The notes under the pieces were generated by a model. It saw only the letters and a program-made list of their open reading frames with translations, ran no database searches and was not told where the DNA came from. This document shows positions 1 to 64,000 of a stretch of DNA of 64,000 nucleotides, in pieces. This stretch comes from Zootoca vivipara (lineage: Eukaryota). Where the stretch lies: NCBI RefSeq assembly GCF_963506605.1, contig NC_083290.1:6076001-6140000 (forward strand), in the 5' to 3' direction. Numbering within the stretch: the first letter of the stretch is position 1; each line of letters opens with the position of its first letter. The translations under genes were made by a program, and so were the position numbers.

Positions 1-338
1 CATAAATCAACTACACGTATGGACACGTATCAGCCGGGCGAGTGAAATGAAGTCGAGCCACACTCTTTCAATTGCATCTTTGCAAAATAATATCCCTGGA
101 GCCCCGTTGCCTAAAAACAAATCAGCCCTATTAGAAACTGTTTCACATCCTTAGGAGAATTAAGAGCATGTAGAGATGATAGACAGATACATAAACATAT
201 AGCATTGTAGACTAAAAATAAAATATAGTCAGCAGCCAATGATACCGTGAGATTGCCGGGGTCTTCCAAATATCAGATTTGTAAGCTGAAAAAGAAGCTG
301 TGCTTAGCATCCTTGAGGAAAATGGATAAAGGACTCAC

Positions 339-399
339 CCTCTGAAGCGGCTGCAGCAAAATACAGTGAGAGCAGAACGAGGGAATTCAGGAATCCCAT
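339..399 (-). CDS. CA4: First coding exon (signal peptide) of a carbonic anhydrase 4-like gene; rest of gene lies before the window start
   Basis: ATG at 399 reads MGFLNSLVLLSLYFAAAASE+G, a hydrophobic signal peptide, ending in a phase-1 donor G|GTGAGT. This matches the structure of mammalian CA4 exon 1. Car4 lies head-to-head with Znhit3 in mouse. No catalytic-domain sequence is visible, so identity rests on synteny and exon structure. Confidence 0.6.
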
Positions 400-475
400 G
401 ATCTCTTTTCCAGATGGGCTGGAAAGATGTACCAGCGTAGATCTCTGTATACATGATCCCAGACCTGTTCTGGGT

Positions 476-482
476 TTTTATA
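476..482 (-). promoter_or_regulatory. TATA box of the CA4-like gene
   Basis: TATAAAA on the minus strand about 77 nt upstream of the ATG at 399. Confidence 0.5.
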
Positions 483-2869
483 CAGGAGGAGGGCAGGCAG
501 CCCTGATCACCTTTCCTGGACATAAGCAGGAGGATGGTGAGAGACACCTCCCCTTTTTAATTCCTCCAGCTATAAACTGCAATAACGATCCCGTCTCCTT
601 TGAAACTTCTTCATTTCCTCCACACCCCTTCAGCGGCTGCTGTCAAAGGAGCAAGATTCTCCTCTGGCCCTGAAGAGCTGCCTGTGAAATGAACTTAGCC
701 AGATGACTAGTAACTTATTAGTTAAGTCAAACTTTTCTTTTACCCCTCACCCCACTTTTCTATTTCTCATTATTGCGCCTTGGCTCAGGGATATTGGTAG
801 ATAAGGCAGAGAGTATTCCAGGTAACTCATTGTTTCTTTTTTATGGCTGTGATATTGCTTCTCTTCCTCCCTCATCCAGTGAAACATTGTGGATCATAAT
901 CAACCGGACAGCTTGAGAAATATGATATTGATGCAGGAATAATAGCAAATACATCCTCTCTGGTGCTGATGGATTCTTGTGCATATAATGCTCAGCAAGG
1001 CAGCTGTGTTGGTTTGAGAGCATTCAAATATCTAAGTGAGTTTGGCATCAGATTCTTTGGGCTATCTACTTTCTGCAGCAGCACAGTGCACTGGTTAGAG
1101 TCAGGTGGTCAAGTGCCACATTCAAATGGGAGTAATTTGTCAGGGGCCAGAGCTAAAGATGGCAGGAACGACTAATTCTTTCATTTTTTTTCATTCTTTC
1201 TACCATTCCCCATTCCCTCTCTGAGCATGGATATTGTTATTTTAAACAAAAACAAAAACAATAAAGAGTTTACCAGGCTTTATCATGTGTAGCAGGACAG
1301 AACTTCTAGTGCACCACTGTAAATAAGTTAGTTCAATCAATATCCAGTTCTCTGAGTCCAGGGCACTCATTCACATAAAAGCTTCCCCGTTGTGTCTCTG
1401 CATGAGTCACTGTTCTAGTTTGGTAGCCTTCTTCTCATCCTCCGCCAACTCTTAGCCATTCTGCTGCATCTTTACTTTGGCTATACTTGGTCCATTCGAT
1501 CCTTCCCAATGCATGGAGACACAGCAGAACCTCTTCATAGGAGGCTGCCTGTTGTGTGTCTCCATGGTGTGCTGCCTTAGGCTCTTCTCAGTTTGTTTCT
1601 GCTGAGAGCAGCCTGGCACTTCTCCTGTATCTTTGCAGTTGGTATGATTGGACAATCCAGTCACATCTGAGGCACGGAGGTAGCAGAATTATCCTCCTCA
1701 CCCACTCAGAGGAGTCTGCCCATTGTGTCTCTGTGTGAGCCACTTGCTCTGCTCAGGAACTGCCAAATCTCTGTGCAGTGCCCTTATGTGGTGAACCTTT
1801 GAGCTACAGGTGCAGGCCTTCTCAGTGAACGTCCCTCAGGCCTTGGACTGACTCCAGCTCACTCCGGCTAGCTATTGAGTCACTCTTGGACAGGAAGGAA
1901 CATAAAAGGGGCTTCCTGTCCTGGCTCAGCCTTGCTGAAGCAAGGTCTTTCTTTCCCTGGTGTGTCCCTTTGTTTGTCATTCTTTGGGTCACAGGCTTGC
2001 TCCTTGATCATACCACCTGCTTTGCCCTGTAGTTCTCTGATCCAACACTTCATTCTGACTCCTCACTGACTTCCGCCATGGCCCTCGGCTCACCCTGGAC
2101 TGCTGCCCATGTCCCAATCAGGTGGTGTGCTCATAAAAGCAATTTGTCTAGAAATGTGTGGCAGTGGTAGCTTGTGCCCAGTAGGGCCAGTGGAAGAGAG
2201 AGCAGGGAGCTCACAGTTAGGTGGAGCCAGAGCCCATGACAGCCAGTCAACTCTTTCTAGTTTTGTCTCCATCTTCCTCCCTGCTGAGTTCTGCATGGGC
2301 AACAACATGGAGACTGAAGAGGAGGAAGTTGACAGAAAGCCCCCCCCCCAACTAGACTGGTTGTTAAGAAAGAAGGCAGACAGGTGGGGGGGTGCTTGAG
2401 GGGGTAGACTGAGATAGGGTGGGGGCAGTGTCCTCCCATTTGCCCTAATGGAGCAGATAATAATATTTGTCAGTCACTTGTCTCACAGTGAGACCCAAAG
2501 TGACTTACATTAAAAACGATTAAGAACAAAAAACTAAAAACACCCTTATAGAGATAAAAGGCAGAAGTCCCTCCTCACTAAAAGAGACCACCTTTCAAAT
2601 CAAGGGCTGCAAGCCTGGAGAAGGAGAGAAATCTTTGGCTGCAGGCTGAAACTGGATAAAGATAGCACCAGACATGCCTCCCTGGGAAGAGTACAGGTAT
2701 TTAAAAATGCAAACCAGCAACCTACATGATAATGGCCAGTATTTTGCAGGAGCGATTCGGACGCATATCAGAAATTTAGCTTTGTGCAATTAAAGTGGGT
2801 TAAAGGACTCTGAGCTGTGGTGCAACAAATCCACTTAATTTTTTATTTTTATTTTAATCAGACTGTTTG

Positions 2870-2935
2870 CAGATTCCTGCATTGCAGGGGGTTGGACAAG
2901 ATGACCCTCATGGTCCCTTCCAACTCCATGATTCT
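2870..2935 (+). mobile_element. CR1 LINE 3' end fragment
   Basis: gattcctgcattgcagggggttggac...ggtcccttccaactccatgattct, a typical reptile CR1 terminus; a similar copy sits at about 9735-9805. Confidence 0.65.
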
Positions 2936-3308
2936 CTGGTTCTGTTAGGAAAGTGACAGTGAAATGCACCGAAAAGTGTGGGATGAATGAATGGTTAATG
3001 GGAACATGTATAAACGTCACACTAGCAAAATGGGATCAGGTGCTCATGGTCAGATAACAAATCAGAACACATGCTCAGTCCGGACTGGATGTTGCCTGAC
3101 CGCATCTGCTTAATGCAAGCAGATCAGGATGAATGCTCAATAAGCAGCCCATCTGGAGGAGCCCCAACACATCTGTTGGGTTCTGATTCTGGGTTGCAAC
3201 ACACTCTTCATCTATCAGACATATGAGAAGCAATGCATGTGGTCCAGTGTTATATTTCTAACAGGAACCATCCTGAGGCCCCTGAGAATCTGTCACACAA
3301 GGTTGATG

Positions 3309-3312
<4 letters not shown>

Positions 3313-3357
<45 letters not shown>

Positions 3358-3680
3358 TTATTTATACCCCGCCCATCTGGCTGGGTTTCCCCAGCCACTC
3401 TGGGCGGCTTCCAACAGAAAAATAAAACACACTAATCTATTAAACATTAAAAGCCTCCCTAAACAGGGCTGCCTTCAGATGTCTTCTAAAAATCTGGTAG
3501 CTGTTTTTTTCTTTGACATCTGATGGGAGGGCGTTCCACAGGACGGGCGCCACCACCGAGAAGGCCCTCTGCCTGGTTCCCTGTAGCTTGGCTTCTCGCA
3601 ACGAGGGAACCACCAGAAGGCCCTTGGTGCTGGACCTCAGTGTCCGGGCAGAATGATGGGGTGGAGATGCTCCTTCAGGC
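3313..3680 (-). mobile_element. LINE (L2/CR1-group) 3' fragment with (AAT)n microsatellite tail
   Basis: (AAT)n at 3313-3357 abuts tttataccccgcccatctggctgggtttccccagccactctgggcggc, a recurrent lizard LINE tail. Confidence 0.55.
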
Positions 3681-3855
3681 TCTCTTTTGTGTTTTGTTTC
3701 TGGTTATCCAGTATTCAGGACAAAAAGCACAGCAGATATAGTAAGCTTTTGGATCCTGACACTCACTGAACATGCTCTTATCCCTTTAATCATCAGCTCC
3801 CCACCCTTCAGCTGATGCAATGTGCATTGAAAAAGCAAGCAACCTGCATATTAAT

Positions 3856-4231
3856 TGTTATGTACTGAGCTGAATCCTAGAACAATAGGATTCAGAATCA
3901 GCGGGAGCTACCCAATCCAACTCCAGGTGGAAGTGAATCCGCAACCTGATTGGCCTGCTGGAGCAGCCAATCAGGCGGCTGGCAGAAGTGAATCTGCTAC
4001 CTGATTGGCCTGTAGGAGCAGCCAATCAGGCTGCAGGCAGAAGTCAATCCACAATATAATTGGCCCACAGGTGTAGCCCTGAAGTAGCCAATCACGCAAG
4101 GCCCATTGTGTAAATAATGTATATAAGCAGATGGTTTTGGGAAAAGAGCCATTCGTCTTCTCTTCTTCTCCTTGATGACTATGAGCTGAATAAAGAGCAT
4201 GAAATTCACTCTCGACTCTGAGTATATTTCA
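3856..4231 (+). repeat. 5' LTR
   Basis: TGTTATG...TTTCA; TATATAA at about 4120 and AATAAA at 4189; identical to the 3' LTR except C3883 vs T8468. Confidence 0.96.
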
Positions 4232-4232
4232 C

Positions 4233-4250
4233 TGGCGACGAGGATGGGAT
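4233..4250 (+). other. Primer binding site complementary to tRNA-Ser(GCT)
   Basis: TGGCGACGAGGATGGGAT is the reverse complement of the 3' 18 nt of vertebrate tRNA-Ser(GCT) including CCA. Confidence 0.85.
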
Positions 4251-4359
4251 CCTGCTGAGCTGACCGCCACCACGCACTGCACCGCAGCACCGCCACCTGC
4301 TGCACCGCTGCATCGCACCGTGCATCCAGGCTTCAGCTCCAGGACCCAAGGAACCCAGA

Positions 4360-7300
4360 ATGGCAACCGACAGCAGCTTCTCGCCATTCAAACCAGCATC
4401 AGGAGACTGGGAAGGGTACGCCGCCCGTTTCAACTTCCTCCTGCAAGCAAAAGAAGTCACCAACGATGCCATGAAGAGGGCGACATTCTTCAGCGTCTGT
4501 GGAGAGGAGACGTTTGAAATCGCCCGGGCTCTCCTTGCACCTAGAGATGTCGCTACCGTCTCTTACAAAACAATAATGGAACGGCTGAAGGAGCACTTCT
4601 CACCACAGCCCTCGGTGGTAGCTTGCCGAAATGCCTTCTACGCAAAGCGGCAAGCCCCGGGGGAAACCATAACTGGGTTTGTGACCTCCCTCCGCCAAGC
4701 CGCCCGGTTATGCAACTTCTCAGAGTTGGAGAACATGCTTCGTGACCGCCTCGTCGGTGGCCTGAGGGACGAGATGTTGCAACGACGCCTCTACGCCAAA
4801 AAAGACCTCACGTTCCAGATTGCTCTGGAGGAAGCCCTGGCAACCGAAGCCGCCGAGAGGTCAACGCAAGAGGCACGACCGGCCCCGCCATCCCAACCGA
4901 GGGTCTACCACGAAGACCTCACCGACGAATCCGAATCTGACAGGGAGGAAGTACACCGAGTACAGCGGCGCACTCAAGCAGCACACACACCACAGCAGCC
5001 TCGACGAGAAGGAGGGAACTGTGCAAGCTGCGGGGAGAACCACGAGAGGAGGACCTGTCGTTTCCGCAACGCAGAGTGCAGGCAGTGCAGAAAATTGGGA
5101 CACATCGCCCGGGTGTGTCGGGCTCAACTCACCCGTCGACAAGCATCAGATGACCGACCCAGGAGCCCCAGGTCACACGGCACCATGCACCAAGGCAACT
5201 CGACGGAGATCACGGACTACCAGGTATTCCAGTTGCCCCATCCCAGCACAGAGAAAATTTATATAGAGGTACAGATAGAGGGAGCCCCATGCCGCATGGA
5301 GCTGGACACAGGTTCAACTCTATCCATAATCTCGGCCCGAACATTAAGGGAACTGTGCCCTAATGGGGGTCCCAAACTAAGGCCGGCCCCATTCACCCTC
5401 CGGGACTTCCAGAAACGTAAGGTCCCTACAATGGGGGTGGGGACCTTCAGGGTGCAATATCGAGGGCGAAAGCAACAATTGGACTTGCTGGTAGTTAAGG
5501 GCCCCTACGTTAGCTTACTGGGACTGGCATGGTTTGGACCTCTGGGGCTAGCCGTTACCGGGGTGAACCGCACTAGCTTACAAGTGGACGTGGACGCCAT
5601 ATGCAAAGAGTTTCCAGGGGTTTTCGATGGGGCATTGGGACGATATACAGGACCCCCCATTGCCCTACAGCTAGACCCCGCTGTACGACCCATCAGGCAC
5701 AAGGCCCGCCGGGTCCCGTTCGCCCTGAAACCCCGCATAGACGAGGAATTGGACCGGCTCGTGGAGCAAGGAGTGCTGGAGCCGGTGCCCAACTCCCCCT
5801 GGGAAACTCCAATTGTCACACCCGTCAAGCCTAACGGTTCGGTCCGCATCTGTGCAGACTACAAATGCACCATAAACAAGGCTCTCACGGCCCATGCATA
5901 CCCAGTGCCAGTGGTCAGCCATGTCCTCGCCACCCTGGCTGGGTCAAAAATCTTTGGCAAACTGGACTTGGCCCAAGCGTATCAACAGTTGCCTGTGGAC
6001 GAAGCCACAGCAGAGGCTCAGACGATTGTGACGCACAGAGGGGCATTCAGAGTAAAGCGGCTGCAATTTGGCGTTAGCGTGGCACCAGGCATATTCCAGA
6101 ATCTAATGGACTCTCTCCTTAAAGGGATTCCTGGCGTCACCCCCTTCTTCGATGATGTACTGATCGCCGGGGCCACACCAGAGGAATTTGAGGACCGCCT
6201 CCGCTCCGTCCTGCACCGTTTCCAGACGGCGGGCCTCAAGGTGAAGCGGGAAAAGTGTTTACTGGGAGTGCCGCAGGTGGACTTTCTGGGATTTAAGGTG
6301 GACGCAGAAGGGGTCCATCCAACCGGTGACAAGGTACGGGCCATTTGTGAGGCCCCAGCGCCCAAGAGCAAGCCCGAACTTCAGTCATTCTTGGGACTAT
6401 TGAACTTTTACCATGCCTTCCTTCCCCATAAGGCAGCGGTAGCGGAGCCCCTACACAGACTCCTAGATAAAAGGGCCCCTTGGGTGTGGGGCCAGCGACA
6501 AAGGGCCGCATTCCAGGCAGTCAAGGACTTGCTCGTCTCGAACTCTGTCTTGGCACACTTCGACGAGAGGCTGCCAGTGGTGCTGGCATGCGACGCCTCT
6601 CCCTATGGCATCGGCGATGTCCTGGGACACCAACTCCCGGATGGAAGAGAGGTGCCGGTGGCATACTTCTCCCAGACGCTTGCTGCAGCCGAACGAAACT
6701 ACTCACAGATTGACAAGGAGGGTCTGGCAATCGTGAAGGGCGTAAAAAAATTCCATGATTTCTTGTACGGGCGGCCCTTTACCATAGTGACTGACCACAA
6801 GCCGTTGCTTGGCCTGTTTGCCCCCGAGAAGCAGACCCCCCAAGTGTTGTCTCCACGTGTCCTCAGGTGGTCAATTTTCCTTGCCGGCTACCAGTATGCA
6901 CTAATCCACCGCCCTGGGAAGGCGATGGGCCACGCAGACGCCCTCAGCAGGCTACCACTACCAGAAACAGGCCCCGACCCAGCGCCTGCGCAAGAGGTTA
7001 TGACCCTGGAGCTGCTTCCCGACCGACCCATTCAGGCACAAGAAGTTGCGCACCATTCCACAAAAGATAGGGTCATCTCCCGGGTCCTGGACTGGGTGTG
7101 GCGAGGATGGCCCAGCAGCAGCCCCGGGCCAGAATTCGCTGGCTACACAAACCGCAAACATGAACTGTCGGCCCACAAGGGGTGCCTGTTATGGGGAAGC
7201 AGGGTTGTTGTTCCCCAGCCCCTCCGCAAAAGGGTCCTCACAGCCCTACACGAGACACACCCAGGGGTAGTGAGGATGAAGGCCCTTGCCAGGAGTTATG

Positions 7301-8430
7301 TGTGGTGGCCGGGGATTGACAGAGAGATAGAGGCCTGGGTCCAACACTGCCAGACCTGCCAAGAATCCCGCCCGGATCCCCCAAGGGCCCCAGTCCAGCC
7401 CTGGGAGTCCGCCCGACAACCATGGTCACGCTTGCACGTGGACTTCGCTGGCCCCTTCCAGGGAAAAACATTCTTCATAGTGGTGGATTCCTACACCAAA
7501 TGGCTGGAGGTCGCACTGGTACCGTCCACTTCTACGGCGGCAGCCATCCGGGTACTACGTAAGCTGTTTGCAACCCACGGGCTCCCTGACACCCTCGTCT
7601 CGGACAATGGAACCGCATTCATGTCAGAGGAGTTCCAGACCTTCACAGCGCAGAACGCCATCCGCCACATCCGCTCAGCACCATTCCACCCTGCCACCAA
7701 TGGCCAAGCGGAGCGCATGGTGCGGACCACCAAGGACAGCCTCCGCCGCATGACACAAGGGGACTGGGAATACCGCCTTGCCGCATTTCTTCTAGCACAG
7801 CACAGCACCCCAAGCACAACGACGGGCCGGAGCCCAGCTGAACTACTTATGGGCCGGCGCCTTGCAACTAGACTGGACCGACTTCACCCCGACAGAGCTC
7901 AGGATGAGGTAGTGGTGGGGAAAGGCAGGAACTCCCGGACATTTGTGGCCCAGGACCCAGTGTATGCAAAGAATTTTGGGGCAGGCCCAGCATGGGTACC
8001 CGCCACAGTCACCAAGGTGACCGGTCCCGTGTCGTACGAGGTACTAACGGAAGGGGGGCAATGTTGGCGCCGCCACTGCGACCAGCTACGGCGACGATTC
8101 CCAGGAGGAACCCGGGAGGAGAGCAGGACAGAGGGGTCCCAAGGGGACAGCAGGGCAGTGAGGCCTGTAGAGCGAGAGGGGTGGGCAGGGGAAGCAGAAG
8201 CAGTAGGCACAGAGGGGCGCCCCGAGGCTGGAAGGACACCGGAACCAGAGCCACAACCTAGTGGTTCAGTGGCGCCAGACCAGACAGCCCCGGCACAGCC
8301 AGCAGCCTCGGAACACGAGCCAGAACCAGAACCCCTGACCAAGGAACACCCCAGGCCACAACGCACACGGAGGCGGCCAGCAGACCTTGGGGACTACGAA
8401 TGCAACTTCCCGGGCAGGACTGGAACTTAG
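4360..8430 (+). CDS. Gag-Pol polyprotein, 1356 aa
   Basis: Two Gag zinc knuckles (CASCGENHERRTC, CRQCRKLGHIARVC), protease LDTGS, RT (KLDLAQAYQQ, LQFG, FFDD), RNase H (DAS...NYSQIDKE...TDHKPL), integrase HHCC plus D(HVDF)-D(SDNG)-E(AERM), and an SH3-like C-terminus. Confidence 0.96.
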   Translation: MATDSSFSPFKPASGDWEGYAARFNFLLQAKEVTNDAMKRATFFSVCGEETFEIARALLAPRDVATVSYKTIMERLKEHFSPQPSVVACRNAFYAKRQAPGETITGFVTSLRQAARLCNFSELENMLRDRLVGGLRDEMLQRRLYAKKDLTFQIALEEALATEAAERSTQEARPAPPSQPRVYHEDLTDESESDREEVHRVQRRTQAAHTPQQPRREGGNCASCGENHERRTCRFRNAECRQCRKLGHIARVCRAQLTRRQASDDRPRSPRSHGTMHQGNSTEITDYQVFQLPHPSTEKIYIEVQIEGAPCRMELDTGSTLSIISARTLRELCPNGGPKLRPAPFTLRDFQKRKVPTMGVGTFRVQYRGRKQQLDLLVVKGPYVSLLGLAWFGPLGLAVTGVNRTSLQVDVDAICKEFPGVFDGALGRYTGPPIALQLDPAVRPIRHKARRVPFALKPRIDEELDRLVEQGVLEPVPNSPWETPIVTPVKPNGSVRICADYKCTINKALTAHAYPVPVVSHVLATLAGSKIFGKLDLAQAYQQLPVDEATAEAQTIVTHRGAFRVKRLQFGVSVAPGIFQNLMDSLLKGIPGVTPFFDDVLIAGATPEEFEDRLRSVLHRFQTAGLKVKREKCLLGVPQVDFLGFKVDAEGVHPTGDKVRAICEAPAPKSKPELQSFLGLLNFYHAFLPHKAAVAEPLHRLLDKRAPWVWGQRQRAAFQAVKDLLVSNSVLAHFDERLPVVLACDASPYGIGDVLGHQLPDGREVPVAYFSQTLAAAERNYSQIDKEGLAIVKGVKKFHDFLYGRPFTIVTDHKPLLGLFAPEKQTPQVLSPRVLRWSIFLAGYQYALIHRPGKAMGHADALSRLPLPETGPDPAPAQEVMTLELLPDRPIQAQEVAHHSTKDRVISRVLDWVWRGWPSSSPGPEFAGYTNRKHELSAHKGCLLWGSRVVVPQPLRKRVLTALHETHPGVVRMKALARSYVWWPGIDREIEAWVQHCQTCQESRPDPPRAPVQPWESARQPWSRLHVDFAGPFQGKTFFIVVDSYTKWLEVALVPSTSTAAAIRVLRKLFATHGLPDTLVSDNGTAFMSEEFQTFTAQNAIRHIRSAPFHPATNGQAERMVRTTKDSLRRMTQGDWEYRLAAFLLAQHSTPSTTTGRSPAELLMGRRLATRLDRLHPDRAQDEVVVGKGRNSRTFVAQDPVYAKNFGAGPAWVPATVTKVTGPVSYEVLTEGGQCWRRHCDQLRRRFPGGTREESRTEGSQGDSRAVRPVEREGWAGEAEAVGTEGRPEAGRTPEPEPQPSGSVAPDQTAPAQPAASEHEPEPEPLTKEHPRPQRTRRRPADLGDYECNFPGRTGT

Positions 8431-8440
8431 AGGGGAGGGG
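8429..8440 (+). other. Polypurine tract
   Basis: AGAGGGGAGGGG directly 5' of the 3' LTR, overlapping the ORF stop codon. Confidence 0.9.
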
Positions 8441-8816
8441 TGTTATGTACTGAGCTGAATCCTAGAATAATAGGATTCAGAATCAGCGGGAGCTACCCAA
8501 TCCAACTCCAGGTGGAAGTGAATCCGCAACCTGATTGGCCTGCTGGAGCAGCCAATCAGGCGGCTGGCAGAAGTGAATCTGCTACCTGATTGGCCTGTAG
8601 GAGCAGCCAATCAGGCTGCAGGCAGAAGTCAATCCACAATATAATTGGCCCACAGGTGTAGCCCTGAAGTAGCCAATCACGCAAGGCCCATTGTGTAAAT
8701 AATGTATATAAGCAGATGGTTTTGGGAAAAGAGCCATTCGTCTTCTCTTCTTCTCCTTGATGACTATGAGCTGAATAAAGAGCATGAAATTCACTCTCGA
8801 CTCTGAGTATATTTCA
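8441..8816 (+). repeat. 3' LTR
   Basis: Copy of 3856-4231, followed by TSD TTAAT. Confidence 0.96.
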
Positions 8817-9169
8817 TTAATCTAGGTTGGCTCTGAGGTCACAGCCATACCATCCGTTTAAATAGGGCTGCCGTACATCCAGGTTTTCCCAGAATTCTTT
8901 GGGGGAAGCCATTAAGAGTGACTGACCAATGGGGCTGTCTGCCTTCTTATTCTTGACGTTTCAAAGATGTTATCTTCCTCCTCTTCTTAGCATCTCAGCT
9001 GTTTCCCCTGTGTAAAATTTCTTAACATGGCCATTGGGTAATGTACGGTACATCACATTGCCAGCATTGCATGTGGGGAATGATATTAAATGGTACCCAT
9101 TCATTACTTTGGGGGGTCCCCAAAGCCTATCAGATTGCATGTATAATCTTCAAATATCTAAAGGGCTGT

Positions 9170-9805
9170 CACACAGAAGATGGATAAAGCATGTTTTCTC
9201 CTGCTCTGGAGGCTAGGACCTGAAACAATGGATCGAGGTTATAAAAAAGGAAATTCCAATTAAACATCAGGAAGAACTTTCTGACAGTAAGAGCTCATAC
9301 CCTCCAACATTTCTCCGATGAAAATATGGACGTCCCCCCCATTCCATAATGATAATTTTACCACTTATACCCCACACATCTTACAGGGTTGCCCCAGCCA
9401 CTCTGGGCAACTCCCAACATATATAAAAACATAATAAAACATTAAACATTTTTTTAAAAAAACCTTCCCTCTACAGGATTGCCTTCAGACGGCTCAGGGA
9501 TTGGATAACTCCATACCCTCCAACATTTCTCTGATGAAAACAGGGACGTTCTAAGGGAAAGTGGGGCATTCCAGGATCAAATCAGAAACCAGGATGGCTT
9601 CTCTAAATCAGGGACGTCCCTGGAAAATAGGGACACCTGGAGGGTCTGATAGTTGTTTGCTGGTGGAACAGACTCCCTTGGGAGGTGGTGGAATCACCTT
9701 CCTTGGAGGTTTTTATGCGGTGGGTGGATAGTCATCCCTGCATTGCAGGGGGTTGGACTAGATGACCCTTGGAGTCCTTTCCAATTCTACAATTCTATGA
9801 TTCTA
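9170..9805 (+). mobile_element. CR1 3' fragment interrupted by a non-autonomous DNA transposon (about 9296-9648)
   Basis: CR1 sequence (aacatcaggaagaactttctgacagtaagagct ... ggttggactagatgaccc...attctatgattct) is split by an element with CATACCCTCCA / TGGAGGGTCTG inverted ends. Confidence 0.6.
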
Positions 9806-10883
9806 CCATTGAGTAGGCACAAATGGCCACATGGAAGAAGATGCTTTCGAGCGGTAACTCCAAGCAAAAACCTGCTTGTACATGGAACCTGACCCCTTAA
9901 ACTCGCAGTTAACAAAAAGCTATTTCTCATTTATTTATCTCGAACAAAATCTATGTATTGTAGGGCATCCTAATATTCCTTTTTAAATGTACCAGCATTT
10001 GTTTATGTTCCTCTGCAAAACATTTATCATTTGACTGAATGCCAAGCTGGAGTTACACTCCCCTAAAAGATTATGATGGGCAGCATCCAACTCAATTTTG
10101 CTTTTGTGTGTGTTATGGTACACACCAGTACAGCTTTTGCACCATGACCTCTTCTTTTGCCGCCCATAGCAGGTATTTTGTGCTGGCATTTGCAATACTT
10201 TTCTCAGGATATTAGTACCAGCACCTCATTTTTAACAAACACCGGGTCTAACCGTGCATGTTTTTGCAACAGCCTTCTTGCTCCTGCTGCCTCTCACCAC
10301 CCTTTGATAGCCTCTCTTGGCGTTTAGATTACTTAATATTTCGGATTCTTGGGGGGGGATCCCCCCCTAAAGGACAATCCATCACGGTTCCTCGGCAGAT
10401 GCACTGCAGCAAGGAATTTATGAAGGATGGAAAAAGCAAGGCATTATAATAACGCTCTTGGCTTTGGCTCCAGGACAGCTGTTCCTCCTGTTTTCTGCAG
10501 AAAAATCCCCAGGAAACCAGAGGTTCAGTCAGCATCTCTAGATAAAACTCCTGCTTGCCGCTTGACAGGAAGGAAGGCAGAGGTGAAAAGGCTTGGGGTG
10601 AAAATCTTGCCAGTGGGATGGATGACTGCGATAAAAGGACCAGCCCCCACCCTTTCTTTCATTATTGTATCAGATAGGTTTTTTCACCTTTCAAAGCAAG
10701 CATTTTCTCAAAGGGGATTATGTGATCAAGATACTAAAAACACAGGCAGATGAACCTTCCCCCCCCCCCGCCCCCCGCAAGAACCACATTCCCATCTGGG
10801 CAATCTTCTGGGGGGGCCACTTGCTGGACTGGGGAGGGCCAGAGGCAAAAGTTGGCAAAGCAAGATTTCACTTTTGTACAGTA

Positions 10884-10885
<2 letters not shown>

Positions 10886-10939
<54 letters not shown>
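10886..10939. repeat. (TA)n microsatellite
   Basis: Pure AT dinucleotide run. Confidence 0.95.
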
Positions 10940-10941
<2 letters not shown>

Positions 10942-11287
10942 GAAAATTAGAATATAGTCGAATAGTGCATTTATTTCATTAATGCAACATAAAAGGTGAA
11001 ACCAATCTATGAGATAGATGCATGACATGCAAAGCAAGATATGTCAAGCCTTGATTTGTTGTCATTGTAATTATTTGTCGTTAGGCGGGTCAATTATAAA
11101 TGGAATGTCATTAATGAAATGTCATAGCGATGTTTATTTTTTGTTGATTTTTGTATGATTGTAACTATTTGTTTTATTCCTGTGGAATTTCCAAAAGAAA
11201 GCATTTGTCAAAATTAAAATAAAAATAAAAAATAATAAGTCGCATTAGTGAAATAAATACATTTTTTGACGATATTCTAATTTTCCA

Positions 11288-11319
<32 letters not shown>

Positions 11320-11430
11320 CTGAATACTGGTATATGTATGTGTGTGTGTGTATGTGTGTATATATATATATATGAAACTCGGAAAATTAGAATATCGTCG
11401 AAAAATGGATTTATTTCACTAATGCGACTT
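10939..11430. mobile_element. Three Tc1/mariner-like terminal segments in +/-/+ arrangement with microsatellites
   Basis: ggaaaattagaatatcgtcgaaaa...atttatttca motif at 10939-10988 (+), 11237-11294 (-) and 11373-11430 (+). Confidence 0.5.
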
Positions 11431-11479
11431 TTTATTTTTTATTTTTCTTTTAACACACACACACACACCTGTACACTGG

Positions 11480-11518
<39 letters not shown>

Positions 11519-13574
11519 GATCGCTTTATATTTTTAATAAAAATCTCAAAGCGGTTTACAGCATATTAAACAAATCAATAAAACATTAGCCGGGCGATGT
11601 TCCTCCGGCTTCACGAGAAGCCTCTTTTATTTTATAGGGCTGGGTGAGTGAGTCTGGGCCCCGTCCCCTAGGCCAGGTGGAAAGGGCCTTGTGGAGAGCG
11701 GCCTTCACACTCACAGCTGGGCGATGTTCCTCCGGCCTCATGAGGACCCTCGTTTTCTAAACCAGGGAGGCTAGCTTCTACACCCTCCCTCCCACACCCC
11801 TCTCTATCCTCCACCCAGGAAAGCAAGGGGCCTTATCACAGTGCAAGGATGCATTCCTGCTAGGCAAAAGCATTCAAGGAAAAGTGCAGAGCAAAGTCAC
11901 CTGGGGAGAGTCTTAGGGCCAGACGGAGAGCTCTTCAAAATGTGGCTAATCTGACCTGCTATGTTTGCTCATTCATTCTTCTGAGAGAGACACTGTGTTT
12001 CTGCCTTCCAGTCGTGTCCTGTTGGCGCCATTTCCTATCACATTCCCTCCACTGCCCCCGGTTAATTACATTATGGAATGTCCTCTCCAGAAAAGCTCAT
12101 TTGGCACCAAAATAAATTATTCCGCCACCAAGTGTATTATTATCTCCCGCTTCTGGTGTCTCACAACATCATATGCTTGCCATTAGCTAACTGCCTAGTT
12201 TGCTGGTTCTTAGACTGGTGTATGTTGGCTTTATCTAACATTGCACTGCTATTGGGGGGAGGGGGGAATTCACTAGAGATTTTTAAAAGTAAGTTCAAGT
12301 TAATTGTAAACTCAGTTTGAATTGAACCATGAATTCAGAAAAACAGCCTTCAAATGCCTGCTGAAATAAAAAATAGGTATTCACCAAGCACCCGAATTTC
12401 CATGTCAACTGGGATGGGAGTTATAGTTGCTTGGCAGCTGCCTTGAAGGCTGTGAGATGTTAAAATGTTTTAAAATAAGCTAGAATGACTATTTGCCATG
12501 GTGGCTGGAGCATGTCCAGAGGAGAGTGACCAGGATAGTTGAGGGTTTGTAGTTTTTTAAGGGTGCTGGGAATTGTAGCACTGTAGTGGAGGGACAACGA
12601 CTACAATTCTCATTAACTTTTTTTTTGAGGTGGTCATGTACTTTAAAAGTATGGTGTTTACACAGTTCACATCCTGTGATGACTATTTTTGAAAGAGCTG
12701 AGTTTAGGTTAGAAAAGGAGGAAATAAGGATCAAGAAAGATACGATAGCTGCCTTTGAATATATGCTGGCGAGACTAGAATCAACGAATGGAAATGGAAG
12801 ATTTCACCAATACATTATGAAAAAAGTTTCAGAGGTATTTGACAGTGGTGAAGGCTGCTTCGAGAGGTGTCCAGCAATCTTTAGCTGGAGGTATTTAAGC
12901 AGAGTCCAGAGTCCAGACTCTGAACATCCATCTGTCAGGATGAAACCTGCCTTGAGCTTGAAGGTCAGAATGGATGATATCTGAGTGCAACTTTATAATA
13001 CCAAGTCATAAAGTTATATGTATGTTTTTTATCTATTTGGGGGGAGGGGCAAGGATTGTATTTTTTAATTTTATACTTTTTTGGAGGGATAAATAAAATA
13101 AACAAGCATGAGAAGAAATATGAATGCAGTACACAAACACAGCATGCCCCTGTTTGTTGGCTGCTTGTTTTAAATCCCACAGATTCTTCCCATCCCAGCC
13201 AGCTGTCGCCACCTACAGAGTCTTTGGTCCATGTTGTGCTCTGGACGGTCTGAATGGGTCCCTTCCTGGTCTTGTTGTGGCCTCCACCAATATGAGTCAC
13301 CCCCTCCCACCCCCAAAGTGTGGGAAATGCCCGACATTCAGACTCTTGGGGGGGGGGGCGGTTACGCATGGACATGTTGAAGTTGAAATCTGTAGGGATA
13401 CAGGAATTCTTCTGATACAGGACGGGGACAAAAAAAAGTCCTGATGGAAATCTGGAAAGGGATCACAAAACCTCTTCTTCCCTTCGTAGCTAAAGAGGAA
13501 GGCTTTAATCCATTTTAATACAAAACTAGATAACAGGAGCATTTCGTTCCCCTGGACTTTCTGAATGTGCTGTA

Positions 13575-13770
13575 GGGGGAAGCTCAGTGGCAGAATATCT
13601 GCTTTGCTCACAGAAGATTTCCAATCCAATCCCCGCCATCTCCAGGTAGGCTTGGAAAGGTTCCCTGTCTGAAACCTTGGAGAGCTGCTGCCGGTCAGTG
13701 TAGACAGTACTACCGGTAAGCTAGATGGGCCCAATCGTCTGAATCGGTATAAGGCAACCTCCCTATGTTA
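13575..13770 (+). mobile_element. tRNA-derived SINE (squamate Squam-type)
   Basis: agctcagtggcaga A-box head; body ctgaaaccttggagagctgctgccggtcagtgtagac; tail aggcaacctccctatgtt; many copies in the window. Confidence 0.65.
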
Positions 13771-15711
13771 ATATCGGGAATATGCTGCAGCATCAGTTAA
13801 ATAGCTTTTGATAGTTACTAGCCATGATGGCTCTATATACACTGGGGGTGCTGTGGCCCTCCAGACCTTTTTCTCTGGCCCTTGGAAACTCCCCCCACGC
13901 CACTGCTCCACCCCACCCTCTTTGGGTGCTTTTGCCTGGCTGGAATGGGTCCTTGAACTGTGATAATGTCTCTTGCTTCCCCGGAGGGAGGACGGACAGA
14001 TGTGGGGTGTTTGTGTAGAAATCTCTGACTCCTGTGTGGCAGGAATATAGCCCACTGTACAAAAACAAAATGTAATTAATTCTCTGCTCTGTCTGCTTTG
14101 GCCCACTTAACTAGCTATTGGCATGTGGCCCTTGTGGAGGTTGGCAATGAGGGAATGCAGCCCTCAGATGGAAAAATCCTCCCCACATCTGATTTATATA
14201 TGATGTCTCTGAATACGAGTTGCTATGGATCGCAAGCGGGACGAGTGGTTAGCGTTAGCCTCTGTGGGAAACAGGATGTCAAACTGGTCGGGCATTTGGT
14301 CTAATCCAATAGGGATCTTCTGATGTACTTAATCTCTTGATCAGCTAAGATCTGTCCAATGAACCGGGCAACAATTTCCCTTTTTAAAACAATTAACATT
14401 TAAAGAAAAGACAAGTGTTTATAAAAGGATATTTCAGAGCTAGAAAAGTTTCAGAAAAGGGTATGCGATGTGATCTGGAGCAACTTTCTGAGGCGAGGTC
14501 ACCGAGTTTGGTGCTTTTTAGTTCAGAAGAAAATATGAGCAATGGGTGGGGATGTAATAGAGGTTTGCAGAATTGTGCATGGTGTGAAGAAAGAGAGAGG
14601 CTTCTCTCCCTCTGGCCTCGTCCACATTTCCGCTCTTGTGCCATATTTTATTCTGCAGAAAACCCGACTGACATTTGTTACCACTCAGCAGCAAACAGTG
14701 GGTTTCTCCATGGAAGGTGGCAGGGCAAACAAAAAATCTGAGACAAGTGTGGATGACCATTCTCTCTCATAATATTAGGCCTCAGGAGCATCTAAAGGTT
14801 CAGGACAGACAAAAGAAATGTCACACAGTGCATGGTTAAACTATTTAATTAAGCCAACTTAAGTGGCTTCGAAAGAGGATTAGACAAAATCAAGGAGGAC
14901 AAGTCTTACTAGCCACAATGGCTGTGCTCCACCCCCTCTGTTGGAGGCAGTAGGCCTTGGAATTCCAGTTTCCGAGAATCACAGGTGGGGAGAAGAATGT
15001 TGCATTCAGGTCCTTTTGTGGGCTTCTCATAGGCAGAGGAAAGTCAGAGGTGGCACCTCTTGCTTTTTATGGCCTTTCATCCCTGATCCTAATCCTAATT
15101 ACTGAAAGAAACAACAATATGCTAGGGCAATTGAAATCCTGTAGTGGCATAATAAAACCTTTAATGTGGGTTGAGACCTAGACAATGAGAGTCAAATGTG
15201 CAGTTTCATGCAACCAGTGAAGTAGATTCTAACTCACAAAAATCTTATTCCTCAGTCATGCTGAACTTTATAAAATAATTGTAGAAGGCAATATTTTATG
15301 GTTTATTATTGTTTATATTTTGAACACCAAAATCTTTTAAGGGCCTCTAAAGGTCTTCATCTGCCCATGATTACAAGGCTCAAAGCCTACCTGATGCCAA
15401 TAGGATTTCCAAGGTGCAGGTGTTGCCACAATAAAAGATTAACTAAAAGACATCCATGAGAGGGGGCACTTCATCTTGTCCTGTAACTCTTCTCAGTTGG
15501 ACAGAGGTTCTCTGCAGTGTCCCAGGCCTCTTCCTAGGAAGAGGACTCCCTGTGAGCTGGATCAGGCAGGACCCGGACACGCAAGACAGGCTGATTCATG
15601 CTGAAAAAGTAGTGCTAAGTTATCTATGTCATTAGAACTACACCCAAAGGAAGAAGCATTCAGCATTCCTCCACCCACATTCAACATCTGTTGTTGATAT
15701 GGTGCAGAGTG

Positions 15712-15910
15712 AAGGAGCCATAGCTCACTGGTAGAGCATCAGCTTTGCATGCAGAAGGTCACAGGTTCATTTCCTGGCACCTCCAGGTAAGGTTTGGGCT
15801 GCCCCTGTCTGAAACCCTAGAGAGCTGCTTCCTGTCAGTGTAGACAATATGCACTAGGCTAAATGGACCACCAGTGGTCTGATTCAGCATAAGGTCGTTT
15901 CCTATGTTCC
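15712..15910 (+). mobile_element. tRNA-derived SINE
   Basis: gccatagctcactggtagagc...caggttca (A/B boxes) and the same body and tail as other copies. Confidence 0.7.
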
Positions 15911-16335
15911 ATACACTCTTGTGCGTATCTTTGCCTTCTTAGGGGGGCTCAAAACTTGTTTTTTACTTCAAGTAAAAGCACGGAGCTCACACAGATTGGC
16001 ACTTGCATGGTTGGGATGAGCCTAGCTGATTGGTAGAGCCCCTGCTTGCATGCAGGAGGTCCCAACTTCAATCCCTAGCAGCAGCTGGTGGAGATGGAAA
16101 TGACCCCTGTCTGAAACCCTCGGCAGCTGCTTCTGGTCAGTATAAACAACACTGAGCTGCGTGGCCAATACCGGTAGGAACATGGGCAGCCGCCTTGCAC
16201 TGAGTCAGCCCAATGGCCTATCTAGCTCAGCTTTATCTATCCTGGCTGGCAAGGACTCTGCGGGATTTCAGACAGGGAGCCTTTCCAGCCTTACCTGGAG
16301 AACCCAGGGTTTAAACCTGGGACCTTCCTTTAGAG

Positions 16336-16471
16336 CAGGCACCCCCAAACTTCGGCCCTCCAGATGTTTTGGACTACAATTCCCATCTTCCCCGGCCACT
16401 GGTCCTGTTAGCTAGGGATCATGGGAGTTGTAGGCCAAAACATCTGGAGGACTGCAGTTTGGGGATTCCTG
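16336..16471. mobile_element. 136-bp hAT-type MITE
   Basis: CAGG...CCTG terminal inverted repeats, internal palindrome, perfect 8-bp TSD CTTTAGAG. Confidence 0.88.
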
Positions 16472-16499
16472 CTTTAGAGTTTGTTATGATGGTTTACAG

Positions 16500-16635
16500 C
16501 AGGTATCCCCAAACTTGGCCCTCCATATATTTTTGGACTACAATTCCCATCATCCCTGACCACTAGTCCTGTTAGCTAGGGATGATGGGAGTTGTAGTCC
16601 CAAAACATCTGGAGGGCCAAGTTTGGGGGTGCCTG
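16500..16635. mobile_element. 136-bp hAT-type MITE (second copy)
   Basis: Same family as 16336-16471; perfect 8-bp TSD GTTTACAG. Confidence 0.88.
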
Positions 16636-17431
16636 GTTTACAGCCTGAGAGGGGAAGAAAGGGGAAATGGAAATGAACATATTTAGCTCCCAACACTTTC
16701 ATACTGTCACATAATGACTGATGGCAGGGCAGTTTTGGAAGGGAGATGCCTAGGGATGGGCTGTCTCAGCCTGGCTGATGGAGTGGGCCTTGCTGCCTCA
16801 CCTCTCCTGCTGCAGCATCCAGAGGGAATGGCCACGGAGGGAAGCCATTCTTCAGAGAGGAGGAGCTACAGATGGGTGAATCTTCCATTTTCTGCTTCTC
16901 TCAGTTTCTCGGTTTCCCAGTCTTAAATTCAGTTCCCCACATCTCCAGATCAGTTTGCGGATTTATTTATTTTTTATTAAAAGTAATTGTGAAAGCTCAC
17001 CAGAGTTTTAGTGCACATTTCCCCTAACAATACATATTTTCGCTTGCAGTTTTGCCTTTGTATACAATTTTTTGCAAAGCAATTTCCCCCCAAGATAGTG
17101 CAATTTTTAAAAATGATACAGTCTTTCTGTGAATATGCATTTGTATGCACACTTTACCGAAAGCTGTGCATTTTTGTACACATTACGTGGCTGGAGAACT
17201 GCAACGCAAAATTCAGAGGAAGTGTGCCTTTTTTGTTGTTGTTTTAAAGAACTTTATTTTCAACTTGTTTATTGCTTCCATGATATTCTTTATAAAAAGT
17301 AACAACTGATACATAATAAAAACATTAATAAACCCACCAATACAAGATCAAAGAGTGACGTTTCTTGTATATAACTTTTCACCAAGCCTAATGCTATGTT
17401 TATTGGAGAGGAAGTGTGCCTTTTGAATGAA

Positions 17432-17449
17432 TGATAGATAGATAGATAG

Positions 17450-17487
<38 letters not shown>
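17432..17487. repeat. (ATAG)n microsatellite
   Basis: Tetranucleotide run with one interruption. Confidence 0.9.
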
Positions 17488-18261
17488 CTTTATTGTCATT
17501 GTACATAGTATGAGTTTCCATTCCCATCTTATTTCGGAAAGTACAAATTAGGTAAGTTCGGCTTTAATGGAAGTGGAATCACATTTCTTCCTTCTCCCAA
17601 GTCCCAACCAGGCTGATGGAGTGGGCCTTGCTGTCTCAGCTCTCCCCCTGCTGCCACCCGGTAGAATGGCAGCTGACGGAGGCAGATCTGGGCTAGGAAG
17701 AACCAAAAGGCGGCCTCCTCCCCAACAACTAACAAGTTTGCAACAGCCATAGAAACAGCAAGGATAACCACATAGTTCCATGATCAAGGCCGGCCCTACC
17801 ATTAGGCAAAGCAAGATGTCAGGTGGGGATGGGGGATAGTGGTGGCAAGTGGTTGGATAAGAGAACTGTGGGTGCCCCATAGAGCCTGTCCTGCAGCTGT
17901 TTCCCATTGGGACTGGTAGGGTGGCAGACAGGGAGCCCAACAATAGTGGAGCCAGAGCCAATGACAAGTGGAACTGACTCTGGTTTTGTCCCCATCTTCC
18001 TCCCTGCTGGGCAATACTGAGACTAAGGAGGAGGAAGCCAATAGCCAGTGACACACTCTGGCTGGTTGTGAGTGGGGGACTGCCTGAGGGCCAACTGTGC
18101 TTGGTGAAGCTTTGCCCCACTTGCCCTGTAGATCCAACCGTCCCTGCCTGCACCCTCCAAGCTAGCCTGCTGACCTCTGATACAATCAAGGATGCTGCCC
18201 CATTGCCAGTGTTGAAATAATATTCACCTGCACAATGCACATGCCACGAGGGATGCCACCA

Positions 18262-18462
18262 TAGGAATGTAAGAAGAAGTCTCATACTGAGCCAGATTGT
18301 TGGTCCATCCAGCTCAATATTGCCTACACTGACTCGCAGTGGCTCTCCACCATTTCAGACAGGAGTCTCTCTCCCAGCCCTACCGGGAGATGCAGCCAGG
18401 GATTTAATCTGGGATCTTGTGCATGCAAAGCGGATGCTTTACCACTGAGCTTACGGGCCCTT
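18262..18462 (-). mobile_element. tRNA-derived SINE
   Basis: Reverse-complement copy of the SINE at 15712. Confidence 0.65.
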
Positions 18463-21400
18463 CCCATCTCATCATCCTTCACTGCTTCTCAGCTGGCAAA
18501 AAGTCTCGGGCTGGCCATGTACAGTCACACAGTCATCTCCCCACTGGGGACTGGCATTTCCGTGGCTAGTGGCTGCCCCTCATATATGCACAGATCATTT
18601 AGCACAGCTAAGGGCAGTGTCTCGCTCTGCCCGCACGCCTGTGCCTGCCAAGAAGATCACAAGCACCGCCAGATCTGACAGCCCGAAATCGCCATCATGG
18701 GGGAAGAAGGATTGAATCCTGGCTGAAACTGAGACTGGGCAAAGCCTGTCAAACAAAGAGCTCACATCAATTCTCTAGGCTTCCATTTGCCTCGTGGGCT
18801 GGTGTGAGGAAAGCCAATTTAAGTCCTGCATGGATCAAGGCAGCCCAGAACTGAATCTCACGTCCCTTGGAATAGGACATGTCAACAGCAGCACCTTTGC
18901 TGTCATTGACCATTGACAGGGAGCAGGGAACCGGAGGCTCAAGAAGATGACTCAGTTCTGGTATCCAAGTTGTGTCTCTAATCAAACTCGTTGCCAGCCC
19001 TGTGCCCTGTCCCAGAGAGTTGCGAGAATTGTCTGAGGATCCTAGGAAAATGCCTTATTGTTGGCCAGACCATTTGTTCAGCTTGCCCAGTACTGGCAGG
19101 CAGCTCTGACCGGCAGCAGCTCTCCAGGGTTTCAGGTGGAGAGGTGGACTGTCCCATCGCTTGCTACTTTATGTTTTTAACTGGAAACGCTGGGAATTGA
19201 ACATGGGGACGTCTGCATGCTAAGCAAGTGCTTGACAACTGAGCTAAGGTTCCTACCCACTTTGAGCCTGTTGATACACCTCTGACCACAAGAGAAATGT
19301 TTCTAACAGACTTTCAGGTGCTGGCCCGTTGACCAACTCCTGTTAACTGAACAGGAAATTAGATTGTTCCAAAACAAAAGTGGAATTTTTGGTTGCCTCC
19401 CAGTGTATACAAAGGTGGAGCTTGAGCAAGGGGCTTGGAGCAACATTATTGAAACATTGAACTGTGGCTTGGTGCTACGTCTGAAGTAGGAATGGGAACG
19501 TAATGACTATGTATTCAGCAGAGAGAAGGGCACCTGGATTCCTTGTAAAAATAGAAAATACTGCATTCAGATAATCTAAACTGATTTAAGGGCCACATTA
19601 CTCCATTGGAAAGCTGTTGGGGGCCACATTACAGTAGGGGGCTGGAGGCCAGACTTGCACACAATCACACACGGTTAACACAAGTGCAAGCTCTAAATGC
19701 TCTGCAGCCAAGTAATGTGGACAAAAATGCATGTGTACTGCAAAATATGCATGGAAGCTCAAAACATTAGTGAACATAACACACAAAAATGTGTTATATT
19801 AGGAGAAATTGCTTTGGAAAACAGTGCTGCATAAATTTTCATGAGGACTTTAAAAACCTGCATCGGAACCTGATGTGGAAATGGGGAGGACTCAAAACTG
19901 GAAAAATGAGAAAGCGAAAGAAGCCAACATTGACAGAATCCCGCACCCCCACTTACAGAGAATCCCAGTGGGCTTCTCTTAATGTGGTTTCCCTACCATG
20001 ATTCTGCTTGCAATAATCTGAGCAAAGACGCTCCCCTTTGTCATCGTCCCTGGTTTGAATCAGAGGAACACCAGCCCTGCCCTGACCCCCATTCTGCATG
20101 CCCTTCGACAGAATTACCTGTGCATACAGCTGTGGCCTTTGTATCTACATGGAAAGGTACATGTGTTTATCTCTGCATGTCCCCCTTAACAAAGAAGTAA
20201 CCACAATCCTTATCGCAAGGCTCACCTCTCCCTGCTGTAAAACAAGTTTTATGGTCTGGGCAGACTGTCCTCTTGCTTATCCAGAGAGATGGAGATAATT
20301 CTGGAGAAGGATCCAGTGACATCCCTGGCAATAAACTGCAATTGAAAAGGAAGTGGGAGGTTGGGGGGAAATTGTATCCAATGGGTCATTTCAGAGGAAC
20401 AAAGTTTGCGGATGTGAAGTCTAGAGATAAGAAACAGAGAGGTGATCTTGGCAAATGGCTTCGATGCACGTAGGCCTTTAAGCTTCTCCCACACTCCTGT
20501 CCTGATAAAGCAGGTCAACCTGATTTGTGTCAGGCTCTGGGCTTAATGACCTCAGGTGGCCAGTTCCACAACTCTTCAGCCAGCGAGTACAGCTGTGGGG
20601 TGCTGAATGCAGATAAAGTAAATAACATTTATTTTAAAATCTTCGTTCTGATATTATGCTTCCGTTGTGTTTTCAGGCGTGGGGGACCTGTGGCCCAGAT
20701 ATTGCTGGAGTCCCAACTCCCATCAGCCCCAGCCAACTTGGCTGATGGTCAGAGCTGATGGGAACTGGAGTCCTAGAGGGCCACAGGGTCTCCACCCAGG
20801 TTCACATAATGAAAATCCATGTTTGGTTTTTTTTTCTTGCCAGTGTGAGGAGCTGGGAAAATGAAACAAAGAACGCTGATAAACAAAATTGTAAATAGAG
20901 AAGAATGCATTAGTGCAACTAAAAATAACACAGAATCCTGCAGTAGGGCTGTAACTGCAATCCTATACACTGAACTCAATGGGTCTTACTTCTGAGAATA
21001 GACATTAGAGTGACCACCTAGGCATCATTTTAAAAAGGAGATACATGTTTGCAATCAGAAGAGAGATGGTTGAGGGCTTCCATTTGAAACAGCGCCCTCT
21101 CCTGTCCTAGTGCAGTATGTGCAAACCCACCCACTTTCTCTTTCTTATTCTAGGTGTCTGGAGATTTTGGATTTCTCAAGAGCCCTGAAGATTTGCTTTG
21201 CAACTAATAATTATGGACATTGGCATGGTATCATTCCATCTACTTCTGATGCACAAAGGTGTGTGTGATTATAATTATTTGGTCAAAACAGCATCAGTCA
21301 CACTCAAGAATGGGAGGCATTAGAGCATATCACAAACTTTTTTGGGGGGGGAGAAATCCTAAGGGGGAATTCCCCACCTCAGAAATAACTCAGTGAGCAT

Positions 21401-22818
21401 GCTCAGTTATCACAGAATGTTGACTATCAGGGGAAAATATGGATATCTAGAGAAACTGCATACAAAAATTGGTGTACTAGGAGAAATTTGCATTTAAATG
21501 CTAATGAATTTTGGTAATGACTTTAAAAAAACCTGTCATGGAAATGTGGAGAACTGAAATTAAAAGTGGAATAATGAGAAACTGAGAGAAACCCAAATTG
21601 ACAGATGCCTTCATCCTTATGTAGTTCACATGGTTAAGATTCTTACTGCAGGCCCTCCAGATCTTGTTGGACTACAAAGCCCATCATCCTTAATCATCGG
21701 AAATACCGTACTAGTTGGAGTTGATAGGAATTTAGGTCCAGCAACACCTGCAGGGTGACAGCTTCCTCATCCCTGGCTTAAAGCTTCATTGCTGCAGATG
21801 GCAGGATCTGAACCAATGGGTTCAAACAACAAAAAGAGGGGATTCTGGTGAAACATTATGAAGAAATTCCCAATGGTATGAGCTGTTTGACAAACTGGAA
21901 CAAACTATGTCAGTGGGTGGGTGAACTCTCCCTTGTTGGAGCTTGCTCAGCAAAGGTTGGAAGGCAGATTTCCTGGGATTGGATTAGATAACCTTTGTGG
22001 CGACTTCCAACTTTACAATCCTCTCTTTATCTATCTGCGTCTAGCTATCTGCTCTTGGCATTTCTCTCTTATCTATCTAGACATCCAACCATCCATCCAT
22101 CTTTATCCCCATCTCTCTCTCTTCAAGAGGCTTAATGTTTGGCAGTTAATTAACGCAATTCCAGTGTAGGCGTCCAAGATGAGATTTGAGATGGAGAAAA
22201 CCACACAGAGAGATTACAGGGAGCTTATTAGATGCATTTGCTACCTAGGACCATCCTAGCAACCTCAGGGTTGGGAGCCATCACCCTGAACTAATAACCA
22301 AAATGTTTTGACGCACAGGAGTTAACGTTTAACCCACAGCTTGGGTAGTATTCTGGAAAGCAGAAACCTGTTGTGTTCAACCCCCACCCCCAACGCCTTG
22401 GAGCCACAAAGCCTGAGGGCACCCAACTTTCCATCCAGCTTTGGACTGTAGGCTATGGGAAGAAAAAGAGCGATCATTTAAAAGCTTGGCGTGTTGTCAT
22501 TGGGAGTCACTGGAGCTAGAACCAGGTCTCAAAGAGCTCTGGGAGCAGCTTCCTGATGTGGTGAGTGACCATACCTTGCAATATTTTCTAAGGCAGCGTA
22601 AGAATCCTCAGATTCTGGACTGGACCTCCCAGCACCCAGGTTGCCGTTAGCCCCTCCTAGGCAGAAACGGCGGTAGAGGTCTCTGTGCTTAGACTGAGAT
22701 TTTGCCAGAGCAACAACTAACTTCCTAGCCCTGACTCCTGCCTTTGACTCTTGGCTTTGCCTTGCTGGCTCCTGCTCCCCTCTGATCGCTTCCTGATTGA
22801 TTTGGCCTGACCCTCACC

Positions 22819-23784
22819 ATGATTAAGCACCAGAGCTGCCTCAACCGCACCACTCACGTTTGGACTAGTCACCTGGTGCTTTCCTTGGGTGCCCCTCAGC
22901 TGACCATCTCCTTAATCTCCGTCTTCTTCAACTCTGCCGTCATCTTTGCCGTGGTGTGCTCCAAAGAACTGCACAAGCCCATCTTCATCCTTTTCTGCAA
23001 CATGGCCTTCTCTGACCTCTTCACTAGCTCTTCAGGCTTCTGGATCGCCCTGTTGTTCATCACCAACCCTCAAAGTACCACCAGTGGGTCCAAGGAACTC
23101 CTCACAGCGTATGCCTTCTACGCCATGTCAATCCTGGCCACCATCTACAACTTAGTTCTCATTGGGATTGAGCGTTACTTGGCTGTGGCAGAATGCCTGA
23201 GGAGAAGATGGTGGCTTGGCAGGAACCAGATCCTGGGCATGGTGCTGGGTGTCTGGGGGCTTGGCTTCTTTTTGGGCTTCCTGCCCCTGATGGGCTGGAA
23301 TTGCTTGGATGGAGAAAACGCCTCTTCCCTTTACAGCCCTCTGTGTATCAACTACCTTATTTTCATAACTATCCCTCACTGTGCAGTGGTTTTGGTCCTC
23401 CCTTTCTTCACCTACTGCGGCATCATTGGGTTTTTGAGGAAACACAAGATGGCAATGGGTGCCTTGGGGCAAACCCATGCCTCCTACAGGCTGGCTGAGA
23501 TCCAAGTAACCCGGACAAGTATATTCATCTGGCTGCTGGCTATGCTGTCTTACACACCCTTCTTTGCTGGCGTTGTCCTGGATATAACCACTCAGCAGTG
23601 TCCCAACAATTTCTCCATGGGTGTCTACGTCTTCCGAAACCTTACCGCCATCATGATCACCATGAATTCGTTGGGGAACCCCATCATCTACACCCTGAAA
23701 GTGAAAACTTTGTGGCACAGACTCAGGTTTTTGAAGTCCCCTTCCAGCAACCGCATAGAAGTGCAGGCCATTGGGAAAATGTGA
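22819..23784 (+). CDS. Intronless orphan class A GPCR, EDG (S1P/LPA)/cannabinoid/GPR3-6-12-like, 321 aa
   Basis: Kozak-like caccATG; seven hydrophobic segments; N1.50 (FFNSAV), NMAFSDL (D2.50), ERYLAV, W4.50, LPLMGWNC family signature, P6.50, NSLGNPIIY; no C3.25; N-terminal NRT sequon. Confidence 0.9.
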   Translation: MIKHQSCLNRTTHVWTSHLVLSLGAPQLTISLISVFFNSAVIFAVVCSKELHKPIFILFCNMAFSDLFTSSSGFWIALLFITNPQSTTSGSKELLTAYAFYAMSILATIYNLVLIGIERYLAVAECLRRRWWLGRNQILGMVLGVWGLGFFLGFLPLMGWNCLDGENASSLYSPLCINYLIFITIPHCAVVLVLPFFTYCGIIGFLRKHKMAMGALGQTHASYRLAEIQVTRTSIFIWLLAMLSYTPFFAGVVLDITTQQCPNNFSMGVYVFRNLTAIMITMNSLGNPIIYTLKVKTLWHRLRFLKSPSSNRIEVQAIGKM

Positions 23785-25679
23785 CCCTGCTCAGACACTG
23801 ACCAAAGCAAATCCAGTCTTGTACGTTTTCACCCAAACATCTTTAAATGTCCGCATAGAGTAGTCGCTGAGAGTTCAATCCTATGCATGTCTACTCCGAA
23901 GTTCAGTGGGATGCATTCCCCAAGGACATGTGTTTAGGACTGCAGCGTAAATCACTTTATAAGGGCCACGGGTAGCTGGCAGTTACAGAGATCTGATTTG
24001 TTTCAGCTCACCAAAGCGAGCCAGCTTCAGCACTGTATAGCACTGGACAGTTCTCAAGTACAAGGGAGAGGGAGATTTAATTCATCGGCTCTCCTATGGA
24101 CAATACTGTAGAATTGTGCTACCTACACCTTGGTAGCATTCATGAACAGGATCGTGTTGGGTAGAAATTATTTACTGTGAACTAACTTCAGAGTGAGTTA
24201 TTAGACAGAAGAATTTCGATTAGTGGTTTAAAAGGTTCACACCACCCTCCTTATGATTAGAATTAACAGCAACATTCCAAACTTCATGCAGTACAGAAAG
24301 TTTGGCAAGTGTAACAGGAGTCTGGGAAACACTAGTTTAATGTAATTATATATACATATATATATGGACTGATTAAAATCTTGTTGTTGATTGAAAAAAC
24401 ATATTAAGATAGGGTGAAAAATAAATGCTACATCAAATTGTATGTGATGCAAGGTGACTTTGGATAATGTGCTTTCTTATGGAACAATCTGGGGCAGCCT
24501 TTGGCAGCGTGGTAGCCTCCATATATTTTGGACTACAACTCCCATTGGCCTCAATCAGCATGGCTATACAGTGCGGGGCTGATGGAAGTTTTAAGTGCAG
24601 AACATCTGGAAGACACCAGGTTGGCAAAGGCTTCAGCATGAATAAAACTCAGCTGAGAAACCTCAACCAATATGTGTAGCAGAACTGGAAAATCTCATGC
24701 AGCAATTCATCTACTAAAAATCAGACCCCATTGGGTTCAATGGGATTTACTCAACAAGCAGAGCAGCCTTAGAAGGATTTTGTGTGTGTATAAAACCAAT
24801 GTAACATCAGAGCCAACTGGGAAGGCTTTGCAGTGTTTGCTTTGGCATGACATTAATAAAATGCAATCCTTCCTTTTAGTATCGTTAACCTTTCTCTGAG
24901 CAAAGCCAAGCTCACCACATTTAATTTAATTCACTGGTACATCAATGCACAGGAGATAGTGCTGTTTCACAATGTTTACAGAAGGCAAACATTAGCATTT
25001 TTATGTAGCTTAGCTCCATCATCTGGCCTCAAAGGCCTCAAAGAATACACACACATGCACACATATATCCTGGTTTTGAACACATTGGTCACCCAGTTAT
25101 TTTTCTGACTGCAACTTGTTTATTTCATAAAATTTACATCAGTTGATTGTGAGAAACTGAAAAGCAGTTTATAACAAAGAAAAACAACATCATTATCACT
25201 AAGAAAAATTAATAATAAATAAATTTAATTAATAAAATAAAATAAAGATAAATAAATAAAATAAATAAAATTAATTTTTTGAATAACAAGACTAAAACAG
25301 ATTAAGAAAAACAATAAAAAATATATCCTGCTTTCCTTTGTCATAAACTTATGCAGCTTATGTAAGACTACAAAATCATTAAAACATCAAAGATTCCAAA
25401 ATGCACAATCAGTTTACAGCTTATAATGATGATGTAATAGTAGCAGTAGCAATACTACTGAGTATTAATTATTTATTTACTTACTTTGTCCAGCCAAAAC
25501 CATTACAAAAGATAAAATATATAAAATAGAATAAAATACATAACAGTTAAACAAATGATTAAAACCAGACATTGTGTCGGATAAGAGTTTGCACACCTGA
25601 ATAATATAACAATATCGTCTGTAATTATACCCTGCTGTTACTCTAGGTTCATCTTGGTCCGGTCCAGTATTGTCTTCTC

Positions 25680-25815
25680 CAGGCATCCCCAAACTGCAGC
25701 CCTCCAGATGTTTTGGCCTACAACTCCCATGATCCCTAGCTAACAGGACCAGTGGTCAGGGAAGATGGGAATTGTAGTCCAAAACATCTGGAGTGCCAAA
25801 GTTTGGGGGTGCCTG
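25680..25815. mobile_element. 136-bp hAT-type MITE (third copy)
   Basis: Same family as 16336; TSD GTCTTCTC / GTCTACTC (7/8 match). Confidence 0.85.
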
Positions 25816-26055
25816 GTCTACTCCGACTGGCAGCAGCTCTCCCAAAGTTTCAGGGAGAAGCCTTTCCCCATCAACTACCTGCTCAATTGAATTAGAGAAG
25901 ATCTGTGCATGTTTGGCACCAGCTTGGCTGCAAGGAGTTGCCAGAAGCAGGCATCCACAGTGCCAGCCAATCTTCTTAGTGCCTCCATCCCAAAGGTGTG
26001 TAGGATTTACCCCTTTAGCCCTTTTCTTCTCTTGAAGAAATCCTGCAAAGCAGCG

Positions 26056-26351
26056 GAGGTACAGGACCAGCGTTTCTTCCCTTCCGCAAGATGGGCTACC
26101 TTTCTACTCTTGGTCTAGTGGTCCACTCAATCCGCCGGAGCCTGTCTTCGCGTGCAGGGGAAGAAGTTCCTAACTCCCCGAGGGTTTGAGACCCATCGGC
26201 TCCCCTCACCTGGTTTAGCCGGCCAGGGTGTGTCTGCTGTCACATGCCGACAGCTTCTAGGAGCCACACGTGAGAGCCAAGTACAGAGTGGGGACCAAAG
26301 ATGCACAGACGACCCCAGGAGGAGCACTGACGTGTCCCCCACCAGAGGTAC
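26056..26351 (-). mobile_element. RTE-clade LINE 5'-UTR-like segment
   Basis: Minus strand ctcacgtgtggctcctagaagctgtc...ggctaaaccaggtgagg...ctcaaaccctcgg...gaagacaggctccggcggattgag resembles vertebrate RTE 5' ends (from memory, not searched). Confidence 0.5.
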
Positions 26352-26393
26352 CACCTCTCCCCTAACACCCCATACACCCCAATACCGTTAGTC

Positions 26394-26693
26394 CTATTAT
26401 TATTACTGCTACTGCTACCATTACTAAGATTTACAGCAACCACCCCACTAATCTACAGCACACACACGCACGCACAGGATGGGGGTTACAAACTTAAAGG
26501 CAGCAAGAATCCCCAAAAGAACAGCTTATAAACAATGCAAGAGAGAGAGAAAATCAACAATGGTATATGATTATTACTTATTACTTCTACCACTACTACG
26601 ATTTACAGCAACCGTCGCACTAATCCACAGCACGCACACGCATCCCCAAAAGAACAGCTTAAAAACAATGCAATAGACACAGAGAGAAAATCA
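26394..26693. repeat. Degenerate tandem duplication upstream of ZNHIT3
   Basis: gatttacagcaacc...cactaat...cagcac...atccccaaaagaacagctt...aacaatgcaa...gagagaaaatca occurs twice (about 26394-26555 and 26568-26693). Confidence 0.75.
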
Positions 26694-26699
26694 TTCTCT

Positions 26700-27175
26700 C
26701 TCCCGCCTGCACTGGGGCTTAATCAGAGCGTGCAACACAGCAGTTCTCAGCCATTGCAATCGAGCGCGATCCTGTTTCGAATGGATGCAGGAGCAGGAGG
26801 CGCGGCCTATCGATGGGCTCGGGCGCTCTGCTGGCTCGGCCTAGCCCCAGATCCTCGCCGGCCAGGAAGGAGACGCACGTGGGAGATCGGGCAGCAGCGT
26901 CCGCCATGCAGAGGCCGGGCGGCTCCCGTGTGTGTGTTGTGTGCGGGGAAGGCGGGCGGGGCGGCGCCAAGTACCGCTGCCCGGGCTGCCGGGAGAGATA
27001 GTAAGTAGCGGGCCGGTGCAAGCAGCGCCCCCCGGGAACCCTTTGGTGGGCTCCGGTTTCGTAGGGACGGAAGGCACTCTGTGTGTGCTCAGAGGTGGTT
27101 CTGCGGGATCCTGTGTGTGCTCAGAGGCGCAGCACGAGGGCTGAGGGGGTGGGGAGCTCAATTTTTGTCGCGAAA
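26700..27175 (+). promoter_or_regulatory. CpG island / ZNHIT3 promoter and exon 1
   Basis: High GC and CpG density around the ATG at 26906. Confidence 0.8.
26906..27000 (+). CDS. ZNHIT3: ZNHIT3 coding exon 1
   Basis: gccATG; [31 protein letters not shown]; donor GTAAGT. Confidence 0.92.
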
Positions 27176-30100
27176 CTGTATGGGGTTACAGCCTCAAGGG
27201 TGAAAGAGATCCTGTGTTCGCTTCGGGGTGTGGGCAGTTACCGCCCCCAGTGGTGGTTTTAAAAAGTGTTGGACAAGGTCCTGGGAGCCGAGGGTTCAAA
27301 TCCCCACTTAGCAATGAAGCTCCCTTGGGATCACATCCACACCCAAGTATTTTGAAGCGCATGACTCCCCCATCCGTCTCGGAAGAATCATTAGCTCATT
27401 GTTGATTGAGCTCATGTGCGGTTCGTACTTAAAATCAGTCCCTAAGGCAAGTAAAAAGTAATTAAATAGCAAAGGTGAGTAATATAAGAAGTGGAATTCC
27501 GTGTACACTTCTGGCCCCATCACGTAGGGGAAAAAAAGTTGGGGAAAGTTCAAAAAAGGGCAACCAAAAGGGGGGGGGGAGACACTCCCCTAGGAGCAAA
27601 AGTCACAGTATTTGGGACCTTTTAGGCAAGTAAGAGGCGTCACAATAGTCATTTATAAAATTATGCATGGCATGGAGAAAGTGGCTGGAGAAATCCCCCC
27701 TCTCCTTTCATAACACTAGAGCTTGTGGATGGTCATGGTAGCTGAATGTTGGAAGAGGCAGGACAGATAAAAGATAGGACTTCTTTGCACAGCATGTAGA
27801 AGTCACTCCCTTGATGGCCACCAACTTGGATGGCTTTAAAAGAGGATTGAACAAATTCATGGAGGATGAGGCTATGCATGGCGATGCAGCGCTACTATAC
27901 AATTATACAGCTGAGAAGTGGCTTATATATAAAGGAGACCGTTTTTGTGGTCCTGCTCATTGCCCGTCATGCACTGACCTGCTGCTATACTATGAAGGAG
28001 TTACAAGTGTTTGGTTTTAACACACATAAAAAAATTCTTTCAGTAGCACCTTAAAGACCAACTAAGTTTTTATTTTGGTATGAGCTTTCGTGTGCATGCA
28101 CACTTCTTCAGATACACTTTCGTGTGCATGCACACGAAAGCTCATACCAAAATAAAAACTTAGTTGGTCTTTAAGGTGCTACTGAAAGAATTTTTTTCTT
28201 TTGCTTCGACTCAGAGCAACACGGCTACCTACCTGTAACTAGTTTTAACACACAGTTATCTTACTCTTGTTGATGTTGCAAAATTTTCAGGAGTAGCCAA
28301 CATGGTGCACTCCACATGTTGCAGACTTCAACTCCCATCATCCCTATTTTGCCATGGGAATCCAAAACATCCAGAAGGCACCGAGTTGGCCACTCCTGCA
28401 TCTTATTATTTTACGTAGTATAAACCATTTTTTGAGAAAGGGCAATTTGTATAAATAATGAGCCGTGTTTTGTGCAGCGGTAATATAAGGAGCCTTTGTG
28501 GTGTGATAATGGTGTCGAGCTTAAGACTTGGGAGACCTGGGTTCAAATTCCCCCCTCAGCCATGAATCTGACTGGGTGACTTTGGGCAGGTCACACTTTT
28601 TCCATCCTGATCTACCTCACAGGTTTGTTGTGAGGATAAAATGGTGGGAGGGAAGAGAAACACCATATAGTGTTTGAACTCCTTGGGAAAGAAGTAAATG
28701 TCTCCACTTAAAAAAGCTTCTCTTTGTTCTTGCAGTTGTTCAGTGTCCTGCTGCAGGAAACATAAAGGTAGGATTATATATTTTTAAATAATGACTAGGC
28801 TTCCTTGAGTAATTTGCGAGTGTGGGTATATAGTGTACTTTTGTGGTATACCATACTTCATGATGGATGGCTACTTTTTGGTCACAACAATGCCAATGTT
28901 CAGGCTGCGAGTGCTGTTGCATTTTTAGCCAAAATGGCCTCCTCCGTGCACAAAAGTGGTGTTGGTGGACTTAAAAGCCTGGGGTTTTCAGAAATAACAA
29001 TAATATCCCAAAACCTTAGTTTGGGTGGTGGTGATGAAATAGTTAGAGCCTGGGAGATTTGAAGGTGCTGCCAGAAGAGGTCCATATTGCCTCTAACCGC
29101 CGGCAAAGCTGGAATTATACTTGATAATCTGATGACATTTGTTATTTTAACTCATGTGCAACTGTACTCATTCTATTGTTTTCCATATTTTAATTTGCCG
29201 TCTGTTATAATTGTTCTGTTTTATATATATACCAGTATTATAAAATGTCGGGGGTGGAAAGAATATATGGCGGGGGCAATCTTAACCCAAAAGAATGGCC
29301 TCAACCACTCGCTTCCCTTGGCTTGGATGTAATGAGATGTGTTTGGTGTTTGAACAGAACAATGTGCACCCAAAGCAGAGCCGCGTCTGGAGCCTACAAG
29401 TCAAGAAACTTCCCAGAGGACGGCATCCATGAACAATGAAGGTATTTGCACCCTTTCCAGCTTGCTTGCAAAAACAAACAGGCTTTTTATTGGCATCGAT
29501 ACTTGGGGGTCATACTGAGGGAAGAGACACAGTTGAGTCAGAGCATCATAAGGACCCTTTTGGATCAGACTAAAGTTTCTTCTAGAACAGTATCCCGTCT
29601 TCCCATTGTGGCTGAGTGGCAGGTGACAAAGGCACCATAGACTGATTGGGTACCAGCCCTGGCACTTTTGCTGGCACTACTTTGTTCCTGCTTTTTTCTC
29701 AGGACATTCTTGGTCAGTGGATGACATTTTGACAGAAGAGGATGAAGGCGATAAGGTGCCCCTGCAGAAACTTCGGCTCTTGGGTAAGTTTTCCAGTGGA
29801 AAATATTATGAGTTTTCCCTGTAAAACAGGGATGGGGGAGCTTACTATTTTTGGACTACAACACCCATCATCCTAACCACCTGCTTGCTGTGGCTGATGG
29901 GAGCGGCAATCCCAGTAGCCATGTGGAGGGTGTCTGGTTGGTTATTCCTACTATAAAGAAATTCCTATGTGTGAATTGAAGCAGTTGGTTCATAGGTGAG
30001 CAGATGACCCTGAGATTGTTATTTTATGGGTAGGGGGGGGGCACCACTGCTTTAAGAATCCACTGTCTGATTTCATGCCCAAAGTTCCTGAATAGCAGGG

Positions 30101-31117
30101 ATGGGGAGCATGTGACCCTCCCAGATGTTGTCTTTCTGTCCCTGACTGGGTGCGTGGGACTGATCAGACTTGGGACCACAGCCCCCCCCCCCATAAGCCT
30201 TTGTCCAGTATTTTCTGCTAAAATAAAATAATAATACATTGAAAGTACAGATAAAAAACAATCAAAATTACAAGGCTCAGGAGCAGCACAAAAGGTGTAT
30301 TTTTTAAATAAACAGATGGCAGATAACGTAGAAAAATGAAAGCAACAAGGCACATCATGAAAACTAAATGATGCAGTTTGTTGGGGGAAGAGTTTGTATA
30401 CCTGAATTTGACATATTAGAAATGAAATCCCACCAAACAGCATAGAAATGTTCTGGATCTTACCCTTAGAAATATGTAATTTGCACATTGTTTCCTCTGC
30501 AATAACCAAATTCCACATATTTGGGAGGGCGGAGTGAGAGGTTTAAGTACTGTAGTGTCTTTGCTCTCTGGGCCAAATAAGACAATATTGTCTGCTCCCG
30601 ACAATTGCTCTTCAGGGTCTTGGGGCAGAAAGTGGTTTTCCCCATCATCTCTTACCTTAGGGATGGGGAACCTTTGGCCCTCCAGAAGTGGCTGACCATT
30701 GGCCCTTGCTGGCTGTGGCTGATGGGAGGCCCAAGAACAGCAGGATGGAGACATGTTCTCAGGCCCTGTGTTATTTCATCTGGAGATGCTGGGGATTGAA
30801 CTCTGGGCTTTCTGGATGCAAAGCCAGCACTCTACCCACTGAGCTCCAGTCCTTCTCGAAAGGATGAGCAACAGTCGCCAAAGATCTTCCCACGCTCCTT
30901 GGAGTCATCTCCCTCTTTTTCTGAAACAGGGGAATCTGAAGAACTCAAAGGCCTCCTCCTCAATCCCCACCTCGGCCAGCTGCTTCTCACTGTCGACCAG
31001 GCCAAAGACAAGAGTGCCGTCCTGAAGAAATACATGCAGGAGCCCCTCTTTGTGGAGTTTGCAGACTGTTGCCTGAGGGTTGTTGAGCCTCCCGAGGAGA
31101 ACGAATGCCCAGAGTGA
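26906..31117 (+). CDS. ZNHIT3: Zinc finger HIT domain-containing protein 3 (box C/D snoRNP assembly factor), 5 coding exons, 159 aa
   Basis: join(26906..27000,28736..28767,29358..29441,29703..29783,30930..31117) = 480 nt, all introns GT-AG, frame preserved. zf-[25 protein letters not shown]; C-terminal LLNPHL...[14 protein letters not shown]; adjacent to MYO19. Confidence 0.95.
28027..28241. mobile_element. Penelope-like element remnant (inverted pseudo-LTR pair)
   Basis: About 75-bp inverted arms (cagtagcaccttaaagaccaactaag... / ...cttagttggtctttaaggtgctactg); flanked by a 13-bp direct repeat GTTTTAACACACA (28014-28026 and 28242-28254). Confidence 0.8.
28078..28115 (-). ncRNA. Minimal type I hammerhead ribozyme motif (Penelope-associated)
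   Basis: GUAU-CUGAAGA-A-GUGUGCAUGCACAC-GAAA-GCUC^AUAC: stem I GUAU/AUAC, CUGAnGA and GAAA core boxes, hairpin stem II, palindromic AGCU in place of stem III. Confidence 0.7.
28490..28700 (+). mobile_element. tRNA-head SINE with L2/MIR-like body
   Basis: gggagacctgggttcaaattccc...ctgggtgactttgggcaggtcac...tacctcacagg...gttgtgaggataaaatgg; similar copy at about 61725-61890. Confidence 0.6.
28736..28767 (+). CDS. ZNHIT3: ZNHIT3 coding exon 2
   Basis: ttgcag| (Y)[10 protein letters not shown] |gtagga; 32 nt. Confidence 0.92.
29358..29441 (+). CDS. ZNHIT3: ZNHIT3 coding exon 3
   Basis: [28 protein letters not shown]; AG/GT boundaries, phase 1-1. Confidence 0.85.
29703..29783 (+). CDS. ZNHIT3: ZNHIT3 coding exon 4
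   Basis: [26 protein letters not shown]; donor GTAAGT. Confidence 0.9.
30930..31117 (+). CDS. ZNHIT3: ZNHIT3 coding exon 5
   Basis: [14 protein letters not shown]...[27 protein letters not shown]. Confidence 0.93.
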
Positions 31118-32923
31118 TTTTTGTGTGTGTGGAGCAGGTAAACGATGCCCCTCTCTGGATGGGGAAGCTTGTTATTTGCAAGGATGGAGGGAGGGCTTCT
31201 CTTGTGGCTAACCCCTGGAGCACCATAAGCTATAATTCCTAGCCCTATTTCCTAGGGAGGGCACACCATTCCCCTGGTGACCATGGGCCCCAGATTTGGG
31301 GGGAAATTAAGTGTTTACACACACTGCATTTTCTGTGTTCCAGAAGTATCCTCTCCACCACCTTTGATTATCTTCAGGCTGTAAAGAGAGTTCAGGTTTG
31401 GAACAGGAGGAAGAGCCAAGTTTCCCACTGCTCTTGTAAGAGCATCTTGATCTTACATTGGATGGGAATAAATGCAATTGCAGCTAAAGTTACTTTGCCC
31501 TATTGATTTCAGTGAGACTTCCTTGGGGTGAACCCCTGGTTTTGTTCCCATTAGTTCTGGAGCCATTGACAGAAGCAGGCTGGAGAAACAAACACAGTAA
31601 CTTATTTCATAATCATGGATGTTTTTATTGAGTCTTGATTTGTAGAAAATGGCCTATAAGTATGAAACTGATCCCTGTATCTAATCCTAAGGAGTGTACT
31701 TATAGACTGAATCTTATCTTCCTGTCTGAGCATTGTTTGGAATTCTGCTTACTGAAATTTTGAAATGACTGAGCCCATAAACTTTGTCTTACCCCAGAGT
31801 AGATTTGCCTGCCTGGTGTCCACCAGATGTTTTGGATTGCAGAATCCCATCTGCCCTAGCCAGCTTAGCTACATGCCAACTGGGGTGAATGGGAGCTGTG
31901 GTCCAATAGAGTTGGAGAGAACCCAGTTGGCATAGGGGGCAATTTTTTTTTAAAAAAAGTCCCAGAGCAACAGTGGGTTTGTTTCTCTCTCCCTGAGAGA
32001 ACAACCACCCTGTATTACAATAAAGTTTAAAAACGTTTAAAAGAGACCTTTTCACAATACTGTACTTTAAAAAAAAGTTACCTTTGGTTTATAACTCAAG
32101 ACAGTAGTTCACAATGTGATTTTCCTGAGGTATGGACTTGGAATATTAAAACCCCAGTTGGTTTAGAGATTTTGCTTCCAACTCCTGATTATATAAATTG
32201 GAGTAAGATAATTGATGTTTAAACCAATCTGGTGAATAAGTTGCTCACCTGCCATTTTAATTTTATTTTTACTGGACAGGAAGCTAGTAGCCTACACACC
32301 TGCAGAGGAAGAAATACTGACTAGTAAAAAATAAAAAAAATAAAGTTTTTGCTTAAGCAGGCTTGTGGTAGGATCAGGGAGGTGCAGTCCACCTCCACAA
32401 GTCTGCTGAGGAAACTGCTTCATTTCCTCTGTGGCTAGAACGGCACTGAGGGTTGACCTGCATGGAATTCCAGATCACCTATGGTGACCAGGCAAGTTGT
32501 TAAATGCAAGGCTGGGTGGAGTCTCTCTCTCTGGCAGGTGTTGGCGTAAGCTGCTCAGCTTTTGTAGATGGACACAAGGCCCCCTCGGTCCCCAGAGAAG
32601 TGTGTGTATGAGGTACAGCCTGTCCTTCTGTATTTTGAAAGGATGGATAGAATATGTATGTCACAGAGAAATTCTGTGATAGGATCTCCCAACATCATGT
32701 GCATATAGTGCTTGCAGTAATGGGGAGGTGTGCCTTCCCCAGAGAATTGCCCTGTGACCTTCCACCAAGAGATGCTACACACCACATGACAGTCTGAACC
32801 ATTTTTTGAGGAAACAGTATCCTAAATGCAGTGGGAGAGATGCAGCTTGATGAAGGTTCTTGGGTGAGAAAGCGAAAAAAAAAGTGCAGTAAATAGTACA
32901 TAAAAGCATGTAGAAGTCAGTTT

Positions 32924-33052
32924 TCAAGCTGAAAGGAGCTTGTAGTTGTCGATGAGAATCTGGTTGAAGCCGGTCATGGTGCAGTTGTGGGTGTGCGGCC
33001 TGGTGTTTGCGTAAAGCAGTGGAGATTTCCTGCAGTGGAACTTGATAGAGCC
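32924..33052 (-). CDS. MYO19: MYO19 coding exon 24 (last)
   Basis: [42 protein letters not shown]. Confidence 0.9.
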
Positions 33053-36000
33053 CTAGGAGGAGAAATGGGTTGCCCTGGTGAGCCATGTCCAGGCAGCATG
33101 CACAACACTAAATGAGATGGACCAATGGTCTGACTCTGAAAAAGGCAGCTTTCTATGTGGTTGGACTCCCAACTTCCATCAGCCGTGGGCAGCATAGCCA
33201 GTGGTTAGAGATGATGTGATGTGTAGTCCAGTGACATATATTCATTGCAGGCGGTTAGACTAGATGATTCTCAGGGTCCCGCCCAACTCTAAAATTCTAT
33301 CGGGAGGGACACAGGTTCCCCATCCCTGCCGCCTTTATGGAAAAGGATGAGCCTTGGATGTTTCAGGGCAGAGTTTGGCATCAGGCTTTTTTATTTTTAC
33401 ATACGTTTTGGGGTTTTCTAACTGGCACTGACTCTGAAAGATTTCTGTCCACCTCCCTCCCACAACATGGGAGACAGTAACCAACCAGTTTTTGGGGGGG
33501 GGGGGGTTAGTCACATGGTCCTTACCTGTGGGAGGGCTCTGATGGAGGTGACACCTTTCGTGCGCTGCTTGGTCTCTGCCTTGTGATGGTTGTTCTGCTG
33601 TAGCACTTGGAGGCAGGCCAGGAGGGCGAGGTCTCTCTGAAAAGCACCCAGTGTCACTGGGCCGCTTGAAAGGACCAGCCCAAGAGGCCAGAACTGGATT
33701 GCTGCATTTAGGGGGCATAGTTTTTCCAACTTGCTATGTGTCTCACTCAATGAAGCTGTTGCCTTAAGGCTGGAGGAGAGGGGGCTTCCTTCTAAGTCAT
33801 CCAACTCCTCTGCGGCCAGGACATCCATCTTGGCCTACAGAAAGACAGAAAGTATTTAAAACTTATTGGGGGGGGGCAGAGATTCTCAGAAAGTAGAAAG
33901 TTGTGTTGGTGCTGTTTTTTCTGTTGTGTAACTGCAGCCTCGTTTCCAGCTTTCCAAAAAGCTGCTGGGAAGACTTTGATCTCTTACCTTCCATTTCTTC
34001 CAGGTCCGTTTTATAACCCTGACAGCTTTCCGTAGCCTCTGGAAATGTTTCCTGGCCAACCACGAGCGAACAGCTGAGAAAGAAAGACATTGCATTAAGG
34101 GAGTACAAGGAACAGAGGAAAGGACCTGATACCAGGTGTCCATGCAGCTTAGTATCGTCTGCTCTGACTGTCCGGGGTCTCAGGCAGAGAGAAGGCTCCA
34201 TCCCATCCCTTGCTATCTGATCCTTCCAAATGCAGAGTGAACCTGCCACCTTCTGCATGCAAAGCAAGTGCTCTCCCACTGAGCTAAGTCCCCTCTCTAA
34301 AATGTACACAGAAAGCCTTCTACCCAGTCAGACTGTTTGTCCACCTATCTAACCTAGGGGTGGACAACCGTAGGCCTGGGGTCTGAATACAGCCCTCCAG
34401 GTCTCATCTCTTCTCTCCTCAGGTCACACATTCTCTCTCTAGACCACATCCCTCACCAGGCTGCTTGCCTGGCTCCTCCTTGAGGCTTTCTGCCTGCCTG
34501 GGATGTGTCCTTGAAATCCGACCATACCGCTTTTGCTCGTCTGGCTGGAGGATAGAGAGAGGAGTGTGTGTTGGAAGTGTATGCATTCACAAAGCCCAGA
34601 ACAAGGTAGGTTCAGGGCACCTTAGAGACCTCCTGAACCTTTCTATCCCAGCTCGATCATTGAGATAATCTATAGGAGCCTAGTTGGACATTTCCCTCAT
34701 TTGACAACATCAAGAAACCTGTCACAGGCCCAGCCCTGTGGAACACATGGCCAACAGAGATTCAGCAAGCACCTTCTGTACCAGCTTTTAAATGCATGCT
34801 GAAAACTTTTGTTTCACTGGGCTTATGCAGGCAATTAAGAAGACATTTGTACAATGGTTAGCTGATCTTTGATTTTATGTATAATTGTTGTAAACCATTC
34901 TCTTGTGCTTTTTATGAACATCTGTATATGAATATTTTTTAAAAATATATGAAATAGCACAATGCCACGGTAAAATCTGTCTTTATTGCTGCGGGCATGT
35001 GACCCTCAGAAGGGAACGTAACCCCTTGGCCTGAAAAGGGTTCCCTGCCCCCGACCTAACCCAGGTAAACCCACCTGCTCCTACTTTCCCCTCACCTGAC
35101 TGGATGACTGTGGCCGACGCTCTCTCTTGAGCCAGCTTCCTCCTCTTAAACCTTCGCCAGCAGCACTGGATGCAGAAAGCTTTGTCAGCTAAGACTCTGG
35201 CTCGCCCAACTTCAAGGAGTTCCAGCTACAGCAGAGAAAAATAATAAGTCTGTTAGTTGGAGCCACATGCACTCAGGCTTCAGGCATATCTGGCCTTTGG
35301 ACTGCCCCCAAAGGATTTTATTTTATTTTTAAGGAGACCGATTTAACCTGGTGAGAAGAGTTTCAGAGTCCCTGTTTTAAGTACAAGTAAGCAAACCTAC
35401 CTGATTGGAGATGTAGTGTGGGTAATGGTTAGAGCAGAGTCCGCTAGCCTTTTCCAGGCAGACCTTTTGGAGGTAGGCATGATAAGAACTGCAGTTCTCA
35501 ATGCTAACTTCCAAAACACTTTCTTACCAGCTATTCCTACACTATTTAAAATAATTTACATATATTACTGAACAACATTTTGGCATCATAACAGCGGACA
35601 TATTGGAGGAGTCACTGAATTAAAAAAAACCCAACAGTTTAAAAACACATTTTGAGGATGGCTTGGTGTGAGGTGAGTGAACCTTGGTTGAAAGTGTTGG
35701 ATTAGGATTTATTTCATTTTTAAAAAATGTATTTGGTACATTCCTATCCAACCTCATTGGGCAAACGTAAGAAAAACAAACCAAACATTGGCTCATTCCT
35801 GTTTTTAAAATGAAAACCAAGGCTACATTCACACAATACATTTAACATGACACAGCCATGGCTCCCTCAAGGAATTCTGGGAGCGGTGGTTTCTTAAAGG
35901 TGGTTTACGAGACCCCATTCCCCTCCCATGGCTACAGTCTCCAGCGTTCCCCGAGAAGAGGGATTAATTGTTAAACCACTCTGGCACTGAAGCTCTGTGA

Positions 36001-39000
36001 AAGGAATGGGGTTTATCTTGACATCTCTCAGCACCCCTAACTAATGGCAGCTCCCAGAAATCTGGGGGGGGGAGGGGGAGCCATGCCTTTTTAAAGTGGC
36101 ATCATAGCACTTTAGAACCATTGGCACATGGTGTGATTTGCAGAAAACTGAATCCTGTTTATGATGAGAGTGAGTGCCAAAGATCCCACTGAAGGTGTCC
36201 CCCTTACCGTGGAGTTTGTCATAAATACTTTGGTTTTTCCACAATATACTGGCACAATACAGGATTGGTTCTCTGTAGGCTTGAGGGGAGGGGCATCAGG
36301 GGGGCACATTTGCTGAAGGATCTCTTGGACCGCAGAGCGTAAAGCATTGCTTTTGTCCTCTGCAGAAGACACCATCAAACCTGTGAGAAAAGAAGGGAAT
36401 ATTTTATAATGTATTATTTTACTGCTAGAATCATAGAAATTGTATAGTATTGGTTTTATTTTGAGGGGGGAAATGAGGCTGACTTTAGCTTTTAAACATT
36501 GATTTTTATTGGCAATTTTAATATATGTTTTAATATTTCATGTAAACCGCTAAGGGGTTTTAGGATGAATTGGCAAACTGATCTTGTTGTAGAAATAGAA
36601 ATAAAGACAAAGACATGGTTGGCTTGCCACATATAGCTTGGACCTAACCTCATGAGACCTGACCCTGTGCTTACCTCCACTGGCTGGCCTGGTCTGCTAA
36701 AGCAAACAGAGAAAGAGAGATGTGATTCGTTGCTTGAAAGGAGAAACAGCCCAGTAGAGAGAAAAGCGGTTTTTTGCAAGAGCAGCAGAATAATCCAGGG
36801 TGGAGCTGGAGAGATGAAAAAGTGTAGTTGGAAGGGTATTGGATTCATGCACAGAAGAGGAAAATACAGTAGCAGCATTTCTTGCATAAAAGCAGGTTTC
36901 TGACAATGCCATTATGACATCAAGAAAAATTCCATTCTGCCAATTTTGGCTTGTATAAGATCATAAGAAGAGCCTGCTGGACCAGGCGAAAGGTCCGCTA
37001 GATGCCTACAGGGAACCTGGGTGCAAGAGTGCTCTTCCCAACTTCCCAATCTGTCTATAGAGGCACGCTGCCTCTGACGGGAGGGAGAACACAGTTGCAC
37101 CGTCGCCAGTGAGGGATGATAAAAATGTGCACCACACAAGACATAGCTGTCAACCCTCCGTTTTTTTGCGGGAAACTCCCTTATTCCAAGCCACAGATGC
37201 CAACTTTCCCTTTTTTTGCTGGAAATTCCTTTATTCCAGCGCTGTTTCCCACTGCTATCCTGGATTGTTAGATATACCATAGACTGTCCCTGGGACAGGT
37301 GAGGCTGCTGATCCCTTATTTTCAAATCCGAAAGTTGACAGCTATGGCTAGACATAAATACAATTTTTAAAGAATGTGAAATAAAGATTCCAAGGTTGCT
37401 TATCCACACTCAATGGGACAGATGCAGGAAACTTGACCCTGCACCAAAGCATTGTGTGCTTCGTTTTTGGCTGGCTCTGAGAAATAGCGCCAGAAAGTCT
37501 GAAAAGAAAGGCAGGAATTTAAAGTGGGGGAATTGACAGAGACTCTTAGATGGCTTCTCAGTGCACCAAGCTGGGAAATATCAGTAAATTCCAGACATAT
37601 TTCAAGTTGCTAAGGAAAAAGACTTGATTAAAGAAACACACCGTTCCCCATAATGTGCGAGAAACCATTCTCCTGAGGCGTGGTGTTTAACTTTTGCTTT
37701 GGTGATCTCCTCAGCACTTTATAACGCTCCATGAAGCTTTCAAAGGAAATCCTGCCAGGTCAAAGGGGAGGGAGAGAAAGAAAATCAGTCCAAAGCATTG
37801 CTGATTAAACATGTGCAGCCTGAGGCATCCTGAACACAACTCCCACTGCTCAGCCTCTCCTACACAAAGCATGCCCACATCTCATTGGATGACAGGACTG
37901 AATGCCCCACCTCCATGTCTGTTTTGAATAGAAGAGGAGTGCTAAGAGTTTCTGTCTGAGCAAGAGTGGTAGTGGCCTTTCCACACAACGATGGGGTGTG
38001 GAACAGGAACACCCTGTTTTGTGATCCGCTCTCTCTCTACTTTTTTAGATGTGGCAGCACAAGGTTGCATCCTAGACTGATCTCCCTGTTGTGATAGATA
38101 CCTTATCTTTCAATCTACTTGTTTCATGGTGGGGGGGACATTGTAGTGTGGTTGTTGCCAGCAATCAGCCTGAATTTGTACAATCTACTCCCCCACCCTG
38201 AAGGAAGGGTGAGGGAATCCAGATGAACATGTGTCCCCCGAAATAATAATAATAAATAATAATTTTTTCTTTATACCCCACCCTTTCCAATTTGAAAACC
38301 GGGTTCAGGGCAGCTAACAGCAAATATGAAACATTAATTAAAAGCGACTTTAAAAAACAGCATAAAATACAACGTAAGTATAGCAATTTTTTAAAAAAAG
38401 CAAGGGGGAATAGCAACTCTGCACAGCCTCACCGAATTGGGAAGCCTGCAGCGCTGATGTTGACAGCTTCCACGATGCCACATGCCTCCAACTGCTGCAG
38501 AACCTGACAAAATAGGATGATTTTTAAAGGCAGGGTTGAGAGCTGGTGCCCATTCTAGTGACTTTAAAGGCCAGCGATATGAAATAAGGCCTTCCTTGGT
38601 CAAATGTCACCTGCGCCACAGGTACTTATGTGGCCTTGGCACTGAGTTCGGCCCACCCCCCAAGCCAGCTTTGGACGTTCAATTCTGAGTGCATTACCTC
38701 GTCCTTTCGGAAAAGAGCTGCCCGGCAATCTGCGTTGGGCTTGATGCAGCGGATGTAGTGGGGGGTGGTGCTGCGCAGGATCTCCACCAGCTTCTCGAGC
38801 GACCCCTGCGAGACAAACAGAGGGCAGGGCGTTGGGCTCATCATTCCCTCTATTTCCGATGCTCAGGCTGTGAGCGCTGATGCCTAGGGAGGTAAAATGA
38901 TACCGCCTATGCCCAAGAGTAGGGACGGGTAGGAACTGAAAAATTCATTTCAGTTCGTGCTTAAAGGCCAATTCAACTAGTCTGCACTTTCTGTGCGGAG

Positions 39001-41186
39001 TGAAACATAACCATCCTTTGAAATGCACACGCCCCTGAATTTTGCTCTGGAGTTCTCCAGCCAAACGTTCATATGTTAGGTTGGAGCGTGCAAAAAATGC
39101 AGACGTTAGTAACAATAATACAGACAAATGCATTGTTTAGGGGGAATGACATAGCAAAAATGTGTCCATTAGGAGAAAGTCGCACTATGACACCAACGGC
39201 ATTTGAAATTATAAGTATATATTGCAAACTGATGTGGAAATGCAGAGAGCTGAATTTAAGATTTGAAAAAAAACAAGAGAAGCTTGTCCAAAACCCTAAA
39301 GGGCCACTGCTAGCCAATGTAGCCGATACGGAGCTAGATGGGCCAGTGGGTCTTATGTAATGCAGCCTTTTATGTTCCTAATTTCCTGACATGGTGAGTG
39401 TTGTTGGCACTCTAGGCACACACAAACACATACCCAATTCGTGCAGAGGAACAGTGAGTCTGATCCTGCATGGCTTGCACCCTAGCAAATTGCCTAGAAT
39501 CCTCAAGCAAGACACAGCTCTATGACAGGATGCTTGGGAAACAAGGCCCTCTGGTTCCCAGCCGCTAGGCATTTTGGAAACATCTAACATTACTGACGAT
39601 TGTTCTGTGTACAGAATGACCACTTGTTCTGAGAATCCCAGGTTTTATTCTGTTTAACAAACACTAGCTTCTAGCCCTCACTGTTGTACAGAGAAGTGTG
39701 GAAGAAGAAAAACAACAGCTTTGAAGGCACATAGCTTTAAAAAAAGGTATAAATATGGGACAAACCTTGAATTTGGAGACTACTGTAACCACCACAGGTT
39801 TCACCTGAGTCCTGATGTCGTTTGTGCTTGTTTTTTGGCTTGTGGTTTCCACAGGAAACAATTTCTGAAGCAAAGAATCCTGGGACAGCTGTAGCAACAG
39901 AACCAGCTCTGGGGGAACGGGGTCCTTTTTTGAGGGCAGGGAAGAGAAGACAAGGAGCGTGCAATTGTTATTATTTTCTGAGGGAAAATTGTATGAAACT
40001 TACAGGGAGCAGGAGGAAATATTATCGTTAGGACAACATATTTGCAAACAACTTGGGAGAAACTGGATGGAGAATACTTCCAACTTAAAATATTGCGACT
40101 TAAGGTAACATCCTGGACCAGGAGGCAATAACTGGGAGGCGATTTGGCACCCAAAGAGCTCTTTGTGCATACCCAGAGGTTTTGTTATTTCTGCAGCAGG
40201 GTCCCTGTCTCCAATGCCTTGGAGCCACCCAAACAGCATGAAAGAAGCTTTATTGCTCCTGAGAATAAGTCTTCTCACACTTGGGCTGATTGGAGCGTAT
40301 CAGAGTGAATGAAAGGTGGTGAGTCGGCCACTGAGGATAAGCTCCTACGCAGAAGAACATCAAGGAGGAGCTGTTCTATAGGCTCCAAAGCTAAACGTTT
40401 AGGAACACTGAAAACACAAGGTGCTGTTTCAAGAGAACAATGTGCAAGTTCTGCTACATACAATGGAACTTCAAGGAACGCACACTTTAAAAGCCACTCC
40501 AAAAGAAGGTATTTGAGCACTCCAAATCATTTGCCCATGTTTGTGTGCAGAAAGCTGTAGAAATAGCTGAAAGGCAACACATGAAGATCTGCAGTGATCA
40601 TTGCAATGCATCCCTGATTATTATTGTTGTATAATTATAAGTTTAGTGCATAAACTTAGAAGGGTGTTTTTTTTTAATTGCAGAAGGGGGCATGGCTGTG
40701 ACTATCACAAAGGGACCCTGCACATCTGAATCGGCCACTGGGGAAACCCAGCCAGATGGACGGGGTATAAATAATAAGTTGTTGTTGCTATTGCACTACT
40801 GAGTGTACCTTGTTCTTTTCCACCATTCCTTCCACCTGATAGCGGACATCCCCAGCGTAATGGGAAACAATGAAGTTGGGCTCCTTACTAAACCGGTCCC
40901 TGCTAACACACCGGTTGTCAGACAAAGCCACGTCAATCCGGGTTTGAAGCTGGCTGGTGTTGGAGGGTCTGTTGAGTCGGCATTCCTAAGAGAGAGAAAT
41001 GGCAAGAATGGGGAAAGTTGGACTGACAGAAGTGGGGAGGGGATGCCAAGTGAATTTTAATTGACACTATGGAGAGCAGTAAGTGTTTGCCATTGTGGGT
41101 AAATCAAACCTCCAACTACAAAGGCATTACCTCTCTTGAGTATTAGATCTGAGTGTCAGACTAGGACCTGGGAGACCAGGGTTCAA

Positions 41187-41237
<51 letters not shown>

Positions 41238-44200
41238 ATCCCATCTTTTCCCCAGACCAGGACTCAAGGTGACTTACACAAGTTTAAACACACAGATAAA
41301 ATACAAAAGCTGGAAACATGTAAAAGATAATTGTCACGAAGTAAATAAACGTTAGTATAACTGAAATAATATTAAAAACTAATTATTAAAATACAGATAA
41401 AGGTTCAAATCTCCACTCAGCAATAAAGTTCACTTGATGATTTTCAATATTGTTTTTTTTAACTGATCGCTCTTCCTGCTGTGATGTCAAAAAATTTTTG
41501 TGACCCACTCCACCCAAAATGTGTCCCTTAAAACATTAACATTTCTTGTTTCGCAAAACCCACCTGTTACACTTTGGTCCCTGGAAGGTCAACCATTGGT
41601 CAATGTGGTCCTTGGTCCAAAAAAGGCTAACCATCCATGTTCAAGACAAAAATCTCTTACTCCCCTGTAAATAGGAGGCTATGCTGCCTTTATGAAAATG
41701 TTCCCTTTATTACAGACGTTCAGGGTGTGAGTGCTAATGCTTATCAGTCAATGGGGAGCTGAAGTATTACTATCCATACACAAGATGGAAGGTTACTGTT
41801 TTTGTTTGCTACTATGGTCTGCATTTTTGTGTTTTTACGGTATATTGTAAACCACCCTGCGATCCTAGGATGAAGGGTGGTATAGAAAGTTAGTTACTGT
41901 AGTTAGTAAATGACTGAATGAATGAAGCCTGCAGGCTTGGGCTAGGGAACCATGAGGTTGGCAGAAGCACAATAAATAAATAAATTTGCTTCTCCCTAAT
42001 CCTAGTCCAACATTCTAACCACTATACCACACAGTCTTGGCTATATATCCAACAGGCCTAATCCACGGATGTCAGCACTCTCAGAAAGCCAGGAATGACT
42101 AGTGGTTTCAAAGCAGCCCAAATCACTGGAAACTGAGCACTTTGAATCATAGAATCATAGAGTTGGAAGAGACCACAAGGGCCATCCAGTCCAACCCCCT
42201 GCCAAGCAGGAAACATCATCAAAGCATTCCTGACAGATGGCTGTCAAGCCTCCGCTTTGGACCCACCTCGTTCAGCAGAGAGAAGATGCTGACTGGACTG
42301 CCTTCAATTACATCCAGGCAGCACTGATTGTCCTGGTAGTTGATGAAAGACCACTCCAGGCCTTCTGCAGCATACTCTTCCTGGGGAAACAGAAGGAGGA
42401 GGAGGAGGTGGGGCCACTCACAGCATGTTGCCCAAGCCCCACCCCCCTTCTACCGATGTTGGACCTGGCTGTTGCAAAACAGCCTCGTGGGAGAACCCAA
42501 ACACGGGCATTACCTGCTGCGCTTTGAGGAAATGGGCTACAAAATGCTGCTGCAGTTTCTCGTTGGCATAGTTGATGCACAGCTGCTCCAGGTGGTTGTG
42601 CGGAAAAGATTCAAAGCCGTAAACATCCAACAGGCCTGGAAGTTGGGGTGGGAGACAAGGCGGCTGGATCCAGCAATCTGGGGTGCTTCGATTAAGACAA
42701 TGTCCTGCCCTCCCCTACCCTGCTGCTCCAGGGTCCCCAATGGGGTGCCTGCAAAAAGTCTCTAGAAATATCCCCTCCAAACCCCAGTGTACAAGAGAGG
42801 CTGTTTACTCTTCTTGCTCAACTCCTGTCTGCACTGGGGTGTAGGAAGCTGTCTCCTATCAAGCAAGACCATTAGCTCAGTATTGTCTACAGTGACTGAC
42901 AGCAGCTCGCCCGGGTTTCAGGCAGGGAGTCTCTCCTAGTCTTACCTGGAGATTCTGTGGAATGAACCAGGGACAGCAGATACTCAGCCACTGAGCTGTG
43001 GGGCCCTTCCCACCAGTTGCCAGGATTAGACACCACTTGCCCACCCGTTCTGAACAGAGTAGAGTAGCATACAGCTTCTCTGTATAAGCAAGCATGGAGG
43101 TGGCTGATTGAAGTGCCTTTTCCACCACTGATGGAGTTTTTTGGGGTGGGACAGGGCATGTTGACATCATTTATCTCTCCTGCTCTTTTAGATGTGGCAG
43201 GCATTTTGTGTCATGGTGCATGTCCCATGGGAGCAATCTTGTGACTGGTGCCCACAATACTTCCTCAAAATTCAAAATATGCCCCATGGCCCAAACCCCA
43301 CATTGTCAGCCTTCACCCACAAGCAAAGGTGTAGTGGCCTTCATGTGGGATTCGTGTGAGCAGTCTAGAAAGTAAGTTATTTGCAAATTGAAAGTATTCC
43401 CTGCCTTCAACCCTACCCTGCCCTGGGTCTGAATGATTTATATCCAGGCTGCAAAATCCAGCTTTTTAAAAGCACAGAGTCTGGATTTCCTGGGTGCAAG
43501 TCATATGTTTGTTGATACCCCACACCCAGGAGGAACTGAAAAATGTTACCTATGAAGTTGCTCCAGACAGAAGGATCTGCATTGATGCTTCCATTGATCA
43601 CGGCCACCAGCCAGTCAAATAACCTGTAACAGAAAAAAGCTACTGTGCCATCCCAATTGGCTGGAGAGACAGACACCCTGTTTGAAACAGGTACAAGGGG
43701 AGGAGGCAGACACAGAGAAGCCTAAACGTTTGTGGCACAGATCTTGTGCAGGGCTTAATCTTCTAGCCTAAAAATCTGTTTCAATATTGAGACTGAACCT
43801 AGGACAAGTGAAAGAATGATCCCTTCCCCACCTTGCCTCCCCCAAAGCACACATGCTTTGTGCAGAGTTAACTTGGGGAATTGCAAAGATGGGCTCAAAC
43901 CAACATTTAAAGCAATGGCCCTGCAAAGGTTGTCTGATCAGACAACTCCCATCATCCTTGATCATTGGCCATTTGCTGGTTGGAGGCTGGTAGGAGTCGG
44001 AAGTCCAAAACATCTCGAAGGCCACGGGTTCCCCATCAGTGATCTAAAAATTAGTGAACCTGAAAAGGTCTAAACACAAACGTGGCAAGGCTGGTTTTCA
44101 TCATGAGTGACAGTTGCTCCGACTGTGTTGTGGCGTATCTGCACTTCCGAGCAGACTTCCAGCCAATCAGTCTTCCCCTTTTCCAGACACACTGTTCCAT

Positions 44201-47200
44201 TCCGTTCTCCACCTGTAACTCACGGCTTTCTATTTCCCCCCAACTCATACTGAACATTCCATGGCTACTGAGCATGCTCATGAGCACTCCGATAGCTCCC
44301 TCTTGTTTTTCAGTGGCCCCACTCTGCCACAATCCTGTTGGCACATTCCACCCAACTTCAGTATCAGAGGGAGACATGGGTGCTTCCTTATTTTTTTTAA
44401 AAAATTAATTTTTAATTTTCCTGGGTGCAAGAGTCGTATGTCTGTCAATACCCCACACCCAAGTCTGATTTAAAAGGTTTTAAATATATGTTTCAGATTT
44501 GCTTGATGGTTGCTTTGGACAGGGTCTCCATAGAAGAAAGCGGTCTAGGTCTATTGATTCAGAGGTGGGAAATCATAGCTGTCAAGTTTTCTCTTTTCTC
44601 GCAAGGAAGCCTATTCAGCATAAGGGAATTTCTCTTAAAAAAAGGGAGAACTTGACAGCTATGGTGGGAAATCCTCCTTCAGCCAGAGGCGGCACTCCCG
44701 GGTGGGCAATTTCCCAGGGGCCACATCCCAGTGGTGCGCAGGGCCGAGGTAAACATGGGTGGAAAGCAAATGTTACCTCTGAACAGTAGGCTGGTTTCTA
44801 CAAGCACTCCTCTGTCCCGACTCCAGACAAGCCAAGAGTTCAGGGACACACCCGAGCCATGCCAATCATTTAAAGGGGGGTATGAAGCTGGTGAGGGGTG
44901 TGGCTGGGAAGGAGGTGTGGCCCAGAGAGAGCCCTGAGGGCCACAGAAAGTGTCCTGGAGGTTGTAATTGGCTCCTAGGCCTAAGGTTCCCCACTCCTGA
45001 ATCAAGTACAGTGGAACCTCGGTTTATGAACACCTCGGTTTACGAATTTTCGGTTTATGAACGCCGCGGACCCATCTGGAACGGATTAATTCACTTTCCA
45101 TTACTTTCAATGGGAAAGTTCGCTTCAGTTTATGAACAGACTTCCAGAACCAATTGTGTTCATAAACCGAGGTACCACTGTAAACAGAATCATTATCATT
45201 GCCTTGCAGTTAAAACCACCTGGAGACTAGTGCAAGGCAGCGAATAAAGCACTGGGCTTGGAATGTGAAAGCCAAACCAGACCCAGATCTGCCACACAGG
45301 TTATATTCTCCACTGCGGGCTTGCCTACCTTCCAGGGGTGTTACCAGGACAGAATTAGGCTGCTCCTTTTCTTTTGGGGGAGAACAAAAGGCAAGGAAAG
45401 CCAAAGAGAGAGGGTGACACAGAAGCAGCTCCTGAAACAAGGTCCAGAGCACTTACTTGGCATAGATGACCTTGGCAAGACAGTCCCTTCTCGTCCCACA
45501 TTCAACCTTGGGGCAAGCCTTCTTGAATACCTGCCGTTGCTTCCCAGCTGTTATTGTCCGGATCCGCAGCGTTTCCAGCAACTGCTCTACGGGCACCTTT
45601 AATAATCTGGAAGCAGCCTTTGCAAATCCTGGGTTTGGAAGATTTTATTTTGCTTTATTTAAGGTTCTGTGGCTATTTTAAAAAAAAGATTCCCACTTAA
45701 TCTTGCGGTTTGTCCTTGGTTTACCACTCATTCTTTTCTGAGAGCAAGGCAACTCAAAAGTTCACACACAACGTTAAGCCAAATCAGACTTTAGTGATTT
45801 TCCCTCTAAATACCCTCATGATGCTCTCTGTCTAAGCCATGGTTTGAAAGTATAATTAGTGTGAAGGAGGCTACTGTAATTGTTGCCTAGCATCCTGGGA
45901 ACTTTAGTTGAAGGCTGGTCTAAAAATATAATGAATAATAAAACCAATTTTTTCAGGGATCGGAGGGATCATGGCGACTCACCTTTGGCGCTGTCGTCCA
46001 GTTCGCAAGGCTGCGACTCATCCTCAGCCTCAGAGAACTGGATGTTACCCAGGTGGAGAAGACCTGCTAATATCTGGGGGAAAAGGGATGAGATGCTTCA
46101 AGGGTGGGGGAACACTTTGGGGCACATAGACGATTCAGGTTAGCTAGGAGCCAGCACTCCAAACGTCCCTGCAGAATCTGGGTAGGAAGTCATCAATGTT
46201 CACCCTGCCAACGATTTAAGCCAGAGGCAGGAAACCTTTTTCACCTTAAGGACCGTATTCCCATGTGGGCAACTTTCTGAGGGCCACATACTATAGGGGA
46301 GTGTGGCCAGAGACATGCCACTCTCCATCCTCCTTCCAGGCATTATCATAGTAAAGCCACTAGCAGGGGCACAGTTCTGTGTTTCAACCAACCTTGAAAA
46401 CATTATTCTGCGTGGAGCAGTCAATGCCCAGATGCGACATCGCCTCTCGTGTCACCTCAAAGGAGTCCTCTGTGGAAGAGAAAGAGACCCTCAAGTTAGA
46501 GATGGAGATGGTGTGTCTCTTAAGAGTATTATCCCCATTGGGAAGAAAGCTGTGAAATGGTGCCTCTGGTGGACGGGGCCCCGAGGCAAAAGTGGGCAGA
46601 GCAATGACTGCAAAATTTCTCTTTGTGTAGTAGGTTACTTTCCATCCAGGCAAGAATGTGGTAATAATAACATCTCGAGGACCACAAGTTTCTAGTCCTC
46701 AACACAGCAGCGGTTGCAACCCCCCTGACAGATAACCATGCAGCCTTTCCTTAACAGAGAGCCTACATTTCTTTAAGCTTATTCTTAAACTTCCCCACTG
46801 CTTCCCCTAAAGCAGCTGAGGTTCCTTTTACAATATATGGTCCCAAAGCAACACCTTCTAGAGTCTTTTCAGGATTCGGAAGCCAGCAAAATTTTGCCCC
46901 TTCAGCGACGTCCCATTCCAGTCGTTCTTCGTGACTGGCACCTTTTGCAATCTGGAAAGGAAGAGTAAACAGTTCAGGCAATTCTCCTCAAAGCAAGCAA
47001 TGGTAGCGTAAGCAGCAAATTATATATGTGTGCATGTAGAGAAATGTAGGGAAGAGTAAAATGAGACAAGAAAAGGGAATCACTCACATTAAATTTAAAA
47101 GCAATGGCACAATATTACATCATGCCAAAACTATGGTTTGGAGCCAAAACCGTGGTGGTTGTAGCCAAGCCCGTTCTACTCAGAATAGACCTGTTGAAAT

Positions 47201-50200
47201 GAATGGACTTCAGTTAGTCATGCCCATTAGTTTCAATGGGTTTACTCTGAGTAGAAGTTAGTCAGATACAACCCATGGTTTCCAAAGCGCACAACAGTCT
47301 GCCTGTCTGCTTTCATATTTTACAATTTGTAGCTTATATCAAGAGAGGGAAAAGTTTGCATACAAACAAAAGAAAATAACAAAAAATATTAAAACCATAT
47401 GTAACATAAAATCTAGCTGATGACAAAACAATTACAATATTTTCCATGCAAAGAGGCATTTGCCTAAACCAGTGGTTCCCAACAGGTGGTCCGGGGACCC
47501 CCAGGGGTCCGCGAGCTATGCCAGAGGGGTCCGCAAGATGCTATTAGAATAAAAAATATATTAAATATATTTCGTATGATAACAGATTTTTTGTTTTGAC
47601 CGCTTCCTGCATGAGCAGAGTCTAGCGCAAAACTAGAATTAGATAGAGGCAGTAGTTCTGCTGTATGCCGTTAGGTGGCGCTTTACAAACACTACTGTTT
47701 TGCAAAGAGGCAACGCGCGCATTCTACTTCATTTGTGCGCTACTGCGCAGGTACCCTGTCTTCTCCATTCCCCTCCCTCCTCCCTGGCACGCGCTGCCTC
47801 TTTGCAAAACAGTAGTGTTTGTAAACAAAGCGTTTTTCGCGGAAGCTACAGTTTGCGTAGTTAAAAATGGACCGTTGGTTAAAAAGTGGTTCGTTAAAAC
47901 GACAAAGGCCTACAGATGAAGAGGAAGAACTGTAAAAAAACGTATAAATATAAAATATAAAAAGACTCTTAATTTGGCTCTCACTTTTTAATTTTAGGGT
48001 TAGGAATTAATGGGGGTCCTTGTCACAATAGCGGCTCGATGAGGGGTCCTCGAGAAAATTTTGTTGGGAACCCCTGGCCTAAACTAAGGAACAAACATAC
48101 AGATTTGCCAATTTAAAAAAAAAATGAAGGAATGACAGGTTAACATCATTGTTTTCTTTATTCCCCAATTATTAGTAACACAGAGAAATATAAATAACAT
48201 ACGTCTGCCTAAACTTACTTTCACAAAACCCACACTTGGAATAAAGAGGAGCGACTACGCAGAATCCATCCCTAGAATCGCCAGACAGGGCAGGGAGAGA
48301 TCCCTGCCTGAAACCCCGGAGTGCTGCTGCCACCCAGTGTAGACAGTACTGAGCTAGATGGACCAAGGATCTGACCTGGTATGAAGGCTGCTTCCTGTGC
48401 TGCTGTAATTAACTGACATCAAATTATTTCAAGGGTTTCTCTTTGTGTTTAATTAATTTGGTAATACTTATCAAGTTTAAGTTACCGATTTTGGGACCCT
48501 CAAAGGAGCAGAAGCCAGATACTGACTCTGCATTCCCCCGCATGTAAACATACAAAAAGGAAAGGTCATGTATTTGAAATAATAACAACAAAAAACACTG
48601 ATGGCACAAACCTGGTAGAAGATATGAAAGTTCCTTTCACAGGGGGCTTGGTAGGCAACCCTTGTTTTCTCCAGCAGGAAAGTCTGGATGGAAGCACTTG
48701 TTAGATGCTGAGACCTGGAGAAAAATGCTCAGAAATCATTTTTCAATATATTTCTAAGTATCTGGAAGTTTGTGAACCCCATCAACCCCAAGGATGCATG
48801 CCAAGTTCAGCACATGTCCTCATGGCAATAAAGACAGCACAAAATTTGCAGTTAGGAACTAGTGGCAATGTCAGCCAACTTCAGTGCTGTCCAGCTGTAT
48901 GTCTCTCTCTCTCTTTTTTAAATTCATACCTGTTTAGCTGAAGCTGGATGTATTTGCCAAAACGGCTGCTGTTGCTGTTCCGAAGGGTACATGCATTTCC
49001 TGCGAAGTCAAGCCCAAGTGGAGAACAAGAGAAGAGGCAGATTAATAATCAAAAATAAAACAACAACACACCAGTCAAGGCAATTCTCCCTCTTAAGGAA
49101 GGAAATGTAGCGGATTGGCAGATTCTGGGAATAGACAGTTCACCATTTGTATGCACACAATGGGAAATCCCTGTTAATGTAGAATAGGGTTGCCATATGG
49201 CTGGAATTTCCCGTACATAGCCAGCATACTGCAGTCGGGAGCAGAAATCTCAAAAATGTCCGGGAAAATCCGGAGGTATGGCAACCCATGTTGGCAGTGT
49301 CGTTTTGGGCGATTTCCCTTTAAAATAGCTCCAAAAAAGCTCAACAACTTTGGGCAAAACTAAAAATTGCTCACAACTTTGGCAAAAAAAAACCCCTTTG
49401 TGTCCGGATTCTCACCTTTTTGAAATATGGCAACCCTATTGTACAACAGACATGCGAAACTCCTGGCCTGCTAGACCATTTCCCCCAAGCCGCACACATC
49501 TGTACTACCTGATGTCATATGTGGTTTCAGGTGTGCAGCACATTAAGACATGGCTGCAGATCAACAACTGGGAGCCTTAAAGTGTACCGATTAGTACTTG
49601 GAAGGCGGTTTTCTATTTGGTGGCTTTTAAAATTCAATTTGAAATGAAAGCCCAGCTGAGGTTCTTTCAAGTCATGGTTTGCCTGCTGTCCACAGAACCC
49701 AAAGCACAGTTCACACCACCTGTGGTTTGGCAGTTTGATCTGTGCTGCTACACTGGCAGGAATATATCTATTCAAAAGTCATATTTACCAAAGGCTTCCA
49801 TCACTGGGTTGGAGTCCAACACCCTCTTTTCTATCCTTTCCACTGCCACACTGCCTTTGGGGATGGTGGAGGACGAGGCGACCGTGGCGTAAAATTTCAT
49901 CAGGCAACGCGAGGTCCATGTCTGGAAAGATGGTCATGAATGTGAGCTGTGGGCTGCTCTTGACAGATGTCATTGAATCAGAAAGGTGTTCACGGGGAGG
50001 GAAAGAGGGAGAGGCCACAAATGAAGAGCTAGCATTTTGAGACTGTTCCCACGTGCAGAGAACTTGCTGCTAGAATGTGTGAACAGGCACTGCTCAGCTC
50101 ACCCATGTGCTAAATAGAATGGCCAATGACTGTGGGAAGCTTGGACTCCAACGCTCCAACCTCCCTTCTCCTTTCCCATTTATCAGTTTAGTAAAAAATA

Positions 50201-60230: not shown

Positions 60231-62704
60231 ACACTCCCTAGTATCATGGAGGGGTGGGATCAAAAGCGTGAACACTTCCTTGCAGGCAAGCAGAAAGCTA
60301 GCACAGTAAGGAGAAGTGTTAGTTTTTTTAAAAAAAAATGTAGGGAGGTGTTGTTGTTTTTTTTTACTGGAGGTGAAAACTTACGGGGGGGGGGAGGCAT
60401 CCTTATTCAGCTGAAATGCGAAGTGGCCCACTCCAGTCTGTGTCGACCAAACCTACAATCGGTGGCTGGCAAACAAGCAATGCAAATTATTTAATTTGTT
60501 TTTAAAATTATAAACCGCTAACTGAAAGAACCACGGGGTTGTACAATCAAATAATCAGAACCTCATGAAATTGTAAAATACATCGCCCCTCCACTACAAA
60601 TCTTTGTTGCTGTGCTAGGCAAATCTCTTGTGAGTAAATGAACGTGATCATCAGGAATTGCGATTATGTACATAGATGACACCGATTGTGTGCCTTTCAG
60701 CCGCTTGATAACGCTGGGGAGGCTTCACCTGCTGAGTATCTGCCTGCCATGCAGCCTGTTGTCACAGGTGTAGGATCAGGATGCAGTTCTCCCACCTCAC
60801 CCTGCCTTTTCTTTTTAGTGCCTTTTAATGTGTCATTAGTAACCTTTACAGTATATTAAACTTGGCCATGGCTGAGCAGTCTGATGAATCAGGCAATCTC
60901 GTTTAGCAGGCTACTTGCTCTGATGAAAATGTCATCAGGAAACAGATCCCCGATTTACCTTTTTTTGCAGCAGGAAGTATAAGCGAGGAGCTGTGCAGAG
61001 CTAAGGAGAAACTCTACACCTGTATTTTAAATACAGTTTTCATTCTCAGAGAAACAGCAAAGACCTGTCTCTGACCCAGCCTTTCTGATGAGAATGTTTT
61101 CAGTTAGCCAAACAAATCCTGCTGTCTTTCTTCGCTGAAACTTAACCTCCATAAGAATGCAGGTAATTCTTTCAAAATGTTTTTGCTGCATATTTTCCAG
61201 ATCTTATAGCTTTTATTTGTAGGGCTTTTGACTAGTGGATGAAACCTTCAGAGAGCAGATGTTTTGTCTTGCACTGTGTAGGGTTTGGATGAATTACCCA
61301 TTATTAATGTTTGTGCAGATGTGATTATTTGATAACTGTAATTATATATACCGCCCTTTTCTCCAATGCATTCAAGGCAGCTTACAGTTTTAAATAACGG
61401 CTGCAGTCTGATACATCATGTGATGCTAAAAGGAATGGGGAGGAAAGAAGGAAATGGGCAAACTTTGTTAAAATAGCAGGTGTGGGTGCAGCTGGTACTT
61501 GAATCAGCTAAAGGAGCAAGAGAGAGGGGGGTCTCTCTGCCCCAAGACACTAATGGCATAAGAGGGTGAGAGGGAGGCATCTGCTTCCCAAAACGAACAT
61601 GCTATTTAAATTAGTTATAAGAAGCCAGGAAGGGTATGAGGCAGCTTCCTATGTTTCTGTGATGATGGAAAGTGCAGCCAAGAAACATCTGGAAGGCCAC
61701 ATTCTCATAAACCATTATTTAGCATTACAGTGGAAGCTCACTGGGTGACCTTGGGACCAGTGACTGCCTCTTAGCCTAACCTACCTCACAGGGTTATTGT
61801 AGGGGATTAAATGAAGTGGGAGAGAACTACGTGCGCTAACTTGGGCCCCTTGGAGGAAAAAGGTGGGATATAAATGCAGCAACTAAATAAGAGTGATTTT
61901 TTTTATAAAAAAAAATTCCTGTCTATAAGTACTGGTATGTTACAATTGCAAAGAATGTTATGTCTCTGGAACTAAGTTTTGTTTATGTTCTTCTAAGCTC
62001 TGTTCAGAATTTGATTTATGTTTTTAAGTTCTGTGCTTTGTGTGCTTCTGTGGATAAAATCCACGTTAAAACAAGCAAGGAAAATAAACTAACTAAATAT
62101 CTAACCCTGAAGGCTATGTTCTACTTCCATGCTCAGAAGTGGTATACTTTTGAATACCAGTTGCTGAGGGATCACAAATGGGGAGAGTCCTGTTACAGTC
62201 AGGTCCACCTTGTGGGCTTTCCCAGAGGGACATCATATTGGTCGCTGTGATAACAGGATGTTGGACTAGATGGGCCTTTGGCCTGATCCAGTGACAGTGC
62301 TTTTCTTAGGTTCATAACACACCTTGTCCTGAAAGCTTGCCATCTTCAGGGGAAGGTGAGCAAAGAGCCTCAAAATGGCCAGTCAGTAAGGTTTGCTGGC
62401 TTGCAGCCTTTTATCAAGGAAGATCCTGAGCTGTAATTAAGCTAGCACGTCACCTCCTTGCAGACTTGCAGGGCTGAGAGGCGAGGGTGTGGTGAGCTCT
62501 TGCCTTTTAAACTCCATCTTCAGAGACGCCTTTCCCTGACGAGCTGCAGCTTGTCTCACCCAAAGATGCATATCGCAAAAATGTTTCTAGGGGAAAAATG
62601 AAGGTGGCAGTCGATTGTAGGCCTCAAGAAAAAGAAGAGGAGGAAAGGTGATTAGACAGAATTTGCCGAGATGCATTCACTAGTGGAAGAATACTATGTA
62701 GGAG

Positions 62705-62920
62705 TAAGAACATAAGAAGAGCTCTGCTGGATCAGGCCAGTGACCCACCTAGTCCAGCATCCTGTTCTCATAGTGGTCAACCAGATGCCCCTATGGGAAT
62801 TTAACAAGCAGGACATGAGCATAACAACTCTCCCTACTTGTGATTCCCCAGCAACTGGTATTTAGAGGCATACTGCCTCCCACAGTGGAGTGAGAACATA
62901 GCCGTTGTGGCAAGTAGCCT
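62705..62920 (-). mobile_element. CR1-type LINE 3' fragment
   Basis: taagaacataagaagagctctgctggatcaggccagtgacccacctagtccagcatcctgttctc; an opposite-orientation relative sits at about 62130-62315. Confidence 0.6.
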
Positions 62921-64000
62921 CAATGTGAGTAAGGCCCATTGAGTTCAGCTGGGCTTGCTGCCAAGTAGAGAGTGTATAGCAGGGTGTCTGCCGCACATCT
63001 GGCTACCCCTATTGTAAGGCTGTTGTCATGCTGGAGTTCCTGTGGCTGGCTGTTGGCAGCGAAGCAAACTGCAGTGTGATGACACCCTTACAATTTTATT
63101 ATATAGCAAAAAGGCCCCACACACTTTTACATGTGGTCATTGGAGGGTTGACTGATTCAGTGTGACTCTCGGACCAAAAAGGTGTAGCATTTCAATCTTC
63201 TTGCCCTTATCTCCTCTCTCTTCTACAACTGAAATTGAGAATATAAAATATTTGGGGCCCTCCAGACTAGTGGTGTTGGGTTTGTTTTTTTGCAAAGATA
63301 TTTTGCAACATGTTATTAATGTAATAATAGTGCATTGTTGGTGGATTTATACTGGACTGTCTACACATCATTCAGCTTTATGAGTTGTTGTTCTTTGATG
63401 TTTTCCTGATGTTGCTGCATTATTGCCATCTGAAGTGCCATCTTTCACTAGGGTGCAATAAATCAGCTGGAACATTGGGGGATATAAAAAATTACAGGAT
63501 TTCAGCAGGAAGTTATGGGACACACACTGACTAGAAATGAAGCAATGTGACTGCCCTGAAACTTTCACAGGTGTAGACGGTATTGAAAGCGGGAGTGCAT
63601 ATAATAATAATAATGATAGCATCGTGAGCATAAATTACCATGAATGCTCAATAAGGACACCTGGAGGGGCCCTCGTGTCTTATGATTCCCTCTAAACCTG
63701 AAATTGAGGGTGCTGTGTAAATTTATGTGAATGATTTCACCGCAATAATTTTACTAGTGGCAGTTGCTAAGAATGTTGGCTCTGACTTGTTAAAAAGAAA
63801 CAAAATATTCTCTTCAGGTGTTTGCCTTGCAAGTCCGAATAACAGCTGGTACATGTTGGGATCCTATGGTATGTGGTTCCTAGGCAAGCTCTTTTGATTT
63901 CTTGCAAGCGTGTTTTGCAACTGCTTGTAAAAGTAGCAGTTAAAAAATAATGTGGGCTGCATGTCATCATGCACAGAGAAAGTGACTTCAGCATGGGTTT

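Follow-up and report, generated by a model that had tools for sequence, protein, structure and literature searches.

The lipid receptors of the MECA cluster are among the best-studied families of drug targets, and the vertebrate members are generally taken to be complete. An intronless open reading frame of the lizard Zootoca vivipara, found in a 64,000-nucleotide stretch of contig NC_083290.1 (henceforth the window, from whose first letter positions are counted), raises the question of whether that set lacks a member and, if so, what such a receptor might sense.

An intact class A receptor frame beside ZNHIT3

The frame runs uninterrupted from an ATG in a favourable start context to a TGA (Table 1). 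When the 3 kb around it were shuffled, none of 300 permutations gave a stop-free run of this length, the longest reaching 216. The encoded protein matches the Pfam profile 7tm_1 (E 7.6e-27), and its AlphaFold2 model, built on a 114-row alignment, contains seven long helices plus a helix 8 at a mean pLDDT of 79. Profile and helices together place the protein in class A, and this single 321-residue frame bears out the first-pass annotation of the DNA, which had proposed an intact, intronless seven-transmembrane receptor. A search of the ESM Atlas returned nothing beyond generic class A clusters.

The gene is not entirely new, contrary to the initial description of it as undescribed: its chicken orthologue is catalogued as ggMECn1 in supplement files 2 and 3 of Lagerstrom et al. 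(2006, PMC1472694), and we use the name MECn1 throughout. Four of five alignment-derived motif strings match the ggMECn1 record, and its sequence agrees lengthwise with the bird orthologues (by eye, unaligned). The catalogue lists ggMECn1 as Rhodopsin A and complete, and its name assigns it to MECA (PMC1472694). The main text of that paper, figures aside, never mentions ggMECn1 and gives no range, synteny, pocket analysis or function for it. No functional or evolutionary study appeared among the matches listed in our literature search, which did not extend to preprint supplements or to journals behind a subscription. A survey of 90 vertebrate genomes from 2019 gives, in its MECA section and table, seven non-human clades, none with the range of MECn1 (PMC6504862). 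Three MECn1 motif strings sought in the supplement on the Xenopus repertoire (PMC2709155) gave two failures and one unrelated match, in a PDF whose line breaks could mask a hit.

Residues were numbered by gap-free counting outward from motif anchors. In the alignment of 114 orthologues, which omits many fragmentary bird sequences, models that were long or chimeric, and the gar, knifefish and bowfin rows found afterwards, N1.50, D2.50, E/DRY, W4.50, Y5.58, P6.50 and NPxxY are retained in 96-100% of rows and CWxP is replaced by SYxP. On this count the motifs that had first suggested kinship with the EDG, cannabinoid and GPR3-6-12 receptors are all present (L at 3.25, LPLMGWNC and NSLGNPIIY). The same holds for the peculiarities noted in the lizard protein: Ala/Tyr at 3.28/3.29, with 3.28 varying within the family (P in 68 and A in 41 of 114 rows); S6.47-Y6.48-T-P6.50 in place of CWxP, the family consensus being SYAP (A in 87, T in 16 of 114); and a displaced cysteine in the second extracellular loop (ECL2), where 13 residues separate Cys162 from Cys176, as opposed to six in lizard LPAR1, LPAR3, S1PR1, GPR12 and CNR1. 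The N-terminus is short, as had been claimed, the modelled TM1 helix beginning at residue 17.

MECn1 lies where the first reading had put it, between a carbonic anhydrase gene on the left (reverse strand) and ZNHIT3 on the right (forward strand), the latter starting about 3.1 kb past the MECn1 stop codon on the same strand. The catalytic exons of the carbonic anhydrase gene lie 36-43 kb to the left of the window; two were compared with PDB sequences, one matching CA IV best and the other CA II/XII. A candidate exon 1 within the window would stand head to head with MECn1 at 22.4 kb, with the remaining exons left of the window; if it is correct, the first intron of this CA4-like gene spans about 34 kb (G000:C15 about 6042000). 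A weaker candidate for this exon lies at window 18285. On the forward strand, window 4360-8430 holds an uninterrupted 1356-aa gag-pol-like frame with reverse transcriptase, RNase H and integrase in Ty3/Gypsy order, GC- and CpG-rich relative to its surroundings, and is probably a recent LTR retrotransposon insertion.

Table 1. Position of MECn1, its diagnostic codons and neighbouring features in the window
Feature	Position	Strand	Remarks
Candidate signal-peptide exon 1 of CA4-like gene	339..399	-	Best of 4 candidates by hydrophobicity; phase-1 GTGAGT donor
MECn1 coding region	22819..23784	+	Orphan GPCR of class A, 321 aa, without introns; chicken orthologue ggMECn1
Codon Y98 (3.29)	23110..23112	+	Tyr in 114/114 orthologues; Gln in LPA1-3, Glu in S1P1-5
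Codon E227 (6.30)	23497..23499	+	E 113, D 1 of 114; predicted ionic-lock partner of R119 (3.50)
S-Y-T-P motif in place of CWxP (Y6.48)	23548..23559	+	S6.47, Y6.48, P6.50 each 114/114
Codons R273-N274 (7.35-7.36)	23635..23640	+	Each 114/114; sole conserved cation of the receptor's outer half
AATAAA hexamers x3, candidate polyadenylation signals	24420, 24641, 24855 (24420..24860)	+	Sequence match only
ZNHIT3-like first coding exon	26906..27000	+	Zinc-finger Cys pattern, CpG-rich surroundings
ZNHIT3-like second coding exon	28736..28767	+	ZNHIT3-like exon
ZNHIT3 C-terminal domain exon (ZNHIT3_C)	30917..31084	+	Pfam PF21373 E 1.1e-29; 78.6% identical to hoatzin model P0141

Raw RNA from three runs bearing the same species label (tissue unspecified, about 6% of each run read) gave zero depth over the MECn1 frame in all three. 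Mapping across window 14000-25100 revealed no splice joint or transcript end for the gene, the depth elsewhere being derived from repeats. A short repeat at about 16330-16630 attracts RNA reads and contigs by the thousand through partial matches; the element is interspersed and common, and smaller parts of it lie near 20700-21000 and 24500-24620. One further run, X1, which we only guess to be RNA, yielded a single exact 205-base contig within the frame at depth 3.

MECn1 is distinct from the lizard's own MECA-type receptors

When the lizard genome was searched with MECn1, a single copy emerged; of the 17 matches, the next in rank scored 71 bits (124 of 378 candidates were scored). The paralogues retrieved are those we take, from characteristic motifs and tree placement, to be LPAR1-3, S1PR1-5, GPR3, GPR6, GPR12, a GPR185-like gene, CNR1, CNR2 and an adorb-like gene, along with five melanocortin receptors (MCRs). 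MECn1 is distinct from all 19 retrieved MECA-type paralogues and 25-27% identical to the best of them. LPAR1-3 lie on other contigs and are each split by an intron in TM6, where MECn1 is continuous; all five S1PRs are located elsewhere in the genome, and GPR3, GPR6, GPR12 and the GPR185-like gene are four genes on other contigs. A profile of the MECn1 family scored the lizard proteins in the order LPAR1, LPAR2 and LPAR3 (128, 125 and 116 bits), S1PR1 (107), CNR1 (86), GPR3/6/12/185 (69-73) and the MCRs (51-63). The residue-by-residue comparison with these paralogues left out S1PR4 and four GPR3-type rows and took its TM2 values from the family alignment.

The similarity and phylogeny checks called for in the first-pass annotation thus leave MECn1 orthologous to no characterised receptor tested, as judged by genome search, trees and residues. 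Identity with lizard LPAR1-3, S1PR1-5, CNR1/2, GPR3/6/12/185 or an MCR was rejected, all of these being present as separate genes. GPR185/GPR12L, GPR186, GPR119B, GPR187/188 and S1PR6/7 were rejected on range, as far as the passages compared in PMC6504862 give it, or on clade. One further locus (L052) turned out to match the pattern by chance and fell out of the tree. The search also turned up an intact, intronless adenosine-receptor-like gene (L022, G000:C6:19082500-19084800), probably adorb/A2c, which served as outgroup.

MECn1 forms its own branch of the MECA cluster

The nearest relatives of MECn1 are the melanocortin, EDG, cannabinoid, GPR3/6/12 and adenosine receptors, which makes it a member of MECA. 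It also carries the signature of the lipid receptors in this cluster: Cys is not among the five commonest residues at 3.25, and C162 of P-x-x-G-W-N-C is kept in 108 of 114 rows. Among PDB sequences LPA1 matched best (85 bits), ahead of S1P5 (67) and GPR3 (49), and the top 10 Foldseek rows obtained with the MECn1 model were LPA1, CB2, CB1 and S1P1. By VIA-align, CB2, CB1, GPR6, LPA1, S1P1 and adenosine receptors tie within about 2 Z units, so the fold singles out no ligand class.

Trees were built from MECA-type rows only, which sets the outer boundary of MECA beyond their scope; GPR119 was absent, and a single adorb-like gene stood for the adenosine receptors. The MECn1 orthogroup is one clade at 100/100 in all three, on a long stem of about 2.5 changes per column, and its internal branching largely follows the species. 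Its sister differs from tree to tree: LPAR1-3 (74/87), CNR (65/9) or an amphioxus receptor (82/66), and in the last of these LPAR and S1PR are joined apart from MECn1 at 94/91. In none of the three best trees does MECn1 fall within the LPAR clade, whose support is 81/94, 100/99 and 100/99, and it and GPR3/6/12/185 are separate 100/100 clades in all three. Four AU tests rejected no alternative grouping: with LPAR (p 0.29), with LPAR1 (p 0.16), with GPR3/6/12 (p 0.075), or with LPAR once the bowfin row described below was included (p 0.079). Because the trees give differing sisters, the AU tests reject none and VIA-align ties, we rank MECn1 as a MECA subfamily of its own.

A further record, P0191 (ENA/Logan), is an EDG-like receptor that lies outside both LPAR and S1PR and carries K3.28-Y3.29; judging by it, Tyr at 3.29 may be old in this receptor radiation.

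The orthogroup ranges from chimaera to marsupials

Searches of a collection clustered at 90% gave 139 matches with the lizard protein (120 listed), 41 with that of the wombat and 119 with that of the sawshark, at 42-100% identity. The closest named proteins are from lacertid lizards (93-100%), and named rows cover squamates, crocodilians, turtles and birds, a newt and frogs, coelacanth and paddlefish, sharks, rays and chimaera, and marsupials. An exhaustive word-free search with the paddlefish protein returned five clusters at 332-192 bits before scores fell to 75.5, adding gar, sterlet and one teleost, a knifefish. Altogether more than 100 vertebrate sequences from chimaera to marsupials keep the frame open, with 31 invariant columns.

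It had been supposed that the receptor was lost in mammals. Cluster look-ups contradict this, since seven named marsupial species have an annotated orthologue, and it is placentals that appear to have lost it. Among the named rows listed (at least 120 of the 139 in the lizard search, where 50% clusters may hide members) there was no placental, monotreme, lamprey or hagfish sequence, and absence from placentals, monotremes and jawless fish is likely on this sampling. We hold loss in placentals to be highly probable; losses seemingly were patchy, affecting placentals and most teleosts. Mouse Car4 and Znhit3 are presumably adjacent, with no receptor between them, a point on which a literature search found nothing.

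ZNHIT3 is its neighbour elsewhere too. Two independent chimeric gene models, hoatzin P0141 and sterlet P0189, both publicly named ZNHIT3, fuse MECn1 to ZNHIT3_C. They place the two genes next to each other, on the same strand, in both a bird and a ray-finned fish. A real read-through fusion was rejected as a likely mis-prediction, the hoatzin and sterlet junctions being different.

MECn1 diverges quickly for a receptor of this kind: lizard and opossum proteins are 49.8% identical, compared with 96.0% for LPAR1 between lizard and hamster, and lizard and fish proteins 38-50%, compared with 59-64% for LPAR2, LPAR3 and S1PR5. The knifefish protein (P0190), the sole named teleost orthologue seen, sits on a long branch at 38% identity to the lizard and carries K7.35, D3.42 and G3.39 in place of R, N and T.

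A bowfin protein labelled S1PR2-like (P0221, XP_066570723) scores 134 bits on the MECn1 family profile, more than LPAR1. It aligns with MECn1 at a probability of 99.7 and 25% identity, has MECn1 as its best match in the lizard genome (78.7 vs 74.6 bits) and joins the MECn1 clade at 99/98, both branches being long. It shares Y6.48, E6.30 and a K7.35-N7.36 pair with MECn1 and has an LPAR-like ECL2; a search of the lizard genome for its orthologue found none. From its sequence it is best read as a divergent paralogue and would be the second member of a small MECn1 subfamily.

We regard it as almost certain, as far as identity and age are concerned, that MECn1 is an intact single-copy member of a separate ancient receptor subfamily.

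The pocket departs from those of LPA and S1P receptors

According to PMC8826421, the phosphate of LPA is held by Y34 and K39 of an N-terminal cap together with T109, T113, R124 and K294, and Q125 binds the ester carbonyl. MECn1 has no such cap: D2.50 is residue 66, as opposed to 75-77 in lizard LPAR1-3, which leaves the N-terminus 9-11 residues shorter, and no helix is modelled before TM1. Neither the R3.28/Q3.29 pair of LPA1-3 nor the R3.28/E3.29 pair of S1P1-5 is present, Pro or Ala being usual at 3.28 and Tyr universal at 3.29. The earlier view that the pocket is unlike those of S1P and LPA receptors is upheld by these three differences, and position 6.51 is Phe where LPA1-3 have Gly.

What MECn1 keeps is as distinctive. 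Y3.29, Y3.41, N3.42, a TM5 proline, W6.41, S6.47, Y6.48, R7.35, N7.36 and Cys176 are invariant in all 114 rows, D6.58 is present in 113, and 6.30 is acidic throughout. The protein also retains D2.50, E3.49-R3.50, Y5.58, E6.30 and NPxxY; contact between R119 (3.50) and E227 (6.30) is predicted by analogy with class A receptors. By class A convention, rather than from coordinates of the MECn1 model, positions 3.29, 6.58, 7.35 and 7.36 line the mouth of the pocket. R273 (7.35) is the only cation at least 90% conserved outside the cytoplasmic face, and in the knifefish orthologue, as in the bowfin paralogue, the R7.35-N7.36 pair is K-N. Through this invariant pair, overlooked at first, a TM7 cation of the EDG type is retained at the mouth of the pocket. 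Position 6.58 is adjacent to 7.35 in class A receptors, and R7.35 may form a structural salt bridge with D6.58 rather than anchor a ligand. Y6.48 and a small residue at 6.44 depart from the usual switch, and activation may differ accordingly.

The extracellular cysteines suggest two disulfides, of which one would join the N-terminus to ECL3. Each of the 114 rows has exactly two cysteines in ECL2, the first having moved in all six marsupial rows. Of 83 full-length rows, 82 of which carry an N-terminal glycosylation sequon, 73 have a cysteine in the N-terminus as well as one in ECL3, eight have neither, two have only the N-terminal one and none has only that of ECL3. The Fisher p of 1e-9 for their co-loss is inflated because just two independent events underlie it (cartilaginous fishes and one lizard). 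Gar model P0336, whose N-terminus is uncertain, is a counter-case, with the ECL3 cysteine and no N-terminal one.

Set beside known systems, MECn1 resembles LPA1-3 (LPAR1-3, EDG2/4/7) in giving its best sequence and Foldseek matches and in lacking C3.25 and having GWNC, E3.49, N3.42, D6.58 and a TM7 cation. It differs from them in its 25-27% identity, in lacking R3.28, Q3.29, D3.33, G6.51, W6.48, F6.44 and the cap, in having E6.30, and in being intronless whereas lizard LPAR1-3 are split in TM6. With S1P1-5 it shares the intronless structure, the ERY/H motif, GWNC, D6.58 and a bulky 6.51, but it is without R3.28-E3.29 and the cap, is 24-25% identical and forms a separate clade. CB1 and CB2 resemble it in their acidic 6.30 and missing phosphate clamp and head the VIA-align rows (Z 28-29, tied with GPR6, LPA1 and S1P1); MECn1 has a polar, charged TM7 face (R7.35 and N7.36 vs F and A), Y3.29 vs L, and ERY vs DRY. 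GPR3/6/12 and GPR185 (GPR12L, GPRx) are, like MECn1, intronless orphans of the MECA cluster, but they have DRY, W6.48 and T6.30 where MECn1 has ERY, Y6.48 and E6.30. GPR185 is likewise missing from placentals (PMC6504862, PMC8065388).

A candidate lipid receptor and competing explanations

We propose, at about an even chance, that MECn1 is a G-protein-coupled receptor gated by a ligand, a single-chain lipid with a head group other than the phosphate of LPA or S1P. A disulfide between Cys7 and Cys261 would staple the short N-terminus to ECL3 and another between Cys162 and Cys176 would close ECL2, with no cap left to bind phosphate, and an R3.50-E6.30 lock would hold the receptor off. The acyl chain would enter the transmembrane bundle as in LPA1, S1P1 and CB1, and the polar head, most likely a carboxylate or amide, would be gripped by Y3.29, R7.35 and N7.36, while D6.58 would lie next to R7.35 or pair with it. 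Binding would shift Y6.48, break the R3.50-E6.30 lock and open the G-protein site. As to the head group, a carboxylate is a tentative choice that could well be wrong, and a neutral amide or monoacylglycerol is less probable still.

More broadly, and with more doubt than confidence, MECn1 and its bowfin paralogue can be viewed as a fifth vertebrate branch of the LPA/S1P/cannabinoid/GPR3 radiation. This branch would predate the split of sharks and bony fishes and sense a new lipid mediator at a site made up of Tyr3.29, Arg7.35 and Asn7.36 and switch through Tyr6.48, in an axis found in all jawed vertebrates except placentals. If so, pharmacology based on human and mouse would never have encountered MECn1, the axis being missing from placentals. 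That such a branch, with an invariant pocket of its own, is shared by chimaera and opossum points to the loss of a lipid signal in placentals.

The competitor that survives best, though we consider it unlikely, is that MECn1 senses an external or non-lipid cue, for instance as a chemosensory receptor. The rapid evolution of MECn1 relative to its kin, its patchy losses and its near-absence from bulk RNA would all suit such a role. Tyr at 6.48 is reminiscent of the FYxP motif of odorant receptors. The MECA cluster offers a precedent in its adenosine-receptor relative adorb/A2c (PMC8462279). Against this, the lizard has a single copy, no expansion was seen among the matches listed, the nearest sequences are lipid receptors, and a pocket invariant across water and land species better fits one endogenous ligand.

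Two other explanations are each less probable than an external cue. One is that MECn1 is constitutively active, raising cAMP without a dedicated ligand as GPR3/6/12/185 do. The first-pass annotation had raised this idea, but it is disfavoured by the acidic 6.30 of all 114 rows, where lizard GPR3/6/12 have Thr. CB1 has D6.30 too and shows basal activity nonetheless, which means that a lock does not exclude constitutive activity. MECn1 is, moreover, intronless, compact and of the same cluster, is altered at both 6.44 and 6.48, and could be grouped with GPR3/6/12 without rejection (AU p 0.075). The avian GPR3, GPR6, GPR12 and GPR12L have constitutive activity, according to PMC8065388. The family profile nonetheless scores GPR3/6/12/185 well below LPAR1-3 (69-73 vs 116-128 bits), and the invariant polar pocket points to a specific ligand.

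The other, about equally improbable, takes the database names at their word and makes MECn1 a divergent LPA or lysophospholipid receptor, possibly an old LPAR1 retrocopy. LPAR1-3 are indeed its top-scoring relatives; E3.49, N3.42 and D6.58 are common to both; Thr residues at 82 and 87 fall near T109 and T113 of LPA1; the TM7 cation has counterparts in K7.35 of LPA3 and K7.36 of LPA1; the bowfin paralogue has an LPAR-like ECL2; and the AU tests do not reject an LPAR grouping. Identity to lizard LPAR1-3 is nevertheless just 25-27%, R3.28, Q3.29, D3.33, G6.51, W6.48 and the cap are all altered, LPAR1-3 form a clade of their own without MECn1 in two trees (100/99), and the TM6 intron is missing.

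That MECn1 is a decaying retrocopy or pseudogene without function, as its lack of introns and of raw RNA reads in the three runs might hint, is extremely improbable and in effect refuted by the conservation of its open frame and 31 invariant columns in more than 100 vertebrate sequences, with the ZNHIT3 neighbour kept in bird and sturgeon and an exact contig inside the frame in run X1 (by our guess RNA).

MECn1 is widely mislabelled in public databases

MECn1 is an ancient and widely mislabelled subfamily that has been catalogued once, with no study found in the literature searched. Two facts weigh against its novelty: the gene was already listed in 2006, and orphan vertebrate receptors without a human orthologue are common, PMC6504862 reporting 28 new orphans. 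Public records name its members LPAR1, LPAR2, LPAR3, S1PR1, S1PR2, MC5R-like, GPR6-like and, in a turtle, TBX18, and anyone comparing true LPAR1 between species or studying its expression will be misled by these labels. Among bird records, dozens that bear the title LPAR1 protein or LPAR3 protein (partial, 281 aa) belong to MECn1 and to neither LPAR1 nor LPAR3.
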